A stretch of DNA of 64,000 nucleotides, taken from sequence record PQ567651.1; one strand, given 5' to 3'. Shown piece by piece: positions 1-64,000 of the stretch; the stretch's first letter is position 1; each line of letters starts with the position of its first letter. Made by a program: the position numbers and the translations under genes. This DNA comes from Escherichia phage cardinal. The notes under the pieces are model-generated. The model did no database searches. It was not told the origin of the DNA and saw nothing but the letters and a program-made list of their open reading frames with translations.

Positions 1-168
1 TTCGCTTGCAATGTAAAAACACTATTGCCCTGTAATGCTTCCAGGTCATCATGTGCAAGGCGATACTCTTTAAAGCCTGATTCTATCATTTCAATAGCAT
101 CAAGTAAACGCGCGCGATGATAGAAAAAATCAGAGTTATCCAAATAAACACCGATCACAGATTTCATA
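1..168 (-). CDS. hypothetical protein, 3' part only (gene continues beyond window start)
   Basis: Minus-strand ORF with ATG at 168-166 reading MKSVIGVYLDNSDFF... and running off the window edge; not in the ORF track because truncated. Confidence 0.35.
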
Positions 169-496
169 ATTTTACCCTTTTGTTTGCGGCCTTTGCCGTT
201 TTCAAGATATAGTTTAAAGCATAACAAAAAATTGTCAAGCCTTTAAAGCGTACAACTATAAAACCTATTAAAACACAATGTATAACAACATGGCTATAGT
301 AGCAATACAACATAAAGCCATGCTTGTTTTCCTTCCTTCCTCGTATGCTGGATTTATTACGCTATATTGTACGGGAATAATTTTCATGCTGTTTCCTTAA
401 TGTCTTAAAACGTGGTTTACAATAGAAACAAGCATACAGAAGAAAAAAGATCCTGTCAATAAGATACCGAAAAATAAATGTAAATAGGGCATGGTT

Positions 497-799
497 TTAC
501 TCCTTAAAAAAATCATTGACAATTAAACTGATAACGCCCAGCACCAGATCACCAGGTAGTGCCGCGCTTTCGTTGTTGCTTGTTTGCACTTCCTCACTAG
601 TACCAGCACGATAGATTGCATGGTAAGCAATAGTATAATAACCTTTCGTTATTTCTTTAAGATTAATGATTAGCACGTTATTTGTTTCATCTTGAAACAA
701 TTTAGCGGTGATAGTATTGTTTTCTTTTACACTATCGACTTTTATTGATGGATCATTTACACCAGAAAAAAGAAAAAACGTTTTAGCTATGCCGTTCAT
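497..799 (-). CDS. hypothetical small early protein
   Basis: 100-aa ORF in a co-oriented minus-strand gene array; no recognisable motif. Confidence 0.45.
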   Translation of the reverse strand: MNGIAKTFFLFSGVNDPSIKVDSVKENNTITAKLFQDETNNVLIINLKEITKGYYTIAYHAIYRAGTSEEVQTSNNESAALPGDLVLGVISLIVNDFFKE

Positions 800-846
800 G
801 TAGTTCTCCTTTGTTGTGTGTATCTTATAACGTGCTTTCTATGTTG

Positions 847-1248
847 TCAATCTTTTATCTCGGTGCATTTTGCCAGGGTATACGTTGCAAGTGCTGACAC
901 TAGTTTTTCATTGCTACGATCTGCGGCTGTACTGTGTACTTTTTGAATACTTTTTAACCACGGCGTAAAATTTTGAGTAGTCAGCACACTGGTAATAATT
1001 TCACATGGCACATCTTCATTTAAGCCGTTAACAATAGATTTATCTATTTTTGCCGTTAGTTGTGTAACAGCACCATAAGCGATCATGTGTGAATCCTCCA
1101 TGATTTCATCGGGGATCGCATTATTAATAAGCATGACGTTTTCCATTGCATCAACGGCGCTTAATTCTGCTACTGTGGAGGATATCGCCGCGCTAGATGT
1201 TCCAACCATGCCAAAAGAGATTAAACCAGCGATCAATAATTTTTTCAT
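847..1248 (-). CDS. hypothetical secreted/periplasmic protein
   Basis: N-terminal MKKLLIAGLISFGMVGTSSAA looks like a signal peptide; start moved to second ATG, which has a GAGG RBS. Confidence 0.5.
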   Translation of the reverse strand: MKKLLIAGLISFGMVGTSSAAISSTVAELSAVDAMENVMLINNAIPDEIMEDSHMIAYGAVTQLTAKIDKSIVNGLNEDVPCEIITSVLTTQNFTPWLKSIQKVHSTAADRSNEKLVSALATYTLAKCTEIKD

Positions 1249-1256
1249 TTCTTGCC

Positions 1257-1439
1257 TCATATATGTTTTATTGAGATTATATTGTCACTATATACAACGT
1301 TTTTCAACGTGTCAATAAAAATCTTATTGCCTTCAATCCCCAGGATCACGCCGCTAGTTATGAAGCCATATTGATCACGATATCGGGCGCATAACCTTTG
1401 CCCCTGGGCTAGTGCCTTGCTTATTTCGTCTAATTTCAT
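1257..1439 (-). CDS. hypothetical small protein
   Basis: 60-aa ORF, co-oriented, tightly packed. Confidence 0.4.
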   Translation of the reverse strand: MKLDEISKALAQGQRLCARYRDQYGFITSGVILGIEGNKIFIDTLKNVVYSDNIISIKHI

Positions 1440-1534
1440 TTTTAAAGCTCCTGTAAAGCCGTCTAACGTTGATTTATAGGCTTATCCTGGCGTTACCATT
1501 GCCTATGGGTAACAAGCCTCTATATAAGCTAAAA

Positions 1535-1557
1535 GGGCGCTTATTGCGCCCTTTTTT
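1535..1557. terminator. intrinsic terminator hairpin (bidirectional)
   Basis: GGGCGC-TTATT-GCGCCC stem-loop flanked by an A-run upstream and a T-run downstream. Confidence 0.55.
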
Positions 1558-1711
1558 GTTATTCGTTCCAGTATCTTTTTGTGCTGCGATCTCTTTTTGT
1601 TTTGTTCCGCTTGTCGCCTTTTTTGGTGATCTCTTCGTTCCAATTTTTACGCGCCTTGCTGCGGTTGAATTTTTCGATCTGCTGTGATGCGTTCATGTTT
1701 CTTCCTCTTAA

Positions 1712-2071
1712 TTACGCCACGTTATGCTGTTTTGCCAGGATTACGATCATGCTTGCAATATATAACCAATAATTTTCCCGCTCACGGGTAACGGTTGTTT
1801 CTTTGCTTGTTTCTTTTATGTACTTCCATTCAATTAACAAGTGATCGATCTCGTTATAATCAAAAGCAATATTGATTTCTGACGGTAAACCTTGTAACCA
1901 GGAGGCTATCGCCTTGATCATGTTGTGATTGTAACGTTTTTGATTATCGGGATACCAGTATTCAGATGTAAAACGGCGCATCAGTTCGGTGATCTTTTCT
2001 TTTTCTGTTGTAGTACCCTCAAAAGAAATAGCCGACACAATGTAAGTTTTAATTGCTTTTACTGATTTCAT
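1712..2071 (-). CDS. hypothetical protein
   Basis: 119-aa ORF; promoter/palindrome module upstream at 2092-2112. Confidence 0.5.
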   Translation of the reverse strand: MKSVKAIKTYIVSAISFEGTTTEKEKITELMRRFTSEYWYPDNQKRYNHNMIKAIASWLQGLPSEINIAFDYNEIDHLLIEWKYIKETSKETTVTRERENYWLYIASMIVILAKQHNVA

Positions 2072-2091
2072 AATCTTATCTCTTTATTGTT

Positions 2092-2112
2092 GGCGGGAAA
2101 CCATTCCCCGCC
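2092..2112 (-). promoter_or_regulatory. GC-rich palindrome, member of a repeated leader/operator family
   Basis: ggcgggaaaccattccccgcc inverted repeat about 20 nt upstream of the start codon of 1712..2071; a TGTCAA (TTGACA on minus) lies about 45 nt further upstream. Confidence 0.5.
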
Positions 2113-2343
2113 GTTGTTGTTACTTTACTTATAAATGATGCTACTGTCAAACGGATATTATTTGTTTTTTAACGTTAATGTTCCCAGCTTATCAGCGTGA
2201 CGCAGACCAGGAAAGATCCATTTTCCTGATTCATCTTTTACCGGGGCTTTAAGCGTAGCGCCCAGGTTGGCGGCATTAACTTTACGTGCAACGTTGCGAG
2301 CGGCTTCACGGGTAGCGAAAGTGATCATGATGTTTTCCTCTTC

Positions 2344-2365
2344 TCTTTGTTAGGCGGTGGGCTAT
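2344..2365 (-). promoter_or_regulatory. GC-rich palindrome, same family
   Basis: ggcggtgggctattccaccgcc inverted repeat upstream of an unannotated ~56-aa minus-strand ORF (about 2163-2330). Confidence 0.4.
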
Positions 2366-2419
2366 TCCACCGCCTTGATGAATACAGTTTACTTTATTTT
2401 TGCAGTATTGCAAGCGGTT

Positions 2420-2635
2420 TTATGAAATAAATGTCAAAGTAAAATCATAATCTTTTGACAGTTTATATTGCACCTTGTTACCGTATATGTCACCTTTACG
2501 TAAAGATCCGCGAATACCTATTACATCCTTTACATCTTTAAGATTTTTCACGCCTGTAATGTCTTTATTGAAATGATCGTGATCAGAAAATAAAACCTGC
2601 TTTGCATTTTTTAACAGTGTGCGGATATTAGCCAT
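2420..2635 (-). CDS. hypothetical small protein
   Basis: 71-aa ORF preceded by palindrome 2656-2675. Confidence 0.45.
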   Translation of the reverse strand: MANIRTLLKNAKQVLFSDHDHFNKDITGVKNLKDVKDVIGIRGSLRKGDIYGNKVQYKLSKDYDFTLTFIS

Positions 2636-2655
2636 TTGATAATCTCTCTTACTAG

Positions 2656-2675
2656 GGGCGGCACTATTGCCGCCC
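2656..2675 (-). promoter_or_regulatory. GC-rich palindrome, same family
   Basis: gggcggcactattgccgccc followed by ctatgc..., then TGTCAA at the conserved distance. Confidence 0.45.
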
Positions 2676-2721
2676 TATGCATTACATTTTACTGATTTTA
2701 GTTATCTTGTCAATATTATTT

Positions 2722-2949
2722 TTAGTTTAATTGATCCAGGCACAACAAGCGATCAACATTCAGATCGGTTAGGCTAATCGTTGGCACCTGGTAGGATTCG
2801 ATGTACTCAACGCTCGACCATTGCCCGAAGTTAGCGACCGCCCAGCTATTCAAGGAAGAGTGAAGATCATCCCCTTTCTTCTCGGTGATAACTGCTACTA
2901 CCTGGGAGCTTCCAACCGTACCGGATACGCGAACAATAACGATAGCCAT
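2722..2949 (-). CDS. hypothetical small protein
   Basis: 75-aa ORF; GAAAGG RBS; palindrome 2972-2992 in the leader. Confidence 0.45.
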   Translation of the reverse strand: MAIVIVRVSGTVGSSQVVAVITEKKGDDLHSSLNSWAVANFGQWSSVEYIESYQVPTISLTDLNVDRLLCLDQLN

Positions 2950-2971
2950 AATGATAACCTTTCTTTGATTT

Positions 2972-2992
2972 GGCGGGAAACCATTTCCCGCC
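2972..2992 (-). promoter_or_regulatory. GC-rich palindrome, same family
   Basis: ggcgggaaaccatttcccgcc, identical to the copy at 5675-5695, followed by the conserved ctatgtgata box. Confidence 0.55.
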
Positions 2993-3003
2993 CTATGTGA
3001 TAT

Positions 3004-3031
3004 ATCTTACACTAATTTAAAACGTTGTCAA
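3004..3031 (-). promoter_or_regulatory. sigma70-like promoter (TTGACA, 16-nt spacer, TAAGAT)
   Basis: On the minus strand TTGACA at 3031-3026 and TAAGAT at 3009-3004; predicted transcript start falls at the edge of palindrome 2972-2992. Confidence 0.45.
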
Positions 3032-3126
3032 ATTATTTTCTATTTCTTCCGTAATAGCCCAATTTATGATCTAAGCTAAAACGTTTTGTGAGATAGGTCG
3101 AACGATGTTTCATTTTTATGTCTCCT

Positions 3127-3366
3127 TTACATTCCAACCATAGCGGCACGGATCGCGGTTTTACTGAACTTGAATCCGTCTGGCGTTTTATCTTGATCCA
3201 TACTTTCAAGAAATAACATCATATCCCGCGCTGCGTCATTCTTATTGGTGTTAGCTGCGATAAATTCACGCGCAAGATTATAAAAACCTTCATCGTTGTT
3301 GATCCAAAGGCTTACATTCCAATGAGTTTTGTTTTTGTGACCTAAGAACATTTTAGATTTAGCCAT
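3127..3366 (-). CDS. hypothetical small protein
   Basis: 79-aa ORF; palindrome 3391-3407 upstream. Confidence 0.5.
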   Translation of the reverse strand: MAKSKMFLGHKNKTHWNVSLWINNDEGFYNLAREFIAANTNKNDAARDMMLFLESMDQDKTPDGFKFSKTAIRAAMVGM

Positions 3367-3390
3367 GATGTTAATCTCTTTTTCAGTGAG

Positions 3391-3407
3391 GCGGGAACTA
3401 TTCCCGC
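3391..3407 (-). promoter_or_regulatory. GC-rich palindrome, same family
   Basis: gcgggaactattcccgc, identical core to the copy at 5227-5243; TGTCAA about 45 nt upstream on the minus strand. Confidence 0.5.
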
Positions 3408-3454
3408 TCTCGATATAAGTATTATATGCTTTTTATTCGTGCTGTCAATGCTTT

Positions 3455-3820
3455 TTATAAATCTTTTTTACGTTTAACATCGCTTGCATGACTGTATACA
3501 GCGATCCCATTATCACGGCAAAAACGGGAAAGATACGCGCCGCGTGAAAACTCTTTGCCCTCCAGGTTGATAACCTTGCTAAACTCTTCCAGGGCGACGG
3601 TATCAAAATGATCCCCATAACCATATTGAAACGGAACGTTAACGACTTCAATCAGTTTACCGCCGATCTCAACGTCAACCATCAAAGAGAAATAAGTATT
3701 ACCATAAGACTTTTGAAACCAGCGACGGGCGCTAATATGTACCGCTTCAATGCTGGATAGTTCAATTTTAGCAGTGTTAGCCAGGGTAGCATAAGCAGAA
3801 ACATTGATATTTTTAGCCAT
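3455..3820 (-). CDS. hypothetical protein
   Basis: 121-aa ORF in the co-oriented array. Confidence 0.5.
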   Translation of the reverse strand: MAKNINVSAYATLANTAKIELSSIEAVHISARRWFQKSYGNTYFSLMVDVEIGGKLIEVVNVPFQYGYGDHFDTVALEEFSKVINLEGKEFSRGAYLSRFCRDNGIAVYSHASDVKRKKDL

Positions 3821-4182
3821 AGTCTTTAATCTCTTTTGATTAGTTAGGAGTATTCCCGATAAAAGTTATTATGCTTGTACTATCGTTCGTTGTCAATAGC
3901 ACAAGACTAAAACTTTTAACGATAATCATCATAGGCTTTATTGACCTGGCGAATATAGCATTCAAAAGCTAGATCAATAGATTTATATTCACGGATATAA
4001 TCACCATAGGAAACCACATACATTTCTATAGCTTCCTCATATGCCAGGATGATAGAATCTAAACCTACGATCTCAGTCTTTGCAATAATAGCCATGCTTT
4101 TATTCCTTAGTAATGTTTCAATCTATATAAGCATTATAGCTTACTGATTTCAGGTGTCAAGTGATTTTTTATTTCACCTTAT

Positions 4183-4197
4183 GGGGCGTTGCCCCGC
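4183..4197 (-). promoter_or_regulatory. GC-rich palindrome, same family (degenerate)
   Basis: ggggcgttgccccgc followed by tttatgtggtacat and TGTCAA at 4233-4238. Confidence 0.35.
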
Positions 4198-4241
4198 TTT
4201 ATGTGGTACATATTACGGGGCTTGTTCGCATATGTCAAGCC

Positions 4242-4796
4242 TTACACAAGACAATTTTCATAATTTTTTAGGGCTTGTCTTTTTTCCTCTTCCGTCGGCA
4301 TGTATGGCTGGATCTCTTCCTCTTCCAGGGTAGGCATGATTTCTTCCTCTTCCTCCTGGTCGTCCTGGTCTTCCTCTTGCGCTACTGCAACAAGTTTATT
4401 GATCTTCTCCTGGGCTTTAATCAATTTTGCATCTAGCACCATTTTAGCGGTGTTGTATACCGTCCATGCCATGCGTTTTTCTTCGTATGCTTTATCTAGT
4501 GCGGCTAATTTAGCGGGATACTCTTCCAACACCTTAAAAGCCGGATCAATGCTGTATAAGGGATTATTTTTAGCGTCATCGCTTGGATCTGCGGCGCTTG
4601 CAATGTCAGCGTTGCCATTCGCCAGCCATCCAGGGCGAACGGATCGCGCCTTTGTGTTGCCGTTGCTCTTTGCCGCTCGATTTCCTATCTGCTCCCCGCT
4701 ATACCCTACCATGTGATCGATCATGTCATCTGGTATTATGCGCGGATCATTAGCGTCATGCTTTACCCAGGACTGGATCACATATTCACGCCCCAT
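4242..4796 (-). CDS. hypothetical protein with acidic glutamate-rich N-terminal region
   Basis: 184-aa ORF; poly-E tract in the N-terminal region (coded at the high-coordinate end on the minus strand). Confidence 0.5.
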   Translation of the reverse strand: MGREYVIQSWVKHDANDPRIIPDDMIDHMVGYSGEQIGNRAAKSNGNTKARSVRPGWLANGNADIASAADPSDDAKNNPLYSIDPAFKVLEEYPAKLAALDKAYEEKRMAWTVYNTAKMVLDAKLIKAQEKINKLVAVAQEEDQDDQEEEEEIMPTLEEEEIQPYMPTEEEKRQALKNYENCLV

Positions 4797-5058
4797 GTTC
4801 GTTCGCCTCTTCTGTTAGTAGTTTACATACCTTAAACATGCTTGCCGCGTCTTTTGACGGTAGCCAGCCTATGCGATACACTCCAGGATCTGGATTCGTT
4901 ATATCTGTTAATTGAGCGTTACGATGATTAAAAATAGTGTAACCGCCGCCAGCACGGGGATAAACATTATCTTTAAACCTGATAGCGTATCTCGCCAGGT
5001 TGAACGTTGTAGCATGTTCAAAAGCGATCACATTATCAAAAACTTTTAGAAAAAACAA
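4786..5058 (-). CDS. hypothetical small protein
   Basis: 90-aa ORF overlapping the upstream gene end by a few codons, typical phage packing. Confidence 0.45.
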   Translation of the reverse strand: MFFLKVFDNVIAFEHATTFNLARYAIRFKDNVYPRAGGGYTIFNHRNAQLTDITNPDPGVYRIGWLPSKDAASMFKVCKLLTEEANEHGA

Positions 5059-5226
5059 GATTATCCTCCCCAGCGTTTAAAGCCCGTTGCACGGTTATTT
5101 TTTAACTCTCGTTTTAGTCTCTTGCAACGGTTTACAAGTGCAAACCGTGCCGGAGTGGTAACAGTAGCGCCGTTTTTGGTGTGAATACTCATTACATATT
5201 GTTTCATAAAGTTTTATCCTATGTAA

Positions 5227-5243
5227 GCGGGAACTATTCCCGC
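5227..5243 (-). promoter_or_regulatory. GC-rich palindrome, same family
   Basis: gcgggaactattcccgc upstream of an unannotated ~43-aa minus-strand ORF; TGTCAA at the conserved offset. Confidence 0.45.
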
Positions 5244-5285
5244 TTTAAGATAGCTTATCAGGTTTTAGTGCAATGTCAACCGTTT

Positions 5286-5648
5286 TTATTCGTAAATTTT
5301 ACCGCTTTCTACCCATACCATAACGCGGCGCATATTATCCCATGCATCTTGTCGCAGATTTAAGGCATGCAATTCTTCGGTTGTGCTCATACCTGGTACG
5401 GGCTTGCTATATGTTACAAAGAGATCGCCAGCATATTCATAAGCCAGGGTAAGATCACATTGAATCATCTTTTTAAGCATAGCATTAAGCATCATATTAG
5501 CGGCATGTTGATCACGTTTTAGCGGTAGCGTTGCGATCTGTGAGCGATAGCTTTCGATCCGTGCATCCACTGCATCACGTGGAAGATTTTTCACGTCGTC
5601 GCGGAAAGATACCAGGTTTAACATGATAGTATTGATTTGCTTGCTCAT
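5286..5648 (-). CDS. hypothetical protein
   Basis: 120-aa ORF; palindrome and promoter module immediately upstream. Confidence 0.5.
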   Translation of the reverse strand: MSKQINTIMLNLVSFRDDVKNLPRDAVDARIESYRSQIATLPLKRDQHAANMMLNAMLKKMIQCDLTLAYEYAGDLFVTYSKPVPGMSTTEELHALNLRQDAWDNMRRVMVWVESGKIYE

Positions 5649-5674
5649 TGTGTTACCCTTTCTTTGATGGCCTG

Positions 5675-5695
5675 GCGGGAAACCATTTCCCGCCC
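5675..5695 (-). promoter_or_regulatory. GC-rich palindrome, same family
   Basis: ggcgggaaaccatttcccgcc plus ctatgtgata box, identical to the 2972-2992 copy. Confidence 0.55.
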
Positions 5696-5705
5696 TATGT
5701 GATAC

Positions 5706-5733
5706 ATCTTATCAGATTAAAAAACGTTGTCAA
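5706..5733 (-). promoter_or_regulatory. sigma70-like promoter (TTGACA, 16-nt spacer, TAAGAT)
   Basis: TTGACA at 5733-5728 and TAAGAT at 5711-5706 on the minus strand, same architecture as 3004-3031. Confidence 0.45.
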
Positions 5734-5752
5734 GAATATTTTTTAGATAATT

Positions 5753-6067
5753 TTAACTATATGATCCACATTGTTCGCAGTAGTGATCATCGTCGCCATC
5801 AGCTACCTGGCTGATAAAGTGATCTACTTTTGCTTTTAGGTTATTATAATTGTTTTCTACTTCCTTTAATCGCTCCTGATAGTAGCCCAGGGCTTTAATA
5901 TACGCCGCCTCTTCTGTTTTTTCACGCATGGCTAAATTCATGCCGCGCGTATCATCATACAGCCAAAAGCCATCGGTACATTCACTCATTGAAAGGGTAG
6001 GGCTTAACTCTTTATGATTAATTACCTTGCTCATAGTGTGCGCCTTATAGAATGATTGAAACAACAA
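5753..6067 (-). CDS. hypothetical protein with C-terminal cysteine cluster
   Basis: 104-aa ORF ending ...HYCEQCGSYS, possibly a small zinc-binding motif. Confidence 0.45.
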   Translation of the reverse strand: MLFQSFYKAHTMSKVINHKELSPTLSMSECTDGFWLYDDTRGMNLAMREKTEEAAYIKALGYYQERLKEVENNYNNLKAKVDHFISQVADGDDDHYCEQCGSYS

Positions 6068-6418
6068 TTGCTACAGTGATCCACACTGGAACGGCTAACA
6101 AAATAGCGTTAATCGTTCCAACCGTCAAGCTGTTTTCTTTCTTGATCATCGTTATCAACCTTTTATAAGTAATGTTATTGTGACGGTGGATTGTGGAGAT
6201 CCTCACCTTTGCCCGTCCTGCATTGCGCCCTCCTTTTGTTTATTGTCGTTGTGCCTCGCCCCCCTCGACAAGATGAATAATACGCTACCAGGTGAGGAAC
6301 GTCAACCCCTTTTTTAATCTTTTTTTCATTTCTTTTTTTTGCTTGCTATCTATAAAGGAAAGGGCTATTATCTTTCTACCACGCCAACCAGGGCGCACAT
6401 CAAAGAAAGGGCGATACC

Positions 6419-6685
6419 ATGACAAATACTACTTTACACCTCATGCACTCATTAGGCTGGCAAGGCGGCACGGTGCACCAGGTAGCAAGCGCAACGGGCT
6501 TAAAGGTTGAAACCGTTCTCAACCTGGGCGATCATAAGGTGGAAGAAATAGATCATTTTGATACGTTCGCAAATGGTTATCTATGGGCTTGCAGTGGCGG
6601 CGGGGAAAGCAAGATCCCACCAGGGGCGCGGGGTGATATATATTTTTGGTTAGGTGTCCTATCCTGGCAAGAAAACAAAAAATAA
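6419..6685 (+). CDS. hypothetical protein
   Basis: 88-aa ORF, first plus-strand gene after the divergent region. Confidence 0.4.
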   Translation: MTNTTLHLMHSLGWQGGTVHQVASATGLKVETVLNLGDHKVEEIDHFDTFANGYLWACSGGGESKIPPGARGDIYFWLGVLSWQENKK

Positions 6686-6835
6686 TATTGACAAGCCCAG
6701 GGATCGGGCTTATACTGTTTTACATACAGAAGAGGAAGCGCCACCCCCACGGCGTAAAGGCGGGGCTAACATACCAGGGCACTACTGGTTGGAAGGTTGA
6801 TCGCTGGTACAACGTATTTACAAAGGAGGTTAGCA

Positions 6836-7429
6836 ATGAAAAAAGTTTTTGGAGTAGGCATTAACGATAGTGCAAAGCCGATCAAAGGTTGTCGATTCTA
6901 TGCAACATGGCGCAACATGTTACAACGTTGTTATAGTGAATCATATCAGGACAAAAGGCCATCTTATAAAGGTTGTAGTGTTTGTGATGAATGGTTGACG
7001 TTTAGCACTTTTCGTGCTTGGATGGAACAGCAGGATCACCAGGGAAAACAATTAGATAAAGATATAATAACACCGGGTAATAAACTCTATTGTCCTGATC
7101 GTTGCGTATTTGTAACGCAAGAAATGAATAGTTTGTTAACAGTTACAAAGAGTAACAAAGGGGATCATCCTTTGGGTGTTTCATTTTTGAATCATAAACC
7201 ATTGCCGCGCCCTTATTTAGCAACAATACGTTATAATAACGTAGTGGAAAGATTAGGGTACTATGTAGATCCTTTATCCGCTCATTTGGCCTGGAATAGG
7301 CGCAAACGTGAAATAATCATAGAGATTATTAGTAATGAAACGGATTCAAGGATCGCCGCTGGCTTGGCTTTACGTGTTGACGCTCTCGATCTGGCTTATG
7401 AAAATAAAGCGGAAATAACTTGCTTATGA
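6836..7429 (+). CDS. putative homing-endonuclease-like / DNA-binding protein
   Basis: AGGAGG RBS then ATG at 6836; motif ATWRNMLQRCYSESY...YKGCSVCDEWLTFSTF, resembling the W..M..RC...Y.G..VC..W..F..F signature of phage HNH-associated proteins (assigned from memory). Confidence 0.4.
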   Translation: MKKVFGVGINDSAKPIKGCRFYATWRNMLQRCYSESYQDKRPSYKGCSVCDEWLTFSTFRAWMEQQDHQGKQLDKDIITPGNKLYCPDRCVFVTQEMNSLLTVTKSNKGDHPLGVSFLNHKPLPRPYLATIRYNNVVERLGYYVDPLSAHLAWNRRKREIIIEIISNETDSRIAAGLALRVDALDLAYENKAEITCL

Positions 7430-7432
7430 CGC

Positions 7433-7461
7433 TTGACAAGCGCCCGACAAGGGCGCATAAT
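7433..7461 (+). promoter_or_regulatory. sigma70-like promoter (TTGACA, 17-nt spacer, CATAAT)
   Basis: TTGACA at 7433-7438 and CATAAT at 7456-7461; fires into the non-coding repeat region. Confidence 0.45.
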
Positions 7462-7682
7462 CTCTTACATAGACAGGAACGCCTACCAATGGCGCTAAAC
7501 TTGGTGATGATAGCCGCAGGGCATCGACAGCTATAATCGCCGGTAGCTCGTCTAAAATAAATTTGTAAAGAAATGTAAAGATAAAAATAATCGCTTGCTT
7601 TTGTTGTTGGTTATGCTATTCTTATTGTATGGCGAGGGGACACGGGAGCGCGAGACAAACACCGCCCCTGCGCGTTATTTTC

Positions 7683-7800
7683 TAAATGAGAAAATTCTCA
7701 TTTGCTAATGATTCTCATTCTCTTACTGAGAATGATTATCACTTACATAATTAAATGATAATGATTCTCATTTACAAATGAGAATGATTATCATACGCAT
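7683..7800. promoter_or_regulatory. cluster of AT-rich palindromes resembling Fur boxes
   Basis: tgataatgattctcatt and aatgagaatgattatcat match the GATAATGATAATCATTATC Fur consensus at about 14-15 of 19 positions; 3-4 overlapping copies. Confidence 0.35.
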
Positions 7801-7810
7801 ACCTATAAAA

Positions 7811-8035
7811 ACACGAAATTGAACTTTTCATTTTTGATTTTTCTACGGAAAAAGGCAAAAAAACTTTAAATAAACTGGGGAATTTTTAAAAAATTGAAGT
7901 TTTCATTTTCAAAATCTGGATAGAAATACGTACAAAAACTTTAAATAATTTTGACCAAACTTGAACTTTTCATTTTCAAAATTTGTACCCAAAAATCTGT
8001 AAAAACTTTAAATAATTTTGTACTTTTTATAAAAA
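7811..8035. repeat. three tandem ~72-bp direct repeats (iteron-like)
   Basis: Each unit contains ttgaa(c/g)ttttcatttt(c/t)aaaat and aaaaactttaaataa; AT-rich, no ORF. Confidence 0.6.
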
Positions 8036-8171
8036 TGATTTTACTGTTCTGTTATAAGTAGTAGTTAAGAGATAGTATGCCTTTTAAAGATCAGATACCA
8101 TAGTCAAACAAACAAATTAAATACTTTATTAACAGAGTACAGAATAATATTTACTCTGGATATATTATTCA

Positions 8172-8210
8172 GAGGGTGGATTTCCGTACATGAAACCCAC
8201 ACCCCTTTTT
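8172..8210 (+). terminator. putative intrinsic terminator
   Basis: gggtggatttc / gaaacccac stem followed by ccccttttt; no plus-strand CDS upstream, so it may end a non-coding transcript. Confidence 0.4.
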
Positions 8211-8331
8211 ATAAAAATAAAAATTTTCAAAATATCAGTAAATATCAGATTGTGCTTTTAGATAAACAGCAAGGTCTGTATGCCATTTTCCTAAAAGATT
8301 TTGTCCTTTCCAACAGTCCTTATTTTCCACA

Positions 8332-8787
8332 TCACGATCCCACATTCCCATTTTTGATACCATAAATAGAATCATAAGGGCTTGCCTCTACGAACTCCTT
8401 ATCTGCGTAAGCGATAAGTTTATTTTTGAGATCTTCATTTTGTGTGTATTTAAGATACAAACCACGTTTGACAATCTTCTCCCGTAAAGAAGTCCAGGTA
8501 TCTTCATCATAATCTTTAACTAATCTGCCTAGACGTTTATAATATGCTTGTTCTTTTTCTCCTGTATATCTTAGATCTCCGGTTAAAATAGAAGATGCAA
8601 TATTGTAATCATAAAACAAACATGCTTTTCTCCACATCATATATTGTTCCACACAAGTAAATTCGACAGAACTTGTGATAGAATTATTATACTTGGGAGC
8701 TAAAGGTTCAATAAAAGATGATAGATACCAGTTGCTAAATTCATCTTTTGCCGAGAAAAAGAACACATACTTGTCAGTAATCCGCAT
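8332..8787 (-). CDS. NADAR (YbiA/DUF1768-like) domain protein, putative ADP-ribose N-glycosidase
   Basis: 151 aa; FFFS..DEFSN, CVEQYMMWRKA, YKRLGR, WTSLREKIVKRGLYLKYTQNEDLKNKL and SPYDSIYGIKNG align with the conserved blocks of E. coli YbiA. Confidence 0.65.
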   Translation of the reverse strand: MRITDKYVFFFSAKDEFSNWYLSSFIEPLAPKYNNSITSSVEFTCVEQYMMWRKACLFYDYNIASSILTGDLRYTGEKEQAYYKRLGRLVKDYDEDTWTSLREKIVKRGLYLKYTQNEDLKNKLIAYADKEFVEASPYDSIYGIKNGNVGS

Positions 8788-10185
8788 TTACACCTCCTTA
8801 TTGTATACTAATTTGCCACCATATTGTGTAACAATTTTTTGAAGATTTTCCAAATCAGAAACACTTACTGTTTCTGTATGACCATCTTTCAACTCTCTTG
8901 CCGTTAAAATACCAGTTTTTAATTTTTTCTTTATAGCTCTTTCAGCAGCCTTACATTGTTTCACTGTGCTAAAATCATATAAACAAATACGCTCCATAGG
9001 AAACATATTACAGCTATTTTGACGTTTTAATCGACTATCACTATTTTTAGCTATACCAAACTTAAGAGCAACTATAATATTATCATCCTTAACAATATTA
9101 ATATATAACTGCTGCTGACTATGACCAGCACACATAGGACAACCTCGACCGTGGCTTAATAAGGCATTAGCCCTCCCTGTCTGTTCCCCATGCACAAGAC
9201 AAAGATATTTAAACTTACCGTGACTTCTAGACGGTTTACCGATCCAACCTACCCAGACATACCCTTTCCCTTCTACTTCCTTTTTTACCCTGTAGGTAAT
9301 CTGATTTTCTGTATAGTGATAACTAGTTGCACAGCGGCAAGGGATACTTCCTTGTTTTAGGGGCCACCCTTTAGAGTAAAATTTACCATCGCAAACACCT
9401 GCTTGAACATATTCATCATGGGAGCAAACAGGACACTCAACCATCCATACTGCATCACGCTTGTTACGTTTCCCTGTATTGGTGAAGATAGTGCCTTCCT
9501 TAAATTTCCCTGTAGAAAAGAAATCTGCAATATGTTGATCGTCGGACATTGTTAGTGCCTTCCTTGTATTCTCATACCTACATAAAGGACAACCATAACC
9601 ACGTTTAAAATTGTTAATACTTGTAGTATCCCATTTATAACCACAGTGACACAACAAATCAAGTTTTGTTTTATGTCCTTTCCATTTTCCAACGTACCCT
9701 AACACCTGATACCCCTTCTTCTGTGCTATCTCTTCCAAGATCGGTAATTCTGTTTCCCATGCTAACGGTTTATTACTTGCACATGCCGGACAACCACGTC
9801 CATTCCTAAAATCAATAATGTTTGTGGTGTTCCACTCTCCATGTTTAGGGCAAATTATGCGAATTTTTGTTCGCACACCTCGCCACTCCTCGGCAAGACC
9901 TATAAAAGTAAACCCTCTTTCTTTAGCAATATCAACAAGGGAGATACATTCCTTTTCTTCTGTTACTTTTCTATGACCATTGCAATCGGAGCAACATTTA
10001 CCGCCTTTAGTTTTAAATACATTGATTATGGTACTTTCCCACTCTCCATGATCAGAGCAAGATAGCTTAAGCCTAGTCCTGCTACCTTTCCATTCACCAA
10101 CATAACCCAAGATTTGAATATTGTGATTTTTAGCAAGGGGTATTAATTCTTCTTTATATTGTTCCCATGATTTTAGTGCTACCAT
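8788..10185 (-). CDS. protein with five tandem zinc-ribbon-like repeats and a C-terminal T5orf172/GIY-YIG-like domain
   Basis: Five ~50-aa repeats of the form GY.G.WKG..T...L.C..HGEW......F..G.GC..C; C-terminus IVALKFGIAKNSDSRLKRQ...AERAIKKKL resembles the T5orf172 family. Confidence 0.5.
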   Translation of the reverse strand: MVALKSWEQYKEELIPLAKNHNIQILGYVGEWKGSRTRLKLSCSDHGEWESTIINVFKTKGGKCCSDCNGHRKVTEEKECISLVDIAKERGFTFIGLAEEWRGVRTKIRIICPKHGEWNTTNIIDFRNGRGCPACASNKPLAWETELPILEEIAQKKGYQVLGYVGKWKGHKTKLDLLCHCGYKWDTTSINNFKRGYGCPLCRYENTRKALTMSDDQHIADFFSTGKFKEGTIFTNTGKRNKRDAVWMVECPVCSHDEYVQAGVCDGKFYSKGWPLKQGSIPCRCATSYHYTENQITYRVKKEVEGKGYVWVGWIGKPSRSHGKFKYLCLVHGEQTGRANALLSHGRGCPMCAGHSQQQLYINIVKDDNIIVALKFGIAKNSDSRLKRQNSCNMFPMERICLYDFSTVKQCKAAERAIKKKLKTGILTARELKDGHTETVSVSDLENLQKIVTQYGGKLVYNKEV

Positions 10186-10223
10186 CTACTACTCCTTTTA
10201 TTAAATCTGGCATCAATACAAGA

Positions 10224-10246
10224 AAACCCGCCGAAGCGGGTTTTTA
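10224..10246. terminator. intrinsic terminator hairpin
   Basis: aaacccgccgaagcgggttttt with flanking A- and T-runs, between two minus-strand genes. Confidence 0.55.
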
Positions 10247-10259
10247 TTTGCTGGCTTAC

Positions 10260-11294
10260 TTAAAACACACTTGCCAAAGTTGCACCATTGGTGATAGTTG
10301 GTTCCAGAACAATACGGAAAGAATCTTCTGGATCATCACTAAACACAACGATTTTACCGCCTGTAATAAGGTCTGCTTTCATTTTTGTCGCATTCAATGG
10401 AATTCGAGCATCTCCTTCATCATCAAAAACCACGTAAGAGCTATTAGCAAGGGCTTCTTTAGAGTCTGCATCACTTGGAGATGACAAGTACACGTCTAGT
10501 GTGCACGAACCACCTAAAAAGATTGCAGGTGTGAAGTTATGCCAACTAGATACCCAGCTAACTTTCTGAAGTTTTCCATTAATAACAACGCTGCTGATAT
10601 CCCATTTATTACCACCACCTAAAGAAACACCCATCATAGAGATGCATTCTTTAAAGGATAAATCAGGGTAGAAATTAAGTTCTTCTACTATACCTTGGAT
10701 CACATCAAAGGACAACTCTAAACTTACATCCCAAAGTCTTTGGAAATTATCAAAGTGTGCTTTGTTATCCAGGTTTTTATCTAAATAGTCAATCATAGTT
10801 TCTAGTGAGATTTTATCATAATTAAAATTATAAAACACACGACTAGGACGATTTAAAAAGAATTCAGAGATAAAACCACTGTTTTTAGTCAGAATAAACA
10901 GTTTATTACCACTGCCAGTACCATCTAACAAAGTGAGAAGTGCTTCTTGATCTTGTTTCTTCTCATACACTTTATCAAACTCGTCAAAAATAATCACTGC
11001 TTTGTCGGTGATCTTGCTAATAAGTTCAATGAAATTAGCATCGCTGTAGGCTTGAGTAACCATAATAGTTGGAATACCTTCTTCTACAAGGTCACGACTA
11101 ATGAGTTTGGCTAACATAGTTTTACCACTGCCCTTAGTTCCTGTCAGGAGCAAACCTGTATTTTTACCTTGTGCACTCCGGCGATGGAATGTACGAATAA
11201 CGTGATTTGCTCGTTTTTCTGTTTCACCATACAGAACATCCGGTACACCTGTTAGATTACCACGGCTTAAAAAAATAATTGCCAAGGGGATCAC
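10260..11294 (-). CDS. AAA-type P-loop ATPase; N-terminal ~30 codons lie in another frame (to ~11388)
   Basis: Walker A GTKGSGKT and Walker B IIFDEFDK; clear paralog of 26400..27560; N-terminal homology continues in a different frame up to an RBS-preceded ATG at 11388. Confidence 0.6.
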   Translation of the reverse strand: MIPLAIIFLSRGNLTGVPDVLYGETEKRANHVIRTFHRRSAQGKNTGLLLTGTKGSGKTMLAKLISRDLVEEGIPTIMVTQAYSDANFIELISKITDKAVIIFDEFDKVYEKKQDQEALLTLLDGTGSGNKLFILTKNSGFISEFFLNRPSRVFYNFNYDKISLETMIDYLDKNLDNKAHFDNFQRLWDVSLELSFDVIQGIVEELNFYPDLSFKECISMMGVSLGGGNKWDISSVVINGKLQKVSWVSSWHNFTPAIFLGGSCTLDVYLSSPSDADSKEALANSSYVVFDDEGDARIPLNATKMKADLITGGKIVVFSDDPEDSFRIVLEPTITNGATLASVF

Positions 11295-11400
11295 GACTAA
11301 CAGTATAGAATCCAGGTGGAAGATAGTTAGATTCCACGCCCATATCTTTATTTACACTTACAATATCACCATAAATCGTGTATTTCATTTTAAACCCCTT

Positions 11401-11838
11401 TTATTTTTGTTGAGATGAACGAATTAAATCAGCAGCAAATTCAATCAGATACACTTTTGGTGCAATAATGATTTTTAGCCAATCAAAATTCGAAAAGAAA
11501 ATAACAAATCCTAAAAAGAAAAAGAAAGCACAGACAACAAGACCAACAATAGGTAAAGCAGATACTTCACCATAGCGATCTCGTGACCACAGGCATTCTT
11601 TATCTTTAATTGCTTTTACGAGGTTCCGTACAGCAATAAAAGTAATAAACATAAAGCAAATACTAAAAAGTTGCCATAAACCTGCGGATACTGCTTTCCA
11701 CAATAACAATTGATGGATTACTTCTGGAATTTGTTGTTTTCCAAACTCCACAACATCACTCATTGTTTGAATAGTGACGTTAACCATGTTCAGAAGTACA
11801 TCCGTTGCTTTATCTGCGATTGCGTTTGTTTTACTCAT
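11401..11838 (-). CDS. hypothetical membrane protein
   Basis: 145 aa with at least two hydrophobic helices (LWQLFSICFMFITFIAV, LPIVGLVVCAFFFFLGFVIFF). Confidence 0.45.
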   Translation of the reverse strand: MSKTNAIADKATDVLLNMVNVTIQTMSDVVEFGKQQIPEVIHQLLLWKAVSAGLWQLFSICFMFITFIAVRNLVKAIKDKECLWSRDRYGEVSALPIVGLVVCAFFFFLGFVIFFSNFDWLKIIIAPKVYLIEFAADLIRSSQQK

Positions 11839-12046
11839 TCTTTATTCCTCACTTACCTTTTAAGGAAACCAATCATAATGAAGAACCACATCCAGGCAGG
11901 AGAGATAATAAAGCCAAAGAAACCGCAAATAACCGCTTTCTTAATCTCTTCCAGACAACCCACCAGGAAAAGACCGAGTGAGACTACAATCCAGATAGCC
12001 ATAAATACTGTAACAAAGAAACTCATACCTTTCTCCCGTCTGTATT

Positions 12047-12298
12047 TTAAAATTCAACCACCACTTTATCGAGGTGCTCTGCTTCAACTTGATCTAATGT
12101 TAACACCTCAACTAAACCCTTGTCAATACCTAATTTAATAACATCAACATATTGTCCAAACAGATCCTGAATAGATATCTTGTGTTCGACAACAACCACT
12201 ACTTCATTCCCTTTTGTGAATTCTCTCCATACACGTCCACATTTGAAAATAAAGTCTGCTTCATCTGCTGTTATCATTTTAGGTTTGATACTTAACAT
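12047..12298 (-). CDS. hypothetical small protein
   Basis: 83-aa ORF; stop overlaps the start of the upstream gene. Confidence 0.4.
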   Translation of the reverse strand: MLSIKPKMITADEADFIFKCGRVWREFTKGNEVVVVVEHKISIQDLFGQYVDVIKLGIDKGLVEVLTLDQVEAEHLDKVVVEF

Positions 12299-12849
12299 TA
12301 TAAAACTCCGTATTCCGGCTCAAAATCATATTTTTCACAAATCATGTCCCAGCGTTCGTTGCCGAAGCTGCGACCACAAATTGCATCGTAAGCATAATGC
12401 TCTGCTAACCATTTTACAACAGTGTCTACATCGTTATCAAGTGGTAATCTGAATTCTTTGCCATATCGCATACGAAGAACAAATTCATCCCCTTCTTCAA
12501 ACAAGTGCATATGGCTTTTTGCATAAGAAGCCAAGTTGAAAAAAGATACCTCTTCCCAGCATTCTTTTTCCACTGCAATCCCGTGATCAACAACTAAAGC
12601 ACCGATAACGCGATACATAATAGGGCTAAACAGTGCGCTTGAGCTAGGCTGCTCTTCAACTACAGACCAACCTGTTCCCTGCCAAATTTCATTTTTGAAC
12701 CATTGTTGCATGTCATTCCCTTTTTCATCTACAAGGGATCGGTTACGCATTTCAAACCATTCTCCTTCGCAAAAGTATTTATGTTTAACACGTTTGCCTT
12801 TTAACATTGCTTCTTTGGCTTCTATCCAAGTCAGATCGGTGTTTTGCAT
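12298..12849 (-). CDS. hypothetical protein, possibly DUF2829-like N-terminal domain
   Basis: Start chosen at the GAGGAG-preceded ATG (MQNTDLTWIEAKEAMLKGKRVKHKYF...); the W.EA..A...GK.V pattern resembles DUF2829, family assignment uncertain. Confidence 0.4.
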   Translation of the reverse strand: MQNTDLTWIEAKEAMLKGKRVKHKYFCEGEWFEMRNRSLVDEKGNDMQQWFKNEIWQGTGWSVVEEQPSSSALFSPIMYRVIGALVVDHGIAVEKECWEEVSFFNLASYAKSHMHLFEEGDEFVLRMRYGKEFRLPLDNDVDTVVKWLAEHYAYDAICGRSFGNERWDMICEKYDFEPEYGVL

Positions 12850-12968
12850 TCGTTTATCTCCTCTCATTTGTGTATGCATTAAGATTAGCACAATAAAACA
12901 GTATGTCAATACTTGATCTGAAATTAATTTCTGGTATTCTGTGTGTATCGTAACAAAAGAGGTTAGAT

Positions 12969-13259
12969 ATGAACATCACACTAGCAACTAAGAATATTAC
13001 AGAAACTTTTGATGGTTTTGGCATTATTATTGCTGTTCATGGGCATAACGAAAAATGGTTAGCCTCTTTTGAAGAGGACAAAGAACGCAATGTACGTTTG
13101 AATGCACCAATCAAAGTTTTACACCAGGTAGGTGAGAATAAGAAACAATGGAGATCATACAAAGAGTGGAACATTACGAACGAGTTAATACACAAACTTG
13201 ACAAAGTGATAAACATGTTCGACAATGCACCAAGCAGTGCAAAACGTGTTTTACTATAA
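12969..13259 (+). CDS. hypothetical early protein
   Basis: 96-aa ORF, first gene of the long plus-strand block. Confidence 0.45.
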   Translation: MNITLATKNITETFDGFGIIIAVHGHNEKWLASFEEDKERNVRLNAPIKVLHQVGENKKQWRSYKEWNITNELIHKLDKVINMFDNAPSSAKRVLL

Positions 13260-13270
13260 AGGAGAGTGAT

Positions 13271-13624
13271 ATGAAAATTGTACACGATGAAATTCAATTT
13301 GAAGAGAGTGATCTTCTTGATCTAGATGTAGCACTAAGTAAACTGATCTACAATGCACTTTCTGCTTATCGTGCAAAAGTGATAGCCACAAACAATGTTA
13401 AAATTCCTAGTGGGTTACTTCGTCGGATGTACCCACACGCTAAAGGTGACTATCTACCTTATATGGAAGAACGAGCAGCAGAGCACTGGTTGGAAATTCT
13501 TGAAAAAATGGAGTCTTCTTTTAAGGACTCAACTCCACCAGAAGAAGTTAATGAAAAACAGCGGCAAGATCGTTTAGAAGGTCGTATTTTGTTTGCTAAG
13601 TATTTTCATAATCTGTGGATGTAA
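13271..13624 (+). CDS. hypothetical protein
   Basis: 117-aa ORF; AGGAG RBS. Confidence 0.45.
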   Translation: MKIVHDEIQFEESDLLDLDVALSKLIYNALSAYRAKVIATNNVKIPSGLLRRMYPHAKGDYLPYMEERAAEHWLEILEKMESSFKDSTPPEEVNEKQRQDRLEGRILFAKYFHNLWM

Positions 13625-13788
13625 CAAGGAGTAAACATGGTTATCTACAAAAATAAGTTCACTGGCTGTCTGCGTAAATTTATTGACAAAAAAGGGTATG
13701 TTTCTGTTGACAATGGTGTTACGTGGGTGCAAAATGGCACTTCAGAACAACTGATCAAGGCTTTACCTTACTATGAGGAGTTTACAAA

Positions 13789-13989
13789 ATGACAGGATGG
13801 GCAAAAGTAGAAGATCCATACGATATCCCACTAGGTGAGTATGTGGTGGTAATGGAAGATGGTGGAAAAGGGTATTGTGAAGTGCATAAAAGTATGTCTG
13901 GTAAGATTATTGTGGTGAACCATCATTTTCACTTTGATTACCCTCCCATTGTGGCATATATGCCTTTACCTAAATATGAAGGGGATTAA
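13789..13989 (+). CDS. hypothetical small protein
   Basis: 66-aa ORF. Confidence 0.4.
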   Translation: MTGWAKVEDPYDIPLGEYVVVMEDGGKGYCEVHKSMSGKIIVVNHHFHFDYPPIVAYMPLPKYEGD

Positions 13990-14132
13990 ATGTTATTCTT
14001 TAGACTTAATATTGCTTTTTGTTTGTTTGCAAACATTGCATTCTGGGTATTGGGTAGTGTAAAATTAGGCTACTTCTTTATTGTACTACAAGCTATTTGT
14101 TTAGCTGGTCAAATAATCACTAAGGGGCGAGT

Positions 14133-14561
14133 ATGACACAACAAATCCAAGACAAGTTTAATGAACTCTATCCAGCAAGCGAAAGCGGCACTCATAACGT
14201 GCGTAAATCGCTCTATAACGTCTTTAAAGCAGGATGGGAGGCTTGCCTTCAGGCTCAAGAAGAACCAGCTTCAGGGACGCGTAACGGCTTTTATATCCCG
14301 ATTGTTGAAAGTGAGGAAGGATGGGGTAGCAAACATGATGGTTATATGGTAGGATTCACCATAGAAGATCTTGAAGAACGCCGTAAAGTCTTTGAGGCAG
14401 CTAATACAGAAAAGTATGGCTACTATTATGAACGACCTGTTCGTTACATTCCTGTTGTGCTTAGTCCTAAAGCTGTTGAAACAATGTCTGCAACAGAAAA
14501 AGAAAGGACTCGCCATTGTGTATGGTTTGACGATATTGACGATTTTCGATTTGGAGAATAA
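14133..14561 (+). CDS. hypothetical protein
   Basis: 142-aa ORF. Confidence 0.5.
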   Translation: MTQQIQDKFNELYPASESGTHNVRKSLYNVFKAGWEACLQAQEEPASGTRNGFYIPIVESEEGWGSKHDGYMVGFTIEDLEERRKVFEAANTEKYGYYYERPVRYIPVVLSPKAVETMSATEKERTRHCVWFDDIDDFRFGE

Positions 14562-14564
14562 ATT

Positions 14565-14837
14565 ATGAAAAATAAACACCCTTACTACAAATTATTGCAT
14601 GTACTGCGCCGATTGCGCAATAAACAGATTGAAGATTTCCGTCACTTCAAGCGTGATCGTGTGAATCGTCAATGGATGGATCATCGTTTCTTCTCTTTAA
14701 CTGTACGTAAGTTCCGTGAAGAGATTAAGAAGACAGACCAGGTAATTGCAGGTGCTAAACGTGCAATCTCTATGTCAAAAATCACAGGTGTAAATCATAT
14801 GTACGACTTCAAAACAGACTCTGTTGTACCTATGTAA
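14565..14837 (+). CDS. hypothetical basic protein
   Basis: 90-aa ORF rich in R/K. Confidence 0.45.
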   Translation: MKNKHPYYKLLHVLRRLRNKQIEDFRHFKRDRVNRQWMDHRFFSLTVRKFREEIKKTDQVIAGAKRAISMSKITGVNHMYDFKTDSVVPM

Positions 14838-15001
14838 AAGTATTTTGTAAAGTTTTGTGGAGAGTATTGACTTTTTCAGAAAAACATGCTACCCTAAACC
14901 TGAAAGGTGACGAGCGAAGCGAGTTAGTATTCTCTATAGATATTGTTCCTGTCACTCATGGAGGGGCAGGAACAGAGTATATTACTGTATAGGAGAATGC
15001 T

Positions 15002-15208
15002 ATGGATATTACTACACTAAAGTTTATACTTCTCTTCTTACTTATAGTTATAGGCTTAATTGTTATACCCTATCTATATGTCTACATGTTATCTCGTAAG
15101 TATGGTTATGAGCGTATACCATTTTACTATTTAATACCTGTCTTAGTTATCTATCTATTTCTCTTTTGTAGATATTGTCCTGAACTAGTCCTGAACATTG
15201 GAAGTTAG
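15002..15208 (+). CDS. hypothetical small membrane protein
   Basis: 68 aa, two hydrophobic helices. Confidence 0.4.
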   Translation: MDITTLKFILLFLLIVIGLIVIPYLYVYMLSRKYGYERIPFYYLIPVLVIYLFLFCRYCPELVLNIGS

Positions 15209-15502
15209 AACCTGTTGAAGTTTACCATCGTGTATGGAAGACAAAATACAGATCTAACAGTAATTAGTTATTGACTCTATCTACTAAATAATCTAGACTC
15301 TATGTAAAGTTTACTAAGGAGATTACTATGCAAAACATTTCTATCACTAAAACAAAAAGATCTGTACCTAAACTTACTCACTCTACCTACCCTGTTATCA
15401 TCCGAAAAGGAAAAGAATGGATTAAAGATGATCATGGTGGTTATGTAGAAGTGTCAAAGCTGAAAGAAGCAGAAGTTAACTTTGTACGCTAAGGAGTAGA
15501 TT

Positions 15503-15784
15503 ATGACTGAAGAGTTTAAGCAATGGTTTGATAAAAACTTTCTACCACATCTGTGGCCTAATGAAGAAGAACGTCAAGAGATGATGATCTACACTTGGCT
15601 TGCCTGGCGGGATGGCATCCGTAGCAAAGAAGCACAGGAAGAGGAACCTATTGCTTACATCTTTAAACATCCAGCAGGTAAGTTGTTTTGGGCTTTAACA
15701 GATGAAAGTAATAAAGATCACGACGATGTTATTCCTGTGTATACCAAGAGCAATGTAAAGGATCAATCAGATGACAATGTATAG
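15503..15784 (+). CDS. hypothetical protein
   Basis: 93-aa ORF; RBS AAGGAG. Confidence 0.45.
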   Translation: MTEEFKQWFDKNFLPHLWPNEEERQEMMIYTWLAWRDGIRSKEAQEEEPIAYIFKHPAGKLFWALTDESNKDHDDVIPVYTKSNVKDQSDDNV

Positions 15785-16253
15785 CATATGGGGTAGAATG
15801 GGCGAAGACCATGATTACTATTGCTTGAAAAGTAATGTTGAACAGGCAGATGTTGATAAAATTATAAAGCACTACCTAAAAACATGGCGTGAAGTGGAGT
15901 TTAGAGAGTTCGCTATCCTCCATAGTCAAGAAGGAGAAAAGGAGATAGACATGAGTACACTAACTAAAGCAGTACAAACGCATAAAGAATATGAGGAAGC
16001 AGTTAAAGATGAAATAAACCCTACTTCACTGACCTTCGAAAACCTTACCCCTTTGTTTTGGTCATACGATGGTAATGAAATTCTTACACATCATACACCA
16101 GAAGCCGTTAAAAATTGGGAAGGCTGTTGTAATTCCTATGAGGTATTATATGTCGTAGAAGAAGATGATACGTACATTATGTTCCGCATAGATAACGGTT
16201 GTGGTGATCAATGGGATATTGTTCTTTCTAAACATTTGCAATTGGGTGGTTAA
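15771..16253 (+). CDS. hypothetical protein
   Basis: 160-aa ORF overlapping the previous stop. Confidence 0.5.
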   Translation: MTMYSIWGRMGEDHDYYCLKSNVEQADVDKIIKHYLKTWREVEFREFAILHSQEGEKEIDMSTLTKAVQTHKEYEEAVKDEINPTSLTFENLTPLFWSYDGNEILTHHTPEAVKNWEGCCNSYEVLYVVEEDDTYIMFRIDNGCGDQWDIVLSKHLQLGG

Positions 16254-16254
16254 A

Positions 16255-16617
16255 ATGCTAAAGTACCTGATGATCACTTGGTTATGTTTACTTTCATTTG
16301 CTGGACATGCAACAGAAGGTTTTAAACTTGGTGCTGACGGTACTAAATTCTTTACATATTGGGGTGGGAAAGCCTTATACCAAGAAGAAAAGAATAGCAT
16401 AGAGTGTACGGTTAGTAAGAAGATTAAATCAGTAGATCAATATGGGGATGCCTATACTGGTGTAGGTTTTAACTGTGGAAAAGATTTATTTCTATTTGTT
16501 AAGAAGTATTTAGATGTTAACCTTGTATTGCTTATTGTTGTAGATCCTGCTAAGTTTGAAGAGCGTAAAGCATATCGTGCAGATATGTTCTTAGAATATG
16601 ATGATAAGGAGAAATAA
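16255..16617 (+). CDS. hypothetical secreted protein
   Basis: Start at MLKYLMITWLCLLSFAGHA (signal-peptide-like), ATG overlapping the upstream stop. Confidence 0.45.
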   Translation: MLKYLMITWLCLLSFAGHATEGFKLGADGTKFFTYWGGKALYQEEKNSIECTVSKKIKSVDQYGDAYTGVGFNCGKDLFLFVKKYLDVNLVLLIVVDPAKFEERKAYRADMFLEYDDKEK

Positions 16618-16968
16618 ATGCTTGATGTAACTATTAATGGTGTTAAATATATTCCTTATGTAGAGAAAAGCAATCCTGATGCCTTGGATGTTATGTTTGA
16701 GGATTCAGATCTTGGTACTGTCACTGTACGGGAATATTTCCGACAACTACTCTCTACGTTATGGAGAGAAGAAGAGTGTTTTAATGGTAAACGTCCATTT
16801 GGTAACTCATGCTGGCAATTTGATATGATCCGCGCCTTAATTGAGGCAGGGTATATTGAAGGTACAGTTGTGTACGATGAAGATGGATATCCAGAAGAGA
16901 CTGACTACGACAGTAAAGAAGCTAATAAATTTATACAGGGCTTGATTGCACAGATGTGTTTGGGTTAA
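16618..16968 (+). CDS. hypothetical protein
   Basis: 116-aa ORF. Confidence 0.5.
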   Translation: MLDVTINGVKYIPYVEKSNPDALDVMFEDSDLGTVTVREYFRQLLSTLWREEECFNGKRPFGNSCWQFDMIRALIEAGYIEGTVVYDEDGYPEETDYDSKEANKFIQGLIAQMCLG

Positions 16969-16969
16969 T

Positions 16970-17356
16970 ATGAAAGTATTAAATTTTTACCACTTAGGTA
17001 AAGTAATACCTGAAGGTGCAGTGTACATTGGCAGAGCTATGCCTCATATGGGACTAAAAGCCTCAAAGTTTGCAAATCCTTTTAAGCTAAAGGATGATGA
17101 ACCACGAGGATCAACTATACAAAGATATAAAGAGTGGTTGTGGGAACAAATTCGTTGTGGTAAAATCACTCTTGAGGATTTGTTAGAATTAGAAGGGAAA
17201 GACTTAGTTTGCTTCTGCGCACCTCAACCTTGTCATGGTGATGTGTTGGTAGCAGCGGTTGCTTGGGCTAGAACAGAGTGGGATAAAAGGCATCCTACTT
17301 ACACAGATGATTATTGGATTTGGGAGGATATTTATGAAGACTACACAAGAAATTAA
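16970..17356 (+). CDS. DUF4326-like protein
   Basis: SKFANPF...YKEWL...GKDLVCFCAPQPCHGDVL matches the conserved signature of the DUF4326 family. Confidence 0.5.
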   Translation: MKVLNFYHLGKVIPEGAVYIGRAMPHMGLKASKFANPFKLKDDEPRGSTIQRYKEWLWEQIRCGKITLEDLLELEGKDLVCFCAPQPCHGDVLVAAVAWARTEWDKRHPTYTDDYWIWEDIYEDYTRN

Positions 17357-17699
17357 CGTATTTGATCTGTCAGGTTTAGATATGGAAAAAGCAACCCTGT
17401 ATCATCACGATAAAGATAACATTACATACATCTACATCGGAGCAGATAAATATAACATTCCTGAAAACTCCCTGGCAGTAATGAAGGAAGGGGATATGCC
17501 TTTGCAAGAGAAGATGATTGGTTTTTCCTTTCGTCAAGATGTTAAGATGGATGGTGTTATTGCTATCTTCCAGGTGGACGAGTTTTATATGGTTACTTTT
17601 GTCACACCAAATTTCACCAATATCAATGGGGAAGAGGCAGCAAACGATGTTATTGTTCTAACGTTGGGTAATGCCTTAAAAGATTTAGAAAACGTTTAA
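17334..17699 (+). CDS. hypothetical protein
   Basis: Start at GGGAGGA-preceded ATG (MKTTQEINVF...). Confidence 0.45.
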   Translation: MKTTQEINVFDLSGLDMEKATLYHHDKDNITYIYIGADKYNIPENSLAVMKEGDMPLQEKMIGFSFRQDVKMDGVIAIFQVDEFYMVTFVTPNFTNINGEEAANDVIVLTLGNALKDLENV

Positions 17700-17720
17700 C
17701 AAACCAATAAGGAAAATATA

Positions 17721-18236
17721 ATGTTTTTTGATGCTCAATCTCCACTTGTTGACTCTGTAAGCAGGGCGGTAATATATCCAGACTTTGATGAAAGAGAAAT
17801 ATGGCTTAAGGAACACCACTATGATCCAGAAAATGTCAACTGGTGCAATCTGGATGTTGGTAAGTATCCGCGAGATAAGGGCATCTTGAAATATTATGCT
17901 TGCTATACGGTGGATAACATCTATGAATACTACGTGTTTCGTAGTTTGATTATCCATCTAAATAAATTGGGTGCTCTAACAGGGGATTCTCAATTTACTC
18001 TAGGCCACTATAAACCATTTAAGAAAGGTGGAGAGCACTTTCCAAGCAATTGGATTATACAAACATTAAAAGATAATTCTCGTGCTAGTGATGTTATCCC
18101 AGACAAAAAAGAAAAGTGGACATGGCATGAGCAAATGGAGTATATTATACAACATATGCCACAACGTGTATTGTATGAGGAAAAGTTGGTCAACCGTTGT
18201 GCCGAGTTAATACAGATTGTTAAAGGGTTTTACTAG
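17721..18236 (+). CDS. hypothetical protein
   Basis: 171-aa ORF. Confidence 0.5.
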   Translation: MFFDAQSPLVDSVSRAVIYPDFDEREIWLKEHHYDPENVNWCNLDVGKYPRDKGILKYYACYTVDNIYEYYVFRSLIIHLNKLGALTGDSQFTLGHYKPFKKGGEHFPSNWIIQTLKDNSRASDVIPDKKEKWTWHEQMEYIIQHMPQRVLYEEKLVNRCAELIQIVKGFY

Positions 18237-18244
18237 GGGGAAAT

Positions 18245-18721
18245 ATGTCTAAACGTTTTGGTCGTAATCAAAAAAGAAAGTTAAGTGCTCAACTAGCAGC
18301 TTTGCAAAAAGAGGTTAACACTTTACAAAAAAGTGTTTGTGAACTTAAGGAACAAAACCAACTTGAAAAAGAGTGTATCCAGCTTACACAGGAAGTTATT
18401 GGTGAGTATTTTCCTTCACTAGTTCCTAAGAAGGTGGCTCTTAGGGAAAATCTACCTTTTACCTTGTCCTTAATGCAAGCAAATGATAGATTCCAAACTG
18501 AAACTGATGATTTGATGTTTGCAATGCATCAATTACATGGTTTAGAATATACAGCACAAGTGGATAAACTTCGTAACATGTTATATGTGCGGGTAGAAAC
18601 ACCTAAAGGTGAGACAGTAGCTTTTAATTATAATTTCCAACAGCTACCTGATCATATTATTGAACAAATTTTAAAACGAGATTTTGTTCCTATGCTTGTT
18701 AAACAAATTAAGAGAGGTTGA
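18245..18721 (+). CDS. hypothetical protein with N-terminal coiled coil
   Basis: 158-aa ORF; heptad-like QLAALQKEVNTLQKSVCELKEQNQLEKE. Confidence 0.5.
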   Translation: MSKRFGRNQKRKLSAQLAALQKEVNTLQKSVCELKEQNQLEKECIQLTQEVIGEYFPSLVPKKVALRENLPFTLSLMQANDRFQTETDDLMFAMHQLHGLEYTAQVDKLRNMLYVRVETPKGETVAFNYNFQQLPDHIIEQILKRDFVPMLVKQIKRG

Positions 18722-18722
18722 A

Positions 18723-21497
18723 ATGGCTAAGAAAGAGTTGAGCTTCACTCCGACAGAAGAGCAAACAGCTATTAAGGAGGCTTTTCCAGATCATCGCTTT
18801 TTAACTATCCAAGCTAAATCTGGATCAGGTAAAACGTCAACACTTTATTTGCTGGCTAACAGTACAGAAGATCGCATTCTTTACTTAGCTTTCAATAAAA
18901 GCATGGCAGAAGAAGCACGACGTAAGATGCCACCAAATGTAGAATGCCGTACATTGCATTCTATTTGCTATCAATTCCTGGATCATCGTTTACGTGCAAA
19001 ACTGTCACGACCAGAAGGACAGTATGTTAACGTTGCAGGTACAGGTAGCGAGATAGCAAAGAAATTTAAGATTAATAATCTTATTGATAAACGAGGGAAA
19101 ACACTTTTAACTCGTGCTATGATTGGTTTAATGATCAAGCAAACCGTAGGTAAGTTTGAATTTTCGGATGATCCTTTTATCAGCCGTAAACATTTTCCTA
19201 GTGTACATCTTGCAGATATTAAAAGAAAAGGTATTAACGAACACAAACTAATTACAGAAGTAGTTAAGTATGCAAAACAATTGTGGCGAGAGCGCATCGA
19301 TCCTAACACAGATACTTTGATGACGCATGACACCTATGTAAAATTGTTTGAATTGTCTGGTGCTGATCTTGGTTATGACATTATTTTTGGGGATGAATTC
19401 CAGGATGTTAACCCTGCATTCTTGTCTATTCTGCGAAATGCTAAATCTGCAAAACAAATTGTGGTAGTTGGCGATGAATTCCAATGTGTGTCGGAAAACA
19501 CGGTACTTAACACCGAGAATGGTCAGGTTACAATGAAAGACCTGCAAATCGGTGATAAGGTAGAGTCTTATTCTAATGGTAAAGTTACATTTAGAAAAGT
19601 AACAAATAAGACTTTATCTACACGTACAAAAGGTAGGAATATTATTACTGCTACAGGTAAAACTTTAGATATGACACATAACCATCGTATTTGGGCTTCA
19701 TCCTATGTTCTGAAAGATGACCAGATGGTGGTATACCTAATGTGGAGGAAAGATTTAGGTTTCCGAGTAGGGATCACTAACAAATTCGATGATAAAGAAG
19801 GTTTTTCTAAACTGGGGCAACGTACACGTTCTGAAAAAGCACAGAAATTATGGGTGTTGGACATTGTTGAAAATCGCGAAGCTGCTATGGAAAAAGAAAT
19901 GGCATACAGTTTACAATATGGCATTCCTACTTGTGTATTTGAAGCAAGTTCACGCGGCATTAATCAAGAAAGGATCAATAACATCTTTGAACAATTCGGA
20001 CAAAATGGTTTTAAACTTTTAGAGGATAAAGATTATCATTTTGCTTATCCACACTGGCACAGCATCAATTGTGCAGTAGATGAAAGAAAAATGCTAACAG
20101 TGACTTTGCGAGCACAAAGTTGTAAAGGAACACAAGTTAGTTTTGAGTGGACAGAAAGTGAAATGCCGATCTATTCTTCACTGATTAAAGCAGGTGTAAG
20201 CGTAAGTGCTGCTAAATTGGAAGGTCGTTACCGTGTACGTAAATATTTCAATTCTTATCGTGAAGCATTGAGTTTTGCACAAAAGATCCTTGAAATAGTT
20301 CCGTTTGCATCTTTAAAAGAATGCATGTCCTCTGTGAACAGTGCCAAATATAACTTAATTCCGGCAGCGGGTTTGTTTAAAGGCATGTCTGTGTTGGTAA
20401 AAGATGGTGATACTGTAACGGCAGAAGAGATTGTGGATATTGTAGATAGTGAGGGTATCTATTATGATATTGAAGTAGAGGATACTGCTAACTTCTTTGG
20501 CAATGAAATTCTTAGCCACAACTGCATTTATCAATTTAGAGGTAGCTCTAATATGATGATTGAAACAGCTAAGTATGGGGCAGAACTTCCATTAACTGCT
20601 TGCTTCCGTTTTGGCCCCAAAGTGGCAAACATTGCCAATATGATTTTAAGCGATAAAGAACCTTTGCGTCATCCTTTGGTTGGTAAAGGCTTTGATACTG
20701 TAGTAGGTAGCTACAAATCAGATGTTGTAGACTATACAAAACCTTACACTATCATCTTTCGCAAGAATTTAACCTTGCTTATGGAGGCAATGGATCGTAT
20801 TGCAGATGGGGAAGAAATTATTATTAACGTAGATACCAGGGATTTTATCTCTATGGTAGATAGTGTTAATGCTCTTCGGAGAGGAGATATTGAGAAAGTA
20901 AAACATGAAACTGTATTACCTTACGCAGACTGGGATGAATTTGTTGAGTGTGCAGAGGCTGATCCAGATGCTAAACGCTTGTTAAACATCGTAGTTTCTG
21001 GTAAGGCGAACACCATAGCACATACACTTAGAACGCACAGAAATTCTCCTACAGCAAAAGTCACACTTACTACAGCACACAAGTCTAAAGGTTTGGAGTG
21101 GGATCAGGTTATTGTTGCTAATGATTTTCCTTCCAACTATGATAAAAAGACTGGTGAATGGGTAGGACTAGAAGAGGCAGAGCGAAACCTACTGTATGTA
21201 GCGCATACCCGTTGTGTTAAATGCTTACAATGGAACACAACCGTACAGGAGATTATAGATATCAATCGTGTTGCAACAGAGAAAGTACCAACAAGCACCA
21301 CTTTACCGATCAATGGTATTAAACTTGGTGTATTTGGCGCTGGCACATCTCGAAAAACTGTAGAAAAATTTGTTGCAGATTCTTTTGATGGTAACTATAA
21401 TCATGCACAAGCATATGAGAGTTGGTTAGAGGAAGGTGAAGGTGATTTTTTAGGTGAAATAAATCTTTTACCAGACATAAATAAACTGGTAAACTAA
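18723..21497 (+). CDS. UvrD/PcrA-like SF1 DNA helicase containing an intein
   Basis: Walker A AKSGSGKTST, motif II FGDEFQDVN, motif III split as VVGDEFQ | intein | CIYQFRGSS; precursor 924 aa. Confidence 0.8.
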   Translation: MAKKELSFTPTEEQTAIKEAFPDHRFLTIQAKSGSGKTSTLYLLANSTEDRILYLAFNKSMAEEARRKMPPNVECRTLHSICYQFLDHRLRAKLSRPEGQYVNVAGTGSEIAKKFKINNLIDKRGKTLLTRAMIGLMIKQTVGKFEFSDDPFISRKHFPSVHLADIKRKGINEHKLITEVVKYAKQLWRERIDPNTDTLMTHDTYVKLFELSGADLGYDIIFGDEFQDVNPAFLSILRNAKSAKQIVVVGDEFQCVSENTVLNTENGQVTMKDLQIGDKVESYSNGKVTFRKVTNKTLSTRTKGRNIITATGKTLDMTHNHRIWASSYVLKDDQMVVYLMWRKDLGFRVGITNKFDDKEGFSKLGQRTRSEKAQKLWVLDIVENREAAMEKEMAYSLQYGIPTCVFEASSRGINQERINNIFEQFGQNGFKLLEDKDYHFAYPHWHSINCAVDERKMLTVTLRAQSCKGTQVSFEWTESEMPIYSSLIKAGVSVSAAKLEGRYRVRKYFNSYREALSFAQKILEIVPFASLKECMSSVNSAKYNLIPAAGLFKGMSVLVKDGDTVTAEEIVDIVDSEGIYYDIEVEDTANFFGNEILSHNCIYQFRGSSNMMIETAKYGAELPLTACFRFGPKVANIANMILSDKEPLRHPLVGKGFDTVVGSYKSDVVDYTKPYTIIFRKNLTLLMEAMDRIADGEEIIINVDTRDFISMVDSVNALRRGDIEKVKHETVLPYADWDEFVECAEADPDAKRLLNIVVSGKANTIAHTLRTHRNSPTAKVTLTTAHKSKGLEWDQVIVANDFPSNYDKKTGEWVGLEEAERNLLYVAHTRCVKCLQWNTTVQEIIDINRVATEKVPTSTTLPINGIKLGVFGAGTSRKTVEKFVADSFDGNYNHAQAYESWLEEGEGDFLGEINLLPDINKLVN
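19485..20522 (+). mobile_element. intein (346 aa) inserted in helicase motif III
   Basis: Begins with Cys (CVSENTVLNTENGQV...), ends ...EILSHN followed by +1 Cys; extein junction restores GDEFQ-CIYQFRG. Confidence 0.7.
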
Positions 21498-21507
21498 GGG
21501 GGTTAAA

Positions 21508-21759
21508 GTGGCAGGGTATCATTTGAAGGAGATTAGCAAAGAGGAATATGGTTCTATTGCTAAGATTCAAGAAGAGCTTTATGAACTTCAAGATGCTATT
21601 GATCAAGATTGCAAGCTGATGCAACTTATTGAGTTATCAGATATTGTAGGCGCTGTTGAAGGTGTTCTTGAACAACATTTTCCTGATATGACGCTTCAAG
21701 ATTTGATCACTATGTCAAACATTACTAAACGTGCATTCCGCAATGGAGGTCGATCATGA
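21508..21759 (+). CDS. hypothetical protein
   Basis: 83-aa ORF; GTG start after GGGGG RBS. Confidence 0.4.
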   Translation: MAGYHLKEISKEEYGSIAKIQEELYELQDAIDQDCKLMQLIELSDIVGAVEGVLEQHFPDMTLQDLITMSNITKRAFRNGGRS

Positions 21760-22328
21760 ATGTTGCAGTAATAGCTCAAGCTGTTGATTACTATGGTCGG
21801 TTTGCACAAATGTTGGAAGTTCCATATCTCGTGGATGCTGATATACTGGCGTACACACTACCAGAAAATAAAGAGGATCGCCCATTAGGGCATCCTAACG
21901 GTAAATACTATGTAGCTAGTGCAGAACAATCTTTCCTGCAAATGGAGAAGGATGGTTTTGAATTTGCAGCAGGAAATCCTTACATGGCACTAACACCATG
22001 TTACCGTACAGAAGAAAATTTAGATGATACTCATTTTAATATTTTCTTGAAATTGGAGTTGATTGAGTTCTACCCTGATGCTACAATTGAAGAGTATGCT
22101 AACTCTATGCGCTGTTTCTTCTCTACTTATTATGGAGTTAAAACATATTTAGTACCCACTAATATTGGGGTTGACGTAGAGGATGAATATGGTTTAGAAT
22201 TAGGTTCATTCGGTATAAGGGAGTCTCCAAAAGGTCATCCTTATATCTATGCAACAGGTATTGCGGAGCCTAGGGCTTCACTGGCAATAAACCGTGTTGT
22301 AAATAAGATTCAAAGCATTAGCAAATAA
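21756..22328 (+). CDS. class II aminoacyl-tRNA-synthetase-like / AsnA-like catalytic core (minimal)
   Basis: TPCYRTEENLDDTHFNIFLKLELIEFY resembles class II motif 2 (CFRNE...H.PEFT.LE.Y); only 190 aa. Confidence 0.35.
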   Translation: MNVAVIAQAVDYYGRFAQMLEVPYLVDADILAYTLPENKEDRPLGHPNGKYYVASAEQSFLQMEKDGFEFAAGNPYMALTPCYRTEENLDDTHFNIFLKLELIEFYPDATIEEYANSMRCFFSTYYGVKTYLVPTNIGVDVEDEYGLELGSFGIRESPKGHPYIYATGIAEPRASLAINRVVNKIQSISK

Positions 22329-22340
22329 GAGGAGAATAGA

Positions 22341-22775
22341 ATGTCTATTGTGACACAAATGAAAGCAGATCGTATCTTAGCACGTACAACCGATAAGGGT
22401 GCTTTTGCTTTGTTAACTAATATTATTGGTGAGTTTGACCTTGCTCGTACTCAAAAGGCAAATCTGAATAAATCAGAAGATGATATTATGATTAACATTG
22501 TTAAGATTGGTATTGCACACGCTAAAGAGGAACTAGACTCGCTTAAGAAAGTTAATGCCTCCATTAGCAAATGTGAGCGAGCTATGCGTGATATCACCAC
22601 TCTGGAGAAATATTTACCAGAAATGCTATCTGAAGATGATCTTCGAGCTATTGCCGAAGAATTTGCCTTGACAGGCAAGAAAATGCCAGATATGATGAAA
22701 CACCTTAAAGCAGAGTATCCGAATCAATATGATGGAAAACTTGCTTCTACCATTGCAAAAGAAATTTTAAACTAA
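22341..22775 (+). CDS. GatB/YqeY-domain protein
   Basis: LEKYLPEMLSEDDLRAIAEEF...DGKLASTIAKEIL aligns with the YqeY motif (YLP..LSDEEL ... DGK..S..V...L). Confidence 0.55.
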   Translation: MSIVTQMKADRILARTTDKGAFALLTNIIGEFDLARTQKANLNKSEDDIMINIVKIGIAHAKEELDSLKKVNASISKCERAMRDITTLEKYLPEMLSEDDLRAIAEEFALTGKKMPDMMKHLKAEYPNQYDGKLASTIAKEILN

Positions 22776-22792
22776 TTTAGAAGGAGAACATA

Positions 22793-23743
22793 ATGATTGC
22801 ATTTTACGCTAATAAACTGGAAGTTAAAAAAGCAGCAGAAGAGATGGGTATCCTGCATATTCTTAATGAAGCAATTCACAAAAGTTTTGGTTACACATCT
22901 GAAGCAGAAATCAATGATCTGATTCATAGTGTTAATGACTTGTTCTTCTATCCTAACTTCCTACAGCAATTAGATGGTTGTGGATTTGAATATATGGAAC
23001 TTCACCCTGAATACACATTTATGGAAGTAACACCTGAAGGTTTTCTGGAGATTATTCGTACTGAATATCTTGCCAACGAGGATAAAGAAATGGATATGGT
23101 TGCAAAAGTACAACTGACTGTGCATAATACGTGTTTCCTGGATACTAGTGCAACGGAAGAAGATATTAGTTATCTGCTTTCCGTTTGTAATCCGCATTGT
23201 CCACAACCACATTGGAAAGATGCAGACCATTATCTAACATATTCAACTGAAGAAAACATTACTTTCTTCGATGAAAACAGTGGTATTAATGGTGCACATA
23301 AGAATTCTCCATATAGGAAAGATCGGTTTGTAGTTGATGTAAAAACATTTACTAAACTGTTTGAGGAGTATTATTCAAAAAATGAAAGTAAGACTGAATC
23401 TTCACCAAAACCACGTTTTCGTCGTCCACGTAAACCTGTGCCTACTCGTTCTGTAAGTTATGTTCGTATCATTTACACTACGCAGCAGGTATATACTCTT
23501 AAGAACGTAAGCACTCTTACTGTACAAGAAGATGTAATTAATATTGTGCGTAATAATGTTATTACAGAGGGTATTGAGGAAAAGATTATGTCTGTTATCG
23601 ATCCTAAACTTGTTATGGCAATCATTATTAATGAACCAAAAGGTGTAACAACATTGTTCCGAAATATTCATGGCACTTGGGAAACTCAAGTTGACGGTTT
23701 GACTTCTGACGGTTGTACACGTATTACCAAAAACCTTGACTAA
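22793..23743 (+). CDS. hypothetical protein
   Basis: 316-aa ORF with AAGGAG RBS; no recognisable domain; terminator downstream. Confidence 0.55.
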   Translation: MIAFYANKLEVKKAAEEMGILHILNEAIHKSFGYTSEAEINDLIHSVNDLFFYPNFLQQLDGCGFEYMELHPEYTFMEVTPEGFLEIIRTEYLANEDKEMDMVAKVQLTVHNTCFLDTSATEEDISYLLSVCNPHCPQPHWKDADHYLTYSTEENITFFDENSGINGAHKNSPYRKDRFVVDVKTFTKLFEEYYSKNESKTESSPKPRFRRPRKPVPTRSVSYVRIIYTTQQVYTLKNVSTLTVQEDVINIVRNNVITEGIEEKIMSVIDPKLVMAIIINEPKGVTTLFRNIHGTWETQVDGLTSDGCTRITKNLD

Positions 23744-23791
23744 GATCAAGGACAATCTTACGAAAAAGATTTAAAATAAAGATCCACCCTA

Positions 23792-23819
23792 AAGCCAGCA
23801 TTAAGCTGGCTTTTATTTT
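23792..23819 (+). terminator. intrinsic terminator
   Basis: aagccagc-atta-gctggctt stem-loop followed by ttattttc. Confidence 0.55.
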
Positions 23820-23832
23820 CCACGGAGGATTA

Positions 23833-24690
23833 ATGACCCAAAAACTATATGAGGATGTAATCGGATTCCTCGAACAAACATCCGAAGAATTTACTCGTGA
23901 AAATGCAAACAAACCTGCAATGATTGTTAATACTCACCGAGATTTACTAGCAGGTATCCTAAGCAAGCACATGGCAATGACCCATATTTTACCTGAAGAT
24001 TTAGCAGAATGGCATAAAAGTGGGTATGGTCACATCCACGATTTAGATTATTTACTCTCACCTTTAACTAATTGTTGCCTGGTAAATTACCAAGATATGC
24101 TTGAGAACGGTTTCCGTATTGGTAATGCACATATTGAAAAACCAAAATCTATCGGTGTAGCGACTACTGTCCTAACTCAAATTATTCAAGCAGTAGCTTC
24201 TAGCCAATATGGTGGACAAACTTGTGCACATGTTGATACTGGGCTTAGTCAATACGTTAAAGCAAGTTTTAATAAAATATATGCCGATGTTGGCGATTAT
24301 GATATTGCTATGCGTATGGTAGATAAACAGGTCTATGATGCAATGCAAACTTTAATCTACCAGGTGAACACTCTAATGAGTGTAAATGGTCAGTCACCTT
24401 TTATAACAATTAGTTTAGGTTTGGATACCTCTGCTTTTGGTAGAATGATCACTAAAAACTACCTAATGGTGCACAAACAAGGATTGGGAAAAGATAGGGT
24501 AACTCCTGTGTTTCCTAAAGTTATCTTCTTCTTGGAAGATGGTGTTAACATGAAAGCTGGCGATCCAAACTATGATTTGAAGCAACTGGCAATGGAGTGT
24601 TGTGCTGAACGCATTTATCCTGATTTTATCTCTGTACCTTTAAACAAAGAAGTTACAGGATCTTCAGATGGTCGCGTCACAAGCATGGGT
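23833..24690 (+). CDS. nrdD: anaerobic ribonucleoside-triphosphate reductase, exon 1
   Basis: Aligns with E. coli NrdD from NENANK...RDLLAGI through GDPNYDLKQLAMEC to ...VTGS...MG; exon ends on U after the Gly codon. Confidence 0.85.
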
Positions 24691-24970
24691 AAACTATAAC
24701 TGCTCATGTAAAATCTGCCTAAACGGGGGAACTCTCAACGAGACAATCCCGTGCTAAACGTAACAGAACTCCCAACACAGAAGAAGGGGGGTACTATTAC
24801 GAAATGCCTAACGACTAGCTGTGATGAATGTAGCAGCGTAGGGTGTAAGCCTATGACACCCCAAATGGTAGACATGCTTTAAGCATGAAGATATAGTCTG
24901 ATCTGCATGGTGACATGCAGCAGCACGTAATGGTGCGGGAGTGGCCTTGCGAGCCACTTTGAACATAATG
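24691..24970 (+). mobile_element. group I self-splicing intron (ORF-less) in nrdD
   Basis: 280 nt separating two NrdD halves that sit in different frames; core element ctaaacgggggaactctc...gacaatcccgtgctaaa closely resembles the phage T4 td/nrd intron core; 5' exon ends in U and intron ends in G. Confidence 0.75.
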
Positions 24971-25912
24971 TGTAGAAGTTTCTTGTCATACTATGCAACA
25001 GAGCAAGGTGAAAAATATGATGGTCGTTTCAACTTAGGCGTAGTTTCTTTAAACTTACCTATCATTGCAGCAGAGTCCCGTGAAAAGGGCATCTTATTTA
25101 CTGAACTGTTGGAACAACATATGGAGATGGCGTATAAGGCACATATGCTACGTGTTAACCGTATTAGACATACCAAAGCATCTCAAAACCCTACATTGTT
25201 TATGGAAGGGGCTTTAGCTCGACTAGAAGCTAATGAAGAGATTGGTAAACTATTTGAAGGTGGTTATGCCTCTATTAGTATCGGTTATGTAGGTTTAGCA
25301 GAAGCTATGGAGATTTTATACCCAAATAACACCAATCCAAAAGCAATGGGTAAAAACATCCTTCAATATATGAAGGATATCTGTTGCACATTTAAAGAAC
25401 GTTCTGGTTTAGCTTTTAGTTTGTATGGAACACCAGCAGAATCCTTGTGCTATAAATTTGCCAAAGCGTTAAATGATCGCTATCCTGGCTCTATTGATCG
25501 TGACTATTTGACAAACTCTTTCCATCAACCTGTATGGATGCACACTACCCCGTTCCAAAAGTGGGATTATGAGGAAGGTTTTGCACAAATTAGTAATGGT
25601 GGGAACATAGGTTATGTAGAAACACCAAACCTTAAAAATAACTTGCAAGCACTGGAAACTCTTGTAGATTATGCCTACAATAAAATTCCTTATTTTGGCG
25701 TGAACCAACCTGTAGATCAGTGTTTCAAATGTGGTTTTCATGGTGAATTTAAGGCAACAGCTAAAGGCTTCGAGTGTCCAAGTTGTGGAAATCATGAAGA
25801 AGAATCCATATCTGTGATCAGAAGAGTGTCAGGATACCTTTCTGCTCCTAACTCTCGCCCTTATAATAAAGGTAAGATGCAAGAGGTACTAGAAAGGGAG
25901 AAACACTTTTGA
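24971..25912 (+). CDS. nrdD: anaerobic ribonucleoside-triphosphate reductase, exon 2
   Basis: Begins CRSFLS (E. coli MGCRSFLG), contains NLGVVSLNLP, the C..C...C..C zinc ribbon and glycyl-radical motif RRVSGYL. Confidence 0.85.
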   Translation, partial: CRSFLSYYATEQGEKYDGRFNLGVVSLNLPIIAAESREKGILFTELLEQHMEMAYKAHMLRVNRIRHTKASQNPTLFMEGALARLEANEEIGKLFEGGYASISIGYVGLAEAMEILYPNNTNPKAMGKNILQYMKDICCTFKERSGLAFSLYGTPAESLCYKFAKALNDRYPGSIDRDYLTNSFHQPVWMHTTPFQKWDYEEGFAQISNGGNIGYVETPNLKNNLQALETLVDYAYNKIPYFGVNQPVDQCFKCGFHGEFKATAKGFECPSCGNHEEESISVIRRVSGYLSAPNSRPYNKGKMQEVLEREKHF

Positions 25913-26379
25913 ATTACGCCGGATATGAACCTGTTGACATGCTCAACGGTGACGGTGTAAGATGCTCTTTGTGGGTGAGCGGTTGTAGCCACGGTTGCCG
26001 TGGCTGCTTTAACCAGAAAGCCTGGTCGTATAACTACGGACAAGAGTTCACTGCTGAAACATTAGATCTTATCTTGGAAGATTTATCTCGACCTTTCATT
26101 AAAGGATTAACAGTTTTAGGTGGTGAACCTCTTGACAAAGAGAACATTGACACTGTAGAGTATGTTCTTGAGAAGGTAAGAGATTGTTTTGGAAACAAAA
26201 AAGATATTGTCTTATATACAGGATATCTTTTTGAAGAAATTCCAGAGAAAATTAAAAAACTGGTTGACATAGTGATAGATGGTAAGTATGATATGAATCA
26301 ACCAACAACGAAACGTTATAGAGGTTCAGATAATCAACGAATGTGGGTTAAGAAAGACAACATTTGGGAATCTGACTAA
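25909..26379 (+). CDS. nrdG: anaerobic RNR activating protein (radical SAM)
   Basis: CSLWVSGCSHGCRGCFN cysteine-cluster motif; immediately downstream of nrdD; TTG start overlapping the nrdD stop. Confidence 0.8.
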   Translation: MNYAGYEPVDMLNGDGVRCSLWVSGCSHGCRGCFNQKAWSYNYGQEFTAETLDLILEDLSRPFIKGLTVLGGEPLDKENIDTVEYVLEKVRDCFGNKKDIVLYTGYLFEEIPEKIKKLVDIVIDGKYDMNQPTTKRYRGSDNQRMWVKKDNIWESD

Positions 26380-26399
26380 ATTAAATAGAGGAGAAAACT

Positions 26400-27560
26400 A
26401 TGTTTACAGTATTCGGCAATCAAATCTTTCTGCGTCAGAAATCTGGTACAGATATTGAAGAAATTCCAGCAGGAACTTTTGGTGTAGGTGTTACTCAAAG
26501 TGGTGAGTTCTTCCTGTATCCTAAAAACGATATGGAAGTCCCTTCAGTAACATACGGTGATACTGATGATAAATCAGAACGTATTATCAAAACGTTCCTT
26601 AGCCGCAAAGGTAAAAACACAGGTGTTCTCCTTGAAGGTACGAAAGGTAGCGGTAAAACTTTGCAAGCTAAAATGCTGTCTTCTGCTCTTCGTGAAATGG
26701 GTATTCCTACTATTTCTATCGGTAGTGCTTTTAATGGTGAAGGCTTTATCAATTTTATGTCTAAAATCACACAACCTGTGATGATTATGATCGATGAATT
26801 TGATAAACTGTATGCTGAAAAAGATGCACAAGATGGTTTGCTTACCCTGCTGGATGGTGTTGGTGGCTACGACAAACTGTTTGTATTGACTAAAAATGAT
26901 GGTTATGTATCAGAATTTTTGCGTAATCGTCCTAGCCGTATTTTCTACAGTTTTAGCTATAAGAAACTACCTAAAGCTACTATGGATGATTATCTGGCTA
27001 AAAATCTGGAGAACAAAGCCTTCTTACCAGACTTTGAAACGCTTTATAATCTCTCCGTGGATTTGAACTTTGATATTGTTCAGTCATTAGTAGAAGAACT
27101 TAACCGTTACCCTAATGACAAATTTTCTGATGCACTTGCACTAATGGGTATCAGTATTACTGAACACCGCTATGCTGCAAAAGAGGTTAAACTTCTGAAA
27201 GTTAACGGTGTAGATCGTACAGGAGATGTTTCGGCAGATACCGATATTGACGGTATGACAGCACAAGGTTTGTTTAGTGGTAATCGTTATGTTGTAGCTG
27301 TAGACCATAAACTAGGTGAAGAGCATCTTCCTGAAATGGAAGGGATCGTTACCGTAGAAGATAAAGATGAAGAAGGTGACTACTACTGGGGTGTAGACCG
27401 TATCTTGCTAACGTATGATGAAAAACACATCCGTACAATGGGTGGTGACGGTTATCACTTTATGTTCACCGATGATAAAGGTAACAACATTGAAGTTGTT
27501 ATTAAAAACAAAGAACGTAAAAACTACACAGAGTATGTGTTTGGTGGTCGTTCTTACTAA
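26400..27560 (+). CDS. AAA-type P-loop ATPase (paralog of 10260..11294)
   Basis: Walker A GTKGSGKT, Walker B MIMIDEFDK, LLTLLDG and LTKN blocks shared with the minus-strand paralog. Confidence 0.65.
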   Translation: MFTVFGNQIFLRQKSGTDIEEIPAGTFGVGVTQSGEFFLYPKNDMEVPSVTYGDTDDKSERIIKTFLSRKGKNTGVLLEGTKGSGKTLQAKMLSSALREMGIPTISIGSAFNGEGFINFMSKITQPVMIMIDEFDKLYAEKDAQDGLLTLLDGVGGYDKLFVLTKNDGYVSEFLRNRPSRIFYSFSYKKLPKATMDDYLAKNLENKAFLPDFETLYNLSVDLNFDIVQSLVEELNRYPNDKFSDALALMGISITEHRYAAKEVKLLKVNGVDRTGDVSADTDIDGMTAQGLFSGNRYVVAVDHKLGEEHLPEMEGIVTVEDKDEEGDYYWGVDRILLTYDEKHIRTMGGDGYHFMFTDDKGNNIEVVIKNKERKNYTEYVFGGRSY

Positions 27561-27566
27561 GTGATA

Positions 27567-27593
27567 AAAGGAGGCGAAAGCCTCCTTTATTTA
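27567..27593 (+). terminator. intrinsic terminator
   Basis: aaaggaggc-gaaa-gcctccttt followed by atttat. Confidence 0.5.
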
Positions 27594-27594
27594 T

Positions 27595-27798
27595 ATGGAG
27601 GGTATTATGGATCATTATTTTGTTTTTAAAGATAAAGTTGATACAGCAGGTGGTCACGTTGCTAAAAATGATCGTGACATTAAAGAAGTATTAGGAGATC
27701 TGATTAACATTTTAGAACAAAAAGAGTTGCTTTTAGATAAGGATATTGCTAGACTTCTTGGTGTGGGGATAAGTGATATACAAAGATTACCATTCTAA
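27595..27798 (+). CDS. hypothetical small protein
   Basis: 67-aa ORF. Confidence 0.4.
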   Translation: MEGIMDHYFVFKDKVDTAGGHVAKNDRDIKEVLGDLINILEQKELLLDKDIARLLGVGISDIQRLPF

Positions 27799-27967
27799 AG
27801 GGGAAGAAAATGCTTACAGATGATGAATATAAAGCTATCCAAGAAAAACTAACGGAGCTTGAAATTCTTGCTGTCAATATTAAAGATCAATCACATGCTG
27901 GAAAGTTACTACATCAAGAGATCAATAAAATTAAGCAGATGATATTCTTTTGGACGGAGGATTAAAA

Positions 27968-28624
27968 ATGACTGTTAAGCATATTTCTTTTGATGTATGG
28001 AACACTCTTATTACTGCTAATCCTTTGTATGCAGAAGAGCGCAACAAGGTAATTGCCGAGTATGCCTCTTGTTCTGAGGCAGAAGCAGCAACTGTATATA
28101 AAGAAGTAAAAACTCTCCTGGATTTAAGAGCAGAAAAAGGCATTTGTGGAACATCTAGAAATGCTTGGGAAACACTTTCTGCTCATTTGAACATTGATCT
28201 TGATAAAGTAGATGGGTTAAAAAGAGACTGTTTAGCAATGTTTATAAAACATCCTCCAATATTAAACCCTGAACTTTGCAAGAAGTTGGAAGAGCTAAGT
28301 TCAACCTATTCTTTGAGTATTAAAAGCAATACCAATTTTGTACCTGGTAGTTTCTTAGCTGTATATTCTGGCTTGACAAAATTACCATTTGACTTTATGC
28401 ATTTTTCTGATGAGTTTTGCTTGTGTAAACCAGATCCCAGGTTTTTTAAACTCTCTTTTGATGAAATGGTAACGTTTGATCTCGCACCAGAGGAGATCTT
28501 ACACGTTGGAGATAGTTTGATCTATGATGGAAAAGCTGTTGACATAGGGATGAAGTTCTGTCATATTATTAATCCAGAAGACTTGTTGGCTAAACTTAAA
28601 AAAGAGGAACTTATTAATGCGTAA
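27968..28624 (+). CDS. HAD-superfamily hydrolase-like protein with atypical motif I
   Basis: Motif I ISFDVWNTL (Asp nucleophile, but Trp where the second Asp is expected), motif III CKPDPRFF, motif IV HVGDSLIYDGKAVD. Confidence 0.55.
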   Translation: MTVKHISFDVWNTLITANPLYAEERNKVIAEYASCSEAEAATVYKEVKTLLDLRAEKGICGTSRNAWETLSAHLNIDLDKVDGLKRDCLAMFIKHPPILNPELCKKLEELSSTYSLSIKSNTNFVPGSFLAVYSGLTKLPFDFMHFSDEFCLCKPDPRFFKLSFDEMVTFDLAPEEILHVGDSLIYDGKAVDIGMKFCHIINPEDLLAKLKKEELINA

Positions 28625-29474
28625 TCAAATTCAACATTTTGCTAATATTTTTACTAACCTGAAGGAAGCAAAATTTAACATTGCAGATTATTCCAAGCTA
28701 AAGTTTGGTAGTAACCAGGCAGCAAAAAGAATGGGGCGCATTCTGGCTGAAAGTTTCTTTTCCAAGTATGAAGAACGACTGGTAAATGAAAGTTTTGTTG
28801 TTATTCCATCTCCATATAACTATGTGAAAAATGCAGCTACAGTGTTATCTGAACATTTTGTAGATCACCTCAACTACCTAATCTCTATCAAAGGAGGTAA
28901 AGCAGTGGAGTGGGATATCGTTCATCGTAAAGTGAGCTATATCAATGATTATGGATTTCTTAGCAAAGAAGATCGTAAGGCTTTGATCGATGGTGACACT
29001 TTCTCTATCAATCGTGATTTCTGGGGTAATAAAACTCTGATTTTCATTGATGATGTTAATATTACAGGAACGCACGAAGAAAAACTTATTGAAATTTTAG
29101 ACAAAGAAGGTGTTGAAAACGATACGTTTTTCCTGTACTTTGCAAAGTATGAAGGTACAGAAGCCAACACCGAAGCTGCACTTAACTTCAACTATATCAA
29201 TAACCTGGCAGCTTTTATTAAAATGATTAAGCAAGAAACTGATGCTAAATGTTTGGTTCGTCCTATTAAGTATCTAATGAGTCAAAGCGAAGTTGATTTT
29301 AAAATTGCACTTTCACAGCTTCCTTTGTATTATGTAGAACAACTGTTCTTTGGTTGCCTTGCAGAAGGCTACAATAACATTGAAAAATATAAAGAGAACT
29401 TTGATTTCCTGCGTCAATTTTTTGAAAGCAACATTATCAACAAATCTAATGTTAAAGGGGATTATTATGTCTAA
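28617..29474 (+). CDS. phosphoribosyltransferase (PRTase type I) domain protein
   Basis: PRPP-binding loop LIFIDDVNITGTH (hydrophobic-DD-xx-TG-T); overlaps the HAD gene stop, so probably co-translated. Confidence 0.55.
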   Translation: MRNQIQHFANIFTNLKEAKFNIADYSKLKFGSNQAAKRMGRILAESFFSKYEERLVNESFVVIPSPYNYVKNAATVLSEHFVDHLNYLISIKGGKAVEWDIVHRKVSYINDYGFLSKEDRKALIDGDTFSINRDFWGNKTLIFIDDVNITGTHEEKLIEILDKEGVENDTFFLYFAKYEGTEANTEAALNFNYINNLAAFIKMIKQETDAKCLVRPIKYLMSQSEVDFKIALSQLPLYYVEQLFFGCLAEGYNNIEKYKENFDFLRQFFESNIINKSNVKGDYYV

Positions 29475-30183
29475 TAAAGTAATGACTTTCGGAGATCCTA
29501 TCACCAATATTACAGAAAAAGATTTTGGGCGTGTAGCAACAGATAAAGATGGTGTCTTAAGAATTCGTGTACAAGGTATTACAGCACAGGATGAATATGC
29601 TGTGTATGTTTCAGGTCTTAACTATATTGATGATCGCATTACACAAAACTTTGCACTGATCGGTGGTGTAGAGAAAATGTATTGGGAAGATGAAATTGTA
29701 ACAAGTTATCCGGCAGGTATCATTGAGGTATACGGTGATCTTTTAGCAGCAGCCGAGAGAGGCGATATAGACGCTATAGCACACTGCTGTAACTGTTTTT
29801 GCACTATGGGTAGTGGTATTGCACCAAAAATTAAAAGCAAGTGGCCTGGTGCGTTTAAAGCAGATTGTGCCACTAAACGTGGTGATTATAAAAAATTAGG
29901 TACGTTTACCAAATATACAGAAAACAATTTGACAATTTATAATTTATATGGACAATATGGTTATAGTCGTCGTGAGGAAGGTAAGCGTGACCTGAATTAT
30001 GAAGCTATCTACAATGCGTTAGATAGTATGGGAGACGATGTTGTATCTTCAGGCGGTAAAGTTGTAGGTTTACCGATGCTGGGTTGTGGTTTGGCTGGAG
30101 GGTCTTGGAATATTGTAAAACTTATGATCGAAGAAACTCTAGTAAACAAAGGTTTAAATGTAATTGTTTACAAACTGAAATAA
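29467..30183 (+). CDS. macrodomain protein (TARG1/DarG-like), putative ADP-ribosyl hydrolase
   Basis: C-terminal ~150 aa align with human TARG1 as recalled: AIAHCCNCFCTMGSGIAPKIKSKW vs [23 protein letters not shown], and VGLPMLGCGLAGGSWNIVKLMIEETL...VIVYKL vs [26 protein letters not shown]...ITVYTL; N-terminal ~90 aa unassigned. Confidence 0.65.
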   Translation: MSNKVMTFGDPITNITEKDFGRVATDKDGVLRIRVQGITAQDEYAVYVSGLNYIDDRITQNFALIGGVEKMYWEDEIVTSYPAGIIEVYGDLLAAAERGDIDAIAHCCNCFCTMGSGIAPKIKSKWPGAFKADCATKRGDYKKLGTFTKYTENNLTIYNLYGQYGYSRREEGKRDLNYEAIYNALDSMGDDVVSSGGKVVGLPMLGCGLAGGSWNIVKLMIEETLVNKGLNVIVYKLK

Positions 30184-30192
30184 GGAGAAAGT

Positions 30193-30399
30193 ATGGCAGG
30201 TGTTTTAGCAGTATTAGGTTGTTTTATTGTTGTGTTTTTGATTGTGTTAATCCCTAGTTGGCTGCTGCTTTTAGCATACAACTATATGATTGACATTATC
30301 GGTTTAGACTGGCATCATGTTCCTGTAACGTTTTGGAGTGTAGTCTGTGTGACGTTCATTCTTGCGGTACTTCGTGGTATCTTTCAATCTAACAAATAA
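30193..30399 (+). CDS. hypothetical small membrane protein
   Basis: 68 aa, two hydrophobic helices. Confidence 0.4.
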   Translation: MAGVLAVLGCFIVVFLIVLIPSWLLLLAYNYMIDIIGLDWHHVPVTFWSVVCVTFILAVLRGIFQSNK

Positions 30400-30426
30400 G
30401 AGAGGATTTTTATATGCGTAAAGTAA

Positions 30427-30663
30427 ATGTTGAAGTGCTTGAAAAAATTTAGAAACACTCGTGATTGTACTATCGGCAAGGTTTACGAGGCTATTCTCCT
30501 TGAAGATGGAGATCAAGTTCCTGCCCCGTATCACGCCTTTAATGGTCAGATTAGCAAAGTGGAAGGTGGTATTGCTATTTGCTTTATTGATGACGTAGGT
30601 GATGCTGTAGCTTTCCCTATCATTAACAAAGAAGATAAACTTAAAATTACAGAACTGAACTAG
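30427..30663 (+). CDS. hypothetical small protein
   Basis: 78-aa ORF; start uncertain (a 12-codon ORF with a better RBS lies just upstream in another frame). Confidence 0.35.
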   Translation: MLKCLKKFRNTRDCTIGKVYEAILLEDGDQVPAPYHAFNGQISKVEGGIAICFIDDVGDAVAFPIINKEDKLKITELN

Positions 30664-30740
30664 TTGACTTTCTTTAAAAACAGTTTATAGTATAAGACAT
30701 AGAGCGGAGGATTGTCCTCCGCATTAAAGAGGAGAAAAGA

Positions 30741-31718
30741 ATGCAACTGGGTTTCCCAATTATTGATGTGGTTGTTTTAGTGGGTATTTTAGTCTTGTCG
30801 ATTTGTATTGACTTCTTTGGACACAGAGAAAACAAAGAAATTTCATTTAAATCGGCAGTTGGTTGGTCAATTTTCTGGATTGGAGTATCATTAGCCTACT
30901 ATGGTTTTGTATACTTCCAACACGGTGCTGATTTTGCGAGCTTGTTCTTGAGTGGGTATGTGTTGGAGAAATCTCTTTCTGTAGATAACTTAGTAGTATT
31001 TGTGGCAGTATTCGCAAGTTTTGGTATTAAAAGCACACACTTGCAACACAAGATTCTACTTTGGGGTATTGCAGGTGCGATTGTCTTCCGAGGTGTGTTT
31101 GTAGCAGTAGGCACTTACTTGTTGAGTTTGGGCTGGTATGTTAATATCTTCTTCGGTGCTGTCATCCTTTTCTGTGCGGCTAAAATGGTATTCGCTGGAG
31201 ATAATGATGCAGAAGTTGATTACTCTAAACACTGGGCTACTCGCATTGTTCGTAAGCTGTTCCCTGTATCTGATCAGATGGATGGTGAGAAGTTCTTCAC
31301 AATCAAAAATGGTGTTCGTGTAGCAACTCCGGCTCTGGTTTGTGTGTTTGTAATGGAAATGGTTGACGTAATCTTTGCAGTAGACTCTGTTCCAGCAGTA
31401 ATTGCAGTGACACAAGAACCTCTGCTTGTATTTTCTTCGATGCTCTGTGCAATCTTAGGTTTACGTGCTCTGTTCTTTGTTCTTAGTGTTGCACTGAAGT
31501 ATTTGGTTCATCTGGAGAAAGCAGTTATCGTAGTCCTGGTATTTGTGGGTGCAAAACTGATGTATCATCCGTTTGCAGAAACTCTGCACGCAAAAATGAG
31601 TTTCCTGCCAGCACACATTGATCCGACGATCAGTATGTATATTGTGTTAGGTACTCTTGGGTTGGGTGTTGTTGCAAGTTTAATCTTCCCTGAAAAAGAA
31701 GATCAGACTGTTGCTTAA
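30741..31718 (+). CDS. TerC-family integral membrane protein
   Basis: Multiple transmembrane helices and both TerC signature repeats: LEKSLSVDNLVVFVAVF and MVDVIFAVDSVPAVIAVT. Confidence 0.75.
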   Translation: MQLGFPIIDVVVLVGILVLSICIDFFGHRENKEISFKSAVGWSIFWIGVSLAYYGFVYFQHGADFASLFLSGYVLEKSLSVDNLVVFVAVFASFGIKSTHLQHKILLWGIAGAIVFRGVFVAVGTYLLSLGWYVNIFFGAVILFCAAKMVFAGDNDAEVDYSKHWATRIVRKLFPVSDQMDGEKFFTIKNGVRVATPALVCVFVMEMVDVIFAVDSVPAVIAVTQEPLLVFSSMLCAILGLRALFFVLSVALKYLVHLEKAVIVVLVFVGAKLMYHPFAETLHAKMSFLPAHIDPTISMYIVLGTLGLGVVASLIFPEKEDQTVA

Positions 31719-31724
31719 TTCATT

Positions 31725-31746
31725 AAGCCCCTTCGGGGGCTTTGTT
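31725..31746 (+). terminator. intrinsic terminator
   Basis: agcccc-ttcg-ggggct followed by ttgttg. Confidence 0.5.
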
Positions 31747-31950
31747 GAGGTGATCTGATGGTGGTTTTACGTGTTCTTTGGATTCTGTTTGAAAATATTT
31801 GTTTTGCTCTAGGGTTGTTTTGTTTGATTTTTATCTTGACAACATATATTGATAACCATACAATTACTATCAACAGGAACGGAGAACAGATGTATTGTTT
31901 CTCTAGGGATTTTAAAAATTGTGTTGAGACTTTAAATGAGAGGGTTACAA

Positions 31951-32541
31951 ATGAAAAACATTAAATCTTTTATTGTTGCAGTTGTTTTAGGTAGTGCATT
32001 GCTGGTAGGTTGTGATGATTCTGAAAATGTACAAAATCAACGTTACCAACAAACACCAAATCAGATGGTAGATGAACAATATGTAAATCAGCCTGCACCT
32101 CAAGTTGTTCAAGCAGCACCTGCACAACCTTCAACAGTTGTTGTGCAAGGAGGCGGCAGTGGTTCTTCTGGCGTAGGTGAGTTTGCTACAGGTATGCTTC
32201 TTGGTCATATGTTGAGTGGTAATAGTGGCGGTGGTGGTTATAGAGATGGCGGTAGCAATACAACAATTATTAATAACAACGCTGCTCCTACAACTAACAG
32301 TAAAGCATATACAACACAAAAACATAGTTTTTATGATAAACAAGGGAATACATATACAACAACTAAACAAAACACAATTAAGCAGCAAAGTGTACAAACG
32401 TATTCACGCCCATCAACAACAAAAGTGAATAGTGATTACTCTGCTCGTAAGTCTTACTCAAGCCCTATTAGCTCTTATAGTAAGTCTTCGAAAAGTTATT
32501 CTTCGTCGAAACGTAGTTTTAGTAGCTCACGTCGTCGTTAA
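31951..32541 (+). CDS. lipoprotein with low-complexity S/T/N-rich C-terminal region
   Basis: Signal peptide with lipobox LLVGC; remainder rich in Q/S/T/G with SYS..SK repeats. Confidence 0.55.
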   Translation: MKNIKSFIVAVVLGSALLVGCDDSENVQNQRYQQTPNQMVDEQYVNQPAPQVVQAAPAQPSTVVVQGGGSGSSGVGEFATGMLLGHMLSGNSGGGGYRDGGSNTTIINNNAAPTTNSKAYTTQKHSFYDKQGNTYTTTKQNTIKQQSVQTYSRPSTTKVNSDYSARKSYSSPISSYSKSSKSYSSSKRSFSSSRRR

Positions 32542-32576
32542 TAATTTAATACAGATTAAATAAGAAGGAGAAACAG

Positions 32577-33428
32577 ATGAAACTAGAAGTTGGTAAAGTG
32601 TATCGCCTGGAAGGTTGGATCTTTAATCAAGAAATTCTTGAGAAGAATAAAGATGGTTTTGAGTTTGTTGGTACTACCAAAGAAAGTATGCACGATGACG
32701 AATACTGTAAATTCGTTGGTAAAAATACAGGTCAAGAACAATTTTGCTTTAAAAGCGCAATCGGTGATTATGCTTCTGTAATGCCAACACCAGAAAAGAC
32801 TTCGAAGCAATATACTGTCTTTGGTGTAAAACTTGAAGAACTTGTAGAACACCCACGTTTTGAAGAGTTCAAGGTTGCTGCAATGCGCAAGCATTCTGAA
32901 ATTAAAATACATAATTTGTTTGATTTAGAAGATCGGTTTGATATCTTTATGTATGATCGCAGGGAAAAGCATTTTGATGCAACGACTTCAAAATTTGCTG
33001 CAACAGAGGATATTAAAATCCTTGATGTTGATACCTTTCTTGAGAGTGTATCGTTTGTATTCATCCATAAATACAAGAAACGTAGTGATCATAAACGTGT
33101 GAAAGGAACTCCTCGTAAGAAACGTACTGTAAACAAAGCAACTTTGCACTTCACTTCTGGTGATAAATATACTCTCAAAGGGTTTGAAAGTGTTTTGTAT
33201 GATGCTGGAACGGGTAATATCAAGTTTATTATTAAGGCAACCTACAAAGGTACGGTATTGCACGAAGAGGCTGTTACACTACCTGTATTCGATATCTCTC
33301 GTGTTGAGGTACGGGGTGTTAAAGAGTCCTTCGATCTGGATTTCTTAACTGCTAATACCACGGGTTATGTTAATCTGGAAGCAGATGGAGCATTTATTAC
33401 TACAAATTATTTAGATATGTTTGTTTAA
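32577..33428 (+). CDS. hypothetical protein
   Basis: 283-aa ORF with AAGGAG RBS. Confidence 0.5.
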   Translation: MKLEVGKVYRLEGWIFNQEILEKNKDGFEFVGTTKESMHDDEYCKFVGKNTGQEQFCFKSAIGDYASVMPTPEKTSKQYTVFGVKLEELVEHPRFEEFKVAAMRKHSEIKIHNLFDLEDRFDIFMYDRREKHFDATTSKFAATEDIKILDVDTFLESVSFVFIHKYKKRSDHKRVKGTPRKKRTVNKATLHFTSGDKYTLKGFESVLYDAGTGNIKFIIKATYKGTVLHEEAVTLPVFDISRVEVRGVKESFDLDFLTANTTGYVNLEADGAFITTNYLDMFV

Positions 33429-33496
33429 TACTTAACTTGTGTTATGATGGTGGTACAGAGGTATCACCATTTACTAAAGAATATGGAGGAAATTGA

Positions 33497-34600
33497 ATGT
33501 CCAGTCCTTTTATCAGTGCCGTAAAAAGCAAACCGTCTGAAATGAGTGTATTCACGGCAACAACAGAAAAAAGTAAGTCTTTGTTTGCTCCAAGTGCTAT
33601 GGATGCAAGCCCTGTATATGCCCCTGCTGTTGCACGCCCTGTACAAATGCTGCCTCCAATGTCTCGTGAAGAGATTGAACAGGTTGGTGCTGATGCAGGA
33701 CTTACTCTTCGTAACCTTAATGCTGAAGTGCTTAAACACCAGCGTTCATCTCAGGGAGATGAAATGAGTGAACGTTTAACTGCGCTTATTAAGCAAGCAA
33801 AGCAACTTGATCCTAACTCTATTAAACAATCTAAAGGTTTAGGTAAACTAGTTAAGAAAGTTTTAGGTATGAAAGAAGATTTGTTTGGAGAATTTGACAC
33901 CATCAATAACCGTATTGAAGGTTTGGTAAAGACACTCCAAACAGACTTGAAAAAAGAAGAAGATTCTTTACGATATCTGCAACGTTTAGAGGAAGCTATT
34001 GCAAAATATGCTCTTAGCTTAAACAGGGATATAGAGCTTCTAACAGCTACTTATGAAAAAGAAGAAGTTCGCCTTAATACACTACCTGAAAATGAGGTAG
34101 AAGAGCGTCAACGTACTCGTGATACTATGGATCTGCTTGAAATTCGTATTGCAGACCTGAAAGCCTTACGCTTACTATGTGTTCAGATGGGGCCACGTGT
34201 ACAAAGTATGCAGAAAGTATCTGCAAGTTTGATGCGATCAGCCCGTAATATTGTGAATAATGTTATTCCTGCTTACTCTGCAAACTTTTCTATGTATATT
34301 GAAAGTCTACGCCAGAAGAAAGCAGCCGATACACAGAACAATGTACTGAATGAATTTAATGCTGCTATTGCAATGGGTAGTGATCTGGCTGCACAAAACC
34401 AGATTGAAGCTACACAACTTGCTAATCGTCAAGTATTGGATATTGAAACATTGCGTCGTGATCAAGAAAACTTAGTTAAAATGTTGGAAGAAACTAACCG
34501 AATCAACACTGAAGCCCGTGCTGCTCGTATTGATTACATTCAAGAAGTGCAGTCTCTTGAAGATGGTATGATTCAAACTGTTAAACGTGGTCTACTTTAA
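33497..34600 (+). CDS. TelA-like (toxic anion resistance / KlaB family) protein
   Basis: 367 aa, coiled-coil-rich; C-terminal blocks VIPAYSANFSMYIESLRQKKA, NEFNAAIAMGSDL and IDIETLRRDQENLVKMLEE match the TelA family pattern (assigned from memory). Confidence 0.55.
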   Translation: MSSPFISAVKSKPSEMSVFTATTEKSKSLFAPSAMDASPVYAPAVARPVQMLPPMSREEIEQVGADAGLTLRNLNAEVLKHQRSSQGDEMSERLTALIKQAKQLDPNSIKQSKGLGKLVKKVLGMKEDLFGEFDTINNRIEGLVKTLQTDLKKEEDSLRYLQRLEEAIAKYALSLNRDIELLTATYEKEEVRLNTLPENEVEERQRTRDTMDLLEIRIADLKALRLLCVQMGPRVQSMQKVSASLMRSARNIVNNVIPAYSANFSMYIESLRQKKAADTQNNVLNEFNAAIAMGSDLAAQNQIEATQLANRQVLDIETLRRDQENLVKMLEETNRINTEARAARIDYIQEVQSLEDGMIQTVKRGLL

Positions 34601-34613
34601 GGAGAAATATATT

Positions 34614-34820
34614 ATGAATATTAAAATTTACAAACTGTCTGGTTCTATGATTGCTGTTCAGTATGACAATGAAGATCGTTATGTTCTCCTCCAGGATGCT
34701 TGGTTAGATGATCCTAATGTATTCACTGTCCTGCGAGAACTACGTGCTGTCTATACCTATTCTTCTAAAGATGGTTTTGACAATTCAACAATGGAATTGG
34801 TAAAAGAGGAGAATGTGTAA
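34614..34820 (+). CDS. hypothetical small protein
   Basis: AAGGAG RBS then ATG (MNIKIYKL...). Confidence 0.4.
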   Translation: MNIKIYKLSGSMIAVQYDNEDRYVLLQDAWLDDPNVFTVLRELRAVYTYSSKDGFDNSTMELVKEENV

Positions 34821-35020
34821 TGAGTAAAGATATTCACTTAACTCGTGAAGAATTGCAAACCATTATGGAAGATGCTTTCATTGATGGTTGGAAACAAGGT
34901 CAAGAATCAGATTGGTATGATGCCGAAGATTTTTTGTATTATCATATGACTGCACCTGTAGACGAGCAAACACACTCTGAAACAACTTTGGCTTTAATTG
35001 ATCTTAAGGCTGGTGTATAA
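34820..35020 (+). CDS. hypothetical small acidic protein
   Basis: 66-aa ORF, translationally coupled. Confidence 0.4.
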   Translation: MSKDIHLTREELQTIMEDAFIDGWKQGQESDWYDAEDFLYYHMTAPVDEQTHSETTLALIDLKAGV

Positions 35021-35583
35021 TGGGGTGTTTTAGTTTCTTGTGCAAAGAGTCTGGTAATGCTGCTCTTTCTACCTCTTTCGATGGCTCTCCTTGCTACCTA
35101 TTTCTTTTGAAAGGTGGTAAGGTTGTCGAAGAGATGTATGGGAATTATGATAGCTATGGTAGTGTTTTCTCTAACGAAGAAGATAAACATGGCAATCGTA
35201 AAAGATTCAAGTGGTCTATGCCTTGGGAAGAAGTTTGTAATTTGATGTTCTCTTCCGATCTTGGAGATGGGATTGCTCTGGTATTAGAAGAGCACTTTAC
35301 AGGCGAGATCCCAACAGAAAGATCTGAAGAAGATCCTAACCAGGGTTGGGGTGATGGGGAAGAAGATCCAGATTGCTTCTTCAGCACTGAAAATAATAAA
35401 TTTAAACGTGTTGACAATCCTTACCACAAAGTGCATAATACTTGCATTGAGACAGAAGAAGACTCAAAGCTAGAAATTGAAGATGATTTAGTTGTAACTA
35501 TCTCTTTAAACGAGTTGCAAAAGATCACCAGAGAGGCTTTCTATTTAGGCTTGAGAGCAGGTAAAGGAGAAGACAGTGCTTAA
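35020..35583 (+). CDS. hypothetical protein
   Basis: 187-aa ORF, acidic. Confidence 0.45.
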   Translation: MGCFSFLCKESGNAALSTSFDGSPCYLFLLKGGKVVEEMYGNYDSYGSVFSNEEDKHGNRKRFKWSMPWEEVCNLMFSSDLGDGIALVLEEHFTGEIPTERSEEDPNQGWGDGEEDPDCFFSTENNKFKRVDNPYHKVHNTCIETEEDSKLEIEDDLVVTISLNELQKITREAFYLGLRAGKGEDSA

Positions 35584-35845
35584 ATTTAATATCAAAGACG
35601 ACAAATCAGATGAACCTAAATGTTTTGGAGAACTTGACGTAGGTGATACATTTGTATATTATGTTGCCTATCAAGATTCTGGTTTAGATACGTTCAGAAA
35701 CTTAGTGTTTATTAAAGTTAATACAAACCAAGCAATGTGTCTGAACGGTTCGCAAAGAGGTCAAATTAGCTGTATTTCGTATGATACAGAAATGGTAGAA
35801 GTGGATTTAGAAGTTACTAACATTACACTCAGAAAGGAGAAATAA
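35576..35845 (+). CDS. hypothetical protein
   Basis: 89-aa ORF. Confidence 0.4.
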   Translation: MLKFNIKDDKSDEPKCFGELDVGDTFVYYVAYQDSGLDTFRNLVFIKVNTNQAMCLNGSQRGQISCISYDTEMVEVDLEVTNITLRKEK

Positions 35846-35846
35846 T

Positions 35847-36640
35847 ATGTCCAATAAAATCAGTCTTAAAAAACGTCAAGAAACTCTTACCGTATCTCTG
35901 CGTAAGAAAAAGATTAACGATGTTGTTCTTCGTGTCGGTAGCGCCTTAGATATTTCGGGTAGTATGTGTGAGCTGTATCGTGATGGCACTGTTAGTGATT
36001 TTGTAGGTAAGCTGCTGCCGTTTGGTATGAAGTTTGATGATAATGCACAGATTGACATGTGGGCTTTCAATAGTTCTTCTTTTGAACTGCCTCCTGCAAC
36101 GGCTGATGTATATGATGATTATGTCGGCTCTTGTATGTCTAACGTTTGCATCAATGGTGGTACAGCTTATGCTCCAGTAATGCAAGAGATCTATGATACA
36201 TACTTCGGTAGTGTACCTATGAAAAATATTACACGCGAAGTCGTTGAGTATGAAGAAGTTCCGGCTAAGGGTTTCCTTGCTAAACTAACTGGTAAAAAGA
36301 ACTTGTAGAAGTAACACGTACTGTTGTAGAACAGGTTGTAGATACTGATGCACAAGTTGATCGTACTCCTGCAATGATTTTCTTCCAAACTGACGGGGAG
36401 AACATGGATACTTCAGCAGTACGTAGCTTACTGAACAAACACCGCAATACGCCTGTTTACTGGTTTATGGTTGGTGTAGGTAATGCAAACTTTAAATTCC
36501 TGAAAGACTTGGCAAAGGAATACGATAATGTTGACTTTATCGGTATTGCAGATTTGTCCTTGTCTGATGAAGAACTTTACGATAAACTGTTATCCGAAGA
36601 GTTTGGTGAGTGGGTTAAAAAATTTGGAGCAAAAGCGTAA
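35847..36640 (+). CDS. vWA-domain protein (TerY-like), reading frame interrupted by a -1 shift near 36291-36300
   Basis: MIDAS motif DISGSM in frame 0 (35847..36308); the vWA domain continues as IFFQTDGENMD in the -1 frame (36296..36640); junction at ggT AAA AAG. Confidence 0.55.
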
Positions 36641-36712
36641 AAAACGCTTGACTTTGTAGAAAAGATTAGTAAAATAGACAACGTAAATTAACAACAAAGG
36701 AGATAATAAATT

Positions 36713-37309
36713 ATGACTCAGAAAATTTCCCTGAAAAAAGGTTCTAGCGAAAAAGTTTCTCTGAAAAAGATCGCACCAGCACTGAAACGCATTCGTCTGG
36801 AATTCTCTTGGAAATCTAACGAAAAACTGGATCTGGATGTTAGTGCTCTGATTTGCCGACACAATGCATCTGGTCTGCCGGAACTGTTGTCTCCTCGTCA
36901 CCTGGTGTGCTACGCGCAGAAATTTGATCCTGAACGTTCTACTTTTGCAGGTGAAGATGTTCGTGATGGTGTAGGACAGATGGAGCAGATCGATGTTACT
37001 CTGGATAATATCTCTGCTGAAGCACAGGAAATTGCATTCGTAATTACTATTGATGACGAAACGGGTAAGAAACGCCTTGGTCACGCTACCGAAGGTTTCC
37101 TTAAAATCTTCGATGATGAACGTAACGTTGAACTGCTGGATTTTGACTTCTTGGCTCCAGAACTTGCAGGTAATACCATTTGCCACGTTGCCTCCCTGGT
37201 GCGGGAAGATAATGAATGGAAACTGAAAGCATATGGTGTAGGTAAAGCTGGACTTGACATTTATGATGTAGTTAAAGCGTTTGGCGCTGGTGACGATTGG
37301 TTCGAGTAA
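36713..37309 (+). CDS. TerD-domain protein
   Basis: ISLKKG...VSLKK...LEFSWKS...LDLDVSALI...GEDVRDGVG..EQIDV...IAFVITI....FDFLAPELAGNT matches TerD/TerZ family blocks. Confidence 0.75.
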   Translation: MTQKISLKKGSSEKVSLKKIAPALKRIRLEFSWKSNEKLDLDVSALICRHNASGLPELLSPRHLVCYAQKFDPERSTFAGEDVRDGVGQMEQIDVTLDNISAEAQEIAFVITIDDETGKKRLGHATEGFLKIFDDERNVELLDFDFLAPELAGNTICHVASLVREDNEWKLKAYGVGKAGLDIYDVVKAFGAGDDWFE

Positions 37310-37317
37310 TAAATCAT

Positions 37318-37342
37318 AGCGCCCTTCGGGGCGCATATTTTA
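37318..37342 (+). terminator. intrinsic terminator
   Basis: agcgccc-ttcg-gggcgc followed by atatttt. Confidence 0.5.
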
Positions 37343-37361
37343 AATAGAAGAGGAGAAAACA

Positions 37362-37964
37362 ATGGGTATTACTTTAGAAGGTCAAAAACTTATTCGTAGC
37401 GGTAATTTTCTTGTAGATATTGACAACAATGAAGATTATGCTTTAGAAGTTAGTGATGTACTGTTTGATGCTTTGCAGTCTGGTTTCAATTTTGAAGTTT
37501 ATGAAGTAATCCGTGGAACTAAACTCAGAGAAACCCTTGGATCAACTAGTGATGTTTATTCTGCGATCTGGCAATATTTCGGGTTAATGGATGGTAAGAC
37601 ATACCTTACTGATAGTTATTCTGAAGATGTTGTTTATCTTGATATGGAAGAGTTTCGTCGTCTGTTCAAGAATGAAGAAAATGAAGAAGAGGGCGAACTT
37701 TTTGAAGGAATTACTCTCGAAGGTAATGTTGAAATTGTGTATAAAGCAGGAAAAACATTCCACTTGCGCGAAAACGGTAAAGCAAAAGTTGATTTTGTAA
37801 ACAAGACAGTGACAACCGAACATAATTATCTTAAAGATGGTCAACCAGCTTTTGAACGTGTAAAAATTAAATTTAAAGTGTTGTCTGCACTAGTTACGGA
37901 TCAAGAACGTATTGATTTTGTAGAAGATGGTGTAGTAACTCATACAAAGGTTTACAATATCTAA
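37362..37964 (+). CDS. hypothetical protein
   Basis: 200-aa ORF with GAGGAG RBS. Confidence 0.5.
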   Translation: MGITLEGQKLIRSGNFLVDIDNNEDYALEVSDVLFDALQSGFNFEVYEVIRGTKLRETLGSTSDVYSAIWQYFGLMDGKTYLTDSYSEDVVYLDMEEFRRLFKNEENEEEGELFEGITLEGNVEIVYKAGKTFHLRENGKAKVDFVNKTVTTEHNYLKDGQPAFERVKIKFKVLSALVTDQERIDFVEDGVVTHTKVYNI

Positions 37965-38056
37965 CAGAGTGTAAGAGGGGGATAGTCCCCCTCCACTTGC
38001 AAAATAGCCTCTTCTGTGTTACAATAAAAGTTCGTTTAACAAAATAGGAGGCAAGT

Positions 38057-38566
38057 TTGTCAATAAAAACCTTTGTCGCAATTGCGTTACTATCCTTAAC
38101 TGCTTTTACATTTACACCTGTTGTGGCGCAAGCCGAAGCTGCAAACGTAAAAACTGCTAAAGTAGTTCACAAGTGTACAAAGCGTGATAGTAAAGAAAAT
38201 CTATTAGCTTGTGCAATCTATGCAGAAAGTCGTAATCAAGGAAAGCGCGGTATGTCTGCTGTTGGTAATGTAGTATTGAATAGGGCTAGAGATTCATATT
38301 TCCCTGATACTATAAAAGAAGTTTTGTTTCAAAAAGGACAATTCTCTTACACAAAGACATTCAACGTTATGGAACGTGATAAGTGGAAAGACGCTAAAGC
38401 TATAGCAGAACGTCTACTTTATCTCGATAACCATTTTCCAGAATTACGAATTGCATTAGATATTACAAAAGGAGCATTATACTTTAAAAAATCTACAATA
38501 AGAGCACACTGGGAAAAAGATATGGTTCTAGTGTACCGCTACAAAGAACATCAATTCTATCGCTAA
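38057..38566 (+). CDS. SleB-like cell wall hydrolase (Hydrolase_2 family) with signal peptide
   Basis: Signal peptide MSIKTFVAIALLSLTAFTFTPVVAQA; LACAIYAESRNQGKRGMSAVGNVVLNRA matches the cell wall hydrolase signature; TTG start after AGGAGG. Confidence 0.6.
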   Translation: MSIKTFVAIALLSLTAFTFTPVVAQAEAANVKTAKVVHKCTKRDSKENLLACAIYAESRNQGKRGMSAVGNVVLNRARDSYFPDTIKEVLFQKGQFSYTKTFNVMERDKWKDAKAIAERLLYLDNHFPELRIALDITKGALYFKKSTIRAHWEKDMVLVYRYKEHQFYR

Positions 38567-38576
38567 GGAGATATAG

Positions 38577-38855
38577 ATGAAAGATGGCGTTATCGTTGCA
38601 AGTTATCTTGTTATTGGTCTTACAGAAGAGGATGTACATTACATTAGGAAACATTTAGAACAGTTTGCAATGATGTTCATCGAAGACGAAGACAATGTGG
38701 ATGTTTATTCAATTGAAATGATCAATGATAACGTCTATCCTTGTGTAGCTTTACGAGTCGATGAAGATGTTTGGGAACGTTTTTCACGTAGTCACGATAA
38801 TGTTGAATGTTCTATGGTTATGTCACAAAGCAACATACTGGGAGTGTTACACTGA
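38577..38855 (+). CDS. hypothetical protein
   Basis: 92-aa ORF. Confidence 0.4.
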   Translation: MKDGVIVASYLVIGLTEEDVHYIRKHLEQFAMMFIEDEDNVDVYSIEMINDNVYPCVALRVDEDVWERFSRSHDNVECSMVMSQSNILGVLH

Positions 38856-39085
38856 TGGCTGATGTTATTGAAGTTAACTTTAAAACAAAAAAGAAAGTTG
38901 ATAAGTATACAATCTTAAAAAATATTTGCGTTGTGTGCTTCAATTCTGTAATATATGACTCACGTAAGGGCGAAAATGAAAATGAACCTTACATCCAGAT
39001 TTCTAAAGGTAAAGGGCAGTGTATCTGCAAAAACTGTGCTGTAGCAATTAAGGAGGTTGTAGATGAAAACCATTGGGATCAATGA
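38855..39085 (+). CDS. hypothetical zinc-ribbon protein
   Basis: CVVCF ... CICKNC cysteine pairs; ATG overlaps the upstream stop. Confidence 0.4.
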   Translation: MADVIEVNFKTKKKVDKYTILKNICVVCFNSVIYDSRKGENENEPYIQISKGKGQCICKNCAVAIKEVVDENHWDQ

Positions 39086-39257
39086 TACTGGTGAAGTTGT
39101 AAAGTCTTGGGATGATCTTAGTGGTATCCCTACAGATAAACTGATTAAACTGCGTGATGTTTGTCGTGATCATCTTAATGAAACATATAAAGAGTATATG
39201 GAAGCACGAGATCACAGTTTAGCTATCCAGATGGAACTCGCAAAACGTAATCAATAG
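39063..39257 (+). CDS. hypothetical small protein
   Basis: 64-aa ORF. Confidence 0.4.
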   Translation: MKTIGINDTGEVVKSWDDLSGIPTDKLIKLRDVCRDHLNETYKEYMEARDHSLAIQMELAKRNQ

Positions 39258-39314
39258 GTAAAACCATTTGGACTTTTTAGTCTAAAAATGCTAAAGTAAT
39301 AATACGGAGGGAGT

Positions 39315-39878
39315 ATGATATTTCACATAACTCCCTATCTTTCTGGAGATATTGGAAAAGGTATCAATGACACAATAAGTGTCTTACCAGAAGATAGTTG
39401 GATTTGCCTAAGAGACATTGATACAATGTTTCTTCTTCCAGAACAACCTGCTTGGTTGGAATCAATAGTCCGTTCAAATCCTGATTTTGATGTTCTTGGT
39501 GCATCTTGTAATAGATTGGGATCAACATATCAATTATTTAATAATGAAAGAAGTGAAGATCCAAATATATTACACCACATTGAGATTGCAAAAAGAGCAC
39601 ATCTAGAATGGGGAAACTCAATAGAGGAAGTACCTACAGATGCTATCTTAGCAGGATTCTTTCTTCTCTTTCGTAAGAGTCTGTGGAATGAAATCCCTTT
39701 TGAGGAAAGATCAATACAGTTTGATATAATTTTCTCTAAAGCATTACACGCTAACAATAAAAGGCTAGGTTTATTACGTGGGCTATATTTATTTCACACA
39801 TACCGTTTAGGTAGTGATGATCCTAGGAAAGCTGTTTCACACCTTTTACATTGTCAAGACATGAATAAAATTATTTAA
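39315..39878 (+). CDS. putative glycosyltransferase-like protein
   Basis: 187 aa with D.D-like CLRDIDTMF; first gene of a four-gene cassette; weak assignment. Confidence 0.3.
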   Translation: MIFHITPYLSGDIGKGINDTISVLPEDSWICLRDIDTMFLLPEQPAWLESIVRSNPDFDVLGASCNRLGSTYQLFNNERSEDPNILHHIEIAKRAHLEWGNSIEEVPTDAILAGFFLLFRKSLWNEIPFEERSIQFDIIFSKALHANNKRLGLLRGLYLFHTYRLGSDDPRKAVSHLLHCQDMNKII

Positions 39879-39887
39879 GGAGTTATT

Positions 39888-40574
39888 TTGGAAAATACAA
39901 AAATTGGTGTTGGTGTTATTACTGTAGGTAAGCGTCCTCTTAAAGATTATCTTGTGACTGATCCTAATGCTACTTTTGTTGTACAGTATGATCGGGAACG
40001 AAAAGGTGTTGCATATGCCCGTAATGAACTGATGAAAAAGTTTTATGATGAAGGGTATGATTACTGGTTTATTTTTGATGATGATTGTTATCCGGTTGTG
40101 CCAGGTTGGGAAACATATTTTGTAAAACAGGCTAAGGAAAATGGTTGGGATTTCTTTGGTATGCCTGAATACTTTAAAGATAAAGTAAAAGGTATTGAAG
40201 GTGAAGTGGTTATTTGGGAACTAGGTATGTGCCAGTTTGGTATGTATTCCCGTGCAGTTATTGAGAAAGCTGGCTATTTCCGTTCATACACCCACGGTTA
40301 TGGATATGAAGATGCAGAGTGGATTCAGCGCGTTCCACTGGCAGGTTTGAACCGAGGTATTCTCGGCGTACCATGTCCTATTCGAATTATGGCGTTTATC
40401 CATCCTGACGATGTGTTTGGAGATAATCCTTTACCTTTTGCGAATCTGTCAAAAGAAGAGAAAGAACAGGGGATTGGTGTAAACTGGGAACAATATAAAC
40501 AATCACTGGAGGATCTTCGCAATGGTAAAACTTTTATCTCTTATGAGGAGGCTCAAAAATATGGTAAGTCCTAA
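39888..40574 (+). CDS. putative GT-A-fold glycosyltransferase
   Basis: DxD motif in YDYWFIFDDDCYPV preceded by a nucleotide-binding-like N-terminus; YGYEDAEW block. Confidence 0.5.
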   Translation: MENTKIGVGVITVGKRPLKDYLVTDPNATFVVQYDRERKGVAYARNELMKKFYDEGYDYWFIFDDDCYPVVPGWETYFVKQAKENGWDFFGMPEYFKDKVKGIEGEVVIWELGMCQFGMYSRAVIEKAGYFRSYTHGYGYEDAEWIQRVPLAGLNRGILGVPCPIRIMAFIHPDDVFGDNPLPFANLSKEEKEQGIGVNWEQYKQSLEDLRNGKTFISYEEAQKYGKS

Positions 40575-41535
40575 TACTCCTGTACTTAAGTGTGATAATA
40601 AGTTAGGCAGTGGTTGTGATTACCATCGTATTGTAATGCCGTTTGCGGGAAATACATTTAAACCTAAGAAAGACGTTTTGGTTTTTAATAGAGTGTATTC
40701 TCGTGGATCAGACGAGGTTAAACGCCTGAAGGCACAAGGTGTTAAGATTATTGTTGACTTAGATGACTTTTATTCACTTAACCCTGAACATTATATGGCT
40801 GGCGTATTTACTAATCACTCAAAGACTATTGTAGAGATGATTAAGTTAGCAGATGTTGTTACTGTAACAACAGAATATCTAGCTTACAAAATTCGTCATT
40901 TAAACCGTAATGTTGTCGTTATTAGAAACGCACTGCCTTACGACGAAGGTCAATTTACTTTGACAAAAGACCGTTATTCTGACACGCCTATTATTTGGGC
41001 TGGAGGAGCAAGCCATGAGCCTGACTTATCTCTTGTAGCTAATACATTTGATGATACACTATTGACAATTGCAGGGTATGAAGTGTATCCTTCTGCACCT
41101 GTTGGAAATAATAGTCAGTATCTAACTACTGCGGAGTGGGTTAAAGTAAAACGTAAAATTCCAAATGCACAGTATAAACCAGCTATTAAAAATTTAGGTG
41201 AGTATATGTCTGTGTATGACGGTCACAGTATTGCAATTGCTCCTCTGGTAGATAACGACTTCAACAACTGTAAAAGTAATTTGAAGATTTTGGAAGCAGG
41301 TGCAAAGGGTCTTCCTATTATCTGTTCTCCTGTGCTGCCGTACTTCAATCCGGTAGATGCAAAGGCTGTTATCTATGCAGACTCTAAAGCATCTTGGCAT
41401 TATGAAGTTGTCAAGCTAATGAGAAACCCTAGATACACAGAAGATCGTGGTATGATGCTTGCAGAACACGTTCGTCTTAATTATAATCTTGCAGATGCCA
41501 ATGAACTGCGTCGTCAAGTTATTGAAAGTCTTTAA
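40561..41535 (+). CDS. putative GT-B-fold glycosyltransferase (tandem paralog 1)
   Basis: C-terminal KSNLKILEAGAKGLPIICSP resembles the GT1/GT4 EAmA.G.PvV block; paralogous to the next gene. Confidence 0.45.
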   Translation: MVSPNTPVLKCDNKLGSGCDYHRIVMPFAGNTFKPKKDVLVFNRVYSRGSDEVKRLKAQGVKIIVDLDDFYSLNPEHYMAGVFTNHSKTIVEMIKLADVVTVTTEYLAYKIRHLNRNVVVIRNALPYDEGQFTLTKDRYSDTPIIWAGGASHEPDLSLVANTFDDTLLTIAGYEVYPSAPVGNNSQYLTTAEWVKVKRKIPNAQYKPAIKNLGEYMSVYDGHSIAIAPLVDNDFNNCKSNLKILEAGAKGLPIICSPVLPYFNPVDAKAVIYADSKASWHYEVVKLMRNPRYTEDRGMMLAEHVRLNYNLADANELRRQVIESL

Positions 41536-41546
41536 TAAGGAGCGAT

Positions 41547-42491
41547 ATGCCTAATATTATTCTTGACACACGTGGGCATGAGAGGTATAGTGTATGTGAT
41601 TTTCATAGAATCATTTTGCCATATAAACGCAAACTGACCATTAATCCTAAGCATAATATTTTTGTGTTTAATGGAGTACCAACCCGTGGAAAGCCAGGTT
41701 TCCTGGCTCTTAAACAACTTGGGTTTAAATTGGTAATGGATCTGGATGATTCTTTAATTATTCCTGAAGGGCATATGCTGGAAGGATTATTTGAAAATCA
41801 AATCCGAGATGACCTAAAATGGTTCCTTGAAAGAAGCGATCTTGTAACTACAACAACTCCGGCATTAAAGGTTGAACTAAGCCAATACAATGATAATGTA
41901 CATATTGTGCCTAACGGACTACCTTTTGATGAAGGACAGTTTGTTCTTACTAAAGATCGTTATTCTAAAAGTCCACTGGTTTGGGCGGGAAGTGAAACAC
42001 ATAAACATGATTTAGCAATTCTTCCTGATTTTGGTAAAGATTTAACTTTATGTGGATTTCGTAGAGATCACGAAGAGTTAAGTAGTGCTCAATGGTTGCA
42101 AATTAAAGAAAATATTCAACCAGATTGTGTTTATGAAGGTATTCGTCCTTATGAGTGTTATATGGAAGCATACGATGGTCATCAAATCTCCATAGCTCCA
42201 TTAGTAAATAATCATTTTAATAATGCCAAAAGTAATTTAAAAATTCTTGAAGCTGGTGCTAAAGGTTTGCCACTCGTTTGTTCGCCACGAGAGAACTATT
42301 ATACTGAAGAATTTAAAGATCTAATCTTCTTTGCTGATTCAGTTAAAGAGTGGAAAGATATTGTAGAATACTTAATCGAATCCCCTGATGTTTGTATTGA
42401 GAAAGGATTGGCTCTTGCTAAGTATGTAAGAGATAACTACAATATTGATGATTTAAATGAAACCCGCAGACTGCTTATCGAGGATTTATAA
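41547..42491 (+). CDS. putative GT-B-fold glycosyltransferase (tandem paralog 2)
   Basis: Shares CD(Y/F)HRI, DLDD, LTKDRYS, WAG, DGH.I(A/S)IAPLV.N.FNN.KSNLKILEAGAKGLP blocks with 40561..41535. Confidence 0.45.
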   Translation: MPNIILDTRGHERYSVCDFHRIILPYKRKLTINPKHNIFVFNGVPTRGKPGFLALKQLGFKLVMDLDDSLIIPEGHMLEGLFENQIRDDLKWFLERSDLVTTTTPALKVELSQYNDNVHIVPNGLPFDEGQFVLTKDRYSKSPLVWAGSETHKHDLAILPDFGKDLTLCGFRRDHEELSSAQWLQIKENIQPDCVYEGIRPYECYMEAYDGHQISIAPLVNNHFNNAKSNLKILEAGAKGLPLVCSPRENYYTEEFKDLIFFADSVKEWKDIVEYLIESPDVCIEKGLALAKYVRDNYNIDDLNETRRLLIEDL

Positions 42492-42760
42492 TGCACACTT
42501 TTGATTTTGAGTATAAACAAGATAATAAAGAACCTATTATTGTTGAAGTAGATTACTATTATGAAGAACCTAACCCTTTCTCACGAGAAAGTGATTGGGA
42601 TTATTATGGTGGTCTTATTGTTGATGGTATTAGGTTTTATTCTGGTACAAAAGACCTTTTTGATATAGATATTTCCCCATCGGAAATTGTTTACCAATTT
42701 AAGAAACATATGGAAGATTTGGAAATGCAATATATTATGGAGACAAACGAATCATTTTAG
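42491..42760 (+). CDS. hypothetical protein
   Basis: 89-aa ORF. Confidence 0.4.
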   Translation: MHTFDFEYKQDNKEPIIVEVDYYYEEPNPFSRESDWDYYGGLIVDGIRFYSGTKDLFDIDISPSEIVYQFKKHMEDLEMQYIMETNESF

Positions 42761-42772
42761 TAGGAGAATCCT

Positions 42773-44545
42773 GTGTCTTATGTTGTAAATAAATATGGGT
42801 ATAACATTGATCTAAGTCAAGAAGGACATACTGGGTGTCCTCGTTGTATGAAAGGAGGGCGTGATCGATCACAAAACAATTTGATGGTATATGGCTTAGA
42901 TGCCGATGAAGACCATCGAGGCGCACATTGTTTTTCTTGTGGCTTTACTATCCCTGATCAAAAATGGTTAAATGCACACGGCGAAGAAATTGAAGAGGAG
43001 GATATCTTGGGTAGTGAGTTTAATCCAGAAGTACATGATAAACTAAAAGCCAGCACTGGAACTAATCCAAAAGGTTATCGCGGTATTCGTGAAGATATCT
43101 CTAAGCCTTTCGGTGTACGTTATATGTACGATGAAGCTACTGGCGAAGTAATTTCAACACTATACCCTACAACTAAAGATTACAATATTGCTGGGTATAA
43201 ACAACGTATCGATCCAAAAGATTTCTCACATCCTATAGGTGAAACAGGAAAGGATTGTGATCTTTTTGGGGAGTTTAAATATCGTAACCACAGCGGTACT
43301 ATTCTAATCGTTGGTGGTGAACACGATATGCTGGCTGCAACACAGATGCTAAAAGATTATAACAAGGGTGGTAAATATCCTGTTCCTGCTGTAGTATCTG
43401 GTACTTGTGGCGAAACATCTCTGCATAAGCAGCTTCAACATCGTTATAAATTCTTAGATCAATTTAAAAAGATTGTTCTATGTATGGATAATGATGAAGC
43501 TGGACGTGCAGCAGTTGAGAAATGTGTTAAAATCTTACCACGTAATAAAGTTTACGTGATGGAACTAACGGATGTTAAAGATCCTAACCAGGCACTAGTA
43601 GAAGGAAAAATTGATCATTTTATTGATCGCTTTTTCAAAGCTAAACTGTACACACCTGCTGGTGTTTACGCTTCTAACGTACTATATGAAGCAGCCTTGG
43701 AATGCCTGGAAGCTAAAATGATCACCCTTCCTCCATTCATGCGTGTTGCTTCTAACATGTTAGGTGGAGGCTTGGTAGAAGAAGAAATTACTGTTATACT
43801 TGCAAAAACAAGTATCGGTAAAACACTGTTGGTTAACGAGATTACGAAGCACATTATTCTTGCACACCCAGAACATACTCTTGGTATTTTATCTTTGGAG
43901 GCAACGTATAAGAAGTATTCTCGTAACTTACTGTCTTCATTCTTGCACATCCCTCTTCACCGTAAAACAAAAGAAGAGAAGGAAAAGATTTTAAAAGATA
44001 ATGAAGAAAAGATTCGTGATTTTTACGAACGAGAAGATGGAACACCACGTTTCTATGTTTGTGATGATCGTGGAGCTAACGTAGATGTGATTAAAGAGAA
44101 GGTTCTGGAAATGATTATTTATTTCGGAGTAACCATTCTTGTTATCGACCCTTATTCTGACTTGCTTTCTGGTATGGACGTGTCACAACAAGAGGAACTT
44201 GCGACGTGGCTCAAACGCATTATGAAAGAGTACGCAATTACCATTGTTGTAATTTCACACGTTAAAAAGTCTTCTAACAATAGTAATGAACATATTGTAG
44301 AAGATGATGCAATGGGTAGTAGCTTCCTTGCTAAAGGTGCTGGTATCACAATTGCGCTGGAGCGTGATAAACAAGCTGAAGATCCTATGGAACGTAACCG
44401 CACATATTGCTACATTCTAAAGAACCGTGAGTTCTCAGAGACTGGTGCAGCAGGTAGTTTCTTCTATGAGATTAAAACAGCGACACTTCACGATTACGAT
44501 CAATACACAAGTAACCCAGAGAATATTCCTGATGGTTCTTATTAA
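42773..44545 (+). CDS. T7 gp4-like bifunctional primase-helicase
   Basis: N-terminal zinc finger CPRC...CFSC, central TOPRIM-like region (ILIVGGEHDMLA, CMDNDEAG), C-terminal DnaB-like helicase with Walker A AKTSIGKT. Confidence 0.8.
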   Translation: MSYVVNKYGYNIDLSQEGHTGCPRCMKGGRDRSQNNLMVYGLDADEDHRGAHCFSCGFTIPDQKWLNAHGEEIEEEDILGSEFNPEVHDKLKASTGTNPKGYRGIREDISKPFGVRYMYDEATGEVISTLYPTTKDYNIAGYKQRIDPKDFSHPIGETGKDCDLFGEFKYRNHSGTILIVGGEHDMLAATQMLKDYNKGGKYPVPAVVSGTCGETSLHKQLQHRYKFLDQFKKIVLCMDNDEAGRAAVEKCVKILPRNKVYVMELTDVKDPNQALVEGKIDHFIDRFFKAKLYTPAGVYASNVLYEAALECLEAKMITLPPFMRVASNMLGGGLVEEEITVILAKTSIGKTLLVNEITKHIILAHPEHTLGILSLEATYKKYSRNLLSSFLHIPLHRKTKEEKEKILKDNEEKIRDFYEREDGTPRFYVCDDRGANVDVIKEKVLEMIIYFGVTILVIDPYSDLLSGMDVSQQEELATWLKRIMKEYAITIVVISHVKKSSNNSNEHIVEDDAMGSSFLAKGAGITIALERDKQAEDPMERNRTYCYILKNREFSETGAAGSFFYEIKTATLHDYDQYTSNPENIPDGSY

Positions 44546-44555
44546 GGAGAGAAAT

Positions 44556-44951
44556 ATGAAAGACAACGAAAATATCCTCTATGGAGTATCCCCTTCTGCG
44601 TTAGGGTATGATTATACGAAAACTATTGCTAAGTTTAAATTTCAAGATGGATCGGAGTTAGAACCATACGGTTATGCTTATGGTGAACATTTGTGGTTTG
44701 AGGATGGTTGCCTATACCTTCTCATTCAAACTACCAGTGGTTTTGTGGGAGAGCTTGTAGATCGTATGCTGAAAAATGTTAGTGATAAAGTTGTTCTTGA
44801 TATCGCTAGTAAGGATGAAAACATTAATAACATTGTTTCCACTTTTAATGGTTTGACAGGCACTGTTAAAATTGAACGTGTAGGCTTGAGAAATACCAAT
44901 GGTGTCCCTAATTGCCTTATTAAAGTACAACTAAGTGCTGACAATAAATAA
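44556..44951 (+). CDS. hypothetical protein
   Basis: 131-aa ORF with GGAGAG RBS. Confidence 0.45.
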   Translation: MKDNENILYGVSPSALGYDYTKTIAKFKFQDGSELEPYGYAYGEHLWFEDGCLYLLIQTTSGFVGELVDRMLKNVSDKVVLDIASKDENINNIVSTFNGLTGTVKIERVGLRNTNGVPNCLIKVQLSADNK

Positions 44952-45041
44952 CAAGAAGGGGCGAAAGCCCCTTTACAAAACAATTAATTTGTGGTACAGT
45001 ATTAACAAATTAAGACTTTAGAAATATTTTAAGGAGGGAGA

Positions 45042-48000
45042 ATGGGAGCTTTTACTTTCGACATTGAAAGTAACAACTTGCTTAATGACGAAAGTGTAGA
45101 TTACTTGGCAAGTCCATATCGTTTAAAAGATAGTTTTGCAATGCACTGTATTGTGTGCGAAAGTCATGAGACTGGAGAGATTATTGCTTTCCATGATGGT
45201 GATAAATATCTTTTCGATGGTCGTCCGTATATTGAGACTGACGGAAAGTATGAATACCGACTGGAGGAATATGAGCATTTAGAATATACCCATTTCCCTC
45301 TTAAAGATTTTCCTGATTTTGTAAATGGAACAGGTAAATTTAAAGGTAATTCAAACTATAAAATTACCAAAGTAGTTGGACATAACATCATTAACTTTGA
45401 CTTACTGGCAATTAAATTATTTTTTAAACTCAACTACAGTATTAAGTACAATACTTGGGGTAATAGTAACATTGAAATTTGTGATACTATGATCTTAAGT
45501 AAGACACTAAACCCTGATCGCTTCGGTGGTCATAGTCTGGCAGAGTTATCTAAGAAAGCTGGAGGGGATGTTAAAATTGATTTTAGAAAAAACATCCCTG
45601 AAACTGAAAGATTTAAAACATTTGCAGCAGATATGCTGTATTACTGTATTTACGATAACAAAGCTAACACCGCAGTGTTCCGTTATTTGATGGAAGAGTG
45701 GGGTGATTATAATAAGTGGTCTGAACCATTTAACTTAGAACAACGTGTAGCTGATATTATTACACGTCAAGAGCACCGTGGCTTTGCTTTCAATATGAAG
45801 CAAGCAGAAGATAATATTCGTGATCTGGATGCTCGAATGGAAGCATGTCGTTTAGAGGCAGAACCTGTGCTACCTCCTAAACCTGCTACTAAAGGTTATT
45901 TGAAATCATTCATTCCACCTAAACTACAGTTTAAAAAGAATGGTGAACCTTCAAGTAACATGATAAAGTTTGCAGAGAAACATTCTGGTGAACTTGTACA
46001 AAAAGAAGATGGTTGGTGGTTATTTGCATTAGGTAAAGAGTTTAAACTGCCTATTCCAGCAGAAGAACCTATTTGTGATCCTACAGTACCTGCTACTTTA
46101 GACGACACTACACATATTAAAAATTGGTTAGTTGGTTTAGGTTGGAGTCCATCTGAATATAAAGATAAAGATATCACTCTTAAATCTGGCACTAAGATTA
46201 AGAAAGATGAAGCACAAATGGAGAAAGCTATTCGTGACTATGTTGATCAAACGTTAGCATCTAACTTCTGCCAGGACAGATGTGATCATCTGGAGTGCAC
46301 ACCAGAAACTTTGGAATGGAAACTAAGAGATCGTATTGCTAAAGCTAAAGGTCGTGGTGTTAAAGTGCTTACTAACCCTTCCTTTACAAAAGGGCAAGAG
46401 AAAGATATTTGTCCTAATTTGGAAGCACTAGGTGAAAAGTTTCCTTATGCTACGCAGATTGTGCAGTATCTTACGTATAAACACCGTAGGAACTCTATTC
46501 TAGGGGGTGGTGCTGATTGGGAAGAAGATGAAGAGGATTACGATAAAGGTTATCTGGCAGCAGTAAGGGCTGATGGTCGTATACCAACCCCTGCTGCAAC
46601 GTGTGATGCAGCTACGTCTCGTATGAAACATAGGTTAGTAGCAAATATCCCACGTGTAACATCTCTGTACGGATATGAAATGCGTAATTTATTTGGTGTA
46701 GAAGTTCCAAAATACTTCCAAATTGGTTATGACTTTGATTCTCTTGAGGCAAAAATAGAATCACACTACTGTGTACCTATGGATGCACAAGCACTAACCC
46801 GTAAAGGTTGGGTTGGTTATCACGATCTACAAGAAGGGGATGAAATCTTAGGATATAACCCAGAAACAGGACTTAAAGAATGGACTAAAGTAAAAGGTAA
46901 GGTCTTCTATAAAAATAGTAAGACGTTTGAGATTAAAGGGAAATCACACACTTACCGTGCAACAGCAGATCACCGTTGGTATGTTAATACCCGTAGTAAA
47001 GGGAATACTTATGTGCCTAAAGTCAGAACAACTGCCGAGCTTTGCACAGGAGATAATATTATTTGTAATGCTCCATTTAACATGGAACAAGATCAGGTAA
47101 ATAGTTTAACTTCTGTTCAACAAGGTAAATGGGATGTTCCGTGGGTAGAGCGTGTAGTTAATATGTCTCATGCCGAGCGTGTGGCTTTCTTGGAAGGTTT
47201 TTTGATTGCGGATGGTTACTGGCATGAACATAAACAAAAACCTGTTTGGCGTTGGGCGCAGAACCCAGGTGAACTTTTTGAAGCAGCTTTAACTGCCTCG
47301 TACCTGGTGCATGGAGGCAATATCTCTGTAGCTTTCAATACAAAAGAGCAGAAAGTAAAAGTGGCAACATTGGCTAACCGCTCTCACATTCCTGTTCAAA
47401 GTTTGACTATTGAAGAGTGGGGTGTAGAGGATGTTTGGTGTCCACAAACAGAACTTGGTACGTGGGTCATGCGTCAGAAAGACTGCATTACCATCACAGG
47501 AAACTGTTGGCGGTACGAGCAGGAACCACACGAATATTGTAATGCTCTATTATTGGAAAAACCTAATGATGTTCATACAATGATGGCTCGACGTATTTCT
47601 GACACTATTGGTCGTAAGTTTGAACGAAGCCCTGCTAAATCTGTTAAGTATGGTATTACTTATGGTGCTCAAGCTGCAAAAGTAGCAAAAACTATAGGTA
47701 GTGATATGTATACAGGACAGCTTGTATACGATGCTTTCTGGGAAGCTGCAAAACCTCTTGCGCTTCTTAAAGAACGTCTGCATGATTTTTGGGTTAAAAC
47801 AGGTAAGAAATACATTCTTGGTATTGATGGTAGGAAAGTACCTACACGATCTGCACACGCAATACTTAACTCTCTGTTCCAGAGTGGTGGTGTTATTTGT
47901 GCAAAAAGAGCAATGGTTATCTACGACGATCTTATCGAAGAAGAAGGATTAGCTGTTGACTTTTTTGTTGATGACTGGAAAAATAAGTCATTCGTTCAAC

Positions 48001-48356
48001 AAATGATTGCATATCACGATGAAGCACAGCTTGAAGTAACTCGTGATCTGGTGCATTTTAAATGGTTCTCTAAAGAATCTTTAGGTTGGACTCAAGTTGA
48101 TGATCCAGAGGAACAAAAGAAAATTGATAAAGAATGTTTGGATAAAGTTAATGCCTGGAAAGAAGAGGAAGAGAAGCGTACTGGCAAGATTTGGGCTAAC
48201 GTACATGAATCTCCAAAAGGTGGTTGGTTTACAGCCTACAGTCGTGCTGGAGAATTAGCATCTATTGCTGTTAATAAAGCTGGTGAGTATTACAATCTTA
48301 ATGTACCTCTCACTGCTGGATACGATGTTGGTAGTTCATGGTCAACTTGTCACTGA
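45042..48356 (+). CDS. family A (Pol I/T7-like) DNA polymerase containing an intein
   Basis: N-terminal 3'-5' exonuclease motif FDIESNNL; motif A region GYDFDSLEAKIESHY | intein | CWRYEQ...; downstream AKSVKYGITYGAQAAKVAKTIG aligns with T7 Pol AKTFIYGFLYGAGDEKIG. Confidence 0.85.
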   Translation: MGAFTFDIESNNLLNDESVDYLASPYRLKDSFAMHCIVCESHETGEIIAFHDGDKYLFDGRPYIETDGKYEYRLEEYEHLEYTHFPLKDFPDFVNGTGKFKGNSNYKITKVVGHNIINFDLLAIKLFFKLNYSIKYNTWGNSNIEICDTMILSKTLNPDRFGGHSLAELSKKAGGDVKIDFRKNIPETERFKTFAADMLYYCIYDNKANTAVFRYLMEEWGDYNKWSEPFNLEQRVADIITRQEHRGFAFNMKQAEDNIRDLDARMEACRLEAEPVLPPKPATKGYLKSFIPPKLQFKKNGEPSSNMIKFAEKHSGELVQKEDGWWLFALGKEFKLPIPAEEPICDPTVPATLDDTTHIKNWLVGLGWSPSEYKDKDITLKSGTKIKKDEAQMEKAIRDYVDQTLASNFCQDRCDHLECTPETLEWKLRDRIAKAKGRGVKVLTNPSFTKGQEKDICPNLEALGEKFPYATQIVQYLTYKHRRNSILGGGADWEEDEEDYDKGYLAAVRADGRIPTPAATCDAATSRMKHRLVANIPRVTSLYGYEMRNLFGVEVPKYFQIGYDFDSLEAKIESHYCVPMDAQALTRKGWVGYHDLQEGDEILGYNPETGLKEWTKVKGKVFYKNSKTFEIKGKSHTYRATADHRWYVNTRSKGNTYVPKVRTTAELCTGDNIICNAPFNMEQDQVNSLTSVQQGKWDVPWVERVVNMSHAERVAFLEGFLIADGYWHEHKQKPVWRWAQNPGELFEAALTASYLVHGGNISVAFNTKEQKVKVATLANRSHIPVQSLTIEEWGVEDVWCPQTELGTWVMRQKDCITITGNCWRYEQEPHEYCNALLLEKPNDVHTMMARRISDTIGRKFERSPAKSVKYGITYGAQAAKVAKTIGSDMYTGQLVYDAFWEAAKPLALLKERLHDFWVKTGKKYILGIDGRKVPTRSAHAILNSLFQSGGVICAKRAMVIYDDLIEEEGLAVDFFVDDWKNKSFVQQMIAYHDEAQLEVTRDLVHFKWFSKESLGWTQVDDPEEQKKIDKECLDKVNAWKEEEEKRTGKIWANVHESPKGGWFTAYSRAGELASIAVNKAGEYYNLNVPLTAGYDVGSSWSTCH
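46770..47504 (+). mobile_element. intein (245 aa) with LAGLIDADG-like endonuclease motif in DNA polymerase
   Basis: Starts CVPMDAQALT, ends ...ITITGN with +1 Cys; internal VAFLEGFLIADGYW resembles a LAGLIDADG motif. Confidence 0.65.
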
Positions 48357-48493
48357 CATCTCTTTGATTTTAAAGGAGTTTTTATGTGGAACAATCTGTG
48401 ATTGCCAAGGTTGTTCCGCACTTTTAAACCATTTCATAATTAGATGTTTGAACATCTAGAATAACGCAAAGACCATAAAAGATAGGAGAAAAT

Positions 48494-49087
48494 ATGAATA
48501 TTGAAGATCAAAAAGTACGAGCTTTAGAAGTATTACGTATGTGCCAACTGGTAGATCCGTTTGCAATTGTAGCTGGCGGCGCTGTACGTGATTGGCGATT
48601 AGAGAAACCTGCGCAAGATATTGACATTTACTTGCGTATGCCTAACCACAATACACTCGTACTAGTAGAGAAATTTTTGATGTTGGGTGTTGGTGCACGT
48701 AATGTTAAACAACTTACTAAGCAAACAGAACACACTTATGCCGAACTACCACATTTGAAATGGGTATTTGAAGCATACTATAAAGATCTTAAGTTTAACT
48801 TTATGATCATGGAAGAAGGTGTACGTAGTGAAATCGTATGGAACTTTGATGTAGCTATCTGCCTGTGTTACTGGGATGGTCAAAATTATGTATATCATCC
48901 AGATTTTGAATTTGCATTGAAGACTAATATTTGCACTATTAATCACCGATACACAGGTAAAGAAGCACACGTCCGTAAAATGGCAGAACGTTTCCCTATG
49001 TTCCGCTTTGTAAAAGACGTTTTCATTCCCAAAGAACCAGAAGTACGTACACTAGATTCATTTAACAGTGAAGAATTTAAAATTTAA
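48494..49087 (+). CDS. Pol-beta-superfamily nucleotidyltransferase (CCA-adding enzyme head-domain-like)
   Basis: FAIVAGGAVRDWRLEKPAQDIDIYL matches the GGaVRD...DiD head-domain signature of tRNA nucleotidyltransferases and poly(A) polymerases. Confidence 0.5.
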   Translation: MNIEDQKVRALEVLRMCQLVDPFAIVAGGAVRDWRLEKPAQDIDIYLRMPNHNTLVLVEKFLMLGVGARNVKQLTKQTEHTYAELPHLKWVFEAYYKDLKFNFMIMEEGVRSEIVWNFDVAICLCYWDGQNYVYHPDFEFALKTNICTINHRYTGKEAHVRKMAERFPMFRFVKDVFIPKEPEVRTLDSFNSEEFKI

Positions 49088-49130
49088 GTGTTGACAAACA
49101 TTATAATTATGTGTTATTATGAGGACTTGA

Positions 49131-49529
49131 ATGACAGATAATCGTTCTAAAATCTTAGTCGAGACGTTTTACAGTAGAGAAACTAATCGTCTTGAGCTAA
49201 CCAAAAAAGATGTTGAACCTCAAGATAATACCTTTTTTATTCAAATACTATGTCTCTTTGGTGGATACAATCGTTTAACAGTGAGAGTAGAAAACAAAGA
49301 GATATCTGAAACCACTATCACAAAACGTGAACTTATGCTACTACAGGATACAATACGAGATGTTTTGGATAATCCTGGAAAAGCAAAAGTAATTAATCTT
49401 GGTGGAGAAAAGATACAAATTCTCCATTTTGAAAGTGGTGAAATAGGCTTTGGTATTGGTCTTGGTAAATACCTGTTGGAAGAAACTGACGCTACTCTTT
49501 TACGAGAGTTTTGTGTTAAAGTAATGTAA
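49131..49529 (+). CDS. hypothetical protein
   Basis: 132-aa ORF. Confidence 0.45.
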   Translation: MTDNRSKILVETFYSRETNRLELTKKDVEPQDNTFFIQILCLFGGYNRLTVRVENKEISETTITKRELMLLQDTIRDVLDNPGKAKVINLGGEKIQILHFESGEIGFGIGLGKYLLEETDATLLREFCVKVM

Positions 49530-49545
49530 CTATAGAGGAGAATTT

Positions 49546-50493
49546 ATGCCAGTAATTAATTCTGAAATCGACCGCCGTACTAAAAAAGAAGCATTCTGGG
49601 CTGAAGGTATCGTCGAATATGTCAAACTAGATAAGTTTGATGAAATGAAAGTCTCTTATATTAAGGTTGCAGGTCAGCCAGATAAGAAAATTGAATCAAC
49701 TCACAAAGCATCTCTGCTTATTAAAGAGAAAGGTGCTGGTGCTGATGATAAGGGTGTTTGGGTTAGCCTAGGTGAAGTTAAACTGCACCCAGAACATGAA
49801 AACCTGCAAGTTAAAGATGGTGATAAGTGGATTACTATCGAAAAAGGTGTAGAAGTAACTATGGATGTTAAACCTTCCGAATGGAATGGCAAAACATACT
49901 ACAACTCCTCTAAAGGTAAAATCACTGTTCTTTCAACAGAAGGTGTTCAGCAAGCACAATCTTCTTCAAAAGGTGGAAATAAGCCATCTAATAACGAAGG
50001 TAGCAAGCCTAACTACAAAAAACGTGATACCGTAGGGATTGAAACAGGACACGCTGTAAACGGCGCTCTGGAGCTTCTACGTGCTGGTGTGAAAGGTGAT
50101 GCTTTCGACTTGGCTGGTGTGGTACAATCTGCAACTGTTACTCTGAAAGCAGAAATTGCTAAAGATCGTGGCGTTGATGTGACTGACTATGATCTTGGTG
50201 CTTCAGTTGGACATGCAATTCTTAACGCTTGTCGTGATCATACAGGTAAAACTGTAACGGCAGAAGAGATTATTGAAGCTGCTCGTGAAGTTCTTGCTTT
50301 GTCTGATAAAGTAGCTGCTGCTATCCGTGGAATGTCTACCCCGGTACAAGAAGTTAAGAAAGAAACTAAAAAAGTAGAGAAGAAAGAGCCAGCACCGAAA
50401 GAACCAGAACCTGTTGTTCAAGATTTCGATGATGATATCCCATTTGCTCCTATTGGTTTGCAGTATGGTCGAAACTTCCTGCACTGTTTCTAA
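49546..50493 (+). CDS. putative ssDNA-binding protein with SSB-type acidic tip motif
   Basis: N-terminal OB-fold-like region, G/S/N-rich linker, and DFDDDIPF (the E. coli SSB C-terminal tip) located 15 residues before the actual C-terminus. Confidence 0.45.
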   Translation: MPVINSEIDRRTKKEAFWAEGIVEYVKLDKFDEMKVSYIKVAGQPDKKIESTHKASLLIKEKGAGADDKGVWVSLGEVKLHPEHENLQVKDGDKWITIEKGVEVTMDVKPSEWNGKTYYNSSKGKITVLSTEGVQQAQSSSKGGNKPSNNEGSKPNYKKRDTVGIETGHAVNGALELLRAGVKGDAFDLAGVVQSATVTLKAEIAKDRGVDVTDYDLGASVGHAILNACRDHTGKTVTAEEIIEAAREVLALSDKVAAAIRGMSTPVQEVKKETKKVEKKEPAPKEPEPVVQDFDDDIPFAPIGLQYGRNFLHCF

Positions 50494-50515
50494 TAGTTAA
50501 ATATTGTGTGAATAT

Positions 50516-50541
50516 AAGGAGCCTAACGGCTCCTTTTCTTT
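50516..50541 (+). terminator. intrinsic terminator
   Basis: aaggagcc-taac-ggctcctt followed by ttctttg. Confidence 0.55.
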
Positions 50542-50553
50542 GAAGGAGATATA

Positions 50554-51285
50554 ATGAGCGAATTTGTAAACAACACCGCATTAAACTACCTGCAAACCCT
50601 CGAAAGCAATAGTGTAGATTTGATTCTTACTGACCCGCCATATGCTATTTCTCGTGACACAAATTTTCAGTCTGGAGAGCCTACTGGAAAAGATACGGAT
50701 AGATTCCGTGTATCTTACAACTTTGGTGATTGGGATGTTGTAGATATTCCTTACTTTAAAGAAGTATTCAAAGAAGCCTACAGGGTGCTTAGAAAAGGTG
50801 GTACTTGCATAGTTTGGTATGATATCTGGAAGATCCAGGAGCTACGTGAAATCCTTGAACCGCTTGGTTTTCGTATGTTCCGTACTATCGAATGGATTAA
50901 AACAAACCCTGTACCCATCAACAGTGGTGTTAACTACCTTAGTAACGCTAAAGAGATGGCTATTGTTTGTGTTAAAGGTTCGAAGCCAACCTTCAATGCT
51001 TCCTACCATAAGGGTGTGTTTGAGTATCCTATCTATCAAGGAGCAGATCGTTTTCATCCAACACAAAAACACTTGACTTTGTTTTGTGACCTTATTAATA
51101 TACACACCAACGAAGGAGATGTAGTCTTAGACTTCTTCTCTGGAAGTGCAACAACACAAGTTGCGGCACTTTTAACAGGTAGAGAATACTTAGGCTGTGA
51201 AGCCGATGTAAATATTTTTAAGCAAGCGGAGGAACGACTAAATGAGTACACTGAACAGCAAAATCACCCTGAAAGCACTGATTAA
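50554..51285 (+). CDS. DNA N6-adenine / N4-cytosine methyltransferase (beta class)
   Basis: Motif IV DLILTDPPYAIS near the N-terminus and AdoMet-binding VLDFFSGSATT near the C-terminus. Confidence 0.75.
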   Translation: MSEFVNNTALNYLQTLESNSVDLILTDPPYAISRDTNFQSGEPTGKDTDRFRVSYNFGDWDVVDIPYFKEVFKEAYRVLRKGGTCIVWYDIWKIQELREILEPLGFRMFRTIEWIKTNPVPINSGVNYLSNAKEMAIVCVKGSKPTFNASYHKGVFEYPIYQGADRFHPTQKHLTLFCDLINIHTNEGDVVLDFFSGSATTQVAALLTGREYLGCEADVNIFKQAEERLNEYTEQQNHPESTD

Positions 51286-51673
51286 CAATGGTATGAACCT
51301 GGACTCTGGTCTGTCTCCAAAGATTTCTATGGCACGACTGGAACAAGTTACTGGTCTTCGTCAAGTAAGTAATGGCGGTAAGATTATTCGTGATGACGCT
51401 GTACCTTTTAATAAATTTCAGATTGAACGTCACTACGATCCTGTAACTGCAAGTCTCACTGGTGTAACTTTCTCAGGTTATCGTACTGCCGGATACCAGC
51501 GTAAGGTTGTAGCTGAACGTATTAAGAGTCGCAAACAGAAAATTGCAACATTGAAGAAACTGGTAGAGAAAGATGTTTCAGAACTTCTTAACCTGTATGA
51601 AACTCTTGAAACAAAAGGTGAAGATCATAAACTCTTCTCTAAAGAAGATGTAAGCGTAATTTTCACTGATTAA
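51242..51673 (+). CDS. hypothetical protein
   Basis: 143-aa ORF overlapping the methyltransferase 3' end; true start may be further in. Confidence 0.4.
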   Translation: MSTLNSKITLKALINNGMNLDSGLSPKISMARLEQVTGLRQVSNGGKIIRDDAVPFNKFQIERHYDPVTASLTGVTFSGYRTAGYQRKVVAERIKSRKQKIATLKKLVEKDVSELLNLYETLETKGEDHKLFSKEDVSVIFTD

Positions 51674-51683
51674 GATAAAAGAA

Positions 51684-51710
51684 AAGGAGCCTATTGGCTC
51701 CTTTTTGTTT
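51684..51710. terminator. bidirectional intrinsic terminator between convergent blocks
   Basis: aaggagcc-tatt-ggctcctt flanked by an A-run and a T-run; separates plus-strand replication genes from minus-strand tail genes. Confidence 0.6.
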
Positions 51711-53595
51711 ATGTAACATTGACTGTAAATCTGACAAGAGGTGATAACACGTCATTATCAGCATCATAGTGTGCAACATCAAACGCTGTTGTACCTGCTG
51801 CAAATCCATATTGTTCAACCTGATCTGCATAAGTAAATGTGTAAGTGTTAGTATCCAGGGTTTGTTCTGTAAGAGTTGCTGTTGTGAGGACGTTTACATT
51901 TCGGAAGTAATGTTTAGTATATCCTGCTGGTTCCCAAGAGATAATTGCATCTTGGTTAGCTTGTCTTACAGCGGCTCCTCCTGTTGGAACAGACATATCA
52001 ACCCAAACAGGTGACGTTGATGTTAAATCTGTACCGTCTGCTGCTGATTTAGCAAGTTTTGTAGCTGCTGTTTGGTATACAGAAGAAATATAATGGATAC
52101 GACCATCAATACCTTCTTCATAAACATAACCACTGTAACGTTCAGCACCATCTACCCAAGAACCAATGATAACATCATCACGTGCTGTAGAGATGGTTCT
52201 TTGTACATTTCTGTACTTCTGCCAATCCACACCATTAACTTCTACACCATATAAATAAGAACGTCCTAGGATCTGCCAAACAATTTTTGCTTGAGAAGCA
52301 GGAACTATTGTACGCATCTTATCAAAGATAGCTATCGTAGCATCATGGTAACGTGTAGTGTTACTGTACCTACCTGCAACAGTCGAAGATGCTGATACAG
52401 CATCATTTTCACCTTGTCCCCAAATAATTGCTTTAACCTTACTTGCATAAGGTGTGACTTTAGTGATAAAGTTAGTTAAGCATGGCCCATCTGCTGTGTT
52501 ATCCAGATCATACCAGTAGTTGTCTGGTGTACCTGTTCCAGCTTTATCGTCAGCATATTTATCTGCTGCTGATGATCCAGAAGCTGTATTTAACGGAAGA
52601 ACTTCAGCATTTGCTAAACCACGTTGCGTAGCATATGCATTACGGGCTGTTGTGCTACCCATTGCTGCTTTATTTGCACCAGATAGTTCTGTAAAGTGTG
52701 CATTTACGTTATCTTGTCCAGCAAAGACAATAACTTCTTTAATGAACGAATCATCTGTAGCTATTGAGTTATTAAAGATAACGGCTGCTGCTTTGGTGCT
52801 CTTAACGCTAATTTTAAGGTATGTTGGAGCAAACCCATAAAGAGGAATAGAGTCAGAGATATCAAAGTAGGCGTAAGTATTCGTGGTTGTTGTAGTCCAC
52901 TGAACACTATTATTACTTAAATCTAATACTTCTACAGTATAAGTATCACCATCTAGCGGATCAGCTACATCCCAAGCAACACGAACGTCTCCATAGCTGT
53001 TTGCCACGGCTGTTACATTAGAGATAACAGGAATAGCATTAACACCTAAATAAGAACTATCAGAGGCCACCACTGTTCCTTGATAAGTTGCAGTACAACC
53101 TATACGGCAATTACCATCTTTAAGAGCAGTTATTAATCCTGTAGGGCTTACAGTAGCTACTTCTGGATCTGTTGTGGTGTACGTAATTACCATGTCTGGA
53201 AGATCTTTAGCACCTTCTGGACTGATTGTAGCAACCAACTGTTGAGTAGTGCCTACATCCATAGCCGATAGACTTTCAGAGTACACACTTAATTCTGAAG
53301 CATAACCACCAGATTGATCAGTTAAGACAGCACCTAAATTATTTTTAGCTGTCATTATTGCATCAAAACCACCTTCGGCAACAAACTCCATCATACCACT
53401 ATTATCTATAACCATTTTGGTATTATCTGAAGATGAAAAAGCTATATCAAATAATGCACCATCTTCCGGTGTAACTGTGTATGTCAGTTGTTTTTTACCA
53501 CCAACTATTGCAATACCAATAGAGGAAGTAGTTATAGATGTAGCTGTTACTACTGAAGCTGATGTTGTTGACATAAATAAAGGAATAGGATACAT
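51709..53595 (-). CDS. tail fibre / tailspike protein with Big_2-like domain and SASA/SGNH-like esterase domain
   Basis: YTTTDPEVATVSPTGLITALKDGNCRI (bacterial Ig-like); VIVFAGQDNVNAHF and KAIIWGQGENDA resemble the GQSNM and QGESD blocks of sialate-O-acetylesterase-type esterases. Confidence 0.55.
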   Translation of the reverse strand: MYPIPLFMSTTSASVVTATSITTSSIGIAIVGGKKQLTYTVTPEDGALFDIAFSSSDNTKMVIDNSGMMEFVAEGGFDAIMTAKNNLGAVLTDQSGGYASELSVYSESLSAMDVGTTQQLVATISPEGAKDLPDMVITYTTTDPEVATVSPTGLITALKDGNCRIGCTATYQGTVVASDSSYLGVNAIPVISNVTAVANSYGDVRVAWDVADPLDGDTYTVEVLDLSNNSVQWTTTTTNTYAYFDISDSIPLYGFAPTYLKISVKSTKAAAVIFNNSIATDDSFIKEVIVFAGQDNVNAHFTELSGANKAAMGSTTARNAYATQRGLANAEVLPLNTASGSSAADKYADDKAGTGTPDNYWYDLDNTADGPCLTNFITKVTPYASKVKAIIWGQGENDAVSASSTVAGRYSNTTRYHDATIAIFDKMRTIVPASQAKIVWQILGRSYLYGVEVNGVDWQKYRNVQRTISTARDDVIIGSWVDGAERYSGYVYEEGIDGRIHYISSVYQTAATKLAKSAADGTDLTSTSPVWVDMSVPTGGAAVRQANQDAIISWEPAGYTKHYFRNVNVLTTATLTEQTLDTNTYTFTYADQVEQYGFAAGTTAFDVAHYDADNDVLSPLVRFTVNVT

Positions 53596-53612
53596 TTAAT
53601 CTCCTTAAACAA

Positions 53613-53632
53613 TAAGCCCCCGAAGGGGCTTT
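53613..53632 (-). terminator. intrinsic terminator
   Basis: agcccc-cgaa-ggggct followed on the minus strand by ttattgttt. Confidence 0.5.
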
Positions 53633-53634
53633 GA

Positions 53635-55596
53635 TTATGTGCGTTTAGCAACAATAGCATCCACGTAATCACCAACACCACAATATGTTAGTTGTAGTAT
53701 TGTTACTCCGTTAGGATTTGTATTAATATCACTAGAACCAATTACTTTGTAAGATGGGTCTAAAGTAACAGTACGACCCCCAGTGGCATCTTGGATAAGA
53801 TAAACTATTGCAGAGAATGGTTTAGGTTTTGTGCTATCTTCGACACCAGGCCATGCTTTTATAGTAGAGTTACCAGTAAGATTCAACACATTCATGTTAT
53901 GTGTTCCTGGAGGTGTCCAGTCCCCTGTAACAGAGTTGTTGGTGTATGCTGTAACCTCTATAAAATTAGTTGTTACTTTTGTTGGAACTATATCTTGACC
54001 ATCTACAGAACTAGTGAGTTCTTCCCATGCTCCATCTTTACGAGCATAGATCTTACCGTCACTAGGTGCATCTGTGATGCTAGGTAGTGTACCTTGAGAA
54101 GTCCAGACAGTTGCAGATGTTTTTAAGAACACCTCACCAGTGGAGATATTAAAGGCATAATCACCTTGTTTACCATCACTAGAAATTGGATCTGTTGTTT
54201 TAACAATCCAATTTGCACCATCCGTACCGTTAGTACCAGCGTCACCTTTCTCACCCTTATCACCTTTCAAACTACCCATATCTACATATTCAGCAGTTTG
54301 AGTTTGTTCATTATAGGTGTAAATGTAAAGATGACCTGTATCTTCCGTCAGATAAGCATCACCGTAATTGGCTGTAGGAGGAAGCGCACTTGCAGACGCA
54401 ACGTGTCCTTTTGCAGTGATTGGAGTACCAGCTAAACGACCAACATTTGTCCACTCTGTGGCTCCTTGCAACCAGACCCAAAGTTCATTATTGATCAGAT
54501 AACCATCACCCTCTTCTCCAGTTTGTGGTAGTTCAGAAGTGTCAGTCAGAATATCAATAATGGTCAACCCTGCACCAGTTGGCCCCGTCAAGCCTTGTAT
54601 ACCCTGCTTACCTTGATCACCCTTGTCTCCCTTATCACCTTTTTCTCCTTTCAGAGAGGCAATATATTCGTCAATAGTACCAACGTTACCAGCGTTTAAC
54701 CAGACTTGATAAGCTGAATCACCAGTGTTACCCTTATCTCCTTTGTCGCCTTTATCTCCTTTTGGCCCCACTATAGCACCCATATTGATCCATTCTACAC
54801 CGTTTGACACGTATAGATATGTACCAATACTCCATGCTTGAGATGTGTTTCCAGGAGATGCAGAAGGAAGATCTGAAACGGAATTAGCTGCACCTTGGTA
54901 ATCAAAACCATTAGCATTGTTACCTGGTACACCTTGTGGCCCCTCTGGGCCAGGCTCCCCTTTATCACCTTTAATTGAAGCAAGATAATCTAGTTCTGTA
55001 CCTTGGTTTCCTGCTGCAAGCCAAACTTGATAAGCTGATTTACCTTCTGGCCCCTGTGAGTTTACTTTTCTCCAAGCAGTACCATCCCAAGCATACATAT
55101 TCTCGCCTACAATCCATGCATCTCCTGCATTGTTTCCGGTTGTAGGTAATTGGTTGGTATTAGATAGTGTCCCTAGCAGCTTTAATGGAGCACCTGGATC
55201 ACCTTTTAAAGAAGCCAACCAGTCTGTCTCAGTACCTTGGAAACCATTGTCTACGGCAATCTGGTAAGCTGATTTACCAGCTTCTGGAATGGATTCTCTA
55301 AGATCTTCAATTTCAGCTTCAATAGCATCTAATTCTGATTCTATTTGAGCAATGTCATCTGCATTACCCACATTTTTCCAAGCTGTATCTGAAATCCCTC
55401 CAGTAGATGTAGGAGTAGAGTTAGCAGGTACAACTTTAGGTAGAGAACCTTTCCACTGATAGTAGTTACCGTCAGTTTCAAAGAGCAATGCTTCACGAGC
55501 ATCTCTTAAGGTAAAACCACTTGCAAAACTTCTACGCTTTCTATAGCGAGACTCTACCATGTCTGCAATGGCACTATTTGGACGTGTTAAAATCAC
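53635..55596 (-). CDS. tail fibre protein with collagen-like Gly-X-Y tracts and phage tail-fibre repeats
   Basis: GDKGEPGPEGPQGVPG, GPKGDKGDKGDKGNTG, GEKGDKGDKGDQGKQGIQG tracts; three copies of SAYQ(V/I)..(A/N)G..GTE.D(W/Y)(L/I)ASLKG. Confidence 0.75.
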   Translation of the reverse strand: MILTRPNSAIADMVESRYRKRRSFASGFTLRDAREALLFETDGNYYQWKGSLPKVVPANSTPTSTGGISDTAWKNVGNADDIAQIESELDAIEAEIEDLRESIPEAGKSAYQIAVDNGFQGTETDWLASLKGDPGAPLKLLGTLSNTNQLPTTGNNAGDAWIVGENMYAWDGTAWRKVNSQGPEGKSAYQVWLAAGNQGTELDYLASIKGDKGEPGPEGPQGVPGNNANGFDYQGAANSVSDLPSASPGNTSQAWSIGTYLYVSNGVEWINMGAIVGPKGDKGDKGDKGNTGDSAYQVWLNAGNVGTIDEYIASLKGEKGDKGDKGDQGKQGIQGLTGPTGAGLTIIDILTDTSELPQTGEEGDGYLINNELWVWLQGATEWTNVGRLAGTPITAKGHVASASALPPTANYGDAYLTEDTGHLYIYTYNEQTQTAEYVDMGSLKGDKGEKGDAGTNGTDGANWIVKTTDPISSDGKQGDYAFNISTGEVFLKTSATVWTSQGTLPSITDAPSDGKIYARKDGAWEELTSSVDGQDIVPTKVTTNFIEVTAYTNNSVTGDWTPPGTHNMNVLNLTGNSTIKAWPGVEDSTKPKPFSAIVYLIQDATGGRTVTLDPSYKVIGSSDINTNPNGVTILQLTYCGVGDYVDAIVAKRT

Positions 55597-55613
55597 TTTA
55601 CTACTCCTTTTAT

Positions 55614-55636
55614 AAAGGGGCTTTCGCCCCTTTTTA
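55614..55636 (-). terminator. intrinsic terminator
   Basis: ggggc-tttc-gcccc flanked by T-runs. Confidence 0.5.
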
Positions 55637-55637
55637 A

Positions 55638-58052
55638 TTAAGCATTGTTGACAGTAACAAAAGTAACAGGGTTCAGAGCTTTAATTTGTGTATTCTCTGC
55701 TGTAGGTGTTACAATTGGATCTGCAATATCTATTGTGTACAAACTATTTGTCACATATGTAGCACGTGCTATAGTTGTCACAAGATCGCCGCCATTTGCA
55801 CCTGCACCTGGAATAACAATCTTAGTACCTGCTGCTTTAGCGTAGCCATTACTAGCCCAGTTTAAAGCATTAGACTGTAGATAGGTTTGACCTGTAACAG
55901 TTGCTTTTATTTTCTCGTTGGCACTAAAGAAAGCACCACCTACTGTAACAACATGTTTTTTACCGCTTGCACAATGAATAACTGTTCCAGTAGGGAATTC
56001 ACGCCCACCTGGGAATTCATCATAAGCTGTAAAATATTGTTCAGAAATAGTAGTTAAAACTGGCCCACGATGACCTGTACCATCAACAGCAGTTGGAACA
56101 CCAAAGTTATTTCCAACCTGATCGCAACGATCAGTGTAGATTTTAGCAAAAGAAACTGTTGTTTCATCTCCGCTAAGTGCTGTGCATCCTACCCACTTCA
56201 TATACGTGAATTGACTGCGAGTATAGAAACCGCCACCACTTCCTTCTCCGCTTCCGTGTTGACCAATAAAGTCAATACTACGGCAACGAATATTATTAAA
56301 GGTAGAGCTAGATGGTAGCCCACGCCATTTAAAAACATTACAATTGATATTACTAACAATTGTAGAGTTTTCCCAGGCATCTGATCCAGCCGTTGCAATC
56401 TCAATTGAAGATTCTGGAATATCCAAATTCTTAATTGTAAAGTTAATTGGTGGCCCCGCATATCTTCCACTGTTAACACCCCAGTCAATAAAGACCATGC
56501 GTGTTGAAACAGATGGATCATTAAGCAGATAACCAGTTAAACCATCAACTTCAAAATCTTGGCATCCGTATAATGCAACACCACAAGTAGTTAAACCTGT
56601 ACCTGTTGAAACTGCTGTGTTAGGATAAACTTCATTATCACGTATCGTGAAGTTTTTACCCATTTCAACGTGTAGACATTGACGGCAATTGTAAACCCTA
56701 TTCCCAACGATACTGAAGTTACGTACATATTGTGAATCAGGAACATCAACACCATATGGGCCACTACCTGCTACACCAATACCAATACCCCAGTTTGCAC
56801 CTTGTCCAGAAGCATCTACGTTAGCAATGTGGTTATTCTCGATAATCAAACCTTCAGTGTAGTGCTTTTGAACTACGTTAAGTTCAATAGCATCACCTTT
56901 GATATCGTGAATATAGTTGTTAGAGTAACGCCCATAGGTCATTACTTCTCCAGTACCTTGTTGCAGGATCGCATATTTACAACCATACATTTCGTTGTAA
57001 CTGAAGTCCAACGTACCTTCACTTGTCATTGCTTGCATTAAGAATGCTGCTGTAGATGTGGCGTTGGAGAAGATATTACGATAGAATCGGCAATCCCCAC
57101 CTAACATCTTAACATAACATTTTTCAAAGCGAACGTTTTCAATCCAGCAGGATACAGTAGAAATCATTGTTCCACCGTTACCAGTGAATGTACCACCATA
57201 CCAACGAATACCAGACATAGCAATTGAGCTTGTGAATCTATAATTCTTATCTGCACGTACTTGAATGTTATTCGTGTTAGCGAAAGTAATGGTTTTTAAA
57301 ATTGCTTGAGTATCATCGGTAACTCCATCACCAATTGCACCAAACTGCTCAGGCGTTACAAAGTATTGAGCTTGTAACAGGTTGCCTCCAGATGGAAGAC
57401 CAACCATTGCTGCACCAGTGGTAGATGACAAAAGGTTTTTCTCTACGTAAGAAGTAGAGGCTGTTGTTTTACCAATAAAAGCAAACAATTTGTTAGGTAG
57501 ACCAGTAGACGGATCTAAACCTAATGGTTCTGCCAGAATAATTTTACTATCTTTGATAGTAAATGCTTCACCTTGAATCTGAATTACACCGTTAATGGTG
57601 ACAATAGCATTATCAAAGATATAAGGAGGACTGATTTCTGTTTCATATCCTGTAGCACCTTTAAAATACCAAGGATATACATCTGAAGCTAACTGTTCAG
57701 TTTTAAGAGCGTACAGAGTCCAGTTACTGTCTCCTACAGGTGTACCCTGCATAGGTACAGGGTTCGCAGTAGTGGCAGATGGAGCATAATAGTACCCACT
57801 CAAGATACCGTTTTCAAAATAACGTAACTGGTTAAATACAGTTTCAGTTGATCCTGCTGACCAAGCAACAGGACTCTTAAAGAAGAAGTTATCAACAAGT
57901 GCTTTACGCAGTGTAGGTATTAAACCTGTTTCGGTTTCTACAGTTGCTGTAGCATCCCCATTAATAACATCATGCATCTGGTTAGACGAGAATATAACCA
58001 GATCAACACCTTGTTCTAGTGTCGTAGCAGGATATGTTGGAAAATTCGCCAT
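55638..58052 (-). CDS. tailspike protein (right-handed beta-helix / pectate-lyase-like)
   Basis: 804 aa; repetitive beta-helix-like segments (NNYIHDIKGDAIELN, IIENNHIANV, FSIVGNRVYN), typical of phage depolymerase tailspikes. Confidence 0.65.
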   Translation of the reverse strand: MANFPTYPATTLEQGVDLVIFSSNQMHDVINGDATATVETETGLIPTLRKALVDNFFFKSPVAWSAGSTETVFNQLRYFENGILSGYYYAPSATTANPVPMQGTPVGDSNWTLYALKTEQLASDVYPWYFKGATGYETEISPPYIFDNAIVTINGVIQIQGEAFTIKDSKIILAEPLGLDPSTGLPNKLFAFIGKTTASTSYVEKNLLSSTTGAAMVGLPSGGNLLQAQYFVTPEQFGAIGDGVTDDTQAILKTITFANTNNIQVRADKNYRFTSSIAMSGIRWYGGTFTGNGGTMISTVSCWIENVRFEKCYVKMLGGDCRFYRNIFSNATSTAAFLMQAMTSEGTLDFSYNEMYGCKYAILQQGTGEVMTYGRYSNNYIHDIKGDAIELNVVQKHYTEGLIIENNHIANVDASGQGANWGIGIGVAGSGPYGVDVPDSQYVRNFSIVGNRVYNCRQCLHVEMGKNFTIRDNEVYPNTAVSTGTGLTTCGVALYGCQDFEVDGLTGYLLNDPSVSTRMVFIDWGVNSGRYAGPPINFTIKNLDIPESSIEIATAGSDAWENSTIVSNINCNVFKWRGLPSSSTFNNIRCRSIDFIGQHGSGEGSGGGFYTRSQFTYMKWVGCTALSGDETTVSFAKIYTDRCDQVGNNFGVPTAVDGTGHRGPVLTTISEQYFTAYDEFPGGREFPTGTVIHCASGKKHVVTVGGAFFSANEKIKATVTGQTYLQSNALNWASNGYAKAAGTKIVIPGAGANGGDLVTTIARATYVTNSLYTIDIADPIVTPTAENTQIKALNPVTFVTVNNA

Positions 58053-58393
58053 TAATTTTTGTCCTTACTTTGTGTGCGCTTTGTAATCTCCTCTAGCATT
58101 AATTGAACAGGAGCATTTTTTAAATCCATTATTTTTTCAATCTTCTGTTCTAAGGCAGTATTATTTGCCATTAATGTAGAGTTGATCTGGTTAAGCATTT
58201 GAGCAAGTTCTGCTTTGGTAGCATAAGTGGATTCAACAAACACCAACTTCTTTTCTAGTTCGCGGTACTTGTCTTCCATTTTGTCCAAATCACTTGCCAT
58301 ATCATCTATCTTCTGTTTGAAGACCACCCAGATTACGCCAATAAGAGGGATAATCGCCTCTTTAGCGATATCCCATACTTCTGTTAGCTCCAT
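58052..58393 (-). CDS. hypothetical protein with N-terminal hydrophobic helix and coiled coil
   Basis: 113 aa; AIIPLIGVIWVVF then heptad-like region; possible holin-like or fibre-assembly role, uncertain. Confidence 0.4.
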   Translation of the reverse strand: MELTEVWDIAKEAIIPLIGVIWVVFKQKIDDMASDLDKMEDKYRELEKKLVFVESTYATKAELAQMLNQINSTLMANNTALEQKIEKIMDLKNAPVQLMLEEITKRTQSKDKN

Positions 58394-58402
58394 ACATTAC
58401 CC

Positions 58403-58954
58403 CTATTTCTTAGGTCTTGTAGGCCAAGTTATATTAGGTGCATCTTCAACGTTAATTTGAATTAATGTTGCACGATAGAGTTTAACTTTTCCTAACCAAT
58501 CTTTTTGTTCTTCAGATAAACCTTGTAATTCCTCTAAATCTTGAATCGCAGACACTTGATTCGTAGCCCAAGTTAACTCCTTTTCTAACTTAAGAGTAGC
58601 ATCTTCAATAGCAAGACTATTGTGAGGAACAAATTTACCTTCAACATATTGCCAAGAGCCAATATTACTTTCATCTTCTATTTTATCTGGTGCATTATAT
58701 GTAACTAAAATAGATTGTCCGGCAGGGAAATAGGTAGTAACATCTTTAGTAGCACCACGTACAATATTATTATCATCTAAGGTAATAAAATAAGCGTCGG
58801 GATATTCAGCCATCAAGGTTTTTTGAAGTTGATACCAATCATTACCATCCTTGTCTTGCAAAAAACCACCGCCAACAGAAAGATAAAGAATGTTTTCCTC
58901 TGTTAATTCCGGTTCGTACAATTCAAAACCTGTAAAAATAACATCTTTTTTCAT
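58403..58954 (-). CDS. hypothetical tail-associated protein
   Basis: 183-aa ORF inside the late tail block. Confidence 0.45.
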   Translation of the reverse strand: MKKDVIFTGFELYEPELTEENILYLSVGGGFLQDKDGNDWYQLQKTLMAEYPDAYFITLDDNNIVRGATKDVTTYFPAGQSILVTYNAPDKIEDESNIGSWQYVEGKFVPHNSLAIEDATLKLEKELTWATNQVSAIQDLEELQGLSEEQKDWLGKVKLYRATLIQINVEDAPNITWPTRPKK

Positions 58955-58963
58955 AGACTCTCC

Positions 58964-59947
58964 TTATGAAACGTTGGTTACTGTTATCCAGCTACCATTA
59001 ATATAATATTGTAGCGGGGCTGACCAATACCAAGCACCACGAAGTTCTTTCTTATCACCAAAGCCCCAACCTGTGATCACGTGACCAGCATAGAAACGAG
59101 ACTCAGACACACCAGCTTGGATACGTGCTCCTAGACGGATAGCAGACACAACAGAAGAAACTCTATTGTTAATGTTATTAATTTGGCCTTGCAAGTTGCT
59201 ATTAACGTTGTTAATATTATTTTGCAGTGTGCTTTGCAATGAGTTTAGTCTTGAGTTAAGATAATCTAATCTTACAAGGGCATTACCATTACCAGTATCT
59301 TGACCAGAATTAGAACGAGGGTTGTCTATTAAAACATAACCTGCATCATACAAACGGACTCCACAAGATGTTCCTCCAGTAGATGGATTTATTCTATAAA
59401 TATAGAGTTGACCACCTGCACCTGGTTCAGAAGACATATTGCCTACTGTTTGTCCGTTATAGTTTCTAAAAAATAATGTTGCAGGATCTGTAGCACTTGT
59501 ACCACAAGTGTAAATATCACCTGCATAGATAGCACCACCATTATCACGCTTAACAAGGACATTCCCTACAACTTGGTTTGATGTTGCGTCTGTAATGTTA
59601 GCTGATAAGTGATTATGGCTGTTATCTACTACTTGAATAGACAATGTTACAGCAGCATTACCATTCCATGTAACTTCACCTGTAGTATCACCTGCCATTG
59701 TAATTTTAGTACCGACTATAGGAAGATATGTCGTAGGCAATGTTGGGAAGAATTCATCTTGCATATAGCGAATCCAAGACCCAATATTGTTTAAGATCCA
59801 GTTCATTTCTTCACAAGTCATAATCTGACCAAAGTCCATACCAACATTACGGATGGTTTCTTTTGGTCTAATCTTGTTTGTGTTTCCCGTTCCTGGGAGG
59901 GTTACTGTTTGTGTCGCCCAGTCAGGGTAGTATTGTGGCTTTGCCAT
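58964..59947 (-). CDS. putative tail fibre / receptor-binding protein
   Basis: 327 aa; N/Q/S-rich repeats (NNINNVNSNLQGQINNINN) typical of fibre shafts. Confidence 0.45.
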   Translation of the reverse strand: MAKPQYYPDWATQTVTLPGTGNTNKIRPKETIRNVGMDFGQIMTCEEMNWILNNIGSWIRYMQDEFFPTLPTTYLPIVGTKITMAGDTTGEVTWNGNAAVTLSIQVVDNSHNHLSANITDATSNQVVGNVLVKRDNGGAIYAGDIYTCGTSATDPATLFFRNYNGQTVGNMSSEPGAGGQLYIYRINPSTGGTSCGVRLYDAGYVLIDNPRSNSGQDTGNGNALVRLDYLNSRLNSLQSTLQNNINNVNSNLQGQINNINNRVSSVVSAIRLGARIQAGVSESRFYAGHVITGWGFGDKKELRGAWYWSAPLQYYINGSWITVTNVS

Positions 59948-59960
59948 TAAGGGTAACTCC

Positions 59961-60590
59961 TTATTCTATTTGAGCTATCAGCATAGTCATTCGCCCTGTA
60001 TCATCTCCTTCAGCCTCTGTGTAAAGAGAACCTAAACCACCTATACCATGAGGTGGCTTAGTGGCATAATAGGAAGTGAAACCAAAGGCTGCACCCGCTT
60101 TCGCACCTAAGCGATAACTGCTTAGTATCGGGAAAACGTTAAGTAACTGTGCTACTGCCTGATCGGATTGTAGACACAAATTATAAAAGAATACGTCGAA
60201 TGTTTTATTTAATCCAACGTATGTATTAATCGTTTCTTTTTCTGTTCCTGTAAAACGAGCGAACATATCAATGATATCATCTCGCGTACCAGAAGACGCA
60301 ACACGATAAGCCCTGATTTTTAATATTGTACGATACTCTTCATCTGTAGCACCATTTCTTTCCATCCCCATTTCTTCACCAATAAGATCTAAATACTTAC
60401 CAGTTGCAGTAGAGATTAAGCGGTGTTTGGCAAGATAGATCATTGCCTGATCTATCTTTTGTTTTTCGCTAGAAATGATATAGAGTAGTTTGACAATGTT
60501 CGGAGAAGATTTAAAATCTTCAATCAGTAGGTCTTTAACATCTTCATTGATACTATCCCACGTTGTCACATGGTCAACACTCACTGCCAT
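59961..60590 (-). CDS. putative baseplate protein
   Basis: 209-aa ORF immediately upstream of the baseplate J-like gene, translationally coupled. Confidence 0.4.
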   Translation of the reverse strand: MAVSVDHVTTWDSINEDVKDLLIEDFKSSPNIVKLLYIISSEKQKIDQAMIYLAKHRLISTATGKYLDLIGEEMGMERNGATDEEYRTILKIRAYRVASSGTRDDIIDMFARFTGTEKETINTYVGLNKTFDVFFYNLCLQSDQAVAQLLNVFPILSSYRLGAKAGAAFGFTSYYATKPPHGIGGLGSLYTEAEGDDTGRMTMLIAQIE

Positions 60591-60592
60591 TT

Positions 60593-62080
60593 TTAGACTC
60601 CGTACTCGTAGGAAATATTATCAAGGTCAAAGGATGGTACAACATTGTACGCTGGAGTGATATCTCCCTCATTATATTTACTGTCATCCTCAGTATTAAG
60701 TTTAACATAAACACGGAGAGAAGTCAAGCGTCCGAACGCAAGTGCAGAATAAATTACACCTTTTATCTGATCGTTAGTTACTGTTGACCCTAACTCAAAA
60801 TAAGCCTGTAGATTTGAAAGAGCAGAAACAATATTTTCTCTTTCTGTTGTACTTAACACACTACCATTGCCAGTTTGATATATTAGTTTAAGTGAATATT
60901 CAGCATTGTCACCAGGAGAAAAACGAATTACTTCTTGACCGCCATCTTCTGTTACGATAGTAATTGCTGTTGTACCATAGGTTAAGGTGTTAATAGGCTT
61001 AGTATTATAAATAACCTGTGCAACTTCTTCTGCTGTACCACCATACACAATAGTCTGGAATGTCATAGCTGGAGCATGTTCCTGATCATGTAATGTAGGG
61101 TTATCATAAATCTTAACCTTTGTCACACCATCTGTCAGTAGCAGGGCTTTAACAATAGCAGCACGAGTAGCAGCATTAGCTTCATCCATATTATCATTGA
61201 AACGAGAACGGAATTCTGCATCTGTTTCAACATCCGTACCTGGAGAGAATGGGTAGAAGTTACCTGTATCTAAAAAGCCTGTAAACGTTGAAGAAATACC
61301 TGTAATACTTTCTGTACCTACTGGATTATAACCAACGTCTGAACACGTAACTGGAATTTCACTCCATTTTGTACCAATTGCAATAGATGCGTAAAATTTC
61401 ACTGGTGTTACTAGACCTATTGGGTTAACATTATCTTCTGGATTATAACCCATGTAAACATTACTAGCATCATTCCATACTAAAGCACGATCTGTTGTTG
61501 ATACGTTAGCTTTAATGAAATTCGTGAGATCTACAATAAAGTTTGTATTGCTAGGACTTAGTGTTTTACTGTTAAGCCCACCATCAATGGCACTTTGAAT
61601 GTAGAAAGTAATGGAAGTTTCACCAGAAGCTGTTGCGTTTGCTTTAGAAATGGTATATGCTCCAATCTTAGCATTCAACATTGTCGGTGCACTGACATAA
61701 TATGTTAAATCGTTATCAGCATTAAAATAAACATCTGTGCTTAGTTCATAAGTCCAAGCTGCCTTATTGTTAGATTTAACATAAGCATAACCACTACCAG
61801 CAGAAGCAGCTTTACGATAAAAACCTCTTTTAGAGAAGATTTCATCAAGGTAAATACCTTCTGCACCATCTAAGGTTTGGGTATTGTAAACACCTTGCAT
61901 ACCTTCCCAAAGGGTGTAATCTGTATATGCAATAATACGAAACAGTTGACCAAAGACAGTATCTTCGGATGTAGCTGTATCTGCACCGAAAGTGTTTTTC
62001 AATGCTGTCATATAATTATTTAAAATATCATCAAACGTTGGAATTACAAAACCAGCATCTGTTAAACCATAATCTGCCAT
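60593..62080 (-). CDS. baseplate J-like (baseplate wedge) protein
   Basis: N-terminal GFVIPTFDDILNNYMTALKNTFGAD...GQLFRIIAY...AEGIYLDEIFSKRGFYRKAASAGSG resembles the Baseplate_J family. Confidence 0.5.
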   Translation of the reverse strand: MADYGLTDAGFVIPTFDDILNNYMTALKNTFGADTATSEDTVFGQLFRIIAYTDYTLWEGMQGVYNTQTLDGAEGIYLDEIFSKRGFYRKAASAGSGYAYVKSNNKAAWTYELSTDVYFNADNDLTYYVSAPTMLNAKIGAYTISKANATASGETSITFYIQSAIDGGLNSKTLSPSNTNFIVDLTNFIKANVSTTDRALVWNDASNVYMGYNPEDNVNPIGLVTPVKFYASIAIGTKWSEIPVTCSDVGYNPVGTESITGISSTFTGFLDTGNFYPFSPGTDVETDAEFRSRFNDNMDEANAATRAAIVKALLLTDGVTKVKIYDNPTLHDQEHAPAMTFQTIVYGGTAEEVAQVIYNTKPINTLTYGTTAITIVTEDGGQEVIRFSPGDNAEYSLKLIYQTGNGSVLSTTERENIVSALSNLQAYFELGSTVTNDQIKGVIYSALAFGRLTSLRVYVKLNTEDDSKYNEGDITPAYNVVPSFDLDNISYEYGV

Positions 62081-62325
62081 TAGTTATCCTCCTTATCAGG
62101 GGCAGGTGATCTGCCCCAACGTAAATCTATTAAATTCTTCATTAGTCTGGATGGTGTGATCATAAAAACAAAAGCCCAGCCCATCCATTCAGGAATTTCT
62201 TTTTCTATTCCTAAAAAGATAAACATGCCTGTCATGGTTAGCATTCCCAGTGCGTTCCACACTTTAGTAGAACTGATTTTGTTGTTTGGATAAGTACAAA
62301 ATATTCCGATTAAAAACTTTCTCAT
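62080..62325 (-). CDS. hypothetical small membrane protein
   Basis: 81 aa with hydrophobic helices. Confidence 0.4.
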   Translation of the reverse strand: MRKFLIGIFCTYPNNKISSTKVWNALGMLTMTGMFIFLGIEKEIPEWMGWAFVFMITPSRLMKNLIDLRWGRSPAPDKEDN

Positions 62326-62656
62326 GGTGCGTTCTCATTACTTTTTAAATCACGATATACAGCTAATTCCCCAAGGTCTACAGAACAGAGGCTAAAGAGG
62401 CCTTTCTCGTGGCATCAGGTTGATCCACGACAAGATCGTTTGATAAAGTTACAACCCCAGTGCTATCAAGATCTGAGATAGCTACTGTTGGGCGACTAGT
62501 GGTGTAATTTAACATTTACTTTTCCTTTTATACGTTATGCACTGAACACCACCTGAAGGAGATGATTTCCCCTTCAGGGTGATGATACTCAGTCGCTTGT
62601 TCTTGTTGTGTCGTAAAGTGCGGCAAGCCACACAAACCATCTATTAACGTGTGTGC

Positions 62657-62685
62657 ATTATAACTTGTGCACACAAAGTTGTCAA
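62657..62685 (-). promoter_or_regulatory. consensus sigma70 promoter (TTGACA, 17-nt spacer, TATAAT)
   Basis: On the minus strand a perfect TTGACA at 62685-62680 and a perfect TATAAT at 62662-62657, embedded in a gtgtgca/tgcacac palindrome. Confidence 0.55.
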
Positions 62686-62773
62686 TGTTTTTGAAACATT
62701 GCGGTGTGATGATACTCTGTTTTGATAAATAGCATCAAAAGAAGAGGAGCACTTAACCCCTATTGATCAATAT

Positions 62774-64000
62774 TTATTCGGTTACGGTTTTTCTAGATAT
62801 TTCATCCCATTGGTTCGTGTAAAATTTAGTTAACGTCAATGTTTCTCCAGCTTGCATAGAGAATGAGGTATTCCCTTTAAGACGTATACCGGATGAATTA
62901 TGAGAAATAACCGTTCCATTAACTGTGGCCCTAATCTTAATTGTCTGGCCCAACACACCATCAGTGAAATCGGTTATGGTAGTGGCATCGCTCAGGATGA
63001 TCGTATCTCTGTCTTTGACTGATGGTGTAGAGTTACCTTTGTAGGACAAAATTGGACCGAAATCCCCAGAATAATCTGTAGTATTACCAGCTACATAAGC
63101 AGAAATCAACTTATAACTAAGAGTAGATAATATTCCTGTAGTATTCCCTGTGACTCTACCGCCCATTATTGAACAACCGGAAGCTGCAATCACGATCCCT
63201 CTGTTGTTCCGAATTACGCTCCCCACTTTGATAACAGCATTTATTGAAGAACAATAGATTCCATCTCCCGAATTATCCTTACATTCTGATACATCAATCG
63301 TAGGGGTATCACATTTTGTTATTGACAGACCAGCCATAGTATTTTCTCTGGAAGTGTGCGAAAGAATTTCAATATTGTTTAAAGTTGGATATAACGCATT
63401 ATCAGCACCTGTGAGAACCCCATTTTGTGTGTTGGAAATAGTGATATTACCCACACATTTAACATTATGATGATTAAAGATATACAACCCGCTACGGGAA
63501 CATGCTTTAATAATATTGTTAGCAACAACGACAGTAGAATTTGGTTTAAATGATTCAGAATTGGCGTTAGTCCCTACCCCCTGCTGTAGTGCATCTGAAA
63601 TCATAATCCCATAATAAGCCCCACGAGAAATTATATTATTGGAAATAATGGCTTCAGATGTTGCGTTCACACCAATACACGCTGGTGAAAGTGTCGTAGA
63701 ATCGGTGTTTTGATTTGTGAGATCTATGGTATTCCCAATCACTTTGATACCTTCGGCAGACAAAATGTATATCCCTGATCCGTAAGTATATGTTTGGGTT
63801 GTGGTATTAAGAACATTACCATAAATATTCTTAATGGTGTTCCCTTGTACCAATGTATTGGTGAGTGTCCCTGTCTTTGTTTCCAGATTGTTATAAACGA
63901 CTATACCATACCGCGTACAATTTTCAATAGTATTGTTAACTATTCTGTTGGCATTAGAATGGTCCCCATCATCAATTGTTTGCAAAACAATAGCAGTATC
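62774..64000 (-). CDS. beta-helix tailspike-like protein, 5' end beyond window
   Basis: Repetitive beta-helix-like segments (NTIENCTRYGIVVYNN, NNIISRGAYYGIMISD, NNIIKACSRSGLYIFNHHN); frame remains open to the window edge. Confidence 0.55.
   Translation of the reverse strand, partial: DTAIVLQTIDDGDHSNANRIVNNTIENCTRYGIVVYNNLETKTGTLTNTLVQGNTIKNIYGNVLNTTTQTYTYGSGIYILSAEGIKVIGNTIDLTNQNTDSTTLSPACIGVNATSEAIISNNIISRGAYYGIMISDALQQGVGTNANSESFKPNSTVVVANNIIKACSRSGLYIFNHHNVKCVGNITISNTQNGVLTGADNALYPTLNNIEILSHTSRENTMAGLSITKCDTPTIDVSECKDNSGDGIYCSSINAVIKVGSVIRNNRGIVIAASGCSIMGGRVTGNTTGILSTLSYKLISAYVAGNTTDYSGDFGPILSYKGNSTPSVKDRDTIILSDATTITDFTDGVLGQTIKIRATVNGTVISHNSSGIRLKGNTSFSMQAGETLTLTKFYTNQWDEISRKTVTE

Follow-up and report, generated by a model that had tools for sequence, protein, structure and literature searches.

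Organization of the nrdD locus

The window analysed here is a 64,000-nucleotide stretch of Escherichia phage cardinal (PQ567651.1), and all positions refer to it unless another record is named. At the locus under study, the ribonucleotide reductase gene nrdD lies in two pieces separated by an insert, and it is followed by nrdG:

23833 to 24690, plus strand: nrdD exon 1, 286 codons, ending S-M-G (AGC ATG GGT) on U24690 and matching T4 NrdD residues 5-289.
24691 to 24970, plus strand: group I intron, 280 nt, with IA2-type architecture, no endonuclease gene, and G24970 as omega G.
24971 to 25912, plus strand: nrdD exon 2, 313 codons plus stop, opening TGT AGA AGT TTC TTG TCA (C R S F L S).
25909 to 26379, plus strand: nrdG (activase), overlapping the nrdD stop codon, as annotated in phi92.

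Upstream of nrdD there is also a 316-aa ORF (22793-23743), which the phi92 RefSeq record names "ribonucleotide reductase" while its note says hypothetical protein.

The ATG-initiated ORF of exon 1 spans 23833-24699: the insert starts AAA CTA TAA, and the stop codon TAA at 24697-24699 is reached after two codons. The exons occupy frames 0 and 1; once 23833-24690 and 24971-25912 are joined, they form one ORF of 599 codons. The spliced 599-aa product aligns end-to-end with T4 NrdD (PDB 1H78) over residues 7-598 (T4 residues 5-604, E = 1.6e-164), and the alignment is gapless at the junction (...vtsMGCRSFLSyy versus ...vspMGCRSFLSvw in T4 NrdD). In T4 numbering the junction falls at G289/C290, directly ahead of the codon for the finger-loop cysteine, which we take to be residue C290 of T4 NrdD. 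Exon 2 holds this codon at its start, together with the Zn-ribbon cysteines and the C-terminal RVSGY glycyl-radical motif. Indeed, MGCRSFLS, CFKCG...CPSCG, and RRVSGYL come together on one chain only after splicing, and the features of a class III ribonucleotide reductase NrdD (full-length homology, finger-loop Cys, Zn ribbon, and glycyl-radical motif) are all present. In NrdD, the reaction is started by a conserved cysteine located in the finger loop (PMC4493059).

The original prediction described two NrdD halves in different frames, separated by a 280-nt gap with no ORF, whose joining restores the MGCRSFL segment. The coordinates 24691-24970 proved exact, the joined exons gave one 599-codon ORF that is gapless against T4 NrdD, and the intron, predicted to be ORF-less, contains no ORF above 52 aa and no Pfam match, just a seven-codon remnant. 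No endonuclease-sized ORF was found in 24691-24970, the longest being 43 aa on the plus strand and 39-52 aa on the minus strand. We do not regard the 43-aa GTG ORF (24751-24882) as a mini-protein, given that it lacks a Pfam match and straddles a deletion junction described below. An intein was ruled out, since the insert length is not a multiple of three and a stop follows two codons on in the exon-1 frame.

Our main reading, to which we assign a probability of roughly 90%, is that nrdD is interrupted at G289/C290 by a 280-nt endonuclease-deleted group I intron whose splicing would yield the 599-aa NrdD.

Intron boundaries and previous annotation

The window comes from a phi92-like Justusliebigvirus (Stephanstirmvirinae), and the 20 kb around the intron are 98-98.7% identical to arall, VEcB, UAB_1, and phi92. 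A 600-nt "spliced" sequence used as query matched 54 Justusliebigvirus records at an identity of at least 98%. The match was uninterrupted in 31 of the 54, which are intron-less (e.g., EC.P2, inny, muut, and alia); in 18 it fell into two pieces 279-290 nt apart, and in the remaining 5 the pieces were 769-770 nt apart. The nrdD gene of EC.P2 and the spliced sequence of the window are colinear at every codon, with 24 differing positions and a single amino-acid change.

In the phi92 record (NC_023693 / FR775895), genes 192 and 193 are accompanied by a two-part joined CDS, 192A, labelled "spliced variant." It is spliced at the same junction and encodes an identical protein (CCF23320.1 / UniProt I7IDU2, Phi92_gp192A). 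Thus, the boundaries 24691-24970 are confirmed both by the intron-less sister genomes and by the phi92 joined CDS and, since the phi92 record annotates it, the junction was already known. The papers covered here on rV5, on T4 mobile elements, on the T4 genome, and on phage ribonucleotide reductases do not mention an intron at the C290 site of nrdD. Most GenBank records of these phages break nrdD into two or three pieces or call it a "hypothetical protein," where a single joined CDS is correct.

The phi92 intron belongs to the same genus, gene, and junction and is likewise ORF-less. It is 99.3% identical to that of the window, with a length of 279 versus 280 nt: the window copy has an extra G and a G-to-A change in the P6a remnant, with no functional distinction between the two. 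OZ035770 has an intron with 100% identity to that of the window.

Ribozyme structure and covariation

A group I intron had been predicted here, and a covariance-model search agreed. The whole 64-kb window was scanned against Rfam at gathering thresholds, and the sole match was to RF00028 (Intron_gpI) at 24645-24920, which covered the model over its full length (1-253) with 72.3 bits (cut-off 50 bits) and E = 2e-16. No tRNAs were found in the window. The Rfam boundaries were rejected, as they include a spurious P1 within the exon and leave out P9.1 and P9.2; the true ends, 24691-24970, are fixed by the intron-less alleles. We therefore use a hand-built P1-P10 model of 72 pairs in 14 helices, in which P3-P9.2 are listed as 5' strand/3' strand:

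24684 to 24708, plus strand: P1, exon CAUGGGU (24684-24690) with internal guide GCUCAUG (24702-24708) and a U24690.G24702 wobble at the splice site.
24694 to 24698, plus strand: P10 5' strand, CUAUA, pairing with exon-2 UGUAG (24971-24975).
24714 to 24898, plus strand: catalytic core, from the hand model, covariation, and the MFE fold.
24714-19/24867-72, plus strand: P3, core.
24723-28/24747-52, plus strand: P4, core.
24733-36/24740-43, plus strand: P5, core.
24753-54/24806-07, plus strand: P6, core.
24759-63/24797-801, plus strand: P6a, core.
24813-17/24894-98, plus strand: P7, in a pseudoknot with P3.
24818-21/24834-37, plus strand: P7.1, with compensatory changes.
24841-46/24856-61, plus strand: P7.2, with compensatory changes.
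24873-77/24883-87, plus strand: P8, core.
24903 to 24958, plus strand: peripheral 3' helices P9, P9.1, and P9.2, from the model and the MFE fold.
24903-09/24914-20, plus strand: P9, with a GUGA loop.
24923-26/24933-36, plus strand: P9.1.
24940-45/24953-58, plus strand: P9.2.

The hallmarks of a group I intron are present, namely an exon/guide P1 with U.G, an omega G, P10, and a pseudoknotted P3/P7 core. The loop of P1 is 11 nt long and includes the P10 partner; the stop codon of the exon-1 frame also sits inside this loop, two codons into the intron.

Covariation was assessed on an alignment of eight sequences (window, phi92, PD06, 18-1-2, SYGMH1, JSE, Vibrio 184E37.1, and T4 sunY), with the endonuclease ORFs cut out and Ns in place of the ORF-bearing loop of T4, which is presumably P9.1. 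Across these homologues, the 72 modelled pairs were paired in 95.9% of cases. Changes on both sides of a pair were found in 28 pairs versus 10.4 ± 2.3 after shuffling (0 of 500 shuffles reached 28), and in a slid control, in which the 3' partners were moved by 1-3 columns, at most six pairs were double-changed. P1 was 100% paired in all eight homologues and shows a compensatory change in JSE, where exon base -7 is C-to-G and the guide base G-to-C. Similarly, a P7 pair changes from U-A to C-G in 18-1-2, while P7.1, P8, and P9.2 are almost totally rebuilt between lineages. P10 is just 5 bp long and 3 nt away from P1, and its cells were 82.5% paired in the MAFFT alignment; Vibrio 184E37.1 has a compensatory P10, with exon UGCC facing a GGCA that adjoins the guide. 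Furthermore, the unconstrained MFE fold (-85 kcal/mol, z = -2.9) contains all the helices except the pseudoknotted P7.

Relationship to the T4 introns

The original prediction compared the core to the T4 td/nrd group IA2 introns. This resemblance stood: over intron positions 12-231 the window intron is about 70% identical to the nrdD (sunY) intron of T4, and along J8/7-P7'-P9 it matches the T4 td intron exactly for 33 nt. Among the three T4 introns, sunY is the closest and interrupts the same host gene. Its guide GCUCAUG is identical to that of the window intron, and its P3-P9 architecture, including P7.1 and P7.2, is the same and can be aligned column by column; J8/7, P7, and J6/7 are invariant with T4 sunY in the eight-sequence alignment. 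The T4 sunY intron self-splices. By its P7.1 and P7.2 and its homology to the T4 introns, the window intron can be assigned to subgroup IA2, a type (T4 td, nrdB, and sunY, with P7.1 and P7.2 between P7 and P3') reportedly defined by Michel and Westhof in 1990.

Conversely, orthology with the T4 nrdD (sunY)/I-TevII intron was rejected because the insertion sites differ: T4 sunY is inserted after nt 538, in codon 180, whereas the window intron lies between codons 289 and 290 in T4 numbering. The coding content differs as well. The T4 sunY ORF is the GIY-YIG gene of I-TevII, located near the intron 3' end after P9, whereas the relatives of the window intron carry an HNH gene in P6a; the window intron has no ORF and hence no GIY-YIG gene in its 3' periphery.

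Homologous ribozymes are also found outside nrdD. In Aeromonas phage 4L372D, whose record lists two terminase CDSs, an ORF-less IA2-type homologue appears to split the large terminase gene (about 1918-2200 of the extracted locus) a short way upstream of the FVGFDELTHF motif.

Loss of the endonuclease gene

Endonuclease-containing forms of the intron, inserted at the same MG/CRS site as in the window, were found in VEcB, arall, SD2, and phiWec187, in the Phapecoctavirus phages nieznany and nepoznato, in the Vequintavirus SYGMH1/FV3 group, in JSE, and in Vibrio phage 184E37.1. Outside the ORF, their ribozymes are 77-100% identical to that of the window, and exon 2 starts with TGTAGAAGT in all of them except the Vibrio phage (TGCCGA). 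They carry in P6a a gene of 169-173 aa of the HNH / I-HmuI-NUMOD type, which the window intron has lost. The intron measures 769-770 nt in VEcB, arall, SD2, and phiWec187, where the P6a loop holds a 169-aa ORF; its product contains HNH_3 and I-HmuI NUMOD-like domains (Pfam), with both scores slightly under the cut-offs in the phi92 group and the NUMOD-like domain above it in the JSE homologue.

In these long introns the ORF is preceded by a leader ending in ACAGAACUCCCAACACAGAAGAAGGGGGUACUGAUAUG, in which ACUCCC is predicted to pair with GGGGGU and mask the Shine-Dalgarno run. Two remnants of the gene were recognized in the window intron:

24764 to 24796, plus strand: endonuclease leader remnant, with the hairpin ACUCCC/GGGGGU at 24768-73/24787-92, identified by comparison with the VEcB and phiWec187 introns.
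24798 to 24818, plus strand: last seven endonuclease codons, TAC GAA ATG CCT AAC GAC TAG (YEMPND*).

The YEMPND* codons double as the 3' strand of P6a, J6/7, and the 5' strand of P7; being encoded by the ribozyme core, they are kept in the JSE and Vibrio proteins and also in the ORF-less window intron. The remnant hairpin (24768-24792) would occlude the Shine-Dalgarno run that served the lost gene, and I-TevI also has an RBS-masking hairpin of this kind. A similar RBS-masking hairpin, that of T4 mobE, is named in the title of a reference in PMC2993671.

Removing 490 nt from the phiWec187 intron (TACTG/ATATG to TTCTG/TTACG) gives the phi92 intron. The junction in the window reads GGGGGGTACT/ATTACG, that is, the phi92-type deletion on a six-G (VEcB-like) background plus the G-to-A change adjoining the junction. 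In comparison with phi92, this change breaks the distal P6a pair (C.A mismatch), and the extra G lies in the remnant hairpin. PD06, ECGD1, and AMO3598 (290 nt) have another junction, GAAGAAGGG/TTATGATTATGAGTTCTG, and keep 3' coding sequence of the ORF, which in PD06 is TATGATTATGAGTTCTG. Since the phi92-type and PD06-type junctions differ, the endonuclease gene was deleted at least two times in the genus.

According to this reconstruction, the ancestor was a 769-nt intron with a 169-aa HNH / I-HmuI-like gene in the P6a loop, and a deletion of about 490 bp took the gene, leaving the leader, the Shine-Dalgarno hairpin, and the last seven codons. The opposite direction, in which the 280-nt intron never had an endonuclease and its relatives gained one by invasion of P6a, seems improbable to us. 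Invasion of ORF-less introns by endonuclease genes is a known process ("collaborative homing" is treated in PMC2988022), and the 252-nt introns of 18-1-2 and TH18, with a minimal P6 hairpin and no trace of a gene, could represent such an ancestor. However, the window retains exactly the leader and Shine-Dalgarno hairpin found ahead of the ATG in VEcB and phiWec187, PD06 retains 3' coding sequence at a different junction, and two junctions indicate two deletions rather than one insertion.

The homing-endonuclease gene, the mark of autonomous mobility, is missing from the window intron and present in VEcB and phiWec187. No free-standing copy of the lost endonuclease was found in the 64-kb window by tblastn with the relatives' endonuclease, the only weak match (24741-24815, E about 1) corresponding to its last few codons. 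The window intron is thus a degenerate, non-autonomous mobile element: having lost the endonuclease gene, it is unable to home alone, and it persists because nrdD can be restored only through an exact deletion. Comparable introns are those of T4 nrdB (truncated I-TevIII) and of Aeromonas phage 25 gene 43, which self-splice and have lost autonomous mobility, and such endonuclease-defunct introns may be mobilised in trans (PMC2988022; PMC2993671). These two lie in host genes other than nrdD.

The kind of element is an ordinary one, a phage IA2 group I intron in a ribonucleotide reductase gene whose homing endonuclease gene was lost. Group I introns in such phage genes, the loss of their endonucleases, and the targeting of catalytic residues all belong to textbook knowledge. 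What the genus adds is the homing-endonuclease life cycle displayed among closely related phages, with 31 empty records, 5 with the gene, and 18 gene-deleted.

Splicing and continued production of NrdD

We infer that the window intron splices by the guanosine-dependent pathway and does so in vivo. After transcription, the 5' exon CAUGGGU would bind the guide GCUCAUG to form P1, with U.G at the splice site, and an exogenous guanosine held in P7 would attack after U24690. P10, formed by CUAUA in the P1 loop, would align exon-2 UGUAG; the 3'-OH of exon 1 would then attack after G24970, producing one mRNA that encodes the 599-aa NrdD.

A first alternative is that the ribozyme has been inactive since the P6a deletion and that nrdD is a pseudogene here. 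The deletion did alter the P6a extension, the window has a C.A mismatch atop P6a, and the related phage V18 is frameshifted at the nrdD locus. Moreover, growth under aerobic laboratory conditions does not require nrdD, which could allow an intron unable to splice to last for a while. Against this, none of the core helices or joining regions is damaged, and all are the same as in the endonuclease-containing copies; in addition, homologues differ freely in how long the P6a extension is, the shortest being a 4-bp hairpin in 18-1-2, TH18, and T4 sunY. Both exons also show strong purifying selection: between the nrdD genes of the window and PD06, whose introns were shortened by separate deletions, there are 34 synonymous differences and 1 non-synonymous difference, the latter not in exon 2. 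This 34:1 pattern would fit ongoing production of full-length NrdD, and we consider an inactive intron very unlikely.

Another alternative is a split gene without splicing, in which each half is translated on its own and the two polypeptides come together as an active enzyme, the intervening RNA being irrelevant. Separate translation of exon 2 is conceivable from the sequence because an in-frame TTG at 24947, with GGGAG 5 nt upstream, and an in-frame AUG at 24968-24970 are found at the 3' end of the intron. The AUG that ends the intron, in frame with exon 2, is kept in five of five lineages with the C290-site intron, while T4 sunY ends in UUG. Many GenBank records give two CDSs, phi92 lists an RBS motif for the downstream one, and the separate halves of the mobE-split NrdA of Aeromonas phage Aeh1 reportedly form an active enzyme. 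This alternative is nonetheless hardly credible, as a complete group I ribozyme, constrained at the level of covariation, fills the gap, the P9.1/P9.2 stems enclose the putative RBS and start, the break would hit the finger loop directly ahead of the radical cysteine, and intron-less alleles encode the same single polypeptide.

Distribution and horizontal spread of the intron

Beyond Justusliebigvirus, the MG/CRS site of nrdD is occupied in the Phapecoctavirus phages nieznany, nepoznato, and 536P1; in the rV5-like Vequintavirinae, with the endonuclease in SYGMH1 and the FV3 group and without it in 18-1-2 and TH18 (252 nt); in the T4-related, RB49-like Krischvirus JSE; and in Vibrio phage 184E37.1. 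The Phapecoctavirus intron is 98.6-99.0% identical to that of the window, whereas the flanking 600 nt of exon are just 78-79% identical. The search that gave this intron identity found roughly 600 homologues. This difference between about 99% for the intron and about 79% for the exon points to a recent horizontal transfer (homing) between the genera. Overall, one intron has spread horizontally to the same catalytic-site codon in at least four phage lineages.

Judging by the layout of its record, Vibrio phage F99 probably also holds an insert at the MG/CRS site. Its nrdD is in four pieces, with two inserts that contain HNH endonucleases (312-1241 and 2012-2518 of the extracted locus). As the inserts are separate, what lies upstream of the probable C290-site insert in F99 would be either another intron or a free-standing endonuclease gene.

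The first codons of exon 2 differ between occupied and empty alleles. In intron-containing alleles from three lineages exon 2 opens TGT AGA AGT, and in intron-less relatives the same codons are TGC CGT AGT (EC.P2), TGT CGT AGC (Phi1), or TGC CGG AGT (rV5). The constant difference, with all changes being synonymous, is the Arg codon, AGA with the intron versus CGT or CGG without it; the Cys and Ser codons differ in some lineages only, and Phi1 keeps TGT and has AGC in place of AGT. No intron-less record matching a spliced junction at 100% was found. UGUAG can pair with CUAUA in P10, while the intron-less UGCCG(U) cannot. This codon split would fit co-conversion during homing, selection for P10, or both, and TGT AGA versus CGT/CGG could show whether a homing site is sensitive or immune.

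The guide GCUCAUG and an identical 22-nt 5' core are common to the C290-site intron and T4 sunY at codon 180, and the 5' exon ends similarly at the two nrdD sites (AUGGGU at C290 and AUGAGU at T4 codon 180). Given the shared guide, the shared 5' core, and the similar exon ends, one may speculate that a single intron lineage switched nrdD sites by guide-directed reverse splicing. It is equally a speculation that the exon-2 signature could decide which alleles are invaded and whether ORF-less copies are mobilised in trans by co-infecting relatives that carry the endonuclease. The joint proposal, with a guide-directed jump between nrdD sites and a P10/homing-site signature governing invasion and trans-mobilisation in co-infection, is tentative, and we would put it at well short of an even chance.

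At the site of the intron, phage V18 (KY683736, 80724-80965) reads ATGGGATATGTAGAAG, which is 2 nt longer than a clean junction. V18 keeps the intron-associated exon tract TGTAGAAG, has a second frameshift upstream, and has no CDS annotated at the locus; either an imprecise loss of the intron that gave a pseudogene or a sequencing error would account for this state.

Finally, the nrdD of four "Campylobacter phage" records, A150, A145, C3, and A110a (MG065639, MG065645, MG065656, and MG065689), is more than 99% identical to that of phi92-like coliphages, and other "Campylobacter phage" records are rV5-like. The Campylobacter host label looks doubtful and may reflect contamination or mislabelling.

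Follow-up and report, generated by a model that had tools for sequence, protein, structure and literature searches.

A 10-kb block of genes in Escherichia phage cardinal (PQ567651.1; the window analysed is a stretch of 64,000 nucleotides), corresponding to gp187-gp171 of phage phi92, is a long-resident phage gene set and not a recent capture from a host. It is best explained as an ancestral accessory region of the phi92-like (Stephanstirmvirinae) phages in which three separable modules lie end to end: a HAD-PRTase_3 pair, a macrodomain gene and a Ter module. We give this three-module reading, as opposed to a single pathway, about an even chance of being correct as a whole. The identities of the genes, their conservation, their modularity and the purifying selection on them are shown by the data, and all functional steps are inferred. 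The preliminary description had treated these genes as one assemblage; the modules are separable, with the macrodomain gene located elsewhere in relatives and the HAD-PRTase_3 pair found also without Ter genes.

The host genome of the block is a phi92-like E. coli phage of the genus Justusliebigvirus, and the block is 98-99% identical to 54 public genomes. As originally described, it lies in the replication region of a lytic (virulent) phage, flanked by nrdD/nrdG on one side and primase/helicase on the other. Synteny is observed with Phapecoctavirus phAPEC8 and, in part, with Klebsiella phage 05F01, and comparison with related phages shows that the Stephanstirmvirinae keep the block across genera. 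The dN/dS values of its genes relative to Phapecoctavirus are between 0.09 and 0.31, indicative of purifying selection, and their GC3 values (0.20-0.40, compared to a window GC content of 0.38) are phage-like. No match was found in a megablast search of the block against 5,426 complete E. coli genomes. It is on GC3, this search, conservation and dN/dS that the conclusion of long residency is based.

Gene organization of the block

All of the genes named in the preliminary description are present on the + strand, at the positions given there (Table 1). These genes had been described as translationally coupled throughout, which is correct within sub-blocks (8-nt overlaps at the HAD/PRT and PRT/macrodomain junctions, and junctions of -14 to +1 nt from TelA through vWA) but not across the gaps of 77, 68 and 72 nt preceding TerC, TelA and TerD, respectively, which contain promoter-like or hairpin elements. 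An annotated putative host-type promoter is found in phAPEC8 at the place equivalent to the site upstream of TerC. The evidence for promoter-like sites is weak, as their total number is not above that in shuffled sequences.

Table 1. Features of the gp187-gp171 block in the window.
Feature	Position	Strand	Basis or remark
phi92 gp187-gp171 block	27968-37964	+	all genes named in the preliminary description present
gp187, HAD-superfamily hydrolase	27968..28624	+	Pfam PF00702
gp186, PRTase_3 (ComF-like type I phosphoribosyltransferase)	28617..29474	+	PF15610, 1.2e-41
gp185, macrodomain protein	29467..30183	+	Pfam PF01661, 2.4e-7
gp184, small hydrophobic protein (predicted membrane)	30193..30399	+	60% identity to phAPEC8
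Promoter-like site (TTGACT-16-TATAGT) and GC-rich hairpin, upstream of TerC	30664..30722	+	consensus scan
gp182, TerC/Alx-family inner-membrane protein	30741..31718	+	Pfam PF03741, 2.6e-38
gp181, small membrane protein	31758..31964	+	49% identity to phAPEC8
gp180, lipoprotein	31936..32541	+	lipobox LLVG-C
gp179	32577..33428	+	no family assigned
gp178, TelA-like protein	33497..34600	+	Pfam PF05816, 5.1e-34
gp177 and gp176, small ORFs	34587..35020	+	tightly coupled to TelA
gp175	35020..35583	+	N-terminal MGCFSFxC ... DPNQGWG
gp174, small ORF directly 5' of vWA gene	35576..35845	+	tblastn
gp173, TerF-C-type vWA gene	35847..36640	+	PF10138 on both halves
Promoter-like site 5' of TerD	36648-36675		candidate
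gp172, TerD-domain protein	36713..37309	+	Pfam PF02342, 4.1e-28
GC-rich hairpin GCGCCCTTCGGGGCGC	37319..37334	.	terminator-like on both strands; closes TerD unit
gp171	37362..37964	+	only its own PHROG matches

Searches with the three ORFs that had been left unassigned (gp179, gp175 and gp171) gave no function, and only gp175 could be placed: it belongs to a widespread, strongly conserved phage family that has no Pfam entry and is probably not a Ter component. For gp179, there was no Pfam, NCBIfam or credible PADLOC match. A search of 5.8 billion proteins yielded just two close homologs, and one of 1.84 billion representatives just 16 relatives; what gp179 shares with other Stephanstirmvirinae is limited to the C-terminal ~100 aa, and a single-sequence AF2 model was unusable (pLDDT 40). 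gp171 is probably outside the system, as it lies past the hairpin and is missing from this place in phAPEC8 and 05F01, in neither of which tblastn gave a match. Among the small ORFs, gp177 and gp176 (junctions of -14 and -1 nt) follow TelA; gp176 is kept in phAPEC8 and 05F01 (tblastn), as is gp174 (in two copies in phAPEC8).

The Ter module

Profile searches, together with the lipobox of gp180, bear out the identification of the HAD, PRTase, macrodomain, TerC, lipoprotein, TelA and TerD genes. gp182 matches the NCBIfam TerC/Alx model TIGR03718 at 323 bits (cutoff 246), while gp181 has a weak match to DUF6693 that is below cutoff. Beyond its lipobox, gp180 is a low-complexity Q/S/T-rich protein. 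It has an Asp at position +2, from which the usual sorting rule for E. coli lipoproteins predicts retention in the inner membrane, and it is lineage-specific, with no tblastn match in phAPEC8 or 05F01. The TelA-like gp178 matches a PHROG annotated 'tellurite resistance' (9.5e-137) and is 78.5% and 39.5% identical to its counterparts in phAPEC8 and 05F01, respectively.

The vWA protein gp173 was initially called TerY-like, which is wrong: its two halves match PF10138 (vWA-TerF-like; 1.2e-15 and 9e-18) and PADLOC gave no TerY-P match. The MIDAS DxSxS motif is present (LDISGSM). In PQ567651.1 the gene is split by a 1-nt deletion into ORFs at 35847-36308 and 36374-36640; the frameshift lies at an A5 tract (36294-36298) that is A6 in 12 of the 12 relatives listed, and alignment to the intact 264-aa protein of phages Paula and EmilieFrey served as reference. 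As it is frameshifted here, vWA may be dispensable.

The TerD-domain protein gp172 aligns weakly with Klebsiella TerD (PDB 2kxt; 8e-15, 58 bits). The canonical Ca-binding motif GDNRTGEGDGDDE aligns with GEDVRDGVGQMEQ in gp172 and is thus only partly conserved. In agreement with the initial description, no TerB was found among the cluster ORFs (Pfam, E<=0.01). The absence of this protein, which is thought to be a core sensor, the degenerate TerD motif and the frameshifted vWA are observations that run against the three-module reading.

Under that reading, the phage Ter module has a membrane part, made up of TerC/Alx in the inner membrane, a lipoprotein of the same membrane and small membrane proteins, and a cytoplasmic part, made up of TelA, TerF-type vWA and TerD. 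By analogy with the plasmid ter operon, which protects against phages and pore-forming colicins, these proteins would come together at the infected cell's inner membrane and change membrane or ion properties, such that the cell might resist superinfecting phages and membrane-damaging insults until the phage cycle is complete. The product of the HAD-PRTase_3 pair may feed the Ter module, as in the model of Aravind, but need not do so.

It is also conceivable, if unlikely, that the genes encode a metal-homeostasis module: TerC/Alx would export Mn(II), Zn(II) or Ca(II), or metalate secreted proteins, with TerD and vWA as metal-binding cytoplasmic partners, and the phage would thereby adjust metal pools to the needs of its own enzymes or survive metal stress in the gut. 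The score of gp182 above the cutoff of a 'metal homeostasis' family and the intact MIDAS motif are consistent with this, as are reports that the TerC family exports Mn(II) and metalates exoenzymes and that Klebsiella terC leads to Zn/Mn resistance (PMC12054061 and references therein). However, no Mn riboswitch (yybP-ykoY) was found upstream of TerC, the TerD Ca-binding motif is degenerate, and a metal-related role leaves TelA and the recurrent four-gene set unexplained. The block does adjoin ribonucleotide reductase genes, but NrdD and NrdG belong to the glycyl-radical and Fe-S enzymes and do not use Mn.

The HAD-PRTase_3 pair and the macrodomain gene

The HAD protein gp187 matches PF00702 exactly at the curated cutoff (E=1.1e-5, 26.4 bits) and a PHROG annotated 'hydrolase' at 7e-119; the HAD motifs are conserved, and NCBIfam gives weak HAD-IA, dehalogenase and nucleotidase matches. 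Motif I (SFDVWNTL) has a Trp where Asp+2 is usual, and this DxW motif is invariant in 22 HADs linked to PRTase_3. In gp186 the PRPP loop LIFIDDVNITGTH is intact, and residues D145, D146, T150 and G151 are invariant in the alignment. HAD and PRTase_3 are neighbours in all 22 loci examined, HAD being the obligate upstream partner; in two Bacteroidota MAG contigs the pair lies 2-7 kb from TerC or TerD. Most likely, the cassette would convert PRPP and some base or nucleophile to a small molecule resembling a nucleotide or nucleoside. The replacement of Asp+2 by Trp suggests that the HAD step is of atypical chemistry; as this Asp is the general acid/base of phosphatases, a 'nucleotide to nucleoside' step is uncertain.

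In gp185, residues ~88-236 form a macrodomain of the TARG1/DarG clade, preceded by a lineage-specific N-terminal extension (residues 1-85). DarG models match at 7e-14 (PADLOC) and 5e-13 (NCBIfam), and among PDB structures gp185 matches SCO6735, BT1257 and TARG1 best (5e3b and 2fg1 among the entries). The protein is also similar to tk.4 of T4-like phages (tblastn, 8e-12 and 3e-10). T4 Tk.4 is AdfM, a demonstrated anti-DarTG2 factor that is needed against this system (bioRxiv 10.1101/2025.11.20.689424) and to which gp185 is likened by sequence; its macrodomain is homologous to that of gp185, and both resemble the DarG macrodomain. Unlike Tk.4/AdfM, gp185 has the extra ~85-residue N-terminal domain, and its gene overlaps the PRTase gene. 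By analogy, the most likely role of gp185 would be to strip ADP-ribose from DNA, neutralising DarTG-type host defence.

A single integrated system, in which HAD, PRTase and macrodomain jointly produce or process a metabolite resembling a nucleoside or ADP-ribose that is sensed by TerD and drives a TerC/TelA/vWA membrane complex, is in our estimation distinctly improbable. It agrees with the Aravind model, in which Ter systems include signal-biosynthesis enzyme modules (PMC7824862), and with the conserved gene order in Phapecoctavirus. Independent phage-like contig L012 has the HAD-PRTase_3 pair beside TerC/TerD/vWA. In Pseudomonas phage phiPsa397, the macrodomain gene is ~2.7 kb and eight genes from a TelA/vWA/TerC/TerD cluster; this proximity and the 8-nt overlaps of HAD, PRT and macrodomain genes, which tell against the three-module reading, would be compatible with the macrodomain being functionally linked to the other genes. 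Against integration, the macrodomain gene is apart from HAD-PRTase in 05F01 and Xanthomonas phage XaC1 and is unlinked in L012 as well. Macrodomain homologs are found in 2,756 phage records, mostly of T4-like, Felix O1-like and other groups in which Ter searches found nothing, and the T4 homolog has been shown to act against DarTG2 on its own. The HAD-PRTase_3 pair likewise occurs in some phage contigs without nearby Ter genes, and tblastn with phage queries found no Ter gene within distances of up to 10 kb from it at any of the Rhizobiaceae loci (nor did a Pfam search at one of these, L020).

The autonomy of the pair and its wide distribution among phages could also mean that it serves counter-defence independently of Ter, making a decoy or degrading or sequestering a host immune nucleotide signal or its precursor. 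The atypical HAD motif, which suggests non-standard chemistry, would fit this, as would the neighbouring genes in other phages: an NMN adenylyltransferase/Nudix gene two genes away in Rhizobium phage RHph_TM61, and Nudix and ADP-ribose-binding (macro) genes 6-8 kb away in XaC1. We consider such a role very unlikely, as most phage lineages with the pair also carry Ter genes, which suggests a Ter link. The reading of the block as a recently captured host ter fragment, a possibility raised in the preliminary description, can practically be dismissed given its GC3, the lack of E. coli matches, purifying selection across genera in the phages that keep it and the weak alignment to Klebsiella TerD.

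Comparison with known systems

The novelty of this block was at first overstated: many GenBank records annotate tellurite-resistance, TerC, TerD, VWA, PRTase, HAD and macrodomain genes, and a 2021 study (Iyer, Anantharaman, Krishnan, Burroughs and Aravind, Viruses 13:63; PMC7824862) described Ter systems of phages that include PRTase and HAD and proposed superinfection exclusion as their role. The systems in that study, from phage vB_AbaM_ME3 and Caulobacter jumbo phages, share TerD, TerC, TelA, TerF-type vWA and the PRTase and HAD 'signal biosynthesis' enzymes with the block, and the role proposed for them was likewise competition with superinfecting phages. In contrast to these, the set described here is from a ~146-kb non-jumbo coliphage lineage (that study mentions 'smaller tailed phages' in passing), is contiguous, has no TerB, and additionally encodes small membrane proteins and a lipoprotein of the inner membrane. 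Our homolog searches recover ME3 and the Caulobacter phages as carriers. The Ter core (TerC or DUF475, TelA, vWA and TerD) is present in at least five phage lineages, with carriers including Otagovirus, Caulobacter and Brevundimonas phages, Acinetobacter phage ME3 and Rhizobium phages; 05F01 has a DUF475 protein, also matching Pfam TerC, in place of TerC.

The terZABCDEF operon, found on plasmids and chromosomes (IncHI2 R478, E. coli O157 and Klebsiella), has TerC, a TerD-domain protein and the TerF vWA in common with the block. In that operon, phage inhibition and colicin resistance require terC, terD and terZ, and terC deletion increases sensitivity to phages and to Zn/Mn (PMC12054061). The phage block differs in that it has a single TerD domain where the operon has five paralogs, lacks TerB, and carries distinct genes for vWA and TerD, whose order is reversed relative to TerF. 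It also includes TelA, which belongs to the separate telAB/kilA system, and a PRTase of the PRTase_3 type, and at the DNA level it is not similar to E. coli genomes.

Related clusters of terC, terF-vWA, terD and telA occur in virulent phages, namely Klebsiella phage phiKp34 (DNA Res 2021, PMC8386662) and the Pseudomonas phiPsa phages (Otagovirus), and a possible anti-viral role of their genes has been pointed out. Their gene order and neighbours differ from those of the block; in phiPsa397, the region is paired with Nampt and PRPP synthetase, not with HAD-PRTase_3.

Identity and conservation of the block

The preliminary description had taken window 27968-37964 as one coupled assemblage; the evidence points instead to three separable modules, namely a macrodomain gene, a HAD-PRTase_3 pair and a Ter core. 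In a nucleotide search, 54 phage genomes match this block over its full length with 95–99% identity, with Escherichia phages arall (98.7%), Paula and outra as the top matches. These genomes are Justusliebigvirus (phi92-like members of the Stephanstirmvirinae), and through the annotation of phage Paula the block can be equated with phi92 gp187 down to gp171. Upstream lie the anaerobic ribonucleotide reductase genes nrdD/nrdG and an AAA ATPase gene, and downstream lie genes for a cell-wall hydrolase, glycosyltransferases and a T7-like primase/helicase. Labels attached to the block genes in public records include 'tellurite resistance protein', 'TerC', 'TerD family', 'VWA domain-containing protein', 'putative phosphoribosyltransferase', 'HAD-like' and 'putative macrodomain protein'. 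Four 'Campylobacter phage' records (MG065639, MG065645, MG065656 and MG065689; host C. jejuni) are 97.8% identical to the coliphage block: either their host assignment is wrong or the samples were contaminated, probably.

Genes of the block, with the evidence for their assignment
Gene	Product	Window position	Strand	Evidence
gp187	HAD	27968-28624	+	PF00702 E=1.1e-5, exactly at cutoff; full-length PHROG 'hydrolase' match; conserved HAD motifs
gp186	PRTase_3	28617-29474	+	PF15610 1.2e-41
gp185	Macrodomain	29467-30183	+	PF01661 2.4e-7; PADLOC DarG 7e-14; NCBIfam DarG 5e-13
gp182	TerC	30741-31718	+	PF03741 2.6e-38; NCBIfam TerC/Alx TIGR03718, 323 bits vs cutoff 246
gp180	Lipoprotein	31936-32541	+	Lipobox LLVG-C, then Asp
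gp179		32577-33428	+	
gp178	TelA	33497-34600	+	PF05816 5.1e-34
gp175		35020-35583	+	
gp173	vWA, TerF-C-terminal type	35847-36640, split into 35847-36308 and 36374-36640	+	PF10138 on both halves
gp172	TerD	36713-37309	+	PF02342 4.1e-28; PDB 2kxt (Klebsiella TerD structure) 8e-15
gp171		37362-37964	+	

Recent capture from a host, which was to be recognized by host-like codon usage and a lack of conservation in related phages, is ruled out by several results. GC3 of the block genes, at 0.20–0.40, resembles the phage background (GC of the window, 0.38); megablast of the Ter part against 5,426 complete E. coli genomes gave no match; and the phage TerD aligns weakly with that of Klebsiella (E=8e-15, 58 bits). 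In phAPEC8, of the sister genus Phapecoctavirus, orthologs are found in the same gene order with 50–81% amino acid identity (tblastn). The dN/dS values of 0.09–0.31 (NG86) are rough because dS is near saturation. The more distant Klebsiella phage 05F01 retains TelA-gp176-gp174-vWA-TerD, with TerC replaced by a DUF475 protein that also matches Pfam TerC.

Translational coupling, proposed for the whole block, holds within sub-blocks and fails between them. HAD/PRTase_3 and PRTase_3/macrodomain each overlap by 8 nt, and the junctions from TelA through vWA range from -14 to +1 nt; TerC, TelA and TerD follow gaps of 77, 68 and 72 nt, respectively. The gp188/HAD junction is a 2-nt gap. Promoter-like hexamers are present in the gaps before TerC and TerD, the former of which also contains a hairpin, and a putative promoter is annotated in phAPEC8 at the equivalent of the TerC upstream gap. 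Such sites are weak evidence, since the promoter scan overall was not enriched over shuffles. A GC-rich hairpin is located 3' of TerD.

The Ter core

Pfam profile searches bear out the preliminary assignments of TerC, TelA and TerD, and with the TerF-type vWA protein the block has four constituents of a Ter-dependent stress-response system in the sense of Anantharaman, Iyer and Aravind. The reported lack of a recognizable TerB was also borne out, with no PF05099 match in any of the 20 cluster ORFs at E≤0.01. Alignment with the PDB TerD structure 2kxt shows that the Ca-binding motif of the phage TerD is degenerate. We were unable to find a solved structure by sequence among TelA homologs.

The same core (TerC or DUF475, TelA, TerF-type vWA and TerD) recurs in Stephanstirmvirinae and Otagovirus, as well as in Caulobacter and Brevundimonas phages, Acinetobacter phage ME3 and Rhizobium phages. 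Within Stephanstirmvirinae, the small ORFs gp176 and gp174 accompany TelA and vWA, and the small membrane proteins gp184 and gp181 accompany TerC. The order in Pseudomonas phage phiPsa397 (Otagovirus) is TelA, small ORF, vWA, TerC, TerD; no similarity was found between gp174 and the phiPsa397 ORF that lies between TelA and vWA. The window TerC is 93–96% identical to that of the Phapecoctavirus phages Mt1B1_P17, vB_EcoM_REC and phiWec188 and approximately 71% identical to that of other Phapecoctavirus phages, a distribution which suggests that the gene may have been exchanged recently between the two genera. Control of this gene by a Mn riboswitch, as in riboswitch-controlled Mn exporters of the TerC/Alx type, was considered and rejected, as a search of 30300-30900, upstream of TerC, gave no Rfam match to the yybP-ykoY Mn riboswitch at either the gathering threshold or E≤1.

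The vWA protein had been called TerY-like, a label that must be replaced: PF10138 is matched, PF00092 stays below its cutoff and no TerY-P model matches. In TerY-P defence systems, a TerY vWA protein is linked to a PP2C phosphatase and a Ser/Thr kinase. This candidate was rejected on the PF10138 type of the vWA domain, a PADLOC result of 0 families and a block with neither kinase nor PP2C. The gene itself is broken into two ORFs in the window because an A6 run has lost one A, leaving A5 at 36294-36298. Paula, EmilieFrey and each of the 12 other relatives listed have it intact (264 amino acids). This lesion could be a homopolymer sequencing error, a strain-specific lesion (a real pseudogene) or a case of recoding: with a -1 slip on AAA-AAG, the product would be exactly the vWA protein of the relatives.

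The lipoprotein has a long, low-complexity body rich in Q, S and T and a basic tail, and is not conserved outside the genus (tblastn against phAPEC8 and 05F01). By the standard E. coli sorting rule, Asp at position +2 of the lipobox Cys leads to inner-membrane retention, and this rule predicts that the phage lipoprotein would be retained at the inner membrane.

The HAD-PRTase_3 pair and the macrodomain

The HAD and phosphoribosyltransferase assignments were upheld by profile searches, the former with a Pfam score that lies at the cutoff itself. The PRPP-binding loop of type I PRTases (hydrophobic-DD-x-x-TG-x-T/H) is intact in gp186 (LIFIDDVNITGTH), and residues D145, D146, T150 and G151 are invariant in the alignment; no solved structure was found by sequence among PRTase_3 homologs. 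In HAD phosphatases, motif I is DxDx(T/V), with Asp+2 acting as the general acid/base, and motifs II–IV are S/T, K and DD/GDxxxD. The nucleophile Asp and motifs II–IV of gp187 are intact (D9, S120, K154, G181, D182 and D187 are invariant). Motif I reads D-V-W-N-T in the window and SFD-x-W-x-TL in 22/22 PRTase_3-linked HADs (the window with loci L003-L005, L007, L008, L012, L013 and L015-L029 as listed), so that a canonical phosphatase motif I was rejected: an invariant Trp stands where Asp+2 is expected. This DxW motif marks the PRTase_3-paired HADs as a distinct HAD subfamily. With Asp+2 replaced by Trp and the PRPP loop intact, the textbook scheme, in which the PRTase would make a nucleotide and the HAD remove a phosphate, is plausible but not secure.

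HAD-PRTase_3 is an autonomous cassette, associated with Ter genes frequently but not obligatorily, because its adjacency is constant and its distance from Ter genes is not. The HAD gene comes first and adjoins PRTase_3 in 22/22 loci examined, which span Stephanstirmvirinae, Xanthomonas phage XaC1, Rhizobium phages, Caulobacter phage CcrColossus, metagenomic phage contigs and 15 bacterial/MAG loci. A pattern scan of the genomes of 100,044 species located the phage-type pair almost exclusively in Rhizobium, Sinorhizobium and Ensifer (L016-L027, including plasmid pRL10 [L024]), and around these Rhizobiaceae loci tblastn with phage Ter queries detected no Ter gene at distances of up to 10 kb. L020 is the only one of these loci with Pfam annotation; there, a ClpP-like gene comes after the pair, which makes up a small island among metabolic genes. 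The pair lies far from Ter genes in XaC1, CcrColossus and the Rhizobium phages, yet TerD, vWA or TelA is encoded elsewhere in the genome; TerD or TerC is 2–7 kb from the pair on two Bacteroidota MAG contigs; and a phage-like contig (L012) carries all of TerC, TerD, vWA, HAD and PRTase_3, arranged in another order. Biosynthetic modules linked to bacterial Ter genes combine a PRTase and a HAD, often with ATP-grasp and TIM-barrel enzymes as well. Profile searches found neither of the latter two among the cluster ORFs, though PRTase_3 and HAD are adjacent there. In 05F01, a gene for a PARP-like protein with WGR, PARP regulatory and PARP catalytic domains (L008 7335-8615) is located four genes downstream of HAD-PRTase_3 and is followed by a radical SAM gene.

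The assignment of gp185 as a TARG1/DarG-type macrodomain protein is confirmed by PF01661, the DarG HMMs and TARG1 structures (3e-10), and the closest solved relatives of the domain are SCO6735, BT1257 and TARG1. The domain comprises residues ~88–236, and tblastn detects it in 2,756 phage records; tk.4 of T4-like phages is one of the homologs. The T4 Tk.4 protein has a homologous TARG1/DarG-clade macro domain; tk.4 is needed for growth on DarTG2-expressing hosts, and the protein has been named AdfM, for anti-DarT factor Macrodomain (2025 preprint, bioRxiv 10.1101/2025.11.20.689424). The location of the gene varies: it is three genes upstream of HAD-PRTase in 05F01 and approximately 8 kb from the pair in XaC1, and no macro gene was called on contig L012. 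In a DarTG toxin-antitoxin system, the DarT toxin is encoded next to a full-length DarG, whose C-terminal domain binds DarT. The DarG model is matched by gp185 in its macro part alone (positions 4–147 of 338, 49 bits vs a cutoff of 250) and there is no DarT match among the neighbours of the gene, and this candidate was rejected. The most economical reading is that the macrodomain protein would be a stand-alone anti-DarT counter-defence factor, and that its N-terminal extension of ~85 residues was acquired in this genus.

Possible functions, earlier reports and neighbouring genes

In the published model that we favour, every step of which we infer for the phage, the Ter core would form a membrane-associated complex through which the infected cell acquires altered inner-membrane or ion properties, and this change may protect it against superinfecting phages and membrane-damaging agents. 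Support for the model is indirect. Bacterial terC, terD and terZ are required for phage inhibition and for resistance to pore-forming colicins, and deletion of Klebsiella terC increases phage sensitivity (PMC12054061). The predicted inner-membrane lipoprotein and the small membrane proteins flanking TerC would fit an envelope role. The absence of TerB, the degenerate Ca-binding motif of TerD and the broken vWA gene of the window genome are caveats to the model. Its main rival is metal handling by a TerC/Alx exporter, which is consistent with the score of the window TerC above the NCBIfam TerC/Alx cutoff and with the increased Zn/Mn sensitivity of the same Klebsiella deletion (PMC12054061). An elaboration of the membrane-complex model, which we consider unlikely, is that the DxW HAD and PRTase_3, as an autonomous and mostly phage-borne pair, make a nucleotide- or nucleoside-like effector controlling a TerB-less TerC/TelA/vWA/TerD complex that excludes rival phages; if true, this would provide a genetically tractable model for the 30-year-old Ter enigma in an E. 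coli K-12 phage.

The Ter cluster in phages is real and already known, because phage Ter systems, the terC/terF-vWA/terD/telA cluster and the phi92 labels were all published before. Ter systems of phages, accompanied by 'signal biosynthesis' genes for PRTase and HAD, were described by Iyer et al. (2021), who suggested that phages employ them against superinfecting competitors and also referred to smaller tailed phages (PMC7824862). The terC/terF-vWA/terD/telA cluster was noted in a virulent Klebsiella phage in 2021, with citation of earlier phiPsa work (PMC8386662); phi92 gp172, gp173 and gp178 were flagged in 2015 as TerD/tellurite-resistance proteins; and phage terD genes were discussed again in 2026. 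Our literature search retrieved no experiments in which a phage ter gene was tested, no paper joining TerC/TerD with 'anti-phage' and none joining Justusliebigvirus with a macrodomain. The biochemical function of Ter systems, which sit on plasmids, on chromosomes and in phages, has been a question since the 1990s. The residual value of the finding is a tractable K-12 phage model and a modular dissection. The compact TerB-less Ter set sits in phages plating on E. coli K-12 (e.g. the BASEL phages EmilieFrey, PaulScherrer and JohannJBalmer), beside a separable HAD-PRTase_3 cassette and an AdfM-like macrodomain, making clean deletion and complementation feasible and three hypotheses addressable (superinfection exclusion, metal handling and metabolite signalling); the dissection cautions against reading too much into the adjacency of genes in phage accessory regions.

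Three further ORFs of the block were considered. Searches of Pfam, PHROG, PADLOC and NCBIfam gave no family match for gp179, which is lineage-restricted, with near-identical close homologs and only 16 remote relatives; its single-sequence AlphaFold model was discarded (pLDDT 40). gp175 belongs to a widespread phage family that has no Pfam entry, is very strongly conserved (50–65% identity) and has the invariant motifs MGCFSFxC (N-terminal), GNYDSYG and DPNQGWG. Its fold is predicted confidently (pLDDT 84.5), and the model has no structural neighbour in PDB or BFVD, the latter returning its own orthologs only. As its homologs sit in unrelated phage contexts with no Ter genes, we did not accept gp175 as a Ter component; the protein is of interest in its own right, but nothing evident ties it to Ter. 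gp171 was left out of the system as well, being absent at the equivalent position in phAPEC8 and 05F01 and located beyond the hairpin.

Upstream of the block, Rfam identifies a group I intron at window 24645-24920 (+) inside nrdD (72 bits, E=2e-16), with the exon ORFs at 23833-24699 and 24941-25912. The intron is polymorphic and probably mobile, since some Justusliebigviruses (UAB_1, ECGD1) carry it and others (muut, Nernie) do not; in 29 records, the match extends over 80% or more of the query. Short stretches identical to it occur in T4-like phages, one of them beneath an annotated td gene.

Follow-up and report, generated by a model that had tools for sequence, protein, structure and literature searches.

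A HAD-family hydrolase with tryptophan at the general acid/base position, encoded next to a ComF-like phosphoribosyltransferase in a phi92-like coliphage

The window analysed here, a stretch of 64,000 nucleotides from Escherichia phage cardinal (PQ567651.1), belongs to a phi92-like coliphage (Justusliebigvirus). On its plus strand, an ORF that begins with the ATG at 27968, preceded 9 nt upstream by a GGAGG Shine-Dalgarno sequence, and ends with the TAA at 28622-28624 encodes a hydrolase of the HAD superfamily (denoted here as the HAD). The features of the region, in window coordinates, are as follows.

27595..27965, plus strand: a pair of short ORFs (67 and 51 aa) immediately 5' of the HAD gene, taken from the ORF list
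27968..28624, plus strand: gene for a HAD-IA hydrolase of the 'DxWNT' clade, 218 aa
27989..28009, plus strand: motif I, FDVWNTL, residues 8-14 (F8-D9-V10-W11-N12-T13-L14), read from the sequence
28010..28267, plus strand: helical C1 cap, about residues 15-100, with helices 19-33, 37-56, 63-73 and 78-94 in the model
28316..28339, plus strand: motif II region, SIKSNTNF (Ser120, Asn121); S120, N121 and G127 are each found in 193/193 relatives
28427..28429, plus strand: motif III Lys154 (CKPDP); K154 and P155 in 193/193
28508..28528, plus strand: motif IV, GDSLIYD, with the predicted acidic Mg2+-binding pair Asp182/Asp187; G181, D182 and D187 in 193/193
28617..29474, plus strand: ComF-like type I phosphoribosyltransferase (PRTase_3, PF15610), whose first 8 nt (ATGCGTAA) are shared with the end of the HAD gene
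29467..30183, plus strand: macro-domain protein, TARG1/DarG-like (Pfam Macro; DarG in NCBIfam and PADLOC)
30741..31718, plus strand: TerC-family integral membrane protein (PF03741, E 3e-38)

The two small ORFs, of which the 67-aa one is kept in five related loci, probably mark the start of the transcription unit of the HAD gene, and a terminator-like hairpin (27567-27588) lies 5' of them. On the other side, the macro gene, with its ATG at 29467, shares its first 8 nt with the end of the PRTase gene, the annotated start in EmilieFrey being 29449, and its product matched 5e3b, 2fg1 and OARD1 among PDB structures. The TerC gene lies 560 nt 3' of the macro gene, and its product is 47-49% identical to the TerC proteins of plasmid ter operons.

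The preliminary description of this ORF had proposed a HAD-like hydrolase in which the nucleophilic Asp of motif I is kept while the general acid at Asp+2 is replaced by Trp, and both proposals stand. The PF00702 profile (positions 1-183, Pfam) matches residues 3-187, the protein has the architecture characteristic of the superfamily, a Rossmannoid core into which a helical C1 cap is inserted, and it matches PDB entry 2OM6 with FDVWNTL aligned on FDVWNTL. The PF00702 alignment identifies Asp9 (codon GAT, 27992-27994), which closes strand 1, as the motif I nucleophile, and Trp11 (codon TGG, 27998-28000) occupies the Asp+2 position. The motif I Asp, the motif II Ser/Thr, the motif III Lys and the motif IV acidic pair are all present, and only the Asp+2 acid/base is absent. 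An alignment that would place a canonical DxD elsewhere was sought as well: there is none at a strand end, and the sole DxD in the protein, D77-L-D79, was ruled out as an alternative catalytic motif because the loop of the helical cap in which it lies is not conserved.

Conservation was assessed over 193 diverged relatives, most of them chosen to represent clusters at 50% identity. Trp is found at position 11 in 192 of them and Tyr in the remaining one, on a par with D9 (192/193) and with K154, D182 and D187 (193/193 each); T13 is kept in 191, N12 in 180, N123 and F124 each in 186 and H179 in 192. The same picture emerged from HADs collected through the neighbouring PRTase and, thus, independently of the HAD motif (Trp in 18/19, Tyr in 1/19), and the clade with invariant Trp amounts to 450 cluster representatives at E<=1e-30, the profile search having given 3,745 hits in all. 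Trp11 is conserved like the catalytic residues and is not an accident; it is an invariant signature of a large existing clade, not a peculiarity of the phage protein. A sequencing or strain artefact as the source of the Trp was discarded, since 53 phage records carry the HAD at 96-100% identity and the Trp runs through the whole family.

The view of the HAD and the PRTase as a pair, also put forward earlier, is borne out by the 8-nt overlap and by gene order in other genomes. The HAD lies directly 5' of the PRTase in 19 of the 21 viral loci retrieved from IMG/VR with the PRTase as seed, and a PRTase adjoins the HAD in all 13 rhizobial loci and in one MAG locus recovered via HAD motifs. This adjacency recurs in metagenomic contigs (L062, L063 and L091-L093), in Caulobacter and Rhizobium phages and in plasmid pRL10. 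The arrangement suggests a translationally coupled two-gene cassette, a notion that forms part of the explanation preferred below. No natural fusion of HAD and PRTase was found among the best 150 cluster representatives. Two long HAD proteins occur in that set, one being a GIY-YIG/NUMOD3 homing-endonuclease fusion and the other carrying an N-terminal extension of unassigned type.

When the window was compared with the phages of loci L072 and L073, the HAD was about 51% identical, while the PRTase reached about 80% (81% and 79%), an ATPase 73-74% and TerC 69-70%, indicating that the HAD evolves faster than its neighbours. In textbook HAD phosphatases, Asp+2 drives both half-reactions, and its absence, together with this rapid divergence, would fit a pseudo-phosphatase, which would serve the PRTase as a partner in ligand binding or regulation and not in catalysis, its turnover having been killed by Trp11. 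However, the nucleophile, the Lys, the Ser/Asn and both Mg2+ ligands are kept across the 193 sequences, which is unexpected for a dead enzyme; the only loss of Asp9 is that in P0189, and an archaeal protein sharing the motif, TON_0002, is reported to be active. A pseudo-phosphatase is, in our opinion, very improbable.

FDVWNTL is also found in Pyrococcus horikoshii PH0253 (PDB 2OM6) and in Thermococcus onnurineus TON_0002 (B6YSF3), both reached independently via profile search, whereas the archaeal loci came from a search with the pattern SFDVWNTL and possess motif I by construction. The T. onnurineus protein P0266 (MKLASFDVWNTLL) is encoded by the second gene of CP000855.1, which adjoins PolB, and this position identifies it as TON_0002. 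The phage HAD fits the 'DxWNT' clade in its hSFDxWNTL, N121, F124, D148, K154-P155 and H179-x-G-D. It differs from PH0253 and TON_0002, to which it is 22-29% identical (25-29% for TON_0002), in that both have Gly where the phage clade has the motif II Ser (S120), and the archaeal genes are devoid of a PRTase neighbour. The cap is also distinct. R25, Y44, K48 and D52 are kept in 193, 184, 192 and 184 of the 193 relatives, respectively, and the i, i+4, i+8 spacing of Y44, K48 and D52 suggests that they share a helix face; R25, Y44, D52 and P97 of the PRTase-linked clade are not common to the archaeal one, K48 being the only one of the four cap residues that is shared. Given these unshared residues, the two clades probably act on different substrates, and neither the cap/specificity residues nor the genomic context indicated orthology with the assayed TON_0002.

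TON_0002 is reported as a Ni2+-preferring inorganic pyrophosphatase (PPase) of the HAD superfamily (PMC9911876, PMC11210485, PMC9653972) and as the founding HAD-type PPase (PMC9911876, PMC11210485). In Table 1 of PMC9653972, its kcat is 0.16 s-1 and its kcat/Km 6.4e2 M-1 s-1, compared with kcat/Km values of 1e6 to 1e8 for the family I PPases in the same table, an activity so feeble that PPi may be a promiscuous substrate. A separate precedent is T4 Pnkp, in which replacement of the equivalent Asp (D167N/A) eliminated the phosphomonoesterase and spared the reaction on 2',3'-cyclic phosphate (PMC3592404), that is, Asp+2 loss was tolerated with an activated phosphate. Hence, the phage HAD might be a dedicated inorganic pyrophosphatase that removes the PPi of the PRTase and drives the reversible phosphoribosyl transfer forward, a task for which no general acid would be needed because phosphate is a good leaving group. 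PRTases release PPi, and the partner would thus supply the substrate; TON_0002, reported as a HAD-type PPase, has the identical SFDVWNTL, and two invariant basic residues of the cap, R25 and K48, could hold a second phosphate. Nevertheless, E. coli and rhizobia already possess an efficient housekeeping PPase, so a strictly conserved private one is hard to justify, and Tyr44 and Asp52 of the cap, missing from the archaeal clade, suggest a larger organic substrate. Considering also how far TON_0002 falls below the family I enzymes, we judge a dedicated PPase unlikely, though worth keeping in mind.

The very slow turnover listed for TON_0002 might suit a phosphotransferase, a mutase or a slow 'timer', in which the aspartyl-phosphate, long-lived because the general base is missing, is passed not to water but to an acceptor, for example the ribose carried by the substrate or product of the PRTase. 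P-type ATPases, which have Thr at Asp+2, form a long-lived aspartyl-phosphate, and in the phage clade the phosphoryl-transfer machinery is fully invariant with the acid/base alone missing; in addition, water could be shut out by the bulky Trp where core and cap meet. However, the conserved neighbourhood shows no evident kinase-like or mutase-like partner or donor, only the PRTase being universal, and known HAD mutases retain Asp+2, so that such a role appears highly unlikely.

Asp+2 is also replaced in HAD enzymes that do not act on phosphoryl groups. In L-2-haloacid dehalogenase, azetidine-2-carboxylate hydrolase and cis-epoxysuccinate hydrolase, the Asp attacks carbon, and the dehalogenases carry Ser/Asn in place of the motif IV acidic pair and do not need a metal. 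Asp9 of the phage HAD could, in principle, attack carbon as well, since the L-2-haloacid dehalogenases (TIGR01428; 1JUD, 1ZRM) share its HAD-IA architecture, a non-Asp residue at Asp+2 and a weak full-length profile similarity. This similarity amounts to 33.6 bits against a cut-off of 125.4, and the Mg2+-binding Asp182 and Asp187 of the GDxxxxD motif IV, which the dehalogenases lack, are invariant in the phage clade, on which grounds the dehalogenase family was rejected. Moreover, the next-best sequence relative after 2OM6, PH1655 (2HOQ), displays a canonical FDLDDTL, and TON_0002 is reported as a metal-dependent phosphohydrolase. Dehalogenase-like chemistry is therefore scarcely credible. Assignment to the YjjG/YfnB pyrimidine 5'-nucleotidases (TIGR02254) was likewise dismissed, judging by the family cut-off score and the DxD motif. 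Searches of the literature on PF15610/PRTase_3, on tryptophan at Asp+2 and on the mechanism of YihX yielded nothing useful.

A possible link between the pair and genes of the Ter stress-response/anti-phage systems extends beyond the window. Among 29 compared loci bearing the pair, TerC/DUF475 is nearby in 10 and TerD in 7; in addition to the 7 loci with TerD, a further 6 have DUF475/TerC, and in contig L092 the gene order is TerF-like ... TerC - HAD - PRTase - TerD. No Ter gene was found near the pair in rhizobial locus L003 or in pRL10, both inspected in detail, nor in many phage loci. The macro gene is tied to the pair only in the phi92-like phages among the compared loci, and in a Rhizobium phage the pair adjoins an NMNAT/Nudix gene instead; as both neighbours are lineage-specific, a role in NAD salvage is retained only as a lead. 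PADLOC returned no match for the HAD, the PRTase or TerC, and the HAD of DefensePredictor DS-9 is paired with a metallophosphatase, not with a PRTase, so the candidate of a known defence-system component was set aside. According to PMC11994780, every Ter biosynthetic module, whether it has two or five enzymes, includes a PRTase and a HAD, and a pyrimidine-derived ribonucleoside is given as the likely product; PMC7824862 and PMC11994780 predict that the PRTase and HAD pairing in Ter systems yields a ribonucleoside-like metabolite.

Starting from the fold, motif content, conservation and gene linkage described above, we infer, with modest confidence, that the phage protein is a Mg2+-dependent, C1-capped HAD-IA phosphohydrolase that acts as the partner of the PRTase, works without an enzymic general acid and gives a riboside-like molecule, the cassette being putatively the Ter-associated biosynthetic module in its 'two-enzyme' version. 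In the proposed sequence of steps, the PRTase would convert PRPP and a base or nucleophile into a phosphoribosylated product plus PPi, and the HAD would then strip the phosphate from that product, or from a by-product, to leave the riboside-like small molecule. As Asp+2 offers no enzymic general acid, the phosphoryl group on Asp9 would most likely come from one of two alternative sources. One is an activated donor, for example a phosphoanhydride such as PPi or a diphosphate, or else a phosphate that is strained or anomeric; the other is a 5'-phosphomonoester, with the proton for its leaving group supplied by one of the invariant cap residues (Tyr44, Lys48, Asp52 or Arg25) or by the substrate itself. 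Trp11, in turn, might form an aromatic wall or a platform for stacking between core and cap.

Several observations weigh against this explanation: the substrate predicted by the Ter model, a 5'-phosphomonoester, normally needs the missing general acid; the sole assayed carrier of the motif, TON_0002, comes from an archaeon, lacks a PRTase neighbour, shares no more than 25-29% identity with the phage HAD and shows feeble PPase activity; R25, Y44 and D52 of the cap do not extend to the archaeal clade; and the Ter link is missing in L003, pRL10 and many phage loci. A bolder version can be conceived, in which the Trp-bearing HAD and the PRTase make up a self-contained pathway of large phages and rhizobial plasmids for a riboside or ribotide messenger or antimetabolite, equivalent to the 'nucleoside-like metabolite' of Ter systems, which the phage would use along with TerC/TerD and the DarG-like macro domain in counter-defence or to exclude superinfecting phages; here, the Trp would reflect an acid-free mechanism on a PRPP-derived activated phosphate (diphosphate, anomeric or cyclic) and not on an ordinary 5'-monoester. 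This version we regard as decidedly unlikely.

That the Trp implies a changed chemistry or a different substrate, as suggested at the outset, is a sensible supposition, and the Trp itself does not yet tell which metabolite the pair makes. Already known were the structure of the clade (2OM6) and the prediction, from comparative genomics, of PRTase and HAD pairing in Ter systems. The clade comprises several hundred sequence clusters or more in which Trp replaces Asp+2 and the other catalytic residues are kept, which makes it a natural experiment in acid/base-free HAD catalysis, endowed with a crystal structure (2OM6) and one weak in vitro activity, that of TON_0002. The HAD-PRTase cassette would represent the Ter-associated biosynthetic module at its simplest. 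The product of this module has been predicted since 2012, and the easily expressed two-gene phage version offers a practical way into the question of that product.

Several known systems help to place this pair. E. coli YihX (PDB 8PNO) reads FDLGNV, with Gly at Asp+2, and also has the SNTN motif II; it is deposited as an alpha-D-glucose-1-phosphate phosphatase, which counts against a strict Asp+2 rule. The structural neighbours of the HAD include AlnB (4EX7) and the phosphatase domain of the ribofuranosyltransferase 7SHG, which we take to remove the 5'-phosphate after phosphoribosyl transfer; they are no closer to the phage HAD than dozens of other HADs, and the transferases of these systems are not ComF-like type I PRTases. 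The HAD of the five-enzyme module upstream of terZABCDE in plasmid Rms139 resembles the phage protein in being a HAD-superfamily member of a PRTase-containing module beside ter genes. However, it belongs to PF12710 instead of PF00702, it bears a canonical VFDFDGTLT with Asp at +2, and its partners are PRTase_2-TRSP, StiP-PELOTA, ATPgrasp_Ter and C-C_Bond_Lyase, whereas that of the phage HAD is PRTase_3. Membership of the phage HAD in this classical ter-operon family, marked by DFDGT and PF12710, was consequently rejected, and a tblastn search with the phage HAD against 72,556 plasmids recovered seven rhizobial plasmids only and no ter-operon HAD. The closest parallel in organisation is the two-enzyme Ter module (Anantharaman, Iyer and Aravind 2012), as relayed in PMC11994780 and PMC7824862. 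The phage pair departs from it in occurring also without a Ter gene nearby, as in L003, pRL10 and many phages, and resembles it in the adjacent, co-oriented PRTase and HAD genes, in the TerC of the window and the TerC or TerD beside the pair in other phage lineages, and in the predicted logic: formation of a nucleotide from PRPP, followed by its dephosphorylation to a nucleoside-like product.

The gene at issue encodes a HAD-like protein whose motif I, FDVWNTL, keeps the nucleophile (Asp9) and carries Trp11 two residues further on (Asp+2), where HAD enzymes usually have their general acid/base. Re-reading the ORF and both codons showed the coordinates and the motif of the preliminary description to be exact. 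The region 27500-30300 is 98-99% identical to phi92-like coliphages (Justusliebigvirus, Stephanstirmvirinae), and in the best match, Escherichia phage EmilieFrey, the gene is labelled 'putative HAD-like superfamily protein'. The features concerned are as follows:

24645-24920 (+): group I intron in nrdD (Rfam RF00028, 72.3 bits, E 2e-18)
26400-27560 (+): AAA-type ATPase, 386 aa, phrog_2376, directly upstream, ending at a terminator-like hairpin (27567-27588)
27968-28624 (+): HAD ORF, ATG to TAA, 218 aa, GGAGG ribosome-binding site in front
27992-27994 and 27998-28000 (+): GAT (Asp9) and TGG (Trp11) codons of motif I (F-D-V-W-N-T-L, residues 8-14)
28617-29474 (+): phosphoribosyltransferase (PRTase), PF15610 'PRTase ComF-like', E 1e-41, starting inside the HAD stop, ATGCGTAA
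29467-30183 (+; alternative start 29449): macro-domain protein, TARG1/DarG-like, overlapping the PRTase by ATGTCTAA
30741-31718 (+): TerC-family membrane protein, 47-49% identical to TerC of plasmid tellurite-resistance operons

The HAD fold is borne out by profile matches and by structure. Pfam PF00702 covers residues 3-187, starting at profile position 1, with 26.4 bits, exactly the cut-off; NCBIfam gives only sub-threshold matches, to HAD-IA families (REG-2-like, CTE7, haloacid dehalogenase type II, YjjG), and PHROGs assigns the protein to phrog_14393 'hydrolase' (E 7e-119). AlphaFold2 models the protein with very high confidence (pLDDT 96.2, pTM 0.90); the strands follow the HAD order, and four helices (residues 19-94) form a C1 cap. 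In the HMMER alignment with P. horikoshii PH0253 (PDB 2OM6), FDVWNTL stands opposite FDVWNTL, and the sole DxD of the phage protein, D77-L-D79, falls in a variable cap loop. Alignment, model and the location of D77-L-D79 thus exclude both a canonical DxD elsewhere and a non-HAD fold, and the earlier reading of Trp at Asp+2 stands. Further structural neighbours, all C1-capped HAD-IA proteins, are PH0459 and its designed derivatives, YfnB, NANP, YihX, HDHD3, AlnB, the phosphatase domain of ribofuranosyltransferase 7SHG and the L-2-haloacid dehalogenases; dehalogenase-like carbon chemistry in the phage protein is considered highly improbable.

Residues H5, S7, F8, D9, V10, W11, T13 and L14 are kept in 22 homologues (33-56% identity). 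A profile search over 1.84 billion cluster representatives gave 3,745 matches at E<=1e-3 (450 at E<=1e-30), and residues were counted in an alignment of 193 relatives taken from these matches. Trp11 is present in 192/193, the remaining one having Tyr; D9 and K48 are likewise found in 192 each, Y44 and D52 in 184 each, and S120, N121, G127, S147, K154, P155, G181, D182, D187 and R25 in all 193. Given this near-invariance, selection acts strictly on all the canonical residues of a HAD phosphotransferase (the nucleophile, Ser/Asn of motif II, Lys of motif III and the Mg2+ ligands of motif IV) and on Trp11 as well; Trp at Asp+2 is a clade signature rather than a sign of decay. The next-best solved sequence relative after 2OM6, PH1655 (2HOQ), has a canonical FFDLDDTL, and therefore the Trp derives from a DxD ancestor. 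With nucleophile, Mg2+ site and phosphate-binding residues intact, a pseudo-enzyme is regarded as very improbable. The sole family member with a replaced nucleophile is a metagenomic protein (P0189, 224 aa; SFGVWNTL, Asp to Gly), which retains the Trp and the other motifs; inactivation of this copy or a sequencing error may explain the change.

Within the conserved block (26400-31718, compared with the phage loci L072 and L073), HAD is the fastest-evolving gene, with 50-51% identity versus about 80% for the PRTase (81%/79%), the figures for the AAA ATPase, TerC and the macro domain being 73-74%, 69-70% and 64-67%; despite this, both HADs retain Trp11 and all catalytic residues. The ATPase is kept with the HAD block in phi92-like and related phages. 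In some phages the HAD locus is evidently targeted by homing endonucleases: one 445-residue homologue (P0149) carries a GIY-YIG/NUMOD3 module N-terminal to a DxW HAD (HISLDFWNTL), as a fusion or a mis-call. Elsewhere in the window, the class III ribonucleotide reductase gene nrdD is split (ORFs 23833-24699 and 24941-25912; feature span 24645-24976, +) by an intron resembling that of T4 nrdD (sunY). Nucleotides 24691-24976 are an insertion missing from the otherwise collinear EmilieFrey, and no homing-endonuclease ORF fits within this insertion.

The PRTase has an intact PRPP loop, IFIDDVNITGTHE, and its model (pLDDT 91) is that of a type I PRTase, prolonged at the C-terminus by a helical extension. 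It lies immediately 3' of HAD in 13/13 rhizobial loci and one MAG locus, all retrieved with HAD motifs. Reciprocally, a PRTase-only seed recovered HAD immediately 5' in 19 of 21 IMG/VR loci, the motif I of these 19 having W in 18 cases and Y in one. The arrangement also occurs in Caulobacter, Brevundimonas, Rhizobium, Klebsiella and Xanthomonas phages and in unrelated metagenomic contigs, and the pairing is robust: HAD is obligately coupled in the genome to a PRPP-type transferase. In Rhizobium phages (RHph_Y65, 4070-6406) the pair is followed by one small ORF and a bifunctional NMN adenylyltransferase/Nudix gene, a hint that in these phages it may be connected with pyridine-nucleotide metabolism. 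A ClpP-family protease gene lies within a few kb of the pair in five loci (L003, L076, L077, L093, L094), one of them on the Sinorhizobium chromosome; there a HipA-like kinase and a large protein of NTPase/TPR type are encoded close to the pair too, possibly in a defence island.

The macro-domain gene is translationally coupled to the PRTase. Its product, kin to TARG1/OARD1 and the DarG antitoxin, is extended at its N-terminus by about 85 aa and could serve in counter-defence, against DarT or by processing ADP-ribose. Directly upstream of terC there is a promoter-like site (30664-30691) followed by a hairpin (30704-30722), so TerC may be transcribed apart from the HAD-PRTase-macro block. The macro gene and the window-type TerC are found with the pair in the phi92-like group alone. 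Nevertheless, Ter genes recur independently beside it: neighbour clustering of 29 pair-bearing loci found TerD in 7 and DUF475/TerC-family genes in 6 more, and a 198-kb contig has the order TerF-like ... TerC - HAD (FSFDVWNTL) - PRTase - TerD.

The SFDVWNTL motif extends to archaea, among them Thermococcales and Desulfurococcales. Querying with a Thermococcus member retrieved PH0253 and a T. onnurineus NA1 protein, MKLASFDVWNTLL, which is TON_0002, since it is the second gene of CP000855.1, adjoining an intein-containing PolB. TON_0002 (UniProt B6YSF3) is reported as the first HAD-superfamily inorganic pyrophosphatase, favouring Ni2+ over Mg2+ (PMC9911876, PMC11210485, PMC9653972). Its tabulated activity on PPi is poor (kcat 0.16 s-1, Km 0.35 mM, kcat/Km 6.4e2 M-1 s-1; PMC9653972, Table 1), and its natural substrate may be something other than PPi. 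Common to the archaeal and the phage/bacterial clade are W11, N12, K48, N121, F124, D148, K154, P155, H179, G181, D182 and D187; the two differ at R25, Y44, D52, P97 and S120, and none of 45 archaeal loci examined has a PRTase neighbour. They are taken to be sister clades with a common catalytic strategy and probably different substrates; that the phage HAD is a private pyrophosphatase is judged unlikely. The DxW HAD is a known but poorly characterised kind: dozens of phage genomes already label the gene as a HAD or hydrolase, the Trp motif can be seen in a PDB entry of 2008 and in an enzyme characterised in 2009, and the pairing has been described computationally. No paper commenting on the Trp was found in the literature searched.

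As to mechanism, the PRTase would phosphoribosylate some acceptor and the HAD would then hydrolyse a phosphate off its product or by-product. In T4 Pnkp, D167N/A changes at the equivalent position abolish 2'- and 3'-phosphomonoesterase activity, while Asp165-dependent attack on 2',3'-cyclic phosphate persists (PMC3592404). The one assayed DxW protein, TON_0002, cleaves a phosphoanhydride (PMC9653972), and E. coli YihX, deposited as a glucose-1-phosphate phosphatase (8PNO), carries Gly at the Asp+2 position and, in motif II, the SNTN of the phage HAD, as checked in that entry. These cases together point to a substrate with a leaving group that would need little protonation, such as PPi, a diphosphate, or an anomeric or cyclic phosphate. 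Alternatively, another group might protonate the leaving group, the candidates being Tyr44, Lys48 and Asp52, whose spacing (i, i+4, i+8) suggests one shared face of cap helix 2, and Arg25, on cap helix 1 of the AlphaFold2 model. On balance, an active phosphohydrolase in the PRTase pathway, acting on the product's 5'-phosphate or an anhydride, is slightly favoured. A phosphotransferase with a long-lived phospho-Asp is judged improbable.

Finally, Ter biosynthetic modules of two or five enzymes are described as always containing a PRTase and a HAD, with a pyrimidine-derived ribonucleoside as predicted product (PMC11994780, summarising Anantharaman et al. 2012), and as carried by phages (PMC7824862). 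The comparative-genomic two-enzyme model of these sources agrees with the HAD-PRTase pair and its recurrent Ter genes. In contrast, the classical five-enzyme module of plasmid Rms139 has a HAD of another family (VFDFDGTLT, PF12710) and PRTases of the PRTase_2-TRSP and StiP-PELOTA types. The point of interest is the 5'-nucleotidase step predicted by the Ter model, which sits uneasily with the absent general acid.
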